64,000 bases of DNA. It comes from Isurus oxyrinchus. Its lineage: Eukaryota. Below the pieces are notes generated by a model, which saw nothing but the letters and a program-made list of their open reading frames with translations, made no database searches and was not told the DNA's origin. Position 1 is the first letter of the stretch; each line of letters begins with the position of its first letter. Both the position numbers and the translations under genes were made by a program. Shown here one piece after another: positions 1 through 64,000 of the stretch. The stretch covers positions 122,698,001-122,762,000 of the forward strand of contig JANJGN010000010.1 in assembly GCA_026770705.1 (NCBI GenBank), written 5' to 3'.

Positions 1-308
1 GAATCAGACATTGTGTAATATTCATGGTGCTTATTGATACTGATATGGCAGGCACGCAGCCGGCACTACTCACACTTCCCATTGGCTAAACAGAAGTACA
101 CACAGAATACTCATATTCATTTCATAATTCACTCAATAAAGTAAAAAAAGTTCTGTATTAAACATTATCACAGCAACAAACGCAATCTCACATTCCAGGA
201 GATACGTGCAATCTGCTTGAATTACTTTGGTTTTGGAAGGCATTTGATCACTTCAACAGAGCAGTTTTTATTTACACCTCCTTCAGCATCTACATAGCAA
301 AAGTGAAT

Positions 309-464
309 TGTCAGTCTCCAGAACTGTTTGTTCTGTCCATTTCTAGAACTGTTTGTTCTGTCAGTTTTTAGAACTGTTTGATCTGTCAGTTTCTAGAATG
401 GGTTGTTGTGTCAGTTTCTAGAATCGTTTGTCCTGTCTGTTTCTAAAACCGGTTTATTCTGTCC
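309..464. repeat. ~25-bp minisatellite, about 6 degenerate units (AGAACTGTTTGTTCTGTCAGTTTCT)
   Basis: Tandem units are directly visible. Confidence 0.85.
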
Positions 465-1499
465 GAGCTGAACAGTCACTGAAACAGAGAGTTTGGACCC
501 AAAGCAAGGCTTATACATTTACACTTATTTCCTGTGTAAACTGAAGCAACACATTTTCTTTTTATTTCAAGGGAGTTGCTATGGGGTTAAGTTGCTGATT
601 CAACATCAAGTGTGGGAGTCTGAATAGTTTGAGGGTGAAGCATTCCCAGTGAACTAAGAGGTTTTGGTTGTAATGCTGTGAATTAATCTGTGCAAGGAAA
701 TCAAATATGTTCCAGAAGTTTGAGTTTTCTGGATTCCTCATTCACCGGAAAGTTCCAAAATGATTTTGGTAACATGAGAATTTACATCAGTTAAAATTCC
801 CCATTGCTAAGTGCAAGTAGAATTAAGTTCCCCAACATTGCCACACAACCCCAGATGTGTTAAAGGAAGATAGGAGCATAGCAAAGTAGATATCATGCTT
901 GGGATAGAGGACAGATTATTGAAATAACTCGAATGAGCACATTTCTTGCAACTGCCAAGAAATCTTAGTAGTCATTTGACCAATCAAGCCTGCTCTGCCC
1001 TATCTTTGGAACATTGCAGACTCAATTCTCCTACTAATACATCTACATGCATTCAAATAGTAGCCTGGAATTTCCATTAGTTGCATTGTGTTTCCCCAGG
1101 CAATTTACCCAAACTTGTGCAAAGACCGGAGAATTTCTGGCTCAAATTACATCCAGAGCAAATCAAGTTTCTGCACTCTTTTGCGTTAGTTTAAAAGGCA
1201 TAGCACTGGAAGCTGGCCCTGCCACAAAACTGGCCATGCCCAAGATTGAATTAATTACCTTTGCCAGTTTCAGCTAACTGGGCCCATAGGTCTTTGAAGA
1301 GGCTCCTAAGGGCATTAATAGTTATGTTTTGAAGAAACTGACTACTCTACACCAATGCAACTGGTTCCGAATGGTTTTTAAAGTCATTCTTAGTTATTTA
1401 AAATCAGGTTATTCACAGCCAGCAGACTAGAAACTCTGAATATAAATTCTTATTTTTGTGATAAACCCATTTTCAGCTGTATTAATTAAACTGCACTCA

Positions 1500-1810
1500 G
1501 TCACCACTCCTAAATCCCTCACCTTTCCCTATCTCTGTAACCATCCCCAGCCCTGCAACCACCAGGATCTGTGTCGCTCTGACTTGGCCTTTTGTGTATC
1601 TCTTGTTCTTTTCACTCCATTACTGATAGCAATGCCTTGGCTCTAGAATCCTCTCTCTTAGCCCTTCCATTTCTCTCCTCAATAAGAACCTTGTTAAAAC
1701 CCACCCTTACGCTTTTGATCATCCTTTCCAATATCTCCTTCCTTGGTTTGATATGCACTTTTCTTTATAAGCCCTCGATGGAATGCCTTCGGACATTTTT
1801 CTTCACGTAA
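1500..1810 (+). mobile_element. Degraded L2-type LINE 3' fragment
   Basis: Resembles the L2 3' region at 25260-25522 (CTTAAAACC..CTTT, AATATCTCCTT, ..TTCACGTAA); heavily diverged. Confidence 0.45.
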
Positions 1811-1837
1811 TGGCTTGTGGGGCATTCAGAAAGTAAC

Positions 1838-2098
1838 TGTGGTAAAGTGAGGTACCCTGTTGTTTTAAGAGAATGCTAGTGCATTGATCATGTGACAACA
1901 CTGACGATTCATTGTACAGCGCGGGTGATTGGGAACTGTAAGTCTGGTTTTCAAGGTTTCTGAGTGAGCACCTATGTTCTAAGTCTCAATACTGTTTATT
2001 CTTACAGCAGTCTCCCCCCTTATTGATTGCAAGCAACATAGGAAGGTGTGCAGTTAGCGTTCGGTTGGCCAATGGACTCATTTACCCAAGACATAAAA
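1838..2098 (+). repeat. 5' LTR
   Basis: Aligns by eye with 4874-5170, with many substitutions and indels. Confidence 0.88.
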
Positions 2099-2529
2099 GT
2101 AGCGACAAGGATAAAAACATTGCAAGAACCCTGGTGAGTCCAGAAGATGGGTGAGCAAAGCTTTGGAAAGAGCATCTGTACTTTCACAGTAAAATAGGTG
2201 ACAGCCGGCAATTGGAGCAGAAAACAGTGCTGCTGTTTAAAATGTTTTTAAAACCCTGTAGAATTGCGATCATGGGGATACCGCCAAAACTCAAAAAGAG
2301 CACGAAACCCAGCAGAGAAAAGCCGACAGCTGCAGAGACAGAGTTAAAAAATAAACGGTGCCTGCTCTTAAAGCGGCATTACATTTAAATGGGTAAATAC
2401 ATGAAAAATGGCTATGGACAGAAAATCATAGGAGACCCTAGAGAGAATGCGACTCTGTGGTAAGCCAAACACCTAAACTTGTCATTACCTGGAAAGCCTA
2501 TTGGAAGCACAATCCACTTGCAGTCGTTC

Positions 2530-3945
2530 ACGATGCCGCAGTTCGGGTGTGTCGATCCATTCAGCCCCTTATCAGATGACTGATCTCAGTATGTCAAACA
2601 CCTGGCATTCTTTTTTACTGCTAACGACATTGTGGGGCAGGAGAAGAAGAGGCCGATTCTTTTGTCTTCAAGCGGGAGCAAAACATACGGGCTGATCCGC
2701 AGCCTTACGTCACCTAGTGCCCCAAACTCGAAGATTTTCAACGAGTTAATAAAATTTGTACAGAGCCACCTGAAACCAAAACCCTCAGTTACTATGCAGC
2801 GCTTCAAGTTCAATTTAATTCTGGAGGAGACAACAGCTGATTTTGTGGCCATTTTAAAGGCATTAACTGAGAATTGCGAATTCGGAACATCCATTAATGA
2901 TATGTTGAGAAACTGGCTGATATGCGGGATTGGAGATGATACTATCCAGAGGCGTTTGCTAACCAAACCTAGTCTAGATTTCAACAAGGCATTAGAATTA
3001 GCTACCACGATGGAGAGTGCTTTTAGAAATTCCAAAGTTATAAAAGAGACACAAAAATGGAGCCGTCCATCTGGTCGAGCTGGACAATCCGGCAACAAAA
3101 GTTGCGAAAACTTCAGACTCCTCGGAAAGGCAGGAAGCGCTCTCTAGCTCCAGACCATTGAAAAACAACAGTACTGCAGTGAAAACCCACAAAATGAATG
3201 AGAGAAATACATCCAGGCCTTCAGTGAGCAAACGACAACTCAAACAAGTCGCGTGCTTTTTCTGTCATGGCTACAACATAAGGCGGCGCTGCAGAGAAAG
3301 GCTAAAACAACACTATAAAGGCAGAAGGAAAAATTGTGAAATATGCCTCATGGAAGAACCAGAAAAAATAGAATCAGACGTCCATTCATTGTACAACCTC
3401 AAAATGGGTAGAACCAAGCCAATCCAAGTAGTCATTGTAGTTAACGGACAGCCCATTAAAAGTAAGTTGATATGGGACCGTTGATCTCCATCACTGGACA
3501 GTATAGGTTTAGATATCTGAGTAAAGGAACCCATCCTTTGAAGTTAGAAGTTTCGGACACAAAGCTAAGGACAAAAAAGCAAAGAACTGCGGCTGCTGGA
3601 AATCCAAAACAAAAACAAAAATAAAAATACCTGGAAAAACTCAGCAGGTCTGACAGCATCTGCGGAGAGGAACACAGTTAACGTTTCAAGTCCGCATGAC
3701 TCTTCAACAGAACACTGTTGAAGAGTCATACGGACTTGAAACATTAACTGTATTCCTCTCCGCAGATGCTGTCAGACCTGCTGAGTTTTTCCTGGTATTT
3801 TTATTATTGTTTTTGTTAAGCTGAGGACATACGTGGGTGAAGAAATCAATGTGAAAGGGAAATGTCAAGTCAAGGTGCAGTATGAGGAACAGTCTGCAAA
3901 ATTACCTCTATTTATAATGTCAGGCAGGGGACTGGCTGGGAGAGA
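2530..3945 (+). pseudogene. Disrupted Gypsy gag and aspartic protease
   Basis: Gag-like PKPSVTMQRFKF..LRNWLICGIGDDTIQRRLL..KALELATTME. Protease-region KPIQVVIVVNGQPIK and KLRTYVGEEINVKGKCQVKVQY..KLPLFIMSGRG. Frameshifts plus a Penelope insertion. Confidence 0.8.
3574..3817. mobile_element. Penelope-derived inverted (hairpin) terminal insertion
   Basis: Arms ~3610-3711 and ~3716-3815 are reverse complements and match the Penelope 3' end at 63305-63441. TSD AAGCT(A/G)AGGACA at 3562-3573 and 3818-3829. Confidence 0.88.
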
Positions 3946-3959
3946 TAAATCTTGAGGGC

Positions 3960-4808
3960 ATGCTAAGTTCCCAATTTGAAACCAGAAGTGTTGCTACAAG
4001 AAAAAATGAGTATGCAAAGACCCAATGGGAGAAGCCCGTAGAAGTGTTACACCAGGACAGAGTTCAAGCTGAAGTCAGCATCCTTCAAAAGAAAATGAAA
4101 AATCTATTAAAGGACTTTCATGCACTACAAAATTCAATCAGCTCCCAATGTGTGCCACGAAAAATATGTGAAGAAGAAAAGGAAGAGTTGAGCCTGTCTC
4201 TGGCCGAGTTAAAGAATGAATTAGCTGAAAAGGGACAACAATATGCAATTCCCCAGGAAACTAATAATAAGAATAGGAAAGAATTGGAACAGCTGAAGCA
4301 GCAGCTGCATAAAAGCCTTGAAGTTTTAAAGCTAGAAGGCCCTGAATTCTTAGAAGAGCTGTCAGAAAACCCAGCTACTGAGCTCATACACGTTCAGCTC
4401 ACACCTGAGACTAGTCCAGCCAACAGTAAAATTAAAGAGAAGACAGATACAGGTCAATGCTCCCAAGAAAAGGACACACAGGAAGAAAAAGAAAAAATTA
4501 TTGGCAGTCCTCGGAAAGAAAATCAAAAAGATTTTTTTCTTTCTCCTCTTTCTCCTCATACATCATCACATCATGTAGCTCACCACTGTATTGCTTTGTG
4601 CTTGTTGCCCTTTATCTGTTTCAGCTTGGATGGGAGGGGCAGCAGGAGTGAACATGACTGCACCCAGAAGATGCTGAAATCATCCACTGAGGGACATCGT
4701 GAGCAACTGTCCCTGGAAAGGTGGTCTCGGAAACACCAGTCAAGGTTGTTGGGCTACGACGCTCAATCCGACAAAGGAGGCCTCCTGAGAGTCTTGACAT
4801 GTAAATAG
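3960..4808 (+). CDS. 282-aa ORF inside the LTR element; N-terminal half is a coiled coil resembling UACA/RAI14/ANKRD24-family repeats
   Basis: Open frame from the ORF track, E/K/L heptads, motif ISSQCVPRKICEEEKEELSLSLAELKNEL. Expression unknown. Confidence 0.5.
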   Translation: MLSSQFETRSVATRKNEYAKTQWEKPVEVLHQDRVQAEVSILQKKMKNLLKDFHALQNSISSQCVPRKICEEEKEELSLSLAELKNELAEKGQQYAIPQETNNKNRKELEQLKQQLHKSLEVLKLEGPEFLEELSENPATELIHVQLTPETSPANSKIKEKTDTGQCSQEKDTQEEKEKIIGSPRKENQKDFFLSPLSPHTSSHHVAHHCIALCLLPFICFSLDGRGSRSEHDCTQKMLKSSTEGHREQLSLERWSRKHQSRLLGYDAQSDKGGLLRVLTCK

Positions 4809-4873
4809 TTATTGTGTAAATAGTTAATGTGTTTTAAGCTTGTTAGCTGTACTTTTAAGTAAAGGGGGAGGGA

Positions 4874-5170
4874 TGTGGTAAAGTGAGGTATCCTGTCCCT
4901 TTAAGAGACTGCAAGTGTACTGATCATGCGACAGCACTGATGAATCACTGTATAGCGCGGGTAACTGGGGACTATCTAATTCTAGTTCTGGAGGTTTCTG
5001 AGTGAGCATGTATGATCTGGTGCTCTGTTCTATGTCTCAATAAACCATCACTGTTTATTCTTACGTCAGTCTCTCCCCGTTATTCACTGTAAACAGCAAC
5101 TGGGGAGAACATAGGAAGCCGTGCAGTTAGTGTTCAGTTGGCTAACGAACTCATTTACCCAAGACATACA
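4874..5170 (+). repeat. 3' LTR
   Basis: TG...CA ends, preceded by a PPT, contains AATAAA near 5039. Confidence 0.88.
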
Positions 5171-5819
5171 AGTAACAATAATCTTCCTGTATTGTAAAGT
5201 GGCTTCTAATTTCTTCTGACATCTGAAAACCTTCTTTAAGAAGCCAATTTAAGAAGTATCTGTGCTTTGTTTATGCTTGTGGTTGGCCCAAATATGTCAT
5301 TACCTGGCACTGAAGAGAACAGGCTTTGTCCCTGAGGTGTCATCCTTGTGCAGTACCTTCCCCTGAAAATATGGGTGGACAGCTGAATACCATAAAATAA
5401 ATTATTTGTGCATGGAACTAGGTATTTACCTACATGATGCCTTTCTGCTGCTCTCAAACCAACCGATGGTTCAACGAATGAAGACCCCTGGATTATGAAC
5501 AGAGGCAGAATGACCATGGGGTTGCCATGAATCATTGCATATTCTCATGGAAAACCAGCTACGCAGCTGCACTCTAACAGATTAGGGATGGGCAATAAAT
5601 GCTGGCCTAGCCAGCAATGCCCACATCCCACAAGTAAAAAAAAGATTCTCATTGTGGCTGCTGCTGGTCAGTGGTGGTATGAACAAAATCATTTCCCCTC
5701 TTGAGTAAGCATCAGCACTTCCTTTTGCATCTGTAGACAGCAAACTACATAACACTGCAGATGCATGACTTCCCCTTTATAAATCCACACTGGATCTCTC
5801 TGTTCAGCTGAAAATTCCA

Positions 5820-6290
5820 AGGTATTCAGTCACCTTTATCCTTAATTGTAGACACGAGTGACTTCTTGACAAGTGTTAGGCTAGCTGGTCTATAATTCCC
5901 TGGTTTCCCTCTTTATCCTTTCTTAAATATGGGCATGACATGCCCAATTTTCCAATCTAAAGAAATAGTTCCCAAATCAAGAACTGTTGGAAGATTAACC
6001 ATTTGAAATATCTGCAGTGATTTCACCTGCTTAGGTTCAACTCCTGGACTGGAAACATTTGGTCCTGGGGATTTATCACTCTTTCATGCCATTACTTTCT
6101 TCATTACTGTTATTTTGCTTGTGTTAAATTTGGTGAGTCCCTGATTCAATTATAGTTTCCTTGGGAAATCTGACATGCTGACTTCTTTCCGACTGTAAAT
6201 ACTGATGCAAGTAAGTATTCAGCATTGCTGCCATTTCTTTACTTTCATTGACAATGTCATTGTTATCAGCCACTTATCACTTGGAGAAGT
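5820..6290 (-). mobile_element. Degraded CR1 LINE ORF2 fragment
   Basis: The reverse complement resembles the CR1 'SPGPD' and 'FKKG..KPGNYRP.SLT' regions. Confidence 0.65.
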
Positions 6291-6669
6291 TGGAGAGCCC
6301 TTTCCAAGAATAAGATCCATAAAATCGATTGAAAACTTCACAGAAAAACAAGTAAATTAATTAGCTGGAATGGTTAGTGAAAAATACAAGATAGGAAAGA
6401 GCTGTAAATATAAAATTTATTTAGAAAGCATAGTTTAGTTTATAGACCATGACCTTTTATTGTTTTCTCCATTGAGCAGATAGGTTGAATTTCTATTACT
6501 TAATTTTCTCTCAGCTGAATTTTTCAATCTTGTACAATATCGATACAAATTAAGCAGAGCAATTGTTACAACACTTTCCTTGGGGGCACATGTTTAGTTG
6601 CCTCCAGCCTAAAGGATATGACTATTAACTCTCTGTTTTCTATCCTTTAATCATCTTCCAAGAAACATA

Positions 6670-9025
6670 AACCCTCATTTTAACCCAATCCTCCTTTCAT
6701 TGTTTAAATGGCCGGGGCTAAGTGATGGCGGGGGAGGGGAAAGGGGTTGTTGCATGGTCGTGCCCCATTCCTGACCCACACTTTTAATTGGCGGGATTCC
6801 GGCACCGTGGAGACTGCCTGCTCCAGGCAGTCATGGCGTCCAATTAACATGGGAAAATCAGGACCTGCCCACATCAATGGTGCCACAATGTAAATTCAGT
6901 TTTGCAATTGGGAGACTCAAGCGGCGATCTTACAGCAATCCAGCAGATTGCTAGGAATGCAGAGGCAAAACTCTGTGGCAGTGGCAGTAGCTCCAAGCAG
7001 CACAAACCTGCTGTCCTCTCTCGGCGAGACAGCATTCATGCTCCTATCACTGGCACTCTGCCATGTAGTGCCCTTGGTATTGCCTCTCAGCCAACAAAGC
7101 CTGACTGCTGCTACCCATGCCGAGGTCAAGCTGCCTGGGGGCATCCTGCAAAGCCATCTGCAGTCTCCCCCACTGATAGTCAGCAGCCTTCCACCAGTGA
7201 AGCTGCAGCTATTGGGGTAATATGTGGAGGAGCACGAGGCCAGCCAATGCGCCCACAAGACAGGCACCAAAGTATAAGGGTCATTAGTTGGTTTCCATAT
7301 GAATATTGGATAGTTTGTTGACAAAGTTAGTTTGAAATGGTTATTTTGTGGTCACTTTTAGTCCAGCATTGCGGATAAGAAGGTGATTGCCTGTAACAAA
7401 GGCAGGGAGTGAGGGGGTGAGGTATGTGACTAATTGACAATGGAGATTTGGGGTCATGTTCAGTAGAAACCTAGTCAAATGATATGATCCTGGACACAGT
7501 CTGCCAAGAAAGTAGATCTGGTCGCCTCCTCGCTCTCCTTCCTCCTCCTCCTCCTCCTGCTTCTGAACTGCTCAATGTATCCTTGGTGGTAAGGGCCTCC
7601 TGGTGATCAGATTGTGGATAACACTGCAGGACCACTACAAACAAGGCACCCATTCCAGCAAGCACTGCAGGGCTCCTCAAGAGAGGCCCAGGCAGCAGCA
7701 GCATTGTTTAGCACCCCAAGGGTCTGCTCAGTGATGTTTCTAACGGCAGCATGGCTTCAGCGTATGCACACTGGCCACCTGTGGTGGTGTTACAGATTGG
7801 GTCATGAACCAGGTTTAAATGGATAGCCCTCATCTCCCAGCCACCATCCTCTGGTTTGACATGGTGGCTGGAAGATTTAGGGACAGCGAACTGGCACAGA
7901 ATGAAAACATCATAACTGCTGCCAGGATATCAGACATTCATCAGTATGATGTGCTGAGCATGATTACATACCAGCTACACATTCAGCAAGTAATAACCTT
8001 TGCATTTAGATGTGGCACCCACAAAGATCCATGTGTGAAGTCAACAGCACTCTTCATCATAGGGAAGTCCACTATCCTGGAAAAGGAGCGTGCATACTCC
8101 ATCTGCTTCTCTCTAGTCAGAAAACACTATTAGCTGCCCACTCCTGGCATAAATAGCATCTGCCATCTCTCTGATTCAGCAGTGGGCGGTGACATTACAG
8201 ATGTTGCTTGCTTGAGCCTGGAAGGAGCACAATGTAAAGAAGCCACAGGTGGCACTGTCTGTGCTCTGCACCAAGCTTGTCAGTTTGGTTGCACAGAGTT
8301 TTGTGAACATCTCCTTTGTAAAGCACAGGCAATGTACAGACTGCTCCTCACTTAGGTGAATGGAGGAAACATGGTCCTCAAAGACCCTAAGTTGATAAGA
8401 CCTCCTACTCAGAGCCCTCCTTCTCCTTCTCCTCCTCCTCTCTCTCTCCGAGTAGTTTGACCTCTTATTTGCTGCATCTGCTCCATCTTCTCCTCATGCT
8501 GCAGCTTCAGGGGAATAATAACGATAGTCCCCATGACTGAGAGCAACTGGTCTGACCAGAACATCTGAAGTACCACCATCTCTACGTACAGCACCATTCT
8601 CTGTCAACTTAACCAACTTTAGCCAACTCTGCAAACCACCAAGTACTTTTACAAATTCAAATATGGACAAGAGAAATTGTTCAGCAACTAACTTGCAAGT
8701 TGTTGATCATCGCCTTAAATAGAACTGGTGGGAGTGTCCTTCATGCTGCTGAACACATGGTCAGCTGTGTGTGTTCAAGAGACGGCATTTCCTGGAGCAG
8801 TGAGATTAAAAATGGCAGCACTGGCATCAAGTCAACATTACATGCTAGCCGACATCATAAGCTGCCTACTCTGCCTCCTTCCAACGCACGCTCCTAACAC
8901 CCATGCCCTCACCAAGATGGCGGTCTGTATGGACTATGTTGAAAGTGTGTGTGTCCAGCATAGATGCCATTTTGCTATCAAAACAGTACTATAACACTGA
9001 AACTGAGTGCCTAATTTTGTGGCCT
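6670..9025 (-). mobile_element. Old, degraded Harbinger (PIF) DNA transposon
   Basis: Minus-strand remnants at 7500-8600 resemble HARBI1-type transposase (RVFEDH..HLSEEQ..LCFTKEMFTKLC). GC-rich subterminal region at 6700-6900 resembles the other Harbingers. Confidence 0.65.
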
Positions 9026-9089
9026 GGGATCTCTCATACATTTTTTTTAAAACAACTTAATTAAGTTGTTTGGCTACTTTTTAAAGATT

Positions 9090-9640
9090 TGTGCACCTGA
9101 ACCCATAAGTTTCTGTGCTTCTTATGACTTTTTACCATTTATTATGTGCCTTGTCCTATTCCTCGTTCCAAAATGTATCACTTCATTTTTTGCCACATTA
9201 AATTTCAGCTGACAACTCTCTGTACAATTGGCTAACTTACAGTTGCTATCTTATTTTTGTGGCCTCTATAAATTTTGATATTGTCCCATATAAATGTAGG
9301 TCCAGAACATTTATATATGTTGAGAAATGTTCCCACACTGACCCTGGGGGACAACCGTTTACATCCTTCCAGACCAAAAAGCATTTAGTACTCACTACTT
9401 TTTGTTTTCTGTCCTTTAACCAACTAGCTATCTATGCTGCCGCATTCCTTAAATTCCTTCATTGTATTAAAATGTTTCCAATTTGGCAGTCTATCAAATG
9501 CCTTTTAAAAGTCCACATACACCAAATCCACCACATTTTCATTATTGATCAGCTACAATATTTCCCCAGAAGCTCATATTTGTCATATGCTTTGTCCTGT
9601 ACAGATTCATTATGTAACTAGTGGTTTTCAAAATGAATGT
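9090..9640 (-). mobile_element. Degraded CR1 RT fragment
   Basis: The reverse complement gives DF*KAFD and GxPQGSVWEH-like motifs. Confidence 0.55.
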
Positions 9641-9983
9641 TTTTGTACTCCATATTATGTTTCTAGAACCTTATCCCACAAACAAATAAGGTAAAGGGGA
9701 AAAAGAGATAGCAGGCAAAAAGAAAAAACATGTGAATGGCAGAAGAAGCAGATCAGCAATGAATTAAAAAGTTGTAGAAGTTGGGTAATAAGGGGCAACA
9801 GGTCATGAGACTTCTGCTGTTTCATTTGTGAGTTCAAAAATCCAACTCAAAAAATAGGCTGACATGAAGTAGTTGAATATTGCTTATTAATGCCTCCTAC
9901 GTTTCAGAACTCAAGCAAATATAATGGAAAAATATCAAATATGATCAACCTTTGAGGCTCAGCCACTGTAATGAGGATATCCT

Positions 9984-10206
9984 AGCATAGTGGCTATGTT
10001 ACTGGGCCAGTAATCCAGCAGCCTACAATAATGATCCAGAGGTATAAATTCAAATCCTACCACATCTGGAATAAAAGCTATTTTAACAGTGCCTATAAAA
10101 TCATTGGATTGTTGTGAAAACCTAACTGGCTCAATAACATTATTAGGAAAGGAAATCTGCTGTCCTTACCCAGTCTGGCTTGAAAGTGTCTCCAGACCAT
10201 AGCCAA
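9984..10206 (+). mobile_element. tRNA-derived SINE (5' part; continues at ~11350-11410 after a LINE insertion)
   Basis: A-box-like TAGTGGCTATGTTACTGG and B-box-like TTCAAATCC; homologous to 41755-42075 and to the reverse of 12440-12745. Confidence 0.7.
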
Positions 10207-10212
10207 CTTCTT

Positions 10213-11345
10213 TTTTATATTCATCCATGGGATGAATGGCAAGGCCAGCACTTGTTCTCCATTCCTATTAGTCCTTGAGAAGATGGTCATGAGCTGCATT
10301 CTTGAACTGCTTCAGTCATGTAGTGCGGGTACACCCACTGTGCTGTTTGGGAGGGAGTTCCAAGATTTTGACCCAACGACTATGAAGGAACAGTGATATA
10401 GTTCCAAGTCAGGATGGTGTGTGACTTGCAGAGGAACTTGCAGGTGGTGGTGTACCAATGCCACTGCTGCCCTTATCCTTCTACGTGAAAGATTTTGCAG
10501 ATTTGGAAGGCACTGTTGAAGGAGGCTCGGTGAGTTATTGCAGTGAATCTTGTATATGGCACACACTGTGTCAGTTGTGGAAGGAGTGGTGGATGGGATG
10601 CCAATCATACAGGTTGCTTTGTCCTGGATGGTGTTGAGCTTCTTGTTGTCAGAGCCACACCCATACAGGCAAGTGAGAGTACTCCATCACACTTATACCT
10701 TATAAATGGTGGACAGGCTTTGGGGAATCAGACAGTGAGTTACTCGCTGCAGAATTACCCAGCTTCTGACTGGCTCTGTAGCCACAGTATTTATATGGCT
10801 GGTTAAATAATATGTATGGTCAATAGCATCCCTAGGATGTTGATGATGGGTAATTCAATGATGGTAATGATTTTGAACATCAAGGGAGATTGTTAGATTC
10901 TCTCTTTTTAGAGGTAGTCATTACCTGGTATGAATGGTATTTGCCACTTATCAGCCCAAGCCAGAATGTTGTCCAGGCCTTGCTGCATGCAGCCATGGGC
11001 TGCTTCAGTATCTGAGGTGTTGCTAATGGTACTGAACATTATGCAATCATCAGTGTACATACCTACTTCTGAACTTATGTTGGACAGAAGGTCATTGATG
11101 AAGCAGCTGAAGATGTTTCGGCCTAGGACACTACCTGAGGAACTCCTACAGTGATGTCCTGGGACTGAGATGAATGTCTTCCTACAGATACAGCCATCTT
11201 CCTTTGTGCTACGTATGACTCCAACCAGAGGAGACTTTGCCCCCTGATTTCCATGGACTTCAATTTTGCTAGGACTCTTTGATGCCAAACTCGGTCAAAT
11301 TCTGCCTTGATGTCAAGGGCTGTCACTCTCACCTCACCTCTGGAA
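10213..11345 (-). mobile_element. 5'-truncated non-LTR retrotransposon (family B; CR1/Jockey-group RT)
   Basis: RT motifs VTALDIKAEFDRVWH, GVPQ, FINDL..YTDD, WADKWQ; 3' tail related to 30600-30650. Confidence 0.85.
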
Positions 11346-11610
11346 TTAGTTGACTCTCAACTGCCCTCTGAAATGACTGAGTAAGCCTGGTTGTATCAAA
11401 AGCCACTTCAAAAAATTGCAACAACTTACATTCATATAGTGCATTTAATGTAATATAACCTGCCAAGGCATTTAACAAGGGCAATATCAGTCAAAAAATG
11501 ACACCTTTTTGATACTACTATAGGCTGGAGGAGACTGCTCAAATGGAATGAAAGATCGAGGCTATGGAGGGGTTTGAAAACAAGGGTAAGGACTTTAAAA
11601 GTAAAACATT

Positions 11611-12281
11611 GGCCAGGATTTTCAGCTCAGCATGCAGGAACACGCCGGACATGCCCGAGTGTGAAATAGCACACAATGACGTCGGGATGCTCACCCAATG
11701 TCATCGCGCACTTGCATGATATTTCGGTCAGCGGACGCTCGTGAGAGTCGGCAGAGCACCAGCCGACAATTAAGAGGCCTATTAAGGCCCTTAAGTGGCT
11801 AATTAAGTAGAAGTGTCCGTTGCCTGTCCAACCTTACATTGGTGGGCAGGCAACTTTGCATTTTTTGCAAAACCTCAACTATGGGCGGGATGAGGCTTCC
11901 AACAGTGAATAAAAGTAACAATAAACTTTTTTTGAACTAATTTTTCACATGTCCCTCTTCATGAGACTGAGTCACGTGTGGGAACATGTTTATATTATTT
12001 GTAAAATATTTATTTTTCATTTTGAAATTCTTCAGCTCTGTGCCTTCGGGAAACTTTCATTGCGCGCTCCCCCCGCGCATGCACAAACCTCAGAGCTCAG
12101 GTTCCTCCCGCCCCCACCCCGGCAGCACTGAGGCTCTTAGCGCACATGTCACGCTGGCTGGCTGTTAATTGGACAGCCACCGTGAAATTGCAGTCGGGTC
12201 CTGATCGCGGGTGGTGAACCGTTTCGTGGCTGCTCCCGGGCCCGCCCACCGTGCGCGTCCAACAAGGGGAAAATTCTGCCC
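11611..12281. mobile_element. Harbinger-family MITE
   Basis: TIRs GGCCAGGATTTTC / GAAAATTCTGCCC; 3-bp TSD ATT; CpG-rich subterminal motifs shared with the autonomous copies. Confidence 0.88.
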
Positions 12282-12439
12282 ATTGTCAGATGGGGTGTCA
12301 TTGAAGGTCGGAGACCAAAGGGGTGATGGGTGAGTGAGATTTGGAGCAGGGTTAAGATGGGCAGCAGAGTTTTGGATGAGCAAATGTAAAGTGCAAGATG
12401 GGAGGATGATGAGGAGAACATCAGTACAGTCAAGTCTTT

Positions 12440-12745
12440 TTTTTAATCATTCCTAGGATGTGGGTGTCGCTGGCAAGGCCAGCATTTAGTGCCCATCCCT
12501 AATTGCCCTTGCTCAGAGGGCATTTAAGAGTCAACCACATTGCCGTGGTTCAGGAGTCACATGTAGGCCAGACCAGGTAAGGACAGCAGATTTCCTTCCC
12601 TAAAGGATGTTAGTGAACCAGATGGGTTTTTACGACAATCAGCAATGGTTTCATGGTCACCATCAAACTTTTAATTCCAGATTTTTACTGAATTCAAATT
12701 TCACCATCTGCCATGGCGGGATTTGAACCTGGGTCCCCAGAGCCG
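12440..12745 (-). mobile_element. tRNA-derived SINE with family-B LINE 3' tail
   Basis: The reverse strand reads B-box GGTTCAAATCCC, the SINE body, then the tail GGGCAATTAGGGATGGGCA..GCTGGCCTTGCCAGCGAC shared with LINE B. Confidence 0.8.
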
Positions 12746-13089
12746 GAGGTAAAAAAGGCAAGGATGAGGGTTTCAGCAGCAGATAAGCTGAGGGAAGGTC
12801 AGAGTCAAACTATTTTATGGAGGTGGAAGTAGGCAGTCTTGGTGATGGTTTGGATATGTGGTCAGGAGCTCAACTTGGGTTAAACACTTAAGACAGTTAT
12901 CAGTGGTAGAAACAGTGAACAGGGAACACAATGTGTAATGAGATAAAAGACAATAGCTTCCGTCTTGCCAATATTTAGTCAAAGGAAATTTCTGCCCATC
13001 GAGTATTGGATGTCTGACAAGCAGTGTGGCAACTTGGGGATAAGGAGGATAAGAATAAAAATTAACAAAAATAAATTATGATATAAATA

Positions 13090-13705
13090 AGATTGAACAA
13101 GCCACCTGGTATCAGCCCATGCACCAGATTCGGGCATGACAAAGGCAGACCCAAGCCCAGCCCACCTGGCAAAGTCCTCGCCACTAACATCTGGAGACAG
13201 TGGTACAAACTAATCAAGCAACGTTCTCACACAATCATACCTTTCAGCCAACATCAAAGGCTCCTCCATCATTGTCGCTGGTTTATCCTGTCCCACCGGT
13301 GGAAAAGAGCCACAGTGGCAGCACAGTGGTATACAGTCAGGAAAGAGTGGCCCTGAAAGTCTTCAACATTGACTCCAGACCTCATGAAGTCTCAATGCAT
13401 CAGGTCGAACACAGGAAAGGAAATGTCAGCTGATTGCTATCTACAAATACAATGTAGCAACTCACCAAGATTTCTTCAGCAGCACTCCTAAACCATGACC
13501 TCTACCAGCCTGAATCATGGCCCATTGTTGCTGGGTCAAAGTTCTGGAACTCCCTATCTAACAGCACTGTGGGACCACCTTCACCACACAGACTGCAGCA
13601 ATTTAGGATAGCAGCTCACTGCCACCTTCTTAAGGGTTATTAAGGATGGGCAACAAATGTTGGGCTTGCTGGCAACACCCACATCCAGTCAATTAATTAA
13701 AAAAA
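13090..13705 (+). mobile_element. Internally deleted LINE family B (endonuclease start fused to the 3' tail)
   Basis: KVLATNIW..KLIKQ endonuclease start; tail TAAGGATGGGCAACAAATGTTGGG. Confidence 0.7.
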
Positions 13706-13919
13706 CCTACCGATAGTAAAGACTCAACATAAAACTTTAGGCTTGGTGGTGATTCTCAGATAACTGGCAAACTGCCTTGCAGTGCATAAATCAAATTACA
13801 AATGAGGCAAAGTGAAATATGGCCTGATTTCAACAACAATCAACTGAAAATGGACCCACAAGTGCATATAGAGGAGAGGCTGTCTGGGTCAGAATACTGA
13901 TTACTATCTGCCTTGAAGA

Positions 13920-14400
13920 ACACAGAAATGCTGAAAAAGAAAATGGCAACAGATAACAATAAACTGGATGATTTGGAAAATTGCTCCAAGATGAACAATC
14001 TCTAATAGAGTGAGTAGAGGCAGATAGTACAATAGTCTACCTCCAGAATACAGAACACTGTGATTAACAGAATCACCAAGGATGGAAATCAATCAAGCGA
14101 TCATCTTCAGAGTGCTCAAGTTTCAAGAAAAAGTGCAAATCCCTGAGGCAGCAATGTAGAAAGGTGACCCAAAGGGAGGAAGTAATCACTTGAAAATCTG
14201 CCCTGACATTCCACACAAGCTACAGAAGTACAAGATTCACGTTAATGAAATCAAGAGAATTTTTCATGATGGTGGCATTTATTATTGGTTGCACTATACC
14301 ACTCACCTTAAAAGAGTTGATGTTGCAGGAGCTCAGAAGATTTTTTTTTCTTGGAACAAGCATTTAAGACTTTGGCAGAAGATTTCCCAACTGTATTTTA
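13920..14400 (+). mobile_element. LINE-1 ORF1p remnant
   Basis: KLDDLENCSKMNNL and LKICPDIPHKLQK..NEIKRIF motifs typical of L1 ORF1p. Confidence 0.6.
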
Positions 14401-14519
14401 AATAAAGATTAATATGATATTTGCATGGCGTGAAATATACCAGACTATAGTCTGTTGTTCTGTGGTTTGTGACTTGGGAGATTATTGCAGTGGGAACAAA
14501 ACAATGAACATTGACATGC

Positions 14520-15950
14520 TTGGAATTGCATAGAATCTTCTTCTTAGGCTGTCCCTTGGGATCAAGGATGACTGCTTCCTCTCTGGTTCCATGTGTTCGG
14601 AAACAAAAGTCACTCCAAATTCATGGAGATGCCACTTCTGTGTGTGTACTCACACAGAAACTGAGCTTCAGGTCATTGTCAACTCCTTCTCCTTCCATTT
14701 CATACAGAAAATGGCCATTCAGCCCAACAAATATGTTCTGAAATGCGATCTATAGACTCTAGCACATGTGGGGCAGGTGGTGCTTGGATGGTCAGGTAAA
14801 TGGTGGTTTGTACACTCTCTCTGACGCCTCGACTTTGCCTCCCTGATTGTACCCTCTCCATTTTGGTCGGTCACAAGGCAGGGATCCCCATGGTCAGCAG
14901 GGATGTTTAGCCTATTCAGAATGCTTTGAAGACATCTATTGTTCCCCTGAGAGTCTCCTGCTTCCACTGAATTCCAAGTACAGCAGTTGCTTGGGGAGTC
15001 TGGTATCATGCATCTGAACGACATGTCCTGCCCAGCAGAACTGGTTTTAGTGACCAGCACCTCGATGCTGGGCACTTTGACTTGGGATAGGACACTGCTG
15101 TTGGATCACCTTTCCGGCCACTGGATTTGGAGGATCTTGCAAAGGCACTGCTGGTGGTACTTCACCAGTGTTTTGAATCAAAGGTTTTGTGAGGTCGAGA
15201 AAGGCCATAAACATTGTTTGGTGCTGTTCCTTGCACCTTTCTTGGATTTACTGCACAGTGATGAACATGTCTGTGGTGCTTCTCAATGGGCGAAAGCCAC
15301 ACTATAACTCGAGGAGCTGTTTGGTCACTGGCAGGAGGCAATTGAGGAGGATTCTTACAATGATCTTCCCTGTGGCAGACAGCAGCGAGACTCCTCAGAA
15401 GTTACCACAATCAGACTTGTATCCCTTCTTGAATACAGTCACGAGGTCAGCATCCTCGAGATCCCACAAGCATGCACTCTTCTTCCCAGTTGAGGGATAT
15501 GAGGCTGTGCAGCCGTGAAATGCATCTACGCCATGTTTCAGAATTTTGGCAGGGATTCTATCTGCTCCAAAGATTTTGTTGTTTTTCAGCTCTTGAATGT
15601 TTTTTCTCAACTTCACTCCAGGCCAAGACTGAGCCAGATGAGGTATTGAGGAATAGAGTTGAGGACTTTCAAAGCAAAGGCAAAGTTTTGGTTGAGGAGT
15701 TCTTCAAAGTGTGTTTTCTCCAGCAAGCACCGACTGCCTCCTCATCCTTGATGAGCTCCTCTCCATGTTTGGCTTTCAGCGGGGTAGGCCCTTGAGTGCT
15801 TGGGTGGAATATATCATACAGAAATCGGCCATTCAGCCCAACAAGTACATGCTGACATTTATGTTTCACCCAAGGCTGATTTTGAACCCATTGTTGGTGC
15901 TAAGTATATGAAGTTTCCCAAAGTACTCTGGCACATTGTGTTGCATGTTT
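14520..15950 (-). mobile_element. RTE-clade LINE fragment
   Basis: GADRIPAKILKHG, LVTVFKKGYKSDCGNF, and a C-terminal TCPTCARVYRSH zinc finger. Confidence 0.8.
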
Positions 15951-16049
15951 AGTTATGGGAGTAGGGCAGTAGTTGAAGACCACTATCCCTGTCAGCACAA
16001 ACAGGGTCCTATTTGAGATTACTTGAAGACAAACTGGAGGGAGGGACTT

Positions 16050-16440
16050 TAATGAAGAATGACAAGAAATGACAGCATAATTCTGAGGTAAAAATAAGTG
16101 TCAAGGCTGCGACAAGGAAGCAAAGCAAAGATTTGAGAGACAGCAGAGTATGGAGGCAGGTGTAGGATATAACTCTTCAGCAGGGACATGATAGCAAAAG
16201 TTTTGAAACAGGTGCTGGCAGTGCTGCATGAGAGAGAGATTGATGGTGTTGGCAAACATTGGGAGAGGAGGTGATGTTGGATGGCCAAGAGCAGGGATGA
16301 GGGCTGAGGTAGAAATAGAAAAGAATATAGATATTGGGAAGTGTCAGGGTCAGAGAAGGCAAAGGCAGCTACTTTAATGTAGAGCACACAAAAGTTCATG
16401 AGTTTCTTTCACTTGAGCTTGAAGTGCTTTTGAGTTGAAA
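16050..16440 (-). mobile_element. Degraded L2-like fragment
   Basis: Purine-rich plus strand similar to 37200-38400. Confidence 0.4.
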
Positions 16441-16630
16441 ATAACGGTAAAGCTCTAATGTAAAGACAAGATATATAAGAAATTCATTAAACTTATGTAT
16501 TTAGTTCTCCCAAGTCATTGCTCCCATTTTTTTCAGACAGTAGGTATTGGTAATGGTTCTGCTATTGCCACTTCTTTAGACCCATCTTTTGTTTCTTTAC
16601 CTGTCTCATTACATTTTGCCTTGCACCATC

Positions 16631-18095
16631 CAATTTGCTAGATTCTAGAAAGGCTTCATCAGACTGGAAAGCAGCAAATATAACCCTCTACTCAAGAAGG
16701 GAGAGAGGCCAAAACATGAAACTATAGACCAGTTAGCTTGACATCTGTCATGGGGAAGTTGTTAGAATCGAACATTAAGGAGGTTATAGCTGGGCACTTA
16801 GAAGAGCTCAGGGCAATCAGGAGGATTCAGCATGGTTTTGTGAAAGGAAAATCATGGTTAGCCAATTTATTGGAGTTTTTTGAAGGAGTAACAAGTGCAG
16901 TGGATAAAGGGGAGCCTGTAGACGAACTGTTCTTGGATTTCCAGAAGGCATTTGATAAGGTGCCACATCAAAGGTTATTATGGAAAATAAAAGTCTAAGG
17001 TGTAGGGGATAACATATTAGCATGGATAGAAGTTTGACTGGCTGGCAGAAAGCAGGGAGTATGCATAAATGGGTCCTTTTCAGATTGGAGGGATGTGACG
17101 AGTGGAGTCCCACAGGGGTCTGTGCTGGGGCCTCAACTTATTACGAATTATATCAACCACTTAGATGAGGGGAGCGAAGACATGGTAGCTGAGCTTGCAG
17201 ATGACACAAAGATAGGTAGGAAAGTATGTTGTGAAGAGGACATGAGGAAGTTGCAGATGGATATAGATAGGTTGAGTGAGTGGGAAAAGATCTGGCAAAT
17301 GGAGTTTAATATCGGAAAATATGAAGTTGTTCACTTTGGCAAGAAGAACAAACAAGCAGAGTATTACTTAAATGAAGAACAGCTGCATAATTCTGAGGTG
17401 CACAGGGATCTGGGTGTTCTAGTACATGAGTCACATGAGTTGCAGGTACAGCAAGCAATTAAGAAAGCTAATGGGATGCTATCCTTTATTACAAGAGGGA
17501 TTGAACATAAAAGTTATACAGGACATTAGTGAGTCCGCACCTCGAATACTGTGTGCAGTTTTGGTCTCCTTATTTAAGGAAGGATGTAAATGAATTGGAG
17601 GCGGTTCAGAGGAGGTTTGCTAGATTAATATCTGGAATGAGTGTGTTGTCTTATGAGGAGAGGCTAGATAGGCTGGGTTTGTTTCCACTGGAGTTTAGAA
17701 GAGTGAGGGGTAATTTGAAGTATACAAGATCCTGAATGGCCTTGACAAGCTGGATGTCGAAAGCATGTTTCCTCTTATGGGTGAATCCAGAACTAGGGGG
17801 CACTGTTTAAAAATTAAGGGTCGCCCCTTTAGGACAGACATGAGGAGAATTTTTTTCTCTCAGAGGGTTGTGCGACTTTGGAACTCTCTGCATCAGGAGG
17901 CGGTGGAGGTGGGGTCATTGAATATTTTTAAGGCAGAGGTAGATAGATTCTTGTTAGACATGGGAATCAGAGGATATTGGGGGTAGATGGGAATGTGGAA
18001 ATCAAAACACAAGAAGATCAGCTACGATCTTATTGCATGGCAGAGCAGGCTTGAGGGGCCGAATGGTCTACTCCTCTTCCTATTTCTTATGTTTT
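16631..18095 (+). mobile_element. 5'-truncated CR1 LINE inserted in a Penelope 3' region
   Basis: [49 protein letters not shown] and the CR1 3' UTR. Penelope-type sequence at 16535-16630 resumes at 18100. Confidence 0.92.
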
Positions 18096-18099
18096 TAAA

Positions 18100-18340
18100 T
18101 CTTTTTCATTTAGTTACTCCTGCCTTCTTCCTGATCACAGATCTTCCCTTTTGTTCTTTCCTTCCCTTCCACTGTACTTGCTTAAAGCCTTTTACATTTC
18201 CAACTATTTCCAGTTCTATTGAAAGATCATCAACCTGAAATCTCTGTTTCTCTCTCCACAGATGCTGCCCAGTCTTCTGAGCGTTTCCAGCATTTTCTTT
18301 TTTATTTCATATTTCCAGCATCCGCAGTACTTTGCTTTTA
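18100..18340 (+). mobile_element. Penelope 3' terminal region
   Basis: CTCTCCACAGATGCTGCC..TTCCAGCATTTTC..TTCCAGCATCCGCAGT terminus with a degenerate hammerhead-like core. Confidence 0.75.
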
Positions 18341-19865
18341 TACTTAACTGCCTTTATCAGAATCGTAAGCCAGATCCTACTCTACTCCATTTGTGTCTCT
18401 TAGCCTGTTTAAGTTTGCACCAGTATCAATGAGCATCTACTGTATATTGAAATGTTCCAAATATATGTTTCCATAATTGAATCATAAAATAGTAATTTAA
18501 TCAGCTAGTAAATTAATTGATTAAAATAACTATTTAACAAGCTGATTACTTGCATTAGGGTTCATTGAATATGTGCAAATTTTTAGCTTAAATAATCAGC
18601 TACCCTCCCAACACACGGGCTTACAGTAAATGTTTAGCTTTGACTGGAAGTCAGGTTGGGTCACTGTTATTTTGGCAATAATTCACAGATGGCTTCCCAA
18701 AATGTTCAGGTATAAAATATACTGATAGTGCAACAACTTCCACACCTCTTCCTAAATTCAAATATTAACATGAAAATGAAAATAACAAATCCCGACATGG
18801 GGCCACCAATGATAACATGCATATCAATGCAGTTCAAGGAAGCATTACAAGCTTTGTCTCAATATCAAAATGGAATATTCAATGTTAAGTGTGATAATCA
18901 AACATTTTCAGGGACAATGCAGCCAATTTAGCTTTTGTGATCCATGAGTTAAGTCCAGTGTGCACTTATAGTGAAGCAAAAAGCCACCTGAAGTTATTTT
19001 AACCATTTCGAGAAGCAGTGTGTGATCAAAGGCCCATTCATTTCACATCTATGTAGATATATAATTAGTCTGTGTTTATGTCTATCTGATTTTAGCACTG
19101 GATGTTGACCGAGTCTGTCAAATAAATTTGAATCAATACAGGAAGTTGCTTCCATGTTATCTCAGGGCTCACAATTTAAACTGAGATTCTTCACCTATTT
19201 TTTTTTCCCCTGAGAAGTATTTCAGAGCACTAGGAAAGCCTAGAAATTAGCTATAAATCTGAAGCTGTCTTTGATTAGAGAATGAGCATTGGAGTCAAAG
19301 TGGATTGTGCCAGTGGGAAAGACAAAAAGCTGTTTTGTTCTTTTCTAATTTCCATCTCTTTTCACTCACTGTTTCATTCCTAAAGGCAGTGACTCATGTG
19401 AGAATACATTCCCATGGACATCTACACCCCTTATAGTACTTTACCCAAGTGGTAATTTAGAACTGGACAATAAATATCACCAAACTATTTGATCAGATGA
19501 GCACCAACACCAAGCCCAACTTGTCCTCACCTGCCACTCATATATTTCCCAGCTTGGGTGAAAGGACATTTGTGAGTAGCAGCTAGGCCTGAGTGTTTAG
19601 GTCAGTGTGCGGGCGTGATCAGTGGGCCTGGGAGTGGCCTGGAAAAGGACCACCAGCCGCAATCGGCCCCCAAACATGATTTCACACTGACAGGCCAATT
19701 AAGGCCCACCCAGCGTGAAACGCAGCTCCCCAATGGTCGGGATGGGCCGGGCGGAGGCAGGGGCAGAGGCGGGGGCCTATCAGCCGCCGGGTTTGAAGCT
19801 GCACAGGCAGCCCCCTGGAAGGCTGCCAGCGACAAACACATCTTCAGCATTGTGACCACAAAGCT

Positions 19866-21655
19866 ATGGCATCAAGTACGACTGCAGGCACCAGGCAGGA
19901 GGGCAGGTTGGGTGGGCACTCGGCCCCCCAATTTTTGGATGAGCGCCTCACGATCCTCCTGGAGGAGGGGGCTGCCAGGAGGGACACCCTTATCCCAAGG
20001 AATGGAAGGAGGAGGCCACCGCACCTTACCAAAAGAGCTTGGGAGGTCGCAGCAGTGCTGGTCAGCAGCCATGATCTGAGGTGCACCTGGGTCCAGTGCC
20101 GCAAGAGGTTTATGACCTGCTGCACTCTGGAAGGGTGAGTACCATGTTGACATGGATTAGTGTGTTAAGTGTTAAGGGCTGGCTGTCCCCCTGCATGGAG
20201 CTCAGGGGTGTTGGAGTCTGAGTGCCAACCGTCAATATCGTCGGAGCTGGCCAAGGGGGTGAGCCCTGGCTGCCTGGGCTCAGTGCCTTGCAGCTCGAGG
20301 GCCATGACTTGGACGTGTCCTGCAAGGTGTTCCTCAAGTGGGGTTGGCCAGGCTGCAATGGCGCTGCAGATTGAGACTGGACTAATCAATGCTCCTCTGT
20401 CCTTTCAGGAGAAGACGACCCATAACAACATTGAAAGCTCACAGACTGGCGTAGGTCCCGCAAAGCTCCTAATCCTGACCAGATATGAGCAGGCTGCCTT
20501 GGAGCTGGAGGGGCGCCACACACCTTGGTCAACCAGTCGCGTAGAGACTACGGTGTCAGATGAAGATAAGAGTGCAGTGCACAGAGGTGAGGTGGTGCAA
20601 ACATTCTTGTGTAGCCTCTTCATTGATGGGAGCTTCAAACTGGATTCCTCATTGAACATTGAAAGACGATGGCACCATGATGCAGAACTCCATTGTCTCA
20701 CCAGGGTCCCTGGCATGCACAGTGACAGTGTGATGACTTAAACTAATGACATGTCGTTGTTTTCCCTTAGATTTGTCACCACACACCAATCACAACTCCC
20801 TGATGCACCACCTCTGATGCCAGAGAACATCAGGCTCCACATGCATGTGCATCACACCTGCTCTCTGAACCAGGCACCAGCGCAGATACCTGCACCTCGG
20901 TGGGCGTTAGATCGGCAACCAGAATGTCAGTGCACGTTGCTGAGGGCACTTCACACTCACTTGAGGTGCAGGCAGAGGATGCCTAGGGCACCGGCAGTTG
21001 GAGGACTGTTGAAGACCAGGATGATGCTGGGTCGAAGGCAGATGATGAGCCTCTGGAGTCAGGTTCATTAGGTGGCAGAAGCTGGATGTCCAGTGAGATG
21101 TGCAGGAGAATCTGGTGGAGATCCATAAAGGTGCCACGGTCTCCGTTAACCCTCGTTGCCCTCCTCCATTGAGAGAGTGGCGACTCTCATGGAGAAGCAG
21201 CTCCAGGGACAGAATCAGGGGTTCCTGGGGTTGCGTTCATACCTGCAAATCCTCACACAGGCAATGACCTCAGGCTGGTCAGCGTCAGTGTTGTAGATGG
21301 ATGAGGCACCCAGTATCCCAGCTAGGGACATCCAGAGCGACCTCATGTTGGTGCACGAGCTGCTTTTTATTTCTGCGGGCTCCTCGCAGGGTGCTCTGGA
21401 TGACAGCAGCAGCTCCTCCGCCCCTCTGCCAGTGACCGTAGCATCTGATGAGGCTGCAGTGACTGGGGAGATGCCAGCCGTGGCACTAGCCACTCCCTCC
21501 CAAGCGGGGCCAGCACAGGCTCCACGGGCCAGAGGACGACTGCCAAGGTCGTCAAGGCCAACAAAACAGCAGAGTCAGCAGGCCAGAGTCAGCAAGGGAG
21601 GAGCACCAGACATAGCACTCATAAACATAAGTTTAAGGCACCGTGAGCACAAGAC
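19866..21655 (+). pseudogene. Harbinger Myb/SANT-like (MSANTD/NAIF1-type) DNA-binding gene, about 3 exons, disrupted
   Basis: APQFLDERLTILLEE..KRAWEVAAVLVSS..TWVQCRKRF. Donor GG|GTGAGT at 20134, acceptors TTTCAG| at 20408 and CCTTAG| at 20770. Confidence 0.8.
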
Positions 21656-21974
21656 GGATAGGTGATGGGTGATCTTCTGTTGTGCAATGTTTTATTTATG
21701 TGTACTGATCTGGGGTTGAAGACCAGAGAAGGTTTTGTTAATTTGTTTGGACTATCAAAATGAGATCATTTTATTTTGTTGTAATAGCCTGATTATGCTT
21801 CACATTTTTCTTTGGTGTAGGGTACGCCGGTATGTAAGACTGGACCTGGGTGGCTCTAAACTTTATTGCACTGACACTGAGTGGAATTTGGGTTCAAATG
21901 AAAGGGTCATTTCAGACATCCAGGATGGAGGCGGCAGCCCTGGCGTGAGGTGGGAAAGGTTCTTTGGCAGCCTA

Positions 21975-23193
21975 GCATAAGGAGCAATGGATCAAGGTGT
22001 CCCTGGTGTCTCTTCCTCCCTGGAGGTTATCAAAGTCTGCCTCCACACCCTCAGTGTTCTCCTCATCATGCTCATCTTCTGACTCTCTACTGGATTCATC
22101 TTCTGTGGCCTGTGGAGCTGCATGAAAAGCCTGTTCCTCCAATTGGTGCCCCTCTTGCCAGTGCCAGATTGTGGAGAGTGTAGCATGCGACCATGATCAG
22201 TGACACCTGCTCTGTGGGGCATTGTAGTGCTCCCCTTGAATGGTTCAAGCATCGGAAGCAAGTCTTCAGAAGACCTATGATCCTCTATCACCGCCCTTGT
22301 GGAGGCATGAATCCCACTATTACACTGCTCTGCCTCTGTTCTTGGGTGGTGGAGAGGCGTCATGAGCCAACTTTTCCTTTTAGCCCAGCAGCCATCCATC
22401 CAGTCCAGCTGGAGCGCTGAACAGCCTCAGCACCTGGGAGCATCTCAGGATATAAGCATCATGGGAGTTGCATGGGTACTTAGCACAGACTTGCAGAATC
22501 TGCATCCTGTGATCACACACTGTCTGCACATTCATGGAGCGGAAGCCCTTCCTGTTGATGAAGGCACGGGGCTGACCCGCTGGCACCTTGATGGCCACAT
22601 GTGTGCATCCGATTGCACCCTGGATGTGGGGGAACCCAGCAATCGCCACAAAGCCTCTGGCTCATTCAGCTGGTTGGCCTCATCCAAACAGAAATGAATG
22701 AAAGTCAGACCCACCTGAACAGAGAATCTGTCACCAGCTTGATGCAACTGTGGACAGCTGATTGGGAGACTCCACACAGATCCCCCACTGACCTCTGGAA
22801 AGAGCCAGAGGCATAAAAGTTGAGGGCCACTGTGGCCTCCAGAGCCACTGGCATGGAGTGTCCACCCACACAGTCGGAGCTGATCTCAGGCCCAATCATG
22901 TGACAAATGGAGGTCACGGTCTCCCTGGAGAGGCGGAGCCTCCTTCAGCATTGCACCTCGGACATATTGAGGTAGCTGCATCACCGCCTGTAAACCCTGG
23001 CAACAGGGTAGCGGTGTCTTCTGCAGCCCCTTCTGCCTTGGATTACCTGCTGTCCCTGCGCCGCTTGTGTTTGTGCCTCTCCTCCCACAGGTCGCTCCCT
23101 TGAAAACTGCATTGGGACATCTGGCCTCCCCACCCTTCTGCCCCTCTCTTCCTCAGAGGAGGAGGTGCCTCCAATGGAGACCACAATCCCCAT
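21975..23193 (-). pseudogene. Harbinger DDE transposase (HARBI1-like), frameshifted
   Basis: ALNFYASGSFQ..GDLCGVSQS, AGFPHIQGAIGCTH, FINRKGFRSMNVQTVCD, HDAYIL, HASTRAVIE. Confidence 0.9.
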
Positions 23194-23589
23194 TACTAGG
23201 GTAAAGGAAGGGTCTGATACCTGGAAGAGTCCACACGGTCTGAATGCTCCGGGGGCTTTGGAGACACCAAAGAGGCCTGAAATGAAGCCTAGAAATGCTG
23301 AGAATGTAGCTCAGAACAGAGATGAAGCTGTCAATAAGCAACCAGCAGCAAACTATTTCCCAAACTCCTCATTACTCACAGTGGCAAAGCTGCTGACCCT
23401 TTTTCCCCACCCTTGGGTGAGGTTTTGCAAATTGTCAGCTCCCTGCCTGCCCGTTTTGCCTGTACGATAAGTGCAAAATCACACAGGCAATGAAAAATCA
23501 GCTTTTTAATGGCCTTAACTGGCCTCTTAATTGATAGAGGGCATAGCTCCGACTGAAATCGCGCATGAGTGCGGGATGGCGCCATCTCT

Positions 23590-24070
23590 ATAATCAGGCA
23601 GATAGATACTGTTCTTTACAGCCACAGCTTTGACTCCTGAAGGTTGTGTTGCCTGCCAGGTGCCAGGGTTAAGGATATCTCTTCATGGCTTGAGAAGAAC
23701 TTGGACTGGAAGTGGAAGGATCCAACGGTCATGGTCCATGGCATGGAAGCAACGACAAAGGTAAAAATAGGAATGAGGGAATTTGAGAAGCTAAGGCACA
23801 AATTAAAAAGCAGCATCTCAAAGGTAATAATCTCTGGATTACTAAAGGAGCCACATGCAAATTGACATAGGGACAAACAGACAAGAGAATTGAATGTGAG
23901 GCTCGGCGAGTGTTGTGGGAGTTAGGGTTTTTGATTCATGGGCCACTAACATCAGTACTTGGGAAAGAGGGAGCTGTTCCATTGAGACTGACTCCTATTA
24001 AATCTGGCTGTAGTGTATTGGGGAATTGAATAAATAGGGCTATAGATAAGGCTTTAAACTAAAAAGTTGG
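23590..24070 (+). mobile_element. CR1 ORF1 (SGNH esterase-like) fragment
   Basis: CCLPGARVKDIS..KVIISGLL, homologous to 25800-26220. Confidence 0.75.
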
Positions 24071-24149
24071 GGTGAGGAGTAGCTGTGAGGTTTCCGCTGA
24101 GGGAAACATATAAATCCAAAGAGGAAAATCAAAACTATACAGCAGTGTC

Positions 24150-24975
24150 ACAAAATAAAAACAAAAATGCTGGAAATGCTCAGAATGTCAGGCAGCATCT
24201 GTGGAGAGGAACAGAGTTAATGCTTTGGGTCAAGATGACCTTTCATCAGAAGATAGATGGAAAGGTTAGTAGAGCCAGCGCAAGGAGGGAGGGTGCAGGA
24301 AGAAGAAAAGGGGATGCCTCTGATAGGGTGGAGGGCAGGACAGATTTAATTACAAAAGATTTCATGGTGCAAAAGCCAAAGAGAGTGGTAATGGGCATCA
24401 TAAAGAGACAAATGATGTGTCCGGATGAGGTGTCGATGGCTACATAGCATGCTGCAGCCATCTGAATAAAGAAAGAAACGAGACAAGACCGAACTGGCAA
24501 AGAAAAACATATATATGTTATATAAACATATATATAAAACAGAATAAGATGGAGGTAGGAGTTATGATCTAAAACTGTTGAACTCAATGTTGAGTCCAGA
24601 AGCCTATAGAGTGCCAAGTCAAAAGATGAGGTGCTGTTCCTCGAACTTGCATTGAGCTTCATTGGAACACTGTAGAAGACCAAGAACAGAATGGGAGCAA
24701 GGTGGAGAATTAAAATGACAAGCAACAGAAAGCTCAGGATTATGCTTGCAGACTGAATGGAGGTGTTCCACAAAGCGTTCACCAGCCTGCGTTTGGCCTC
24801 CCTACAGTAGAGGACACTACATTGTGAGCAATGAATGCAGTATGCTAAATTGAAAGAAGGGCAAGTAAATTACTGTTTCACTAAGAAGCAGTGTTTGGGG
24901 CCTTGAATGGTGAGAAGGGAGGGGGTAAAAGGACAGGTGTCCTGTGCTTACATGGAAAGGTGCCGTAGGAAAGGC
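24150..24975 (-). mobile_element. Penelope 3' portion (GIY-YIG region and terminus)
   Basis: The reverse complement matches 62500-63441 in organisation; hammerhead-like CTGATGAAAGGTC..GACCC near 24230-24250. Confidence 0.8.
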
Positions 24976-25259
24976 TGTGGGCATTAGGGGTGACTGCAGA
25001 ACATATGGATGGCTGAGATCAATAGTTTCTTGGAATCTAGAGAAACCAAGGGTCATGGGAGTCAGGCAGGAAAGTGGAGTTGAGTTTGAAGACTAACCAT
25101 GATCTTACTGAAAGGTGAAGCAGGATGGAGGGGCCATATGGCTGACTCCTGATCCTATTCCTCACCATTGTTCCAATATGATTAGCTAATTCAGTGTACA
25201 GCACATTGTCTGCATTGTCTGCATGGTCCAGTACCTCACTGCATTTATCTATTGAATCG

Positions 25260-25522
25260 TTCAGCCAGTTTTATTCCTATAGCCTTGCAAAAATTTCTGT
25301 TATCAGCTGCCTAGACTTTAAACTCAGGAATTGCCTTCCTGACCTTCTTTGTTTCTCTACCTCCTTCTGCTACTTTAAGACCTTACATAAAACTTACCCG
25401 TTTGCCTAAGCTTTTAGTTACACCTCCTAATATCTCTTTATGTGGGTCGTTACCAAATTTTGTTTGATAGCCATCCTGTGAACTACATTAAAGATGCCAT
25501 ATAAATGCAAGTTATTGTTGAT
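25260..25522 (+). mobile_element. L2-type LINE 3' end
   Basis: Ends CTACATTAAAGATGCCATATAAATGCAAGTTATTGTTG. Confidence 0.65.
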
Positions 25523-25799
25523 GATTTGCTCACCATTTATGTGTTCCTTATGTTGTGATTACTGTGTTCTCTGGTTGTAATTGTATTTTTGTACATTTTA
25601 ACTTTTCACTGCATTCTAATACAGCATCCGGTTCCACTACTACCTGATCGAAATTAAACCAAAGTGCAAGGACACTATTTACCCCATTGGTAATGTTTTT
25701 GCTATGTGCAGGGATTCCAGTAAAATGTTGAGATGCACTGGAAACAAGGACCTTCTTTCTTAACATTGCCCTTAAAAGTAATTACAAATAGAAAAGAGA

Positions 25800-28700
25800 G
25801 AAAACTCTTGAGCCAGGATCAAGGATGTCACTGAACAGCTGCAGTACATTCCAAAGGGGAGGGCAAACAGATAGGGATCGTGGTACATATTGGTACCAAT
25901 GACATAGGTAGAAAGAGGGATGAGATCCTGCAAGCAAAATTTAGGGAGCTAGGAAGCAGATTAAAAAACAGGACCTCAAAAGTAGTAATCCCTGGATTGT
26001 TTCTGGTACCACACGCAAAGTGAGTATAGAAATAGGAGGTTAGTCCAGATGACTGCGTGACTGGAGGGATGGTGCAGGAGGGAGGGCTTTAGATTTCTGG
26101 GACACTGGGACTGTTTCTGGGGGCAGTGGGACCTGTACAAGGCGGACAGGTTGCACCTGAACAAGAATGGAACCAACATCCTTACGGGGAGGTTTGCTAG
26201 TGCTGTTAGGGAGGGTTTAAACTAACTTAGCGGCAGGGATGGGATCCTGAGAGGAGTTTCAGCATGGGGAGATGCACAGCCAAAATTAGAAGAGAGAGCA
26301 AGTGAGTCTGGAAGGCATAGAAATTATAGGCCAGTTAAGGCATAAGAGAGTTTGGCAAGGTTGGATGGTATTTATTTTAATACAAGGAGTCTGACAAATA
26401 AGGCAGATGAGTTGAGGGCACAGATTAATACATGAAGTATGATGTCATTGCTGTCACAGAGACATAGTTGAGAGAAGGGCAGGATTGGCAGTTCAAAATT
26501 CCAGGATATAGGGTCTTCAGGCAAGATAAGGAAGGAGGTAAAAGAGGAGGGGGTATTGCAATATTGATCAAGGAATCAATTACAGCAGTAAGCAGGGATG
26601 AGATCTTAGAAGGCTCCTCAAATGAAGCCATATAGGTAGAACAGAAAAACAAAAAAGGAGCAATCACATTGCTGGGAGTGTACCATAGGCCCCCCAACAG
26701 TCAGAGAGAAATAGAAGAGCAGATCAGTAGGCAAAGTTCAGAGAAGAGTAAAAATAATAGGATAATAATAGTGGGGGATTTCAACTTCGCCAACATTAAC
26801 TGGGTTAGTCATAGTATGATAGGTTTAGAGGGAGCGGAATTCTTAAAATGCATCAAGGAGAGCTTTTTAAGCCAGTACGTAGAAGGTCCTACAAGAGAGT
26901 GAATGGTCCTGGACTCAATTTTAGGGAATGAAGCCGGGCAAGTGATAGAGGTATCAGTGGGGGAGCATTTTGCTGATAGTGATCATAACTCCGTTAGATT
27001 CAAGGTTGTTATGGAAAAGGACAAGGATGGGCCAGAAATCAGAGTTCTAAATTGGGGAAAGGCCAATTTTAATAAGAGCAGATATGATTTGGCCAGAGTG
27101 GACTGGGAGCAGCTACTTTTAGGTAATCCTAAAGCAGAGCAGTGGAGCTCATGCAAAAAAGAAATAGGGAGAGTACAGGGCCAACATATTCCAGGAAAGA
27201 TAAAGGCTGGGACCAATGAATCCAGGGAACCCTGGATGTGGAGGGATTTACAGCATTGAATAAAGAGAAAAAGGGAGGCTTATGGCAGATACCAAGGGCT
27301 CAAAACAGCAGAAGCCCTAGAGGAGTATAGAATGTATAAGGGGAAACTGAAAAAGGAAACTAGGAGACCAAAAAGGGAGCATGAAAAAGCACTGGCAGGT
27401 AAAATAAAGGAAAATCCAAAGTTATTTTACAAGTTTATTAAGGGTAAGAGGATAACTAAGGAAAAAGTAGGGCCCACTAAGGGCCATAGTGATGATTTGT
27501 GTGTGGAGCTAGAAGACATAGGTCGGATTCTAAGTGGATACTTTGTGTCGGTGTTCACAAGTGAGAGGGATGACGTGGGTATGCAAATCAGGCAGAAGGA
27601 CTGTGATATAATTAGGGAAATTAGCATAGAAAGGGGCGTAGTTCTAAGTGGTCTGGCAGGCTTAAAAGTAGGTAAATCTCCAGGCCCGGATGAAATGTAT
27701 CCCAGGCTGTTGAGTGAGGCAAGGAGTGAGATAGCAGGGGTGCTGGCAATAATTTTCACTACCTCTCTGGCCACAGGAGAGGTGCCACAGGAGGACAGCC
27801 AATGTGGTACCATTATTCAACAGGCCAGTCAGTCTAAACTCAGCAGTGGGGAAACTATTGGAAGCAATTCTGAGGGACAGAATTAATCTACACTTGGAGA
27901 GGCAAAGATTAATCAAGGACAGTCAGCATGGTTTTGTTAAAGGGAGGTCATGTCTGACCTAATTGATTGAATTTTTCAAAGAGGTGACCAGGTGTGTAGA
28001 TGAGGGCTATGCACTTGACGTAGTCTACTTGGACTTTAGCAAGGCTTTTGATAAGGTCCCGTAAGGGAGACTGATTACAAAGGTAAGAGCCCATGGGATC
28101 CAAGGCAATTTGGCAAATTAGATCCAGAATTGGCTGAGTGGCAGGAAGCAGAAGGTGATGGTCAAGGGGTGTTTTTGTGACTGGATGCCTATGTCCAAAG
28201 GGGTTCCATAGGGATTAGTGTCAGGTCCCTTAGCTGTTTGTGGCATATATAAACAATTTAGATTTGAATGTAGAATGGTTGATCAGTAAGTTCGCGGATG
28301 ACATGAAAATTGGTGGGGTGGTAAATAGTAAGAAGGATAGCCTTAGATTACAGGAGAATATAGACAGGCTGGTCAGATGGGCAGATCAGTGGCAAATGGA
28401 ATTTAATCCGGATAAGTGTGAGGTGATGCACTTGGGCAGGACAAACAAGGCATGGGAATACACGATGAATGGTAGGACCCTGGGAAGTACCCAGGATCAG
28501 AGGGACCTTGATGTGCATGTCCACCAGTCCCTTAAGGTAGCAGGACAGGTAGATAAGGTGATTGAGAAGGCATATGGGATACTTGCCTTTATTAGCCGAG
28601 GCATAGAATATAACAGCAGGGAGGCTGGAACTGTATAAAACGCTGGTTAGGCCACAGCTAGAGTATTGCGTGCAATTCTGGAATCCGCATTATAGGAAGG

Positions 28701-29190
28701 ATGTGTTTGCACTAGAGAGAGTGCAGAGGAGATTTACCAGGATGTTGACTGGGCTGGAGAGTTTTAGTTACGAGGAAAGATTGGATAGACTGGGGTTATT
28801 TTCCTTGAAGCAGAGGAGATTGAGGGCGGACATGATTGAAGTGTATAAATTATAAGGGGCATAGATAGGGTAGACAGGAAGGAACTTTTCCCCTTGGTGG
28901 AGGAATCAATAACCAGGGGGCATAGATTTAAGGGGCAGGAGGGCATGTGAGGAAGAATATTTTCACCCAGAGAGTGGTGGGAATCTGGAATTCACTGCCT
29001 GAAAGGGTGGTAGAGGCAGAAACCCTCATAACATTTAAAAGTATTTGGATGTGCACTTGCGATGCCGTGGCATACAAGGCTATAGGTCTAGTGCTGGAAA
29101 ATGGGATTAGAATAGTTAGGTATTTGTTTGACCAGCGCAGACTCGATGGGCCGAAGGGTCTTTTTTTGTGCTGTAAAACTCTATGACTCT
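25800..29190 (+). mobile_element. Long CR1 LINE copy (ORF1 esterase end, ORF2 endonuclease and RT, 3' UTR), with multiple stops
   Basis: VVHIGTND..DRLHLN; YHRPPNS, VGDFN, SDHN; SPGPD, KAFDKVP, FADD; 3' end CTCTATGACTCTA. Confidence 0.95.
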
Positions 29191-29959
29191 AAAACATAAC
29201 TGACCCAGATATCTTCAAACAAATCACTAATGCTGACTTCCCTTTGAAGACCACACCTCTGAACCTTCAGCTACATGATATTCAAGAATACACAAAGTTC
29301 CATATGACAGAGCAAGCAGCAGAGAAACAGTCAGCAATGCTACGGCTTAAACAGAGCTCTAATTCCATGTATTTGCATAAACCCTGTAAAATCCAGATGA
29401 AAGTTTAAAAAATGGAAATGCATAGCAGGTCAGTCAGCATCCAAAATAGAAAGATTAACTGGGACATACCTGAAACATTGTTCTTTTTCTTTCAAATTAA
29501 ACATTGTTCCTGCCTCTCTCTGCAACTATTACACAGCAAAATATTGGACCTTATATTCCTTTATTGGCAAAAAAACATAGATGCAAGTAAAGGGTGGCAA
29601 AATGTCATGAGAAAGGATCACAAAAGATAGCTTGGTATTTGACACTGGTCTGAGTTCCTCCCTCTCCAAAAATGGCTATTAAAAAAAAAGAGAACAAATG
29701 ACAACTTAACTTGCTAAAGGCCCTGTTAAAGGTGATTAATGATGAGCTCATTCAGCGTCCTATAGGTGTTGATTCACATCAAAAAATATTTTACTTCGGA
29801 ACACACTTGGAGTTATTGAGCTAAATAAATAACACCACAGAATCAGAGGAGTGAATAATACAGAGGAACTTTCTGTCCAAAAACACCATTGGTAAGTATA
29901 TTTCAGCAGAGCAGGATGAGGAGGAGGAGATATTGGCCAAGGAGTGCAGGATGTGTAGG

Positions 29960-30650
29960 AAGCAAGAGAATTACAGTAGCTACTATCCAGATGATATGAC
30001 AGCAAATAATATTCATGCCACACAAATGCCAGGTAATGGCCATCATCAACAAGACAGAATCTAACCATCTCCACTTGATGTTCAATGATATTATCATCGC
30101 TGAATCTCTGACCATCAACATCTGGGAATTATCATTGATCAGAAGCTTAACTGGTCCAACCATACAAATACTGAGGCTGAGAATTGTACAGTGAGTAACT
30201 CACCTCCTGACTCCCCAAAGCCTATCCACCATCTACAAGGCACAAGTCAGGAATGTGATGGAATACTGTCCACTTGCCTGGATGAGTACAGCTCCAACAA
30301 TACTCAAAAAGTTCAACATCATCCAGGACAAAGCAGTGCTCTTGATCAGCATCCCATGTACCACCTTAAACAATCAGTTCCTCCATCACCAGTGCACAGT
30401 GGCAGCAGTGTGTACCATCCAAGTTACAATGCAAAAACTTGCCAAGCTTCCTTTGACAGCACATTTTAAACCTGTGACCACTACCATCTAGAAGAACAAG
30501 GGCAGCAGATGCATGGGAACACCACCACCTGCAAGTTCCCCTCCAAGTCACTCACCATCCTGACTTGGAATTACATTACTTTCTCAAGGGCAATTTGGGA
30601 TGGGCAACAAATGCCAGTGAGGTGCTCACCTCATGAACGAATTTTTTAAA
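29960..30650 (+). mobile_element. LINE family B 3' fragment
   Basis: IYKAQVRNVMEYCPLAW; tail GGGCAATTTGGGATGGGCAACAAATGC. Confidence 0.8.
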
Positions 30651-31339
30651 AAGTTACTTGGATCTGGCAGAGGAGAAGTGAATAAGATGACTATGTGTTG
30701 TCAGGGATGTTGCGACAGAGGTTTGCCATCAGTCTCACTAAGACTTGCAGCGACAGTCAACAATAAGCCATAAACTACCAAAGTCATCACTGACCTCAAC
30801 TCTTATGTCACATTACACTTCACAGGGCATCTCACCAGTCAGCACATCTGACTTGAAACCAGGGTCTTTGAACATATCATTTTCGTTAAAAGCACTAGAC
30901 AAAGGAATTTCAGAGCCTAAAGAACTTAGAGCAAATTGATTCATTGCATAGTCCTACCATGGGACCGTGTTCAATGGGAGCAGAAATTGAGATACAGTGT
31001 TGATGCTGATCTTTCAAACCTAGAGTCTTGCAAAGATTGTGGGAATGAAATTTGCATAATCCTGGTGTTTTTTTTCTTCTAATGGTTATTCTAGTGTTAC
31101 CTGATTTAACTTATCTACTTTTTGTTCAAATAAGTTCCCATACTTAAATAAATCCTTTAATAACAATTTTTATTATATTGTGCTAGCTTGTCTGAGTTCA
31201 CCCAATCTCACCCAAGTCAAAAGGTTGGGGTTGGGGGAGAAATTATTTCACATAGTGCTGCTACTTTAGTTCGTTGAGGGCAGGCAGCACAGCAGGCCAT
31301 TCATTATCTGCATGACCGCAATGCTGCTAGAAGCAAAGT

Positions 31340-31470
31340 TCTCCTCCTGAGTGTTCAAATCTCACTCCAGGACTTGAGTGGAAGCTTTAGACTGACATTT
31401 CAATGCAATATTTCAGGAGTGATGCATCAGAGGAACTGTTTTCAGATGAGACACTAAAATATTGCTCTAT
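31340..31470 (+). mobile_element. Old tRNA-derived SINE fragment (DeuSINE/SacSINE-like)
   Basis: GTTCAAATCTCACTCCAGGACTTGAG..AGACTGACA..TTTCAGATGAGAC; similar to 40715-40985. Confidence 0.5.
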
Positions 31471-31509
31471 CTGCTTTGCAGTTCCAAGCGCTCCCATTAT
31501 AAAATGGAC

Positions 31510-31925
31510 AGTAAAGCCACCAGGGATAATAAACTATAGTTATGAGGAGAGTTTTGAGGCAGTAGGATCATGTTCATTGGAGCAGAAGAGGCTAAAGGAG
31601 TTGTGATTTTAAAGAAAGAAAATCAAAAGGATTGGGTGAATAGTGAAAGAATATCTTCTCTGGTTAGAGAATTGGTGGCAAAGGATCATCAATTAAAAGA
31701 ATAAGGAGAGATTAAAAGAAATGCCTTTACACAGAAAGTTGATGGAATGCTTTGCTATGGAAAGTAGTTTGCACTGTTCAAGAAAAAAGTGCAGAATCAT
31801 TTGAAGTAGAGCGAGATACAAGGCTGTGGAGAGAGAGCAGGGCAGTGGCATTCACTTTGCTAAAGCAAGGAGCTGGTACAGATGGGCCAAGTGGCCGCCT
31901 TCTGAACTACAAATCTCGATGGTTT
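31510..31925 (+). mobile_element. Degraded CR1 3' end
   Basis: SYEE..LEQKRL and a 3' UTR GATGGGCCAAGTGGCC motif. Confidence 0.6.
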
Positions 31926-33899
31926 TATATGTACAATGCAAAGAGCTTTACTCTGTATTTGGCTGTACTTTACCTGACCTGACAGTATTTGATATAGGTA
32001 GTTAATAGATTGAAAAGGAAAAATCCTTTCATTCATCAACACTGATATTGCTGGTTTGACATTGCCAACATTCACTAATATGTGCAATATGCTTTTATCT
32101 CTATCTTGTGTTAGCTGGCTCTGTAATTTTGGATGGTTTTACTTTTCTTACAGCTTCTTAGATGCCTGGCTTTTGTTTTTTCTAATTTAAGCATAAGCCC
32201 TTGACTTGCAATAAATATACAATTCCAAATAGTAAAGTAATATTTTTTTCCAAATGTACAGTACCTCAAACTACATTATTCAAACCACCTGAATAAAATA
32301 CCTGACAGCTTTTAAACCATTCTTTTTCTCTCAGTGAAAGATTAATTAGACTGAAAATGCCATTGCATCAACTACTCCTAAGAGATTGTAACATAGGAAA
32401 AAAGAAAACAACATCTATGCTCTCCCCTCCCACTCACTGCTAGGTCTAACTGGTGGTTACGTGTTTGCTTCCATATCTACCTCTAAACCAGGAATGTTTC
32501 ATCACAGGAATAGGCCATTTGGTCCATTAGGTCAGTGCTGTTTTCTCTAGGAACCAAATAGCTTGCTTTCATTCTCCTGCTTGCTCCCCATATCTTTCAA
32601 TACATTGAGAGAATCAGCAGTTGTGTAAAATGGGCAGTGCGTTCACTCCTAGCACATAAGGGTTTAACCCAGCTCTGATGGGCTGATATTACTGTCTACA
32701 TCTTTGTTTCATAGACTGAAACAGGTTTGGAAAAAAAATCAAAATTATACACACAATTGCCACAATGCATTCTCAAAAATTAATCTTGCTGGATTTATGC
32801 TGCAAGTTCCTGCTGTAGTGCTTCAAAGGATTTGGTTAAAATAAATTCAAAGTTTTATAACAAGTGGAATAAATACTTTTTTAAAAAGTTTATTCCCTTG
32901 TAAAAACACAGGAAGAAAAAATAACTTTGAAGACTAAATCAAAAATGTATTATTCGATAGTTCTTACACTGTCCTTTATCAGTCAAGGGATTTCCTAAAG
33001 CTGAAAATAATGAGCAGTGACTAACACTATCTTAATTAACATTGACCTTATTACATTTGAATCTATATGCATGCTAAAAGTCTGCTGGGACCCGCACATC
33101 GGGTTAGCTCTTAGGAATTCACTGCACATTTAGTCAATGTAATATTTAAATACATGTCGCTCCGATTGAAGTATGCACCCAAGTTAAATAACACCTAGGA
33201 ATCGTGGATGCCTAGTGTTGTTAAAGAAATTCACTTGGGGGTGAGGACAGACCTACACAATAGTTTCTCCCGCGAATTGTTTCTGTTTAAAATTGCAGAA
33301 CATTTTATTCTATTCTAAGTAGCTTTTCCCCCCAAATTACCCGGTGAGATTAAAAAATACAAAATATTTATTGATATCTTCTGAAAATGAGGGCTCTCAA
33401 TGGGAAATTAAACATATACATCCTTATCGAGCTAAAGATTCGGTATTTGATATGAAATGCAGTGGTGCTGCCAGACCTGCTGAGTTTTTCCAGGTAATTC
33501 TGTTTTTGTTATGGAAGAAAAAGTAATGTTGGTATTTGCAGCATTCCAGTTACTGCTTGTATCTTTTTGGAGCCCTGTACACTGCGCTCGTTTTACTAAA
33601 CATTAAGCCGAATGTTGGTAAATTTATCCTTTGCTACGCAATGGATGCAAACTGTCCTTTTTGTGCATTTGGTCATTTTGCTGTGCATCAAAAGTTGATT
33701 GCCTTTGGCATCGAACAGTCGACCTGCTCCCAGTTGCATCTCCCACAAGTTACATGGAATTACAGAGAATGTACAGCACAGAAACAGGCCGCTCGCTTCA
33801 ACTGGTCAATGCCGCTCTTTGCTCTGCCCAACACCCTCCTCCCACATGTAATCCTTACTGATCTTAACCATTTTTTTTTGTGAGTTGCCACTATGTCAG

Positions 33900-35250
33900 A
33901 CGCAGACCAGACCATGGCTCTGCTAACTGTGATATGGGCGCTTTATCGTTCTGCCCACGCTTATTGCAACAATTAAAATCAGTGCAGCCGAAGACACGCT
34001 CCCTACCCTCCAGCTCCTCTTCTGAAATGTTGGCCAACTGTTCAATCTCGCTGCCGTCGGACAGTGAGCCGCTCAGGTAATTCCCTTTGTACAGGAGCCC
34101 GGTGTGCACAGGGTGAAAAGGCATCTTCTCCCTGTGTGACAGAAAAAATACGCAAGCATTAACTGGGGGGGGGGGGGGGGGGGGCGGTGAGCCATTCGTC
34201 CTCCTGGCCGCCCAGGTTGACTCCTAACATCAACATCGCAGCCACATTCTGCTGCCCTTCGATGTGACTCAAGCAGACCCAGGATATCTGAAACCAAACG
34301 GGATGGGGCGGGGGTGGAATGGTCGAACCGCCTCTAAGGTCCCACACCAATCATGGGGTGGCGGTGGAGGGGTTTGCTGAGGACCTGTTCCCTCGGGAAA
34401 TATTATGGGAGCAGCTCCCACTTGTCAGGAGAAATCAGTGCTCCCACTTCATACACAGCTTTCGAAAGAAGCATAACTGCTCCCTTTGGTCATCTCCCGA
34501 GAACTGAGAGCGGAGACACAAAGAGGCGTTTATCCCCCAAATGTAGTCGTGGTGAAGGGCGGGGGGCTGCTGTAACTATCAGGACTATTACCCGTGAAAA
34601 TGCCAACCCCAGCCCCTAATGCCCTCCCACTAAAAGCCAGGTCCCGACAACAGCTTCTACAGTGTGAAGGTCAAATCCCGGAGCCAGTCCGATTTACCTG
34701 CTTTGCTGGTGCGTTGATTGTAATCCGGAGTGAAGATGCCTTTCGCCTTCCCCGTGTGCGGACCGCTGGTTGGAGCAGCGCCTTGCTCCTAGGCAGTGGG
34801 GGGGTCACCTTTGACTGGACGAGCTGGAGGAGGATTACCTGGCACGCTCGCCGCTGCCCCAGGTGGAGGGGGTGCGCTGGGGGTGCCCGGGCTTGGGCGA
34901 TCAGAGGAGAGAACTGGCCAACCTGGCGCTGCCTCACTTCACCATTTCCAATCCCCAGGCAGCGCCGGAGCAGGAGTTCCATTCGCTTCAAACTCCAATT
35001 CGTCAAACGAACGCCTTGGATTCGTTTCGAAGAGCCATTCCCAAAGTTGCTCTTGCTGAACACCCGGCGCTGCCAAACATCGGGGCAGGTTTGTGAGTGA
35101 AAAGCTTCAGCTCCAGCTCCGGGCTGTGCGCAGCAAGCTGCCCGCCCAGAAATGTTGAGTCTTTTAAAGGGACGACTTTTTTTCTTGTCACAGGCTGCTG
35201 TGTGCCAGGGGTTTTCGGCACCAGATTATGCATGTTTTGCACAGGGTCAA
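33900..35250. promoter_or_regulatory. CpG island; probable promoter/5' UTR region of the calneuron gene
   Basis: Non-repetitive, GC- and CpG-rich block in an AT-rich, CpG-poor background. GC boxes (GGGGCGGGG) and a candidate minus-strand donor CAG|GTAAAT at 34698/34697. Confidence 0.7.
34007..34131 (-). CDS. CALN1: Exon encoding the N-terminus of a calneuron (CALN1/CaBP8-like EF-hand Ca2+ sensor); ATG at 34124
   Basis: MPFHPVHTGLLYKGNYLSGSLSDGSEIEQLANISEEELE matches calneuron-1 as I recall it (MPFHHVTAGLLYKGNYLNRSLSAGSDSEQLANISVEELD). Acceptor TTTTTTCTGTCACACAG|GGAGAAGATG, phase-1 donor GAGG|GTAGGG. Paralogue identity (caln1 vs caln2) is uncertain. Confidence 0.88.
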
Positions 35251-36069
35251 TTAAAGAGGTGTCATATAGAAGCCTGGGGGGCATCTATGGCTGATTTTAA
35301 TCCCTGTGTAAATTGCAATGTCTACTCGATATGCCATGGATTGTTCATAGTTGCTCATTGACATTGTCCCCTTAACGCATATCAACAGAAAGTTGTTGCT
35401 AAATCTGTTTGAGGCTCAAATTCTGACAAATTTAACGACAATTCAGCACAATTCTAAAATTAAATATGATTAATATTGATAACACGTTAAAAGTCCTCAG
35501 TGATTGCATCAAGATTCCCGTCATCACGTCCAATCTCCTCACCCTGCTTCACCCCAGATGCTATAGGAACATGGAACAAGAGTGGGCCATTCAGCCCCTC
35601 CAGCCTGTTCTACTACTTGGGTGAGTTCATAGTTGGTCTGTATCTTACCTTCATCCACCTGCCTTGCCTCCATATCCTCTTCTAACTTTGTCTAGCAAAA
35701 ACCTGTCAATTTCAGTTTTAAATTCAATATCTGAGTGAGCCTTTGTGGGAGAGAATTCCACACTTCTGCCACTATTTGTGTGGAGAAGTGTTTCCTAACT
35801 TCCCACAAGATTGGCCTGGCTCTGATCTTATGATTATGTACTCTTGACCTAATCTTCCCAAGGGTATGGGGAGAACGTGGGAGCAGGCTATTGAGTTGGA
35901 TGATCAGCCATGATCATAATGAATGGCAGAGCAGGCTTGAAAGGCCGAATGGCCTACTCCTGCTCCTAGTTTCTATGTTTCTATGTTTGCCCAGCAGTGG
36001 ATAAATGTTTTTCTCTATTTACCCCATCAATTTCTTTCAAAATTCTGTCAAATCACCTTATATATCTTT

Positions 36070-37200
36070 TTCTCAAGGGGTGTGGGCATCTCTGGCTGGG
36101 CCAACATTTTTTGCCCATCCCTAATTACACTTGAGAAGGTGGTGAGCTGGCTGCTTGAACATCCGCAGTCCACGTGATGTAGGTACACTCATGCTGCTGT
36201 TAGGGAGGGTGTTCTAGGATTTTGACCCAGCGACATTAAAGGAAAGGTAATATATTTCCAAGTCAGGATTGTGAGTGGCTTGGAGGGGAAATTGCAGGCT
36301 GTGGTGTCCCCATGCATCTACTGCCCTTGTCCTTCTGGGTGGTAGAGAGTGAGGGTTTGGAAGGTGCTGTTGAAGAAACCAAGCAAGTTGCTGCAGTGCA
36401 TCTTGTAGATGGTGCACACTGTCTGTTGATGGTGGAGGGAGTGAATGTTGGTGGATGGGGTGCTGATCAAGTGGACTGTTTGTCCTGGCTGGTGTTGAGC
36501 CTTTTGAATGTAGTTGGAATTGCGCACATCCAGGCAAGTGGGGAGTATTCCATCACACTCCTGACTTGTGCCTCATATATTGTGGACAGGCTTTGAGGAG
36601 ACAGGAAGTGAGTTACTCATCACAGGATTCTCAGCCTCTGACCTGCTTTTGTACCCACAGTATTTATATGGCTAGTCCAGTTCAGTTTCTGGTCAATGGT
36701 AACCCCAAGGATGTTGATAGTGGGGGATTCAGCAATGGTAATGTCATTGAACATCAAGAGGATATGGTTAGATTCTGTCCTGTTGGAGATGTTCATTGTC
36801 TGGCACTTGTTTGGCATGAATGTCTTTTGCCACTTATCAGCCCAAGCCTGAATTTTGTCCGGGTCTTGCTGCACATTGGCATGGACTGTTTCAATATCTG
36901 AGGAGTCATGAGAGGTACTGGATATTGTGCAAATCATTAAAGGACATCCCCACTTCTGACCTTATGAAAGAAGGATGGTCATTGATGAAGCAGCTGAAGA
37001 TGGTTGGGCTGAGGCCACTAACTTGAAGAATTCCTGCTGGATTCCTGATGTCTGGAGCTGAGATGATTATCCTCCAACAACCACAACCATCTTATTTTGT
37101 GCTAGGTATGACTTCAACCTAGTGTTTTCCCGTGATTCACATTGACTCCAGTTTTCCCAGGGTTCCTTGATACCACACACAGTCAAATGTGGCCTTGGTG
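36070..37200 (-). mobile_element. LINE family B, 5'-truncated
   Basis: IQAWADKWQKTFMPNKCQ, ILGVTIDQKLNWTSHIN; collinear with 10213-11345. Confidence 0.85.
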
Positions 37201-38400
37201 TTCAGAGATTTACTTGGAGTGAGATCAAACAAGCAAGAGATGGGTTTCATAGACAAGATAAGGTCAGCGAGAACATGAGGGGAAATAGAAGAGAAGCTCA
37301 ACAAAATTGCTGATTCAGGGTCAGGGTGAGGGGCACGGTGCTGAGGGTCATGGGGGAACCTTAGGGAAGTTTGGCTTAGTGGACAAGGAAAATTGAAGGA
37401 TTTTATTTTTATTCATTCATGGGATGTGGGCTAGGCCAACATTTATTGCCCATCCTTAGATGCCCTTGAGAAGGTGGTGAAGGATGTGACCAAAGCAGCT
37501 GAAATGGGTTGCAAAACTTGAAAGGACATTTATCTGGAAGGTTCCTCCAGATCATCTCCAGCTTTAAGCCATCTGGTCCCAACTAGTCCATCTCCATGGC
37601 AATCAGTCAACAATGGTAGCTACAGTAACCAAAATCCTCTATGCTCCAGAATCTGCTCCATCCATTTACTAGGGACCTCTTGACATGGTCCAATCAGATC
37701 TGGCAATGGGTGGCTAAATAATTGGTGCAGCGGATACATTCTAGCCTAATTTGAAGGAAAAAAGATGGAGGCCATATGCCGGGTGGGGGAAAGAGTAAGA
37801 GCAAGGACATCAAAGGCAAAAGTGAGCAGAATTGTAACAGCAGGTATATTGTTACTAAATGAGGAGCCAGAAACTGGACAATTGAAAATCTGATTTTCAG
37901 TTGTAAGTGATGTGATGGAACAGTTTTATCCAGGAGGAGATGCAGAAGCAAGTGGGGTTATCAGGGTGCTTTGAGTGATGAGGGTTACAAGAAAATGATC
38001 GGTATGGCCATGTCTGTGGTCAATGAGTGGGAGTAGAGAGGCCACATGAGATGACAAGGTGAAGGGGTTGCCCAGGAATATGTTAAGGATAATTTATATG
38101 GAGTGAGGGACTAAAGGAGGACAGGGGGCAGTAAAATTCAGAAGAGAGGACAACCAAAGTGAGTTATGATTAAGATTAAAATCAATATGGATAAGGAACT
38201 ATTCAGTGCAGGAAAGAAGAAAAATTTATGATGGAACTTAATGGAATGGTAGAGAAGAAGCGTTTTAAAAGAGAGATGAGGGGGCAGAATAAAATGATCT
38301 GCTTGAAGCAGGAGAAAGTGTCAGAACAGTAGGGAACAGGCCAACATATGATTTGGTGACAAGCTCCACAGCCCAGCCATGATGGTTTGGAAGAAGTAGG
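37200..38400 (-). mobile_element. Degraded L2-like LINE region
   Basis: Purine-rich plus strand with an L2-like appearance; small LINE-B tail at 37405-37480. Confidence 0.45.
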
Positions 38401-39779
38401 TGGTGCAAGGTATATCCATATGGGGAGGTTTCAGTAAGCTACAAAGTGTCACTGTCTCTAATTATTGATGGCAAGGGTTTTGTTCACAAGTGGACATTTA
38501 TGATATCACTATCATTTTTCATAACTGCTCCTACAAAAAATGCTTTATTGTATTATCAAGACATTATTGTGCAGTGTTCAATTGTTCGGTCTTTGATTAT
38601 GTGTGTCTGTTGCCCATTGATGCTTATCATGGTTAATTGTTAAGCCTAGGTTGTGGGTGTGGACTCAGAAAAAACTAAACAAACCGTTGAAATAGCTAGA
38701 AGCCTGAGCTGAAGCATGGAGGGGACATTTTAAAGCACTGTAAATAAAACCCGTTAAGACAGATAGAAACAAGTGTCATCTCTGCATAAATCTGAGATAT
38801 AAAACATTGATCTGAAGAAAGTCTAAGAACCCTAGAATGCCTGGCACTTCCCTAGTTACAGGATGTATGTCATTTACTAGGACATGGCCCACAAATGTTT
38901 CAGTCACATTTTTTGTGAGGAAGGCTGTACCACACCACAGAGAGGCAGATGGACCTGCTAGTAGCCAGTACATGAATTGTGCTTGTCTATGTTTTTCAGG
39001 AACTGTTAGGGAATGGATGTTCTTACTTATAAATTCATAAATTATTCCACAAGACAATAGGGTTCAAAGGCGTTTATTGGCTTTCATAGGAATTAAGCAT
39101 ATAATGATAACTTTTATTAATAATAATTATGATATATGATTGTGAGTTAGCACTCTCCCATTTTGCTGCGGTTTAGTGTTGAAGGTCAGTCTCCCTGCCT
39201 CTCCACATTACTCACTCCATTAACTTCACTGCATTTTTAAAATCAATCTTAAAGTGAAAAAAAATGATTAAAAATGTTTTAAATTCTGCAGCTGCAGGTA
39301 GTTTAGTGAGCTATATCTATCCTACCCTAATGCAAAACACCAAGATTTTCTACTTAAAAATACTAAGATGTTTGGGCTGAATATTCACGTAAAGTTTTGC
39401 AGATGGATATTTCCAATGATTTAACTCACCCACATTTTCCCAGCAATGAGGGATATTTCCGTATTACCTGTTCACTAAAGTAGAATTAACTGCACTGATA
39501 TTACATTGTTGCTTTCTTCTACTGGTCACAAACATCCTTTTTTAAGAACATTTTTTAAATAATTGAAGCAGCTTGGTTGCGTGATAGCAATCACACCTTA
39601 TACAGAGCTTTATGCACAGAACTTGGTGAACGCTGGGTAAATCTGATAAACACAGTGGCTTGCTAAGCAGAGTATTGGCAGGAATTTAGCAAGAGTAGGA
39701 ATTTGGTGCTGAGGGGGCAGAAGTTGCAAAGTAATTTAAAGAAAGGGGCAACAGGAAATAAATAAACATACAAATAGTC

Positions 39780-40690
39780 AGTCATTAATTAGACCTAAGG
39801 GCATAGTATTATATAGTAATAATTGGAGATTTCAACTATCCTAATATAGATGTGGAAAATAACAGTGTTAAGGGCAAAGAGTGGGAAGATTTCCTGAAAT
39901 GTGTTCTCTTGTACTTTCTTGATCAGTATTTTGCTAGCCCATTGAAGAGGGAAGCACGACTGAATTTTATTCTGCGGAATGTTGGGCAAGCAGAACATGT
40001 TTCACCGAGAGACCATTTGGGAAACAATGATCATTGTATCATTGACTTAAGAGTCATTACTGAAAAGGATAAGGAAAAATCAGATGTGAAAGTATTCAAC
40101 TGGAGAAGGTCTTATTTCGGTGACTTAAAAAAGAATCTGTTCCATGTGGATTGAAATCAATGATTGGCAGGTGAAACAGTAAATGAGCAATGGGAGGCCT
40201 TCAAAGGAGATAGTTTTCCCCATGAAGGGGAAAGGAAAGGCATCAAAACTTGAGCTCCTTTAATGACTAAAGATGTAGGAACTAAAAAGAAGCAGAAGGA
40301 AGCCTATGGTAAATAATTCAGTAGAGAACCTAAGTAAATACAAAAATACAGGGAATAACTGAAAATAGGCAACGAGAGCATATGAGAATAGATTAGCAGG
40401 TAACATAAATGGGTCACTAAAGGTCATAATAAACATAAAGATAGTAACAATGTAGTCAAAGCTAGGATCAGGCAATTAGGGATCGAGATCTTGTAGAAGC
40501 TGAGGTAATAATTTGCATCTGTATTCACTAAAGAATATTCTGCCAAATTCATAGTAAAGAAGGAGGTAAAAAAGGAATTGGATAAGATAAAAATAAGTAA
40601 AATAGATAAAGAGGAGTTACTTAAAAGTCTTCACAAAGCCAGTTCAGGCACAATTGACTGAATAGTCTCCTTCTGTGCTGTCTCATTCTG
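39780..40690 (+). mobile_element. Degraded CR1 endonuclease-region fragment
   Basis: IIGDFNYPNID..FLDQY..HLGNNDH..VFNWRR. Confidence 0.75.
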
Positions 40691-40714
40691 TGATCCTCGG
40701 TCATTCATTCTAGT

Positions 40715-40985
40715 TCTATTCCAGGACATGAGGGTACAAACTAGACTGACACTCCAGCGTAGTAATGAAGAAGTATTTTATTGCCATCCTTCAGATAAGA
40801 CCATAAACCAAGGTCTTACCATTCTAGTGGTTGGGGTGAATATCTCACAATAGTATTCCAAGAGGAATAGAAAGTCCTTCAGTTTCCTGACCAAAATTCC
40901 TTCCTTTCTTTCTCTACCAAAAGCAGGTTATCTTGTAATTCACGTGTTTGATATTTATGGGATCTGCTGTGCACACATTAGCTAA
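40715..40985 (+). mobile_element. Old SINE fragment (DeuSINE/SacSINE-like)
   Basis: AGACTGACACTCCAG..CCTTCAGATAAGACCATAAACCAAGG..GGGATCTGCTGTGCAC. Confidence 0.5.
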
Positions 40986-41219
40986 ATTTGCAAAGCAACA
41001 AGCGCACCTCTGCATTATGACAACAAAGTAAGAAACTGCCTCGCAACCCGCTAAAAACCTAATGAAAACCTAACTCCACAAGAGGAGAGCTATTAATGTG
41101 AATTCCCTTTTCCATTGCATTTTAGTGCTAAACTACAGTTTTGAAAGTGAGCATTTGATCAGCTCAACTGCCTAATTACAGGATAAATTGAAGTTGTCAT
41201 AAGGCTGCTGTTGGGCTAT

Positions 41220-41237
41220 GCTGCCTCCTAGTGGCCA
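41220..41237 (-). promoter_or_regulatory. Candidate CTCF site
   Basis: Reverse strand TGGCCACTAGGAGGCAGC fits the CCACYAGRKGGCR consensus with one mismatch; it lies in unique sequence. Confidence 0.45.
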
Positions 41238-41754
41238 ATGTGGAAAAGAACTGGCAGATTACCTACCTGCAGTAATGGTCACAGGTATGTGACCTGGCCA
41301 ATTCTGCTCATAAGGGTTTAAAAACAAGTTGAAGGGACTCCATAGCCTCAGAAACACCTTAACCATTTGTAGAAAATATTCAGGTCCAAATGTCAGTGTT
41401 GGCATATTTATGCACAGTGGAGTCCTCATCAGGTCATTTTCAATTTGCCAGAGAATAAATACTTGATCTCAGTCTACACTGATCTTATTGTTTATCAAGG
41501 GGAAAGATTTATACAAAATCAATACTCTCAAATTAGGTGAGTTTCTAAACACCAGTGGAAGGATTGCTCCAGTTGCTATGTGAAAAGTCATAAACACATT
41601 TCAATTGAAGTTATGCTTGAATATTGCTACACATAACTAGCAGGGAAATCGATCCTTCCTGGAAGATAGACTGTTTAGCACACATACTGAAGAAATCTGA
41701 CAGTAATAAGTCACTAATTTAGCTCTCCTCCTTTACAAACACAAAAAGCCAGGA

Positions 41755-42740
41755 ATGGTAGGGTAGTAGTAATGTTACTGAACTAGTAATCCAATCCTGG
41801 ACTAATGCTCTAGAGGCAAGTTCAAGTACTACCACAGTGTGGGATGGAGATTTGAATTCAACAAATGAAATAAATAAAATCTTTGAATAAAAAGCTGGTT
41901 TCAGTATGATGATCATTAAACTACCGGATTGCTGTAAAACCCCATTTGGTTCACTAATGTACTTTGGAGAAGGAAATCTGCTGCTCTTCCTGGCCTGGCC
42001 TACAGGTGACTCTTGACCCATAGCAATGTGGTTAATACATAAGTGCCCTCTGAAATGGCCTAGCAAATGCTCAATTGTGTAAACTGTGATGGAATTAAAA
42101 TAAATTTGGACAGACCACCTGGCAAAAGAACCAATAGTGACACAAGGAAAAAGATTTTTTAGACAGCAATGTAGTTACAGTGTGGAATGCATGCCCTGAG
42201 AGTGTGGTGGAGGCAGATTCAATTGTGGCTTTCAAAACAGAATTGGATAAGCACCTGAGGAGAAAAAAGTTGCAGGACCAAGGGGAAAGGACAGGGGATT
42301 GGGACTAGCTGAGCTGCTCTTGCAGAGAGCCAGCACAAACATGACAGGCTGAATTGCTTCCTTCTTAGCTGTATCCATTCTATGATCCTATCAACCTAGG
42401 CACCAGGTACGATAAAGACACACCTGGACCAGTTGGCCTTGCAAACCTCCTCACTAAGCTCTGGGCACTTGTGTCAAAGTTGAGAGAGCTGTCCCACAGA
42501 CTAGTCAAGCAACAGTCTTCTACAATCATACTCACCTAACTACACCTTAGAGTCAATGTCCCACAACACTTCGATCACCAACCCTGGATATGTCCTGTTC
42601 TACAAGTAGGGTAGGGGTGATAGCATAATGATATACAGTCAGGAGCCGACGGCATTGAGTCCAGACCCCTTGAAGTTTCATGGCACCAGGTCAAACATGG
42701 TTAATCCCGCTGATTACCGCCTACTGCTCTCCCTTAGCTG
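41755..42740 (+). mobile_element. tRNA-like SINE head running into the 5' end of LINE family B (CR1 tail inserted at ~42125-42390)
   Basis: Head homologous to 9984-10206. 42390-42740 encodes endonuclease-like LWALVSKLRELSHRLVKQQ..IILT. Confidence 0.7.
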
Positions 42741-42744
42741 TTGG

Positions 42745-43370
42745 GCCCTGGGCTTTATAAATCGAGGCATAGGATGCAAAGCAAGAAAGTTATGATAAAC
42801 TTATATAAATCACTGCTTTGACTTCAAATAGAATATTGGGTCCAGTTCTAGACACCACACTTTAGGAAAGATGTGAAGGCTTTAGAGAGGGTGCAGAAAA
42901 GTTTCATAAGAATAGATCCAGGGATGAGGAACTTCAGTTGTGTGGGTAAATTGGAGAAGTCAGGGCTGTTCTTGGAAACAAGAAGATGAAGAGACTTTTT
43001 AGAGGCGTCCAAAATCAAGAGAGGTCTTGCCAGAATAGATAGGGAGAAACTGTTCTCTTAGGTGGAAGGTTCAAGAACCAAAAGGCAACAACTTAATTGG
43101 CAAAAGAAGCAATCACAACATGAGGAAAACTTTTAATTACACAGTGAGCAGTTAGGATTGGAAATGCACTGCCTGAGGGTGTTATGGAGGCAGATTCAAT
43201 CATAGCTCTCAAAATCAAATTGAATAATTATCTAAAGAGAAAAAAATTGCAAGGCAACAGGAAAAAGACAGGGGAGTGGGATCAGGCAAGCTGCTCATGC
43301 AGAGAGCTGGCACAGACATGATGGGCTGAATGGCCTCCTTCCGTGCTTTAACAATTGCATGATTCTATAA
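42745..43370 (+). mobile_element. CR1 3' fragment
   Basis: HFRKDVKALERVQK and a CR1 3' UTR. Confidence 0.8.
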
Positions 43371-44335
43371 CATTTCATCAAAATTGATGAAAGGTCATAG
43401 ACTTGAAATGTTCATTTTTTTCTCTCTCCACAGATGCTACAAAACCTAAGTCTTTCGAGCTCTGAGGGACTAAGACCTCATACTGTTTATTTTTATAAAA
43501 TATATATAAATATCCTAAATGCTACTTAATAAATTTTAAAACTGAACAAAGGCCCTTAAAATGGCTAAACCTCTGCCAGTCTGTGGCCCTTGAAGCCATG
43601 TTGCTGTTTCAGGGAAACTCGCACCTCGTTATCTCTGAGGAGCCGCTAACAACAACCTGTGAATTGCACAGTCCAACTTCAAAGAGAGCTATACATAGGC
43701 AGTCTGCAGTTAATAACCCAGCCTGGCCAGAAGGAGACTGATGGTCTGCTGAGACAAAAGGCCCTGCAACCTTTCTTTCAATTCATAATAGCTGAAATGT
43801 TTAGCAAACTTTGAGACACAGGTGAATTCCAGACAAGGGACACACATCCTTTGTTAAAGATCTGGTGGAGAGGTAGGGGTCATGTGACATGGGCCTCTGG
43901 CTGGTTGAGACAAGTAATATTGCCTTGCTGAGCTGAAGAGCTCAGTGTGCTATTTATCATCTGACTAGCAGCCTCACAGACAAGAAGCTCTGTCCAGGTG
44001 GAAAACCTAACCCCATCTATGTGGCTCCTGCTGGAAATTCTGTATCACCGCCTACAAGACTGATTCATCTCTGCATGTCTATCTCATCTTGTGAAGTCAG
44101 CACCACCGGAAAAGTGGTGCAGCATCGGTTTTCAGCCTGCTGACCTCCAAGAAGGAACACTTCATTGGACTTTAATTCTGGACTCTGTAACCCACACAAA
44201 ATGATATTTATTTTCTCTGTGGTCTCTGCACTGTAAAACCTTCTCGCTATCCCTCTTTTACTGTATGAATACGAGGGGGTGACGTTGCCTCCCTCCTTTC
44301 CACATTTTGAGTGTCTGCAAATAAACTAACCCTTT

Positions 44336-45016
44336 GGGCTGAATTATCCCCCCATCGGGGGCTAAGTTGAATGGCAGGTGCGCACAAGTGCGCTTCCGAT
44401 CAGCACCCCCAATTGGTGGCATGGTGCCATTTTATGTGGGCGGGCCAATTAAGGCCCACTCAGTGTGACATCTGCACAGAAGCGCTGTGCGCTCCCTGTG
44501 CAGGTGGGGGGGAATCCCAAAATTGAGAATGCGCTCTTTTGCACATGCGCACAAAAGAGCGCACTCATCTCCCTGAGGCTAAGAGCTACCTCAGGGAAAT
44601 CGGCTCAAAATGTTAAAAACCTAAATATAGAAAAGTTAAATCTCCTTTACATGTCCCCTGAGTTGTACAATGTCACATGAGTTGGGATATGTCAATAATT
44701 TTCACAAAAACTTTATTAAAATTTTTAAAAACCTACATGAAACCTCATCCCGCCTGTGGATGAGGTTTCATGCTTTTTCTAGTTCACGCCGGGGCTCCCG
44801 GCCTCAGGTCTTTTAATTGCTTAATTGACTCTGTCAAGGGCCTCAATTGCCCATTGACAGGTTGGCAGATACGCAGCTGATTTCGCTGCGCCCCCGCCTT
44901 CCTGAAAATTTAAATGGGGCGCGGTGACGCCGAGAGGCCCCCGACATCACCACGCGTCATTTCACGCATCAGCGAGCAGGCCCCGCCCCCGCTCGCTGAC
45001 AAGTAATATCCTGCCC
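44336..45016. mobile_element. Harbinger MITE inserted in an LTR
   Basis: TIRs GGGCTGAATTAT / AATATCCTGCCC; the LTR sequence is contiguous in the 3' LTR copy. Confidence 0.85.
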
Positions 45017-45141
45017 TGTGAGATCATCCTATCTCGAGTTTGTTATGGGGTCATTAATAGAAAACTGGATCGCACAAAACCGAGGGGTTTGGAAAATACA
45101 CCACCGCTTATAAAGTGGGAAACAAAGCAAAACATCTTTTT

Positions 45142-45253
45142 AAAATCAAGTTCTGTCAAAGGGTCATGAAGACTCGAAACGTCAACTCTTTTCTTCTCCG
45201 CCGATGCTGCCAGACCTGCTGAGTTTTTCCAGGTAATTCTGTTTTTGTTTTGT
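45142..45253 (+). mobile_element. Short Penelope 3'-end insertion
   Basis: Near-identical to 63305-63408; TSD AAAACATCTTTTT at 45129-45141 and 45254-45266. Confidence 0.85.
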
Positions 45254-45338
45254 AAAACATCTTTTTGTTTGTGGAAAGATGGTGAGAGGAGAAATTAGGG
45301 CTGTTTAAATTAACCCCTCTTCTGTTCATAACAGAAAT

Positions 45339-45356
45339 TGGGGACTCATCCAGGAT
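45339..45356 (+). other. Primer-binding site (tRNA-Pro type)
   Basis: TGGGGACTCATCCAGGAT is close to the canonical tRNA-Pro PBS TGGGGGCTCGTCCGGGAT and lies just after the LTR end. Confidence 0.75.
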
Positions 45357-45510
45357 CACCCATTTAAATTTGACCAGAGTCCAAGTTTAACACATGAGCC
45401 AAACCTGATATAAAAGAGTCAATTAGAAGCCAAAAGGAAAAACTCAGTGGCTGGAATGAATTGTAAAACACAAGTAAGTTACCACAGCAAATTCCTTTCC
45501 CTAACACCAA

Positions 45511-46068
45511 AGGCAGAAATCTCCCTGAGGCATGGAGCTGCCTCAGGGAGATCAAGTTCATATTTAAACTTCAAAATAAAGAGATAAAAAAATTAGTCAG
45601 ACATGTCCCCTCGTATGCCAGTTTCGCATGAGCTGGGACATGTTTTTGAAATGAACACAATTTATTTATTAGTTTATAAAACCTTCATGAAACCTCATCC
45701 CGCCCATGGATGAGGTTTCATGAAAAATGTGAAGGTCACTTAGGCTCTTCGCCTGTCTGCCAACCTGACGGTTGGACGGACAGCATTCAGAATTAGTTTA
45801 TTAATGGCCTTAACAAGCCTTTGACAGGTTGGCGGGTGCACAGCCGCCTCTGTCATGCGCCTGCCCAACAGAAGATCGGAATAATGCGTGGTGACGTCAG
45901 GACACACACCCGACATCACCACGTGTCATTGGGTGGCACTGAGCACTACCGGGTGTGTGTCTTAATTGGCCTGCCCACATAAAATGGCAGCACGCAAGTT
46001 GATCGCGGGTGGCGATCGGCTCTGCACTGCTCCCGACCGGCCCGCCCGACAGGCAGAAGATTCTGCAC
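45511..46068. mobile_element. Harbinger MITE (deleted)
   Basis: Ends AGGCAGAAAT / GATTCTGCAC; internal palindrome CATGAAACCTCATCC..GGATGAGGTTTCATG shared with the other MITEs. Confidence 0.8.
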
Positions 46069-46253
46069 TTGGTGTTAGGGAAAGGAATTTGCTGTGGTAA
46101 CTTACTTATGTTTTACAATTCATTCCAGCCACTGAGCTTTTCCTTTTGGCTTCTAATTGACTCTTTTATATCAGATTTGGCTCATGTCTTAAACTTGGAC
46201 TCTGGTCAAATTTAAATGGGTGATCCTGGATGAGTCCCCAATTTCTGTTATGA

Positions 46254-47433
46254 GCCCGATCATGACCAGGGAAAGAGTAGGGCCCATTAGGGACCAAGGG
46301 TCCACTCTATGGGTGGAGCCAGAGGACATCGCTAGAGTGTTGAATAAATTCTTCACATCCGTCTTCACCCAAGAGAATGAGCGTAAAGGTATCGAACTCG
46401 GGGAGAGAGACTGCGAGGTTCTTGAGCAATTTGATATAAGAAGTGACAAGGTATTGGAGGTGTTGGCAGGCTTAAAAATGGACAAATCTCCAGGTCCGGA
46501 TGATTTGTGTCCCAGACTGCTGAGGGAGGCAAAGGAGCAGATCACAGGGGCTCTGACCCAAATTTTTTAATTCCTCTCTGGCCACAGGGGAGTTGCCAGG
46601 GGGCTGGAGAACAGTTAATGTGGTTCTGCTATTTAAGAAGGGTTGTAGAGATAAGCCAGGGAACTACAGGCCAGTAAGTCTCACATCAGTGGTAGGGAAA
46701 CTATTAGAGAAAGTTCTGAAGGAGAGAATCTATCTCCACTTGGAGAGGCAAGGTTCGATCAGGGATAGTCAGCATGGCTTTGTCGGAGGGAGGTCATGCC
46801 TAACAAATTTGATTGAATTTTTTGAGGAGGTGACCAGATGTGTATGTGAGGGAAGTGCAGTTGATGTAAGTTATATGGATTTCAGCAAAGCCTTTGACAA
46901 GGTTCCACATGGGAGACTTATAAAGAAAGCAAATGCACATGGGATACAGGGTAATTTGATAAGGTGGATTCAAAATTGGCTTAGTTGTAGGAAACAAAGG
47001 GTGATGACAGAGGATGCTTTAGTGACTGGAAGCCAGTGTCCAGTGGTGTACCACAGGGAACTGAGCTGGATCCCCTATTATTCGTCATTTATATAAATGA
47101 CATAGATGACTATGTGGGGGGTAGGATTACTAAGTTTGCGGATGACACAAAGATTGGCCAGGTGGTTAACATTGAGGTTAAGTGTCTTGGGCTACAGGAC
47201 AATATAGATGGGATGGTCAAATGGGCAGATAAGTGGCAGATGGAATTTAACCTGAAAAGTTTGCCTCACATCCTTTAAAAAGTACCTGGATGAGCACTTG
47301 GCATGTCATAACATTCAAGGCTATGGGCCAAGTGCTGGTAAATGGGATTTGGTAGATAGGTCAGGTGTTTCTCACGTGTTTATGCAGACTCGATGGGCCG
47401 AAGGGTCTTTTCTGCACTGTGTGATTCTGTGAC
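46254..47433 (+). mobile_element. 5'-truncated CR1 LINE
   Basis: KSPGPD, FKKGCRDKPGNYRPVSLTS, DFSKAFDKVPH, FADDTK; 3' end GTGATTCTGTGACTC. Confidence 0.92.
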
Positions 47434-47439
47434 TCCGAA

Positions 47440-48300
47440 TCCTCTCCCCTAGCCAAATTTGAGCAGGCAAAGCTCAGAATGCAGCTAGAATTTAAAGAGA
47501 GGGAAAGAGAGAGAGAAAGAGAGGCTCAGGAGAAAGAAAGAGAGAGAGAGAGAGAGAGAGAAAGGGAGATACAAAGAGAGCAATGGAACAGGAAAAGGAA
47601 AGAGAATTCCAGCTCTGAAAATTGGAAATGGAGCTATCAGCTCAAAGGAAGAGAGAGATCAGATAGCTGGAAGGTGCAAGGGGAAATCTCTCTTTACCCT
47701 GTATCACGCCCCCATTTCCCTACCCCAGAACCACTCCCTGAGGCCCTCAGGTACACTAGATTCGTTCCCAAATTCAAAGAGAGTGACATGGAGTAATTGT
47801 TTGCCACTTTTGAGAAAGTAGCAGGACAACTCAAATGGCTGTCAAATAGCTGGACATTTTTAATCCAAGGGCAGCTGTCAGGGAGAGCCCAAGAGGTCTA
47901 CTCTATGCTGTCTCTTGATGTGTCCGATGAATTATGAGCAGATCAAGGCTGCAATCCTAAGTGACTACAAGTTAGTCTGGGAGGCAAATCACCAGCAATT
48001 CCAGAACACTCGTAAGAAGCCCGTACAAACCTACATTGAGTTCTAGTGACAGAAGCAAATTGCGTTTGATCGATGGAAATGATCCTTAAAGGTCCCACAC
48101 ACCTATGAGGAATTGCATGAGCTGATATTGTTAGGGGAATTTAAAGACTGCTTGCTCTCCAGCCTGAGGACACACTTGGAGGAGCAGAGAATCCTCAGCC
48201 AGGGTTGCAGCAGTCACAGCAGACAGCTATGACCTCACCCATAGGCCTGTAAACTCAGGCTGGTCCTTTCCAAACCATTCCCATCAACATTGAAAGGATA
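47440..48300 (+). pseudogene. Gmr1-type Gypsy gag remnant (ER-rich coiled coil and SCAN-like capsid region)
   Basis: EREREREAQEKE.., RFVPKFKESDME, FEKVAGQLKW, GQLSGRAQEVY, ELILLGEFKDCL; contains stops. Confidence 0.75.
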
Positions 48301-48759
48301 AGCAGGGCGACCTAGTTAGGAAAGGCCCTCCCCACCCAGAAAAGAAAACACAAAGGGAAACCTTTTCTCTATCCCTCCTTTGCTGTATCAATACGGGGGT
48401 GGGGGGGGCGGGGGGGGGGGGGTGACGTTTCGATCCTCCCTTCTGCATTTTGAGTGGGAGCAAATAAACTAAACCTTTGAATTCATCTACCTTGAGTTTG
48501 CTGTGGGGTTATGAATTAAAAATTGGACCGCAACAAAACCGAGGGCTTGAGAAATACGCCACCACTTATAAAGAGGGAAACTAATCAAAACACCTTTCTG
48601 TTTACAGGTAGGTGGCAAGAGGAGAAATTAGGGTTGTTTAAATTAACTCCACTCCTGCCTGTAACACAGCATTTTCTGTTTTTATTACACCTTGGAGCAT
48701 AGGTTGACATAGCCAGTGACAGAACCGATCAACCTTGGCCACAAAAGTGCTTCCCTATC

Positions 48760-48908
48760 CAGAATTACCTGGAAAAACTCAGCAGGTCTGGCAGCATCGG
48801 CGGAGAGTCCTCATGACCCCTCGGCCGATGCTGCTAGACCTGCTGAGTTTTTCCAGGTAATTCTGTTTTTGTTTTGGATTTCCAGCATCCGCAGTTTTTT
48901 GTTTTTAT
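48760..48908. mobile_element. Penelope-derived hairpin insertion
   Basis: CAGAATTACCTGGAAAAACTCAGCAGGTCT.. and its reverse complement; TSD TGCTTCCCTATCCAG at 48748-48762 and 48909-48923. Confidence 0.88.
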
Positions 48909-49189
48909 TGCTTCCCTATCCAGGCTGATCTAAGAGGATAGTGACTTGAAGGTGCATCCTAATCCCAAACCTCTACAACCATTGCCCTCAGCTTAGCAAT
49001 CATCAAACTCCGGGTTGGGTCCTCAGCTGCTTCTTCAAACCCTAAATTGGATTTCCTTTCATTTCATTTTTAGCTTATCATTTCTTCCCTTTAAGCTTTA
49101 GCTATGGCCGTCCTTGAGTTGAAATATTTTGAGACTTTCTGAAAGGTCCACAAATCCTTGATTCCTTATTCTGCAATGAAACACCATGA

Positions 49190-50770
49190 ATGAATGAAGC
49201 GAGGATGTCAAAATTTAAATTAAAGAAAATAGCATACACAGACAATAAAGAAAATAAAGAAAAGGATGACAAAAGGCAAGACAGTTCAGAAAAAAAGTCA
49301 AGAAAACAATTAAGATAGCAAAGAGAAACTGTGAAATTAAATTATCAAGGAATGTAGGGTTAAGTAGTAAATTATTTTATAGACACATAAATAACAAAAG
49401 AAAAGTAATGTTAGGGTTTAGGCTACTAAGGGATACACAAGATAACTCAGGTTATTACAGCAAAAAGCAGAAACGTTGAATATGCTCTCATTGTTTTCTG
49501 GGGAGATGTGGTGACCTGACAGTCAAAGAAAGGATCAAAAAAGATATAATAATATGTTTGCTAGGAAATGGGGATATAATTGAAAAATAAATCAAATGTA
49601 GTGAGGTCTGGATGGTCTATATCTGCGTATATTCAAAGAAGTCAGTGAAGAAATTGCCCAGGTGCTATTGTATGTACATAAAAAATCATTAGAAAATAAA
49701 ATAATGCCAGAGAATTGGAGGGTACTTAGTGCAAAACCTATATTTAAAAAGGGTGATAGAACAGGTGGAGGCAACCATAGACCATAGGATCAGTGGTAGC
49801 AAAGATAATGGACTCTTTATTCAAAGCTGTAATAGAAAAACAATCAGAAATCAAAGATATAACATAGAGTAGTCAACATGGATTTCAAAAGGGAAGGCCA
49901 TGCTTGGCCAACCTTGCTGAATTCTTTGGAAAACTAACAGAAAGAGTAGACAAGATTGATGCATTGAATGGTCTCCGATGAGATAGTGATGACTAAAGTC
50001 AGACCATGTGAAGTCAGGGAACAGGTAACAGAATGGATAGCAAGTCAGTTACAAAACAGAAAACAAGGAGCAGGGATTAAGGGTAACTATTCACACTGGC
50101 CAAAGATGGGAAGTGATGCTCCACAGAGATCAGTGCTGGGACTATTATTGCTCACAATTTACATTAAATTTACTTAGAAATCAGAAGTGCAATTTCAAAA
50201 TTTGCAGAAGTAACCAAATTAGCATTTATATGTAAGAAGAATGTGACAAAATACAAGAAGATATCAATAAACTTTCAGAATAAGTGTCTAATTGACTAAA
50301 GCATTTCAATATAGGTACGTGCAAGGTGGTGCATTTTGGTAAGATGATTCAGGAAGGCTTGTTTGGACAATAAGAGTCTAAATGAATAGAGGAGGAAAGG
50401 GATCTGGGGTACAGATACAGAAATCAATAAAAGTAGCAACAAGGTTAATAAGGACATTTAAAAAAAAAACAAACCAAGCACTGGGGTTAGGTTCTAAAGG
50501 GATAGAAATTAAAACAGAAGTTACGTTAAATGTGTTTGGAATCTTGAAAAGACCACGCTTAGAATGCTGTGCACATTTCTGGTCTCCATATTATAAAAAT
50601 AATATGAGGCACTTGAGAAGGAGTAAAAATGATTCACAAAGATGATGCAGAATTGAGGATATATGCTTATCATCAAAGGCTGGAGCTCTTTTCCCTAGAA
50701 AAGAGGAAGTTGAGTGGGGACTAGATAGGGGTTTTTAAGAAACCTGTTTGATAGGGTAGACAAAAAGATG
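49190..50770 (+). mobile_element. Old degraded CR1 ORF2
   Basis: PIFKKGDRT, SQHGFQKGRPCLANL, PQRSVLGLLL, RPRLECCAHFWSP. Confidence 0.8.
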
Positions 50771-53700
50771 GAGGGAAATTTTCTAACCCTCCCCCAAAAA
50801 CAGGAGAGGGGATCACGGTACATGATTAACCCATGCTGGTTCGTTACATCTATTATGGATTACCAACTCTCCCGACATGGCCAGGAGGCACCAGAATTGG
50901 CATCAATCTCCCGCTGGCTGAAGAAAGCATTCGGGAGATTTTAAAACAATATTTTAAACAAATCAGCCCCATAATCCAACATCAAGAAGGGGGAAAGAAA
51001 CAACTCCCATCATCATGAGGTATTACCATGTGATGACATCACATCCAGCACAGTGCCACCCAATCAGAAGTGAGATACCAAAGAAACCAGGTTTCTATAG
51101 CGATACCCCGCAGGGGCGAACAATGTGTGCCTCCTTCCCTGGAGGAGCTAACCTAAAGACGTGGGAGTCTCCTACCCTCGTGGAGGGTGCAATGCTCCTG
51201 GTAACCCTGCAAGTTCCAAGTAGTCTGGCAGAGGTTAAGTCCTCTGTGGTGACCTTTCACCTGTGCTAGGAAGGTCAAAGAACGGGCTGAGGAATTGCTG
51301 CTGATCAAATAACACAAGGACCTGTCCCCGGGTCAAACCTGCCAGCCATCCAAGGAGAACACCGCATACACTTGCATCTGGGAAAAATGCAACAGGCAGA
51401 GCAAACATCCATCAGGAAGCATCCTAACCTTTTATTTTTTATATTCACATACAATGAAAAAATAATGAATTAAAAATATCAACAAGGAAGAAGATGGTTC
51501 AGTTTGCACTAGACCTTACGTTCACCATCGCATAGTTTCTCCTGTATACTCCCCAGAGATGTCACCCATAGAACCCACTCATTCCACACCACCGATTTTC
51601 TACTGCTTCACTTCTGCCAACGTTTCCAAGAATATGTCCATCCAAATTTGGCAACCCTTGCTTTTACTGCTTTACATAATTGGCTGCATGTACCAGCAGG
51701 GAGTTCAATATCGTGAATAGCTACCACTACTTAAAGGCAGTCTGCTGCTCTTAAAAAGGTGATGCAGTATGATTGTAAGAAGTGTTGCTCCATGAACATG
51801 GATGCAGTGCAAGGCAGAGTTTAACAATTTCACATGAACTGTCAAGGTCAGTTCAAATGACACATCCTATCACCTGCATCACTGGCTTCATCCACTGTTC
51901 AGTTTACTACACTCCCACCTATCAACAATCCCTATCAATCAGTGCTCAACCTTAAAATTCATTTATAGTTTAACTCACCCTCACACTCATCACTATTGCA
52001 AGCCTCACACCCACAATTTACAGCTTGCACTCACTAGTATCTATTCATGCATGATAGCCACATCACCCAAACAGATTGCATAACACGCTGATGCATTTCT
52101 CTTCTTCTTAATAACAGCAGGAAGCAGGAAAGAACTGCAGAAGGACAAGGATCCCTACATGTTTTAACAGTCAGAGGAGCCAGCGCTGATCATCATGGGA
52201 AAGAGCAATGCCGATACTGTGGCTACTGGTGGGATTGAAGCAATTATTCATGACAGCATCAGCATATCTCTGACTTAGAAGCTGCAGATGGTGTAGGCAC
52301 GCACTTCTTTCTCCTCTCCCCTCACCACAACCCAACCCTTGTCCCTTTTTCATTTAAGATTGTCAAGAATTTAAGCCTTCCTATAGTCAATGGAGGAAAA
52401 GGAAGAAAACAGTGAAGACTTCACACCAGAGCAATCTTACACATACAGTCAGCAGTTCAGAGACTGACATTCATGTGTTAGAGGCTAAGACTAAAGAGGG
52501 ATCTGCACATGGGGAACAAGTGGCCAGGAGTTAGGATGGGCAAGAGGGTAGAGCAGGTGCCAGCTTCCTGGAGGCAAAGTCACACATGATTTCTGCAGTG
52601 GAGTTAGGTGAGGATTTTGAAGGGCCATGTTACAGAAGAAGACTGATGGGTGTCTAGAACTAAATGTTTTGGTGCACTGAATGGTTGCATCAATGTTAAG
52701 GGAAGTTCAGCACCAAAGTGGCACAGGCCTCTGTGCAGAGTTTAGAGACAATATTTTCCAACGTGAAACAGATGGCCACCTCCACCTGTGGAACCCATCA
52801 TAATGCAGCATCCGATACCTGATGTCACAGCTTCCATTACAACAAAACAGCTCTCATCAAAGATCTGAGTGCTGTAGTGGAAGTTAAGACTGCTGCCTTG
52901 CAAGCTCAAACAGCAGTCATCGTGGCTCTGGATGCCATTGTTCAAATGGTTTTCCAGGGCATCACAGTCGTCCATCAATCAGATCTCCAACAGATCGGTG
53001 CAATTTCTGAGGAACCAGAAGAGAGTGGCTCCACAAAGCACAAACATGGTTTCCTTTTTAAAGTAACAGCATTTCTGCTTCCATCTCTGCCAATGCCCCT
53101 GCTGTTGACTGTTGGCTAGACAGTGCAGATTGCTGAAGTCCAGATCGAGGTGGTGTGTTCTGAAGCCAGAATCTCTAGCCCAAAAATTTCTTGAGATTGC
53201 CCTCTGCATTCTTCTCCATCAGAGTTCAACAGCCTTCCACCACCCATGTTGTAGCCACTGGGGAAGCGCCTCTTAGGAGTCCAAAGAAGGGCAAAAGCAT
53301 ATAGAAGAGGCACTAAGGGCAGGCCTAAGACAATAAGTTAATTTTTGTGCGCATTATGCCGTGACTGACTTTCGAAATTTGGATTGGAATCTGCATTTTT
53401 GATGGTTCTTATTTTTGCCTTTTTAGAAAGAGGATGATGTGCTGATCAGTGATAGAGGAAAGCTAAGTGGGACAGTTGTGAATAGAGGGTGTAATTGAGA
53501 TTACTGGCACCATGTAGATCCAGCAAAAAGGGTTGTCTGCCCCTCTCCAGTTTCTTGTTTCTCCAAGCCCTGTTGCATTATTTGACTTCCTCCACATCCT
53601 CCTCCTCTTCCTTTGTGCTCCTGCTCCTTGGCTTCTCACCTGATGGGTGGTGGCAAGGGCTGTGCCCTTATAACAGGCAAGTTGTGCAGCATGAAGCATA

Positions 53701-53905
53701 CTATGCAAGTCTTAATACTCTCTCAGCTGAGTACTGCAGAATTTCTCCAGAGTGGTTCAGACATTGCTTAAGGATGTTTTTGGTGCGCTTTATAATGTTC
53801 CTTGTGGCAACATGGTTCCATTGTATACCTCCTGTACACGTATGTGGGGGTTCTGGACTGGAATCAAACGCCCTCTCATCACCAAAAAAAACCTTGGTGC
53901 CAATG
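50771..53905. mobile_element. Old Harbinger remnant (Myb-like +, transposase C-terminus -)
   Basis: TIR-like GAGGGAAATTTTC; minus-strand HVATRNIIKRTKNILKQCLNHSGEILQYSAERV is homologous to the transposase C-terminus. Confidence 0.65.
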
Positions 53906-54216
53906 AGCAGCTTTTGACTGAACGTACAGCAAGTAATTAGGAAGACAAATGGAATCTTGGCCCCTATTGCAAAGGGGATTGGAGTACAAAAGTAGTGAAG
54001 TCTTACTGCAACTGTACAGGGCACTGTGAGACTACACCTCGAGTACTGCACACAGTTTTGGTCTCTTTACTTAACATTTTGTGATTTATGTATGAGGGCA
54101 ACCAGATTCCTCTGTACTGTAGCGTTCTGCAGTCTTTTTCCATTTAAATAATTTTCCTATTCTTATAAATAGTCATTTGGTAGTACAGAACTTGAGTATT
54201 GCTGAAAAAAGGCATT

Positions 54217-54252
54217 TTGTTGAAGCTTTTCATCTTGCACTCATCAGGACAA
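54217..54252 (-). ncRNA. Minimal type-I hammerhead ribozyme motif in a Penelope-like end
   Basis: Reverse strand TTGTC CTGATGA GT-GCAAG-AT GAAA AGCT TC AACAA: canonical core, palindromic AAGCTT helix III, NUH = UUC. Confidence 0.6.
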
Positions 54253-54299
54253 TCACAAGAATACCAATGTCAGGGGAAGCAACAACTCCATACTCTATG

Positions 54300-54830
54300 G
54301 GGAGAATTTTCTCCCCACAGGGGGGACTGAGTGGGAGCGGGCACAGAACCGATCACCAATGCTACCTTTACAGGCGGGGGGAGGGAGTTGGGTGGGGGGG
54401 GCCTGAGCACAGAAATCTTCGAGGCAGCTCTGTGCCTCAGGGAGATGAATTTAAGTTTTAAACTTGCAAAAAATAAAAAAATAAAATTATTCAAATATGA
54501 CCCCTCATGTGACATGAGCTGGGACATGTTCATGAATTTTCATTAAAGTTTTTATTCCATTAATGAAACCTTCATGAAACTTCACCCAGCCTGTGGATGA
54601 GGTTTCATGAAAAATGTGAAGGCCGCCTGGGCTCTACGCCTGCCCGACAACCTTAAGATTGGACGGGCAGCTATCTCAATAGGCTTAATTAGTTTAATAA
54701 TGGCCTCAACAAGCCTTTGATAGTTCGGCAGGCACGCAGTTGACCCTGATGCACGCCTGCCGAACGGAAGATCAGAATGACATGCGGTGCTGTTGGGACA
54801 CACCCGCATGCCGACCAGAAAATTCTGGCC
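54300..54830. mobile_element. Harbinger MITE
   Basis: TIRs GGGAGAATTTTC / GAAAATTCTGGCC; same internal palindrome as the other MITEs. Confidence 0.85.
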
Positions 54831-54894
54831 TCTGAGGAGAGAATGCTGATTGGTTGGCAAGGGGACTCTCATTGGTAGAGGTGTTAAGGTGGAA

Positions 54895-55400
54895 TATATT
54901 GCATTGGAGGTTGTTTACAGAAGGCTCACTAGGCTGATTCCTGGGATGAAAATGTTGACTTATGAGGAAAGGTTGAGCAGGCAGGGCCTATACTCATTGG
55001 AGTATAGAAGAATGAGAGGTGATCTTATTAAAATATATAAAATTCTGAGGTGGCTTCACAGGGTAGATGATAAGAAGATGTTTCTAAAATTAGAGTGTGC
55101 CACCCTCAATAACCTGTTTTAAAAGAAAAGTCACAAGGACTATCATTAATTATAATATTTCTTTGCTTAATCAAGAAATGGGCGCATTGTTTCAAAATAA
55201 TACAGAGATGAAGAGAAATTTTTTCTCTCAGAGGATCGTTAGCCTTTGAAATTCTCCACCCCACCAGAACAGTGGAGCCTGGGTCATTGAATATACCCAA
55301 GGCTAAGTTGGGCAAGTTTTTGATCCACAAGAGAATCAAAGGTTATGAAGGGGGGTGCACTTAAGAAAGTGGAGTTAAAGCCACAATCAGATCAACCATG
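54895..55400 (+). mobile_element. CR1 3' fragment, split by Harbinger B (continues at 63486-63560)
   Basis: RLIPGMKMLTYEERL..RMRGDLI; the 3' UTR ..ATCAACCATG resumes ATGGTCTTACTGGATGGCAGAG. Confidence 0.85.
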
Positions 55401-55899
55401 GGGCAGAATTTTCCGGCTGACATGCGGGTGGTGGAGCCTGCACGTCAGCGCTTAAAATGTCACGCTCTGACATCGCGCAAGCGTCCCGACGTCAGCGCGC
55501 GGCATCGCAATATTTAGGTCAGCGGGCGCGCTATGCAGCGGGACACACCCCCGCCGCTAAATAAAGGCCTCATTAAGGCACTTAACTTGCCAATTGACAA
55601 GGATTTTGAGGAGCCGGTGCAATCTTCGGCTCGGTGCACAGGCCCAACGGGCAGGCAGGTAGGTGTTTTTTAATCAAAATGCATGTACTGGCGGGATATG
55701 TGGACTCAGAGGGGTCGTTCATGTTTTTCATGAAGTATTTAATGCAGAAAGTGTTTTAAACTTGCCTGTGTGATTGTCAGCAGTTCACATCGATTTCAAA
55801 GAGCTTTTAATGTACTTTGAAGCTTCAGCTCACCAGTCTGCAGACGGTAATCTTTATCGGGCCTGCAGCTTTCCGGAGGCCTCCATTTAGCCTGGGGGT

Positions 55900-57133
55900 A
55901 TGGATTCTGACATCTCCATTGGAGGCAGCTCCTCTGACAAGGAAGGGAGGGATAGAATAAGGAGGAGGCCAGGAGTGGACAATCAGCCCCCAGGGGAGCC
56001 ACCTTTGGGAGGCCAGGCGCAGACACAAGGGGCGCAGGGCCAAGAGGTTGTCCAAGGTGGAAGGGGACGCAGAAGACACCACTATCCTGCTACCAGGGGA
56101 TACAGGCTGCGAAGCAGCTACCTCAATATGACTGTGGTGCAGTGCCGAATGAGGCTCCGTCTGTCAAGGGAGACAGTCAACTATATCTGTCAGATGATTG
56201 GCCCTGAGATCTCCCCTAACTGTGTGGGTGGACACCCCATGCCAGCAGCTCTGAAGCTCACAGTTGCCTCCACTTCTATACATCTGGCTCCTTCCAGGGC
56301 TCAGTGGGTGATCTTTGCAGAGTCTCCCGATCAGCTATCCACACTTGTGTCAAGCAGGTTACAGACGCTCTGTTTAGTTGGGCATTGACCTTCATCTACT
56401 TCCGCTGCGACCAGGCAAGTCAGGCACAGCGAGCCAGTGGCTTCGCGGCCATTGCTGACTTCCCCCGCATCCAGGGTGCAATAGACTGTACACATGCGGC
56501 CATCAAGACGCCAGCAGGTGCACCCGGTGCCTTCATCAACAGGAAGGGCTTCCACTCCATGAAGCGCAGATAGTGTGTGATCACAGGATGTTGATTCTGC
56601 AAGTCTGTGCAAGGTACCCAGGCAGTTTCCACAATGCCTACATCCTCAGACGCTCTCAGGTGCCAGGGCTCATCAGTGCTCCAGCCCGGCTGGATGGATG
56701 GCTGCTGGGTGACAAGGGCTATCCCCTCAGAAGGTGACTCATGATGCCTCTCTACCATCCAAGAACAGAAGCTGAGCAGCGCTACAATAGGAGCCACGGC
56801 ACCACAAGGGCTGTGGTGGAGAAAGCCATTGGGCTTCTCAAGATCCGCTTCCATTGCCTGGACCACTCAGGGTGCGCACTCCAGTACACCCCAGATCGCG
56901 TCGCTCTGATAGTGGTAGCGTGCTGCGCTCTGCACAATCTTGCGCTGGAAAGGGGGGATGCTGTTGATGATGAAGACCTTGATGCAGTTGATGAGGCTGC
57001 ACATGATGAATCCAGCAGTGGCTCAGAGGATGAAGAAGCACAGGGTAATGATGAGGGGCAGCACACCAACCCGCTACTACACCAAGGAGGCAGGGACACC
57101 TGGGACAATTTAATCCAGTGAATCTTCAGCTAG
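55900..57133 (+). pseudogene. Harbinger DDE transposase (HARBI1-like) with frameshift and stops
   Basis: RLRLSRETV, IQGAIDCTH, FINRKGFHSM, LLGDKGY, YNRSHGTTRAVVEKAIGLLKIRF, CCALHN. Confidence 0.92.
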
Positions 57134-57442
57134 CTCCACACACATCGATCAGCACGGCCAGCATTGCCTGGTGCATCCATATGTGACACTTAGGTGCTAC
57201 ATCTTCCACCTCATCAGCTGCAACTAAGGGCTTAGTACAGAAACATCAATGTCCACTCAAACACTCATGAGATGTCTGTGAAACATACAAATGCAGCACA
57301 AATGAAACAGCCTCAGCCATGGTCAGAAAACTGGACTTTATTTCGTCCAACATCAAACAGAAACGTCTCTCTTACAAACATAACTATTTGTTCCCTAATC
57401 TAAGGCCAACACAAAATCACCAGTGACAAACCCATGGAGTGC

Positions 57443-60232
57443 CTAATAGTGCCTCATACTTTCGTTTGCAGGTCTAGGAGCCGCCCCATCGCTCGGAGTA
57501 GCTTGTGAGACAGCCTGCTGACTCTGCTGTCCTGTTGGCCTCATTGACCTTGGCGGCCATCCTCTGGCCCGTGGAGCCTGTGCTGGCCCCGCCTGGGAGA
57601 GAGTGGCCAGTTCCAGAACTGGCACCTCCCCAGTGGTCACAGGCTCATCGGATGCAACGGTCACTGGCAGAGGGGCGGAGGAGCTGCTGCCCTCATCCGG
57701 AACGCCCTGAGAGGAGCTCATATTGACGACACGCAGCTGCTGTGCCAATGTGAGGTCACATTGGACCTCCCTGCTCACCGCAGATGGATGGGCACCGAGC
57801 ACCGACACTTGGTGCCCAGAACATCTCCCACATTGGGAATGACCACCTGCGGCCATTAGCACTGTGAGGACTTGCAGGTCAGAGCGTAACCCCATCAGAA
57901 GTGTCTCAATCCAAATGAAGCCCCTCTCCACGAGAGTCGCCAACTTCTCAGTGGAGGAAGCGTGAAGCTCTGTCCTGAGGTTCATGCCTTCACTTACACT
58001 CTACCTGGACTCCTCCACTGTAGAGACCAACTGAAACGCACCCTCATGCAACCCTGCCAGATGCTCCTGCTCACCTGCCGCTTGTCCTGCAGCTGCTGCA
58101 TTGCTGACATCTCCAGAGGCACATTATCACTACTGGACTCAGCATGTGCCTGGACCCCTGCAGCCCTCCGGCTGCTGGCACCATCGGCACTCTCTGTCCC
58201 TGCCATCTTCTCCAGCGATTGTGAAGTGCCCTCTCCACTGTGACCCCGGACACTAGCCAATGTTACATTCCCCACCAAGGTTTTTGTGGCTACGCTGGTG
58301 CCTGGCTGGTTGAAATGACGTGACGCAAGTTGCAAGTCTTGGCCCCTCAGGTGTGGAGTGGGGGCTCTGGTCTTGTTGGCTGCAGTGGTGATGCTGAAAT
58401 TAACAACAAGAACAGTGCATCAATTAGCGTTCAGACAGTAACATCATTCATCCCTTTCCCCTCCAGCCTCATAAGTCACTCACCCTTCAAGACCCTGAAG
58501 AGACGAACATTGGTGGGGTGGAAAGGAGTCAAGAGGAGGCCCAAACATTAGACACGCATACAGACAGGGTGATCAGATGGCCTAAGAAATGCCACATGGA
58601 ATGTTATGTGACATTGGAGTGGAGAGAGTGCAGAGGTAACCGAACCTGGATGCATGCTGGCCTGGAAAGTTGCGGTGATGAGGAAACATTGCAAACACTT
58701 GCAGGATTTGCCGTGGAGCACAGGAGATTGACAGGTCACATTATTGACCTTCGTGCCGTTAGGAGGGGCATAGACCAGGTGGGCAGATTACAACATTTCC
58801 CCTTGGAGCAGGGATGAATAACGTGGTGGCATTTATTTAAGTTGAGTGCCATGAGGTTGACAGGTGAGGCGCTGAGGACCTTTTGGACAGAGTAATGTGG
58901 GATGCACTGCCTGAAAGGGTGGTGGAGGTACCAACCCTCCTAAGATGCAATAAGTCTTTGGATGTGCAGCAGTGATGCCATGGCATGTTAGGCCATGGGG
59001 ATAGTGGTCACAAATGGGATAAGGCGACTTTGGAAGGTGGTGGAGACAAAAATCCTCCAGGGGTCGAGGGACCTTTGTGTATGACCCACACGTCAGAGTG
59101 CCTCAGTCTGTGAATGAGCTGTGTTGCTGCATTAACAATTGCAGCAACCATCAGTAGTTTGGATGGTGGGCAGACAGAGTGGATGGGACTGTGGACCTCA
59201 AATACCTGGCCGCTGCACCCCAGCCTCGCCAACACCTGCCACCCTGGCCGCCTGCCTCCACCCCAGCTCCATGGCCTGCTCCTCATAGATGGTGAGGTGC
59301 TGGAGCAGGGCGTGCCCACCACCAGTCCTCTGGCGCTTCCTGAGATTGTGTTCAGGTTTTGCCTGCAGAACAGAGAAGAGGGTTTATTGGGGCTGATTGC
59401 TCATGTACTCTGCACACGCACATGCCGCACCCCAACTACAATGGCCCATCTGAGGCCTCCAGTGGCTCCTGTCCACACAACTGGTGACCAGCCCCCAGAA
59501 GATAGTACGGCTGGTCCCAACCCCCTCCCCAAGGAGGCACAACCTGGTGCGGTGCCAAAGCCAGCAGATGGCTCTTGGCCATGACACCTTGAGGCTCCCC
59601 TTCCACCATCTCATCACCATCAATATGACATGCGTTGGAGTTCTGAGTATGTGTCTAGTGGCCTCCCCTGCAGGTTGCCCCCAGACTACTCAAATGCCAC
59701 AAATACCAACATATGCTGCGGAGAGAACCCATCTTCTCCTCAACCACTAAGGCTGATGTAAGCATGGTCACTATCTGTTTGCCCACCCAGCGTGCGCCAA
59801 ATGCCCAATGCATAATGACATTAAGACTGTGGGGGGTTGGGGGGGGGGCTCAAAGGCTAAGGCTACCTGCTGGGTCAAATGGCCAAGGCCAACATGGTAC
59901 TCACCCCTCCAGAGCGCAGCAAATCATTGAAGCGCTTGTGGCACTGTATTCCTGTGTGCCGCACATCATCGTGGGCGCTTACTGCTTCCCCCACCTCCTG
60001 CCACGCCTGCCTGGTGACGTGGGGGGACCTTCCTCCTCCCATCCTCTGGATACAAAATATACTGACAGCTGGACACCTCTTCGAGGAGGACAGCAAGGTA
60101 GGCATCTGAGAAGCGAGGGGCTCAGTGGCCCCCCCCGCTGGCCTGTCCTGCAGCCTGCCCCCCCTCCCCCTCCTCCTCCTCCTCCTGCTCCTGTGCTCTG
60201 AGAGCAGCCTGTCTCTCTCTGTGAGTGGCCAT
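57443..60232 (-). pseudogene. Harbinger Myb/SANT-like gene, multi-exon, disrupted
   Basis: APRFSDAYLAVLLEE..TRQAWQEVGEAVSAHDDVRHTGIQCHKRFNDL with donor GTGAGT near 59904; second exon ~59210-59363; last exon homologous to 20771-21655. Confidence 0.8.
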
Positions 60233-60431
60233 GGTGCACTGCCTCAACGAGGCTACCTGGCCACTCTTTACATAGGCTGCTGGTTCCCCACTGGAACTGG
60301 CGGCCTGAACACGCCCGACTCCGCAACGATTTTCCCACTCTACACGGGAGTTGCTAACCCGCTGGGTGGACCTTAATTGGCCCACCCATTCAAAATGGCG
60401 GCGTGGCCCGTTTCAGTGGCGGCAATCGGCA

Positions 60432-63400
60432 TAAAACGTTTCTCGGACAGCTTTTCCCGTCACATTCTGAGATCCACATTCAGTGCCATGCATCACCATA
60501 TGAACACACTCGACCTCTCCCTCCAGCAGCACTGCCGCACCCTTTTTCAAAGCTGCACGTGCCCCCAGTTTTAGTTTATTCTTCGTCTCATCCGATGCCT
60601 CAACAAGAAACTTTTTCTCTTTCTCTCAAGTGCTAAGGAACGCAAGCTCCAACAACGCATCGACATCTACACCCATTTAGGACCCTCCACCCCTGCCCGT
60701 CCCTCCGTCCCCACCACATCTTCCAATCCCAGCGCCAGCCGTGTATTCACTATACCCCCTGACCTTCCCCTCTCCGATGCTGAACGTTCAAAGTTTCATA
60801 CCCTTACACCCTCATCTCAATGAATTTTGGGCTCGGCATGATGCTGAACTGTTCTTCCGCCGTCTTCACCTCCGGGCTCACTTCTTTGGGCAGGCGTCCT
60901 CTCCCGGTTCAACAGATCCTTTTACCCACCTCCAATATTCTCCCTCCACCTGGACCCCTCCCTCTGGATTCTTATCTTCTCTTGATCTTTTCATTGAAAA
61001 CTGACGGCGCGACATTAGTCGTCTCAATTTCTCTGCTCCTCTCACCCATTCTAATCTCTCTCTCTCTCTGAACTTACTGCACTCCGTTCTCTCAGGTCCA
61101 ACCCCAACATTGTCATCACACCCGCTGACAAGGGTGGTGCTGTTGTTGTCTGGCGCACTGACCTCTACCTCGCGGAGGCTGAGCGTCAACTCGCAGACAC
61201 TTCCTCCTACCTCTCCCTGGACCATGACCCCACCACTGAACATCAAGCCATTGTTTCCAGGACTGTCACTGACCTCATCTCCTCTGGAGATCTTCCTCCC
61301 ACAGCTTCCAACCTGATTGTCTCCCAACCTCGGACGGCCCGCTTCTACTTCCTATCCAAAATCCACAAACAGAACCGTCCTGGTAGACCGATTGTGTCAG
61401 CTTGCTCCTGCTCCACGGAACTCATTTCTCGTTATCTTGATCCCTTCTCTCTCCCCTTGTCTAGAACCTTCCCACCTACATCCATGATTCCTCTGACACC
61501 TTACGTCACATCAACAATTTCCAACCGCGTCCTCTTCACCATGGACGTCCAATCCCTCTACACCTCCATCCCCCACCAGGATGGTCTGAGGGCCCTTAGC
61601 TTCTTCCTCGAACAGAGGCCCGAACAATCCCCATCCACCACTACTCTCCTCCATCTGGCTGAACTTGTTCTCACACACAGAACAATTTCTCCTTCAACTC
61701 CTCTCACTTCCTCCAAATAAAAGGTGTGGCTATGGGTACCCGCATGGGCCCCAGTTATGCCTGTCTCTTTATGGGGTATGTGGAACATTCCTTGTTCCAA
61801 TCCTACTCCAGCCCCCTTCCACAACTCTTTCTCTGGTACATCGATGAATACTTCGGTGCTGCTTCATGCTCTCATCGGGACTTGGAAAAATTTATTAATT
61901 TTGCTTCCAATCTCCACCCCTCCATCATTTTATGTGGCCCATCTCTGACACTTCCCTTCCCTTCCTTGACCTCTCTGTCTCAATCTCTAGTGATAGACTG
62001 TCCACCAATATCCATTACAAGCCTACCGACTCCCACAGCTGCCTCAACTACAGCTCCTCACACCCCGCTTCCAATCAGGACACCATCCCATTCTCTCAGT
62101 TCCTTTGCCTCCATCGTATCTGTTCTGATGATGCTACCTTCAAAAACAGTTCCTCTGACATGTCTTCCTTCTTCCTTAACTGAGGTTTTCCACCCACGGT
62201 CGTTGACAGGGCCCTCAACCGTGTCCGGCCCATCTCCCGCGCATCCGCCCTCACGCCTTCTCCTCCCTCCCAGAAACATGATAGGGTCCCCCTTGTCCTC
62301 ACTTATCATCCCACCAGCCTCCGCATTCAAAGGATCATCCTCCGCCATTTCTGCCAACTCCAGCATGATGCCACCATCAAACACATCTTCCCTTCACCCC
62401 CCTGGCGGCATTCCGTAGGGATCGTTCCCTCTGGGCCACCCTGGTCCACTCCTCCATCACCCCCTACTCCTCAACCCCCACCTATGGCACCTCCCCATGC
62501 CCACGCAAAAGATGCAACACTTGCCCCTTCACTTCCTCTCTCCTCACCATCCAAGGGCCCAAACACTCCTTTCAAGTGAAGCAGCATTTCACTTGCATTT
62601 CCCCCATCTTAGTCTACTGCATTCGTTGCTCCCAATGCGGTCTCCTCTACATTGGAGAGACCAAACGTAAACTGGGCGACCACTCTGCAGAACACCTGCG
62701 GTCTGTCCGCAAGAATGCCCCAAACCTCCCTGTCGCTTGCCATTTTAACACTCCACCCTGCTCTCTTGCCCACATGTCTGTCTTTGGCTTGCTGCATTGT
62801 TCCAGTGAAGCCCAACGTAAACTGGAGGAATAGCACCTCATCTTCTGACTAGGCACTTTACAGCCTTCCGGACTGAATATTGAATTCAACAACTTTAGAT
62901 CTTGAACTCCCTCCTCCATCCCCACCCCCTTTCTGTTTCTTCCCCCTTCCTTTTGTTTTTTCCAATAATTTATATAGATTTTTCTTTTCCCACCTATTTC
63001 CATTATTTTTAAATCTTTTATGCCCTGCTAGCCTTTCCACCCCACCCCCACTAGAGCTATACCTTGAGTGCCCTACCATCCATTCTTAATTAGCACATTC
63101 ATTTAGATAATATCACCAACTTCAACACCTGTGTTCTTTTGTTCTTTTGTCTGTGACATCTTTTGATTATCTGCTCCTATCACTGCTTGCCTGTCCCTAC
63201 AACCGCACCACCCCCCTCCACTTCTCTCCCCCCACCCAACACCCCCACCCCCCACCCCCCCACCTTAAACCAGCTTATATTTCACCCCTCTCCTTGGATT
63301 CACCTAGTTCTGTTGAAGGGTCATGAGGACTTGAAACGTCAACTCTTTTCTTCTCCGCCGATGCTGCCAGACCTGCTGAGTTTTTCCAGGTAATTCTGTT

Positions 63401-63441
63401 TTTGTTTTGGATTTCCAGCATCCGCAGTTTTTTGTTTTTAT
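60432..63441 (+). mobile_element. Near full-length Penelope-like element (RT and GIY-YIG endonuclease), frameshifted
   Basis: PADKGGAVVV, TMDVQSLYTSIP, GVAMGTRMGPSYA, YIDE, YKPTDSH; LVYCIRC..LYIGETKRKL; characteristic 3' terminus. Confidence 0.95.
63306..63344 (+). ncRNA. Hammerhead-ribozyme-like motif with variant core
   Basis: AGTT CTGTTGA AGGGTC-ATGAG-GACTT GAAA C GTC AACT: helices I and II pair and the GUC site is present, but core A6 is U. Confidence 0.5.
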
Positions 63442-64000
63442 CACCAAGTCGGTCGTGCCTGCCCGTCAAGGGCAAAATTCTGCCCATGGTCTTACTGGAT
63501 GGCAGAGTAGGCTCGAGGGGATGAATGGCCTATTCCTGCTCCTATGTCTTGTGTTCATATGAGGAGGAATGAAATCAAAGGATATACTGATAGGGTTAGA
63601 CAAACAGGGGTGGCAGGAGACCACATGTGGAGCGTAAACACCAGCATGGGCCTGTTGAACCTACTGGCCTATTTCTATGCCGTAGACTCTGCACAACACT
63701 TTGGTTAAAGTGTCATTTAAATTGCAGATGTCTGGTCAACCCCCAGTCTAGCTACCTGCACATAGCTTAGCTGTAACTGATGTGAATAGTTATGATCGTG
63801 AGATGACCACAGAAAAATGCATCCAATCAGCCGACTGCATTTCAGGTGAGCTTTGCACATATGTCAGAAAATCTGGAAAAAATTGAATTTGACCCCAAGT
63901 ACAGTCCACAGCCTATCTTAATAACATCAGTATGATGTTATGGCCTAAAAATAAGATTGTGCCACCCTCAGTGCCCCATTATAAAAAAAGCAAGTTACAA

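Follow-up and report, generated by a model that had tools for sequence, protein, structure and literature searches.

This analysis focused on an element at positions 1838–5171 of the window (the whole 64,000-nucleotide stretch of Isurus oxyrinchus DNA under study), which is a decayed member of a non-autonomous Gypsy family of 3.1 kb, here called family A, that carries a piece of coiled coil from host UACA where pol would be expected. That an LTR element captured host UACA is virtually certain, and it is very probable that the captured piece has been under selection at the protein level. The complete explanation proposed here, of a non-autonomous Gypsy family in which a Gag-protease-UACA frame replaced pol, the piece being captured once from RNA, transferred between lineages and kept for oligomerisation, is evenly poised. 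An earlier note, made from the sequence of this DNA alone, had described an LTR retrotransposon with a host-like coiled-coil ORF in place of reverse transcriptase (RT), RNase H and integrase. Going beyond that description, the piece was found to be an in-frame fusion to Gag-protease, to be apparently under selection, and to be common to several families.

The framework given by the earlier note, namely two LTRs, a primer-binding site, a polypurine tract and a target-site duplication, was confirmed. The 5' LTR (1838–2098, plus strand, with TG as its first letters and ..CATAAAA as its last) and the 3' LTR (4874–5171, plus strand) share 79% column identity, and are flanked by the 5-bp, strandless target-site duplication GTAAC (left, 1833–1837; right, 5172–5176). 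Duplications matching at four or five of five positions were seen in 14 of 16 full family A copies, compared with 31 of 240 mismatched pairs. The LTRs of Ty3/Gypsy retrotransposons follow a TG...CA rule at their termini; those of family A begin with TG and in most copies end in ..CATAAAA, not CA (window 2095–2098 and 5168–5171). The primer-binding site (about 2100–2112, plus strand) is decayed in the window copy, and in other copies is complementary to the 3' end of tRNA-Ser(GCT); a search with the primer-site pattern matched six places, and two of the four that were fetched are tRNA-Ser genes according to ARAGORN. The polypurine tract lies at 4861–4873 (plus strand). A leader stretch at 2281–2457 (plus strand) is 68–79% alike to the leader of another UACA-bearing family, C (L126:3956–4110), and is common to the two despite their differing LTRs and primer sites, making it a candidate for either a packaging signal or a trace of recombination. 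Outside the element, a 25-bp tandem array of about six units occupies 309–458.

All coding parts are on the plus strand. The gag region (2533–3400) specifies a capsid, a linker and one CCHC knuckle, and is followed by an aspartic protease (3401–3962). Both are present but broken in the window copy, as had been claimed, gag by a frameshift near 3053 and the protease by a frameshift near 3461, a hairpin insert and a deletion near 3930. Read from the ATG at 2533, window gag is 46% identical to residues 1–171 of the Gypsy protein P0006, and Gag gave 13 matches among Gypsy polyproteins at 42–52% identity, eight of which bear RT and/or RNase H domains. At the family level, the knuckle residues are retained in 17–19 of 21 copies, and the D-T/M-G motif of the protease likewise (D in 18 and G in 19 of 21). 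The hairpin (3574–3817, strandless) is a later insertion found only in the window copy, with 103-nt arms that are 95% complementary and a flanking 12-bp duplication (3562–3573 and 3818–3829); it is presumably like the inverted ends of Penelope-like elements, and partial copies of the repeat occur in the window near 24150, 33470, 45150, 48760 and 63310.

The captured UACA coiled coil (residues 905–1026) occupies 3963–4301, in frame with the end of the protease, and a second UACA piece of about residues 1177–1200, with a weak similarity seen in the multi-family alignment, follows at 4302–4445. The family frame then ends within 4446–4504, at a common stop near 4502 carried by 24 of 30 copies, and gives way to a spacer (4505–4686) that is non-coding at the family level and read through by chance in the window copy. 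Next comes a remnant of the C-terminal tail of pol (4687–4804, ending ..LRRSIRQRRPPESLDM*), whose DNA is 62–66% identical to the tails of three pol-bearing loci. The previously noticed pol-type ending LRRSIRQRRPPESLDM* (4754–4804) does lie in a frame different from that of the open frame, and since common stops precede the tail, the remnant is not translated as part of the fusion. Between the window LTRs no RT, RNase H or integrase was found, again in agreement with the earlier note, and because these domains are absent from family A it is regarded as a non-autonomous derivative and not as an autonomous member of Ty3/Gypsy.

The open frame between protease and tail spans 3918–4808 and encodes 282 aa counted from the ATG at 3960. 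That it is open was correctly recognised earlier, but only about 3963–4445 is derived from UACA, and the length is partly due to chance because the family frame ends near 4502; the window copy passes that stop through private indels after 4444, leaving its last ~120 codons outside the family frame. In BLASTP the window frame matched UACA residues 905–1026 at 34% identity (E 1e-13), and the window DNA matched the host UACA exon at 62% over 213 nt (E 6e-15), with a score of 154 compared with 91 ± 11 in 60 codon shuffles, so that the proposed host origin of the coiled coil stands. The parent is a single 2.7-kb exon at G000:C25:4881192–4883918, with AG/GT ends and no stops, and 99% identical to residues 408–1316 of the shark UACA protein P0017. 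A HMMER search of 1.84 billion representatives returned two matches, both uncharacterized basking-shark proteins, and when one of these (P0016) was used as the query it retrieved three shark proteins at 58–60% identity (E down to 2.6e-39), all of which carry the name UACA. By these similarities, the captured piece comes from UACA itself and not from RAI14, ANKRD24 or ANKRD35, the comparison having been made with UACA proteins and the UACA exon. Other searches were less informative: Pfam gave no match to the window frame above its cut-off, a word-based search of longer proteins with residues 10–150 of P0001 gave none among 1558 candidates, and the ESM Atlas returned generic coiled-coil clusters alone and nothing specific. 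A single-sequence dimer prediction for the window UACA piece, with the alignment unused, scored 0.28, under the mark of 0.32, and was given weight neither for nor against.

A genome search with the family A segment gave 991 candidates, and all 40 that were scored are 85–87% identical, the window itself being 100%; candidate counts, for this and all other families, are first-look numbers and not copy numbers. The genome holds hundreds, and probably thousands, of dead UACA-bearing copies. The segment, the tail and a 3' LTR are present in all of 29 other family A loci, and in 27 of them gag or protease precedes the segment, which bears out the suggestion of a gene-carrying non-autonomous family in which the segment recurs within the same element. 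Full copies are 3.0–3.1 kb in 15 of 16 cases, and LTR pairs are present in 17 of 19 long loci, with a pair likeness of 76–93% that indicates an old burst. Defining a common stop as one found in at least 40% of copies (21 in the gag-protease alignment, 30 at the UACA end), a single frame runs from the ATG at 2533 to about 4502, through Gag, protease and UACA, with no common stops, against 39 and 28 in the other two frames of the gag-protease alignment. No intact copy or protein-level trace was seen.

The window copy alone among 30 has the entire stretch open, with no breaks over 166 codons, while the others average 2.9 and none of the 29 is unbroken. This could be taken to mean that it has been co-opted as a gene, one of the options raised by the earlier note, but the Poisson chance of such a copy is 0.053, among about a thousand copies, and its private changes (8, 10 and 5 at the three codon positions) show no third-position bias, the third-position share ranking 26 of 30. 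Since, moreover, the last ~120 codons are off the family frame and the upstream gag and protease are broken, domestication of this copy was rejected as extremely improbable. Three sequencing runs guessed to be RNA contained contigs with short, diverged pieces of the family, some of them frameshifted and none spanning the stretch.

Besides A, there are at least three UACA-bearing LTR families, B, C and D. Family B (3939 candidates) is organised as LTR, gag, protease and UACA residues 909–1036 and 1174–1214, followed by a pol remnant of 1.5–2 kb that is out of frame, in 30 of 30 loci; it too has a single frame to the end of UACA, apart from three partly common stops ascribed to CpG decay. Families C and D are LTR elements with longer UACA pieces than those of A and B, and no protease or pol is detectable in either. 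Family C, found through the P0016 search (12038 candidates, 150 scored, overlapping with other families), has one long frame of ~495 codons (24 copies), and D copies have 78–86% DNA identity to the host UACA exon. The two share a 70-residue head (6822 candidates; L223–L252, L136:5921–6139), behind which come UACA, TPR or the two together, with deletions in many patterns. The short head presumably resembles a Gag N-terminus; compared by profile with six Gypsy proteins it showed no significant likeness (probability 0.3, E 0.18), Pfam was blank, and no pol-bearing parent was seen. Two C-type copies, L081 and L082 (G000:C3:164.84–164.88 Mb), are 86–90% identical to basking-shark P0016, and are probably the same old insertion, annotated as a gene in the basking shark.

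An internal deletion from UACA residue 1027 to 1177 is common to A, B and C, indicating one capture followed by nested trimming, and it is likely that the piece was captured only once, from host RNA. In a UACA tree of 29 rows the host falls among D and C, with A and B together beyond a branch supported at 100/100. The capsid tree (26 rows: six A, six B and the 14 pol-bearing loci whose match was long enough) places A as sister to the UACA-free loci L041 and L053 (99/96), and B mixed with the UACA-free L043, L044 and L051. Joining A and B was rejected for the Gag capsid (p-AU 0.0013), and the protease tree has the same shape without rejecting A + B on its own (p-AU 0.057). Since the UACA tree joins what the Gag tree rejects, the cassette must have changed scaffolds at least once, and it likely passed between Gypsy lineages via recombination; in both the A and the B scaffold it sits at the same junction behind the protease. 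The sister loci of A (L041 and L053) carry RT, RNase H and integrase in that order, of which B has a remnant. The segment is foreign to autonomous members: among 30 pol-bearing loci, UACA was found only in L058, which is a B copy with a truncated pol. As to age, 22 C/D copies were compared at the 40 sites that set the Carcharodon protein apart from those of Mustelus and Scyliorhinus alike, and they agree with the last two at 27, with Carcharodon at 11 and with neither at two. This suggests an old capture, and hints that it predates the split of carcharhiniforms from lamniforms, the sites being unpolarised without an outgroup. At L076:5368–7333, an A copy and a B-like UACA element are arranged head to head.

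UACA is not the only host gene involved. Copies of D run on into a piece with a weak Pfam match to Nucleoprot-TPR, and a search with this piece gave 1646 candidates, of which 150 were scored and all were above the cut-off, the best being a true exon with splice sites. The host TPR gene (L193:1501–1686; G000:C16:74249780–74271232) has nine early exons over 21 kb, the first with a start codon, and in element copies the nine adjoin without introns. Four junctions, spanning host introns of 0.9–8.5 kb, are precise to within 6 nt in 52 of 66, 64 of 69, 46 of 47 and 43 of 44 loci of families D, C and E, counts that include places fetched twice; junctions 1–2, 4–5, 7–8 and 8–9 were not scored as precise, owing to internal deletions or approximate exon limits. 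Precise exon-exon junctions across host introns mean that TPR was taken from spliced mRNA. An LTR-mediated capture of a host mRNA segment had been proposed for the window, and of this the capture within an LTR element holds; the mRNA route is demonstrable for TPR and not for UACA, because the captured UACA lies entirely inside one exon. Family C has remnants of the last two of the nine TPR exons, and TPR is not detectable in A or B. A PDB sequence search with the TPR-like piece gave one match at chance level.

Family E (1579 candidates; L216:2381–7431 in G000:C8, and L253–L282) has a SCAN-type Gag, a CCHC knuckle and a D-T-G protease, with TPR beginning about 10 codons behind the latter. Over 2.2 kb, one frame has no common stops compared with 59 and 91 in the other two (30 copies). 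The protease has no BLAST relation to P0006, the similarity of Gag to SCAN (E 2.9e-5) is under the Pfam cut-off, and pol is absent. A SCAN-related Gag, together with an integrase-before-RT order, is typical of Gmr1-like Gypsy elements. Behind TPR there are about 250 further codons, helical-looking and without a Pfam match, that are possibly a third captured host gene. The comparison made for selection on TPR between E and D gave 1.86 (0.84–4.89), with an interval that includes 1. Judged from sequence, the TPR fusion of E is convergent with the UACA fusion, at the same protease junction on an unrelated scaffold.

Protein-level selection on the UACA piece was assessed over residues 940–1026 (86 codons), using pairwise distances minus within-family decay, with paths through elements only. 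The net ratio of third- to second-position divergence was 3.4 (2.0–6.1) for A-B, 4.1 (2.2–9.8) for B-C and 3.4 (2.0–6.3) for A-C, and 0.92, 1.38 and 1.47 within families. Third positions that are 3.4–4.1 times more diverged than second positions between families argue that the piece was selected as a protein. Because dN/dS at kappa 1 was saturated for A, position counts and a kappa of 3 were relied upon, the A-B third positions being near saturation. The earlier proposal to compare dN/dS among copies gave 1.06 within A and 0.65–0.79 within B and C, while between families the values were 0.28 (net A-B, 0.14–0.49), 0.34–0.54 (B-C) and 0.46 (A-C); C against the host gave 0.77–0.93, which overlaps 1. 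Net dN/dS was 0.14 for gag (capsid), 0.14 for the protease and 0.41 for the linker, and selection on the UACA piece is weaker than on gag or protease. Under neutral drift over such distances, 156 codons would stay free of stops with a chance of at most 0.0015. Heptad periodicity was found in six of six family tests (p 0.004–0.07).

These patterns weigh on two alternatives. One is that the captured piece yields small RNAs against UACA or TPR, and here TART offers a precedent, being directed against nxf2, piwi or aub in the portion of PMC13534243 consulted. Base-pairing needs the opposite of what was found, namely third positions that diverged fastest and an A-host DNA identity of 62%, making this very improbable and, for A, already largely refuted. 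The other is that the piece is an inert in-frame filling, where any open, soluble, helical extension is tolerated and stops or frameshifts are not, for reasons of RNA stability, translation-linked packaging or spacing. The moderate dN/dS values (0.28–0.57) and the repeated trimming along the series D, C, B, A would suit it, and hydrophobic positions are kept at 0.72 compared with 0.69 predicted from general first- and second-position constraint; with no excess conservation there, a loosely constrained helical spacer fits equally. Families A, B and E nevertheless keep 150 to more than 300 codons open when a stop behind the protease is one mutation away, the long untranslated pol remnant of B implies that 3' UTR length is not limiting, and both identified donors are coiled coils, placed at the same junction on unrelated scaffolds. 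A mere filling is thus unlikely, though by no means negligible.

The preferred reading, in which the coiled coil is retained for oligomerisation, would run as follows. An old shark LTR lineage (D) would have acquired spliced TPR mRNA along with a portion of the large UACA exon, C would have arisen from it by nested deletions, and the shortened cassette would have landed behind the protease of two Gypsy scaffolds (A and B). Template switching is standard for LTR elements, and could have copied a co-packaged host mRNA into the element. Gag-protease-coiled-coil elements would form particles of their own and obtain RT and integrase by trans-complementation from pol-bearing relatives, which do exist in the same genome. 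The coiled coil may take the place of those Pol domains by which protease monomers are normally joined, or may aid co-assembly of the fusion protein. TPR-kinase fusions, in which the TPR N-terminus is the dimerisation donor, are a familiar case of such a property. In the part of PMC3291649 consulted, a leucine zipper placed behind the HIV-1 protease increased Gag-PR multimerisation and cleavage, and it also led to cleavage that came too early and to a lower particle yield, which means that such an addition can do harm. Protease activation is not the original reason for the capture, because C and D have no detectable protease. The role of the coiled coil as a putative oligomerisation module is therefore offered tentatively, at slightly below an even chance.

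A quite improbable alternative to oligomerisation is that the pieces pair with host proteins at the nuclear periphery, docking particles at the pore or freeing unspliced element RNA. TPR resides in the nuclear basket and UACA close to the nuclear envelope, TPR was taken by at least two unrelated scaffolds, and anti-host roles are known for host captures of Drosophila telomeric elements (part of PMC13534243 consulted). Against this, A and B have no detectable TPR, the A piece is just 34% identical to host UACA when a decoy should track its host, and a literature search linking TPR, retrotransposons and unspliced RNA found nothing.

Returning to oligomerisation, a wider proposal can be made with reservation, and is somewhat more likely wrong than right: that shark Gypsy elements have repeatedly become semi-autonomous by replacing the whole of Pol with a working oligomerisation module made from host coiled coils (UACA, TPR), and that a mobile cassette, predating most of the lamniform lineage, hopped across successive scaffolds, scattering thousands of fragments. 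If true, retroelements would here have domesticated host genes, the opposite of the usual direction. Host-gene capture by vertebrate LTR elements is rarely documented and usually read as dead cargo or an RNA-level trick, whereas in this case a host protein fragment apparently worked for the element for very long, switched scaffolds and has a counterpart in the convergent capture of TPR. As a natural experiment, such elements bear on the part that Pol plays in activating the protease and assembling particles, and on the reasons why certain non-autonomous elements are more numerous than their helpers. In sharks they also give rise to spurious gene models of the 'UACA-like' and 'TPR-like' kind, and the two 'uncharacterized' basking-shark RefSeq proteins look like such copies.

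In the literature searched, which did not extend to Repbase/Dfam or subscription journals, nothing was found on retrotransposons that carry UACA or TPR, and the portion of PMC13343379 consulted mentions neither of these genes nor Gypsy. Consensus entries that lack a UACA or TPR annotation may exist in repeat databases and in the supplements to papers on shark genomes. The capture of host mRNA and elements restricted to Gag and protease are already known, and what is new is this variant. The gag-onc fusions of acutely transforming retroviruses are similar in joining gag in frame to a host sequence with loss of pol; the shark elements differ in having neither env nor a signalling domain, and in their germ-line retention over very long times. 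In structure, family A resembles plant TR-GAG, or GAG-PROT-only, elements, termed semi-autonomous, which keep Gag and protease and have lost RT, RNase H and integrase (PMC13570524, in part); the plant text, as far as it was available, describes no captured gene, whereas in the shark element Pol is replaced in frame by a selected host coiled coil. In bdelloid LTR retrotransposons, accessory modules, some of them coiled-coil, are likewise swapped between unrelated retroelements, but in the portion of that source available these ORF3s are separate, follow an intact pol and have no traced host parent (PMC5408684), while the shark parent exons were found in the same genome. Drosophila telomeric LINEs resemble the shark families in having taken up the same host genes repeatedly and convergently, and differ in acting via piRNAs (PMC13534243, in part), the shark signal being at the protein level. 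Finally, CrocERV29 (KIT ligand) and CrocERV31 (nectin3) are, like the shark families, vertebrate LTR elements with captured host mRNA under purifying selection; they are retroviral, and in the part of PMC4299795 consulted have their signalling or adhesion ORFs as separate units, located between pol and env or replacing env, whereas the shark Gypsy elements fuse a structural fragment to Gag-protease in place of pol, have moved it between scaffolds and have reached high copy.
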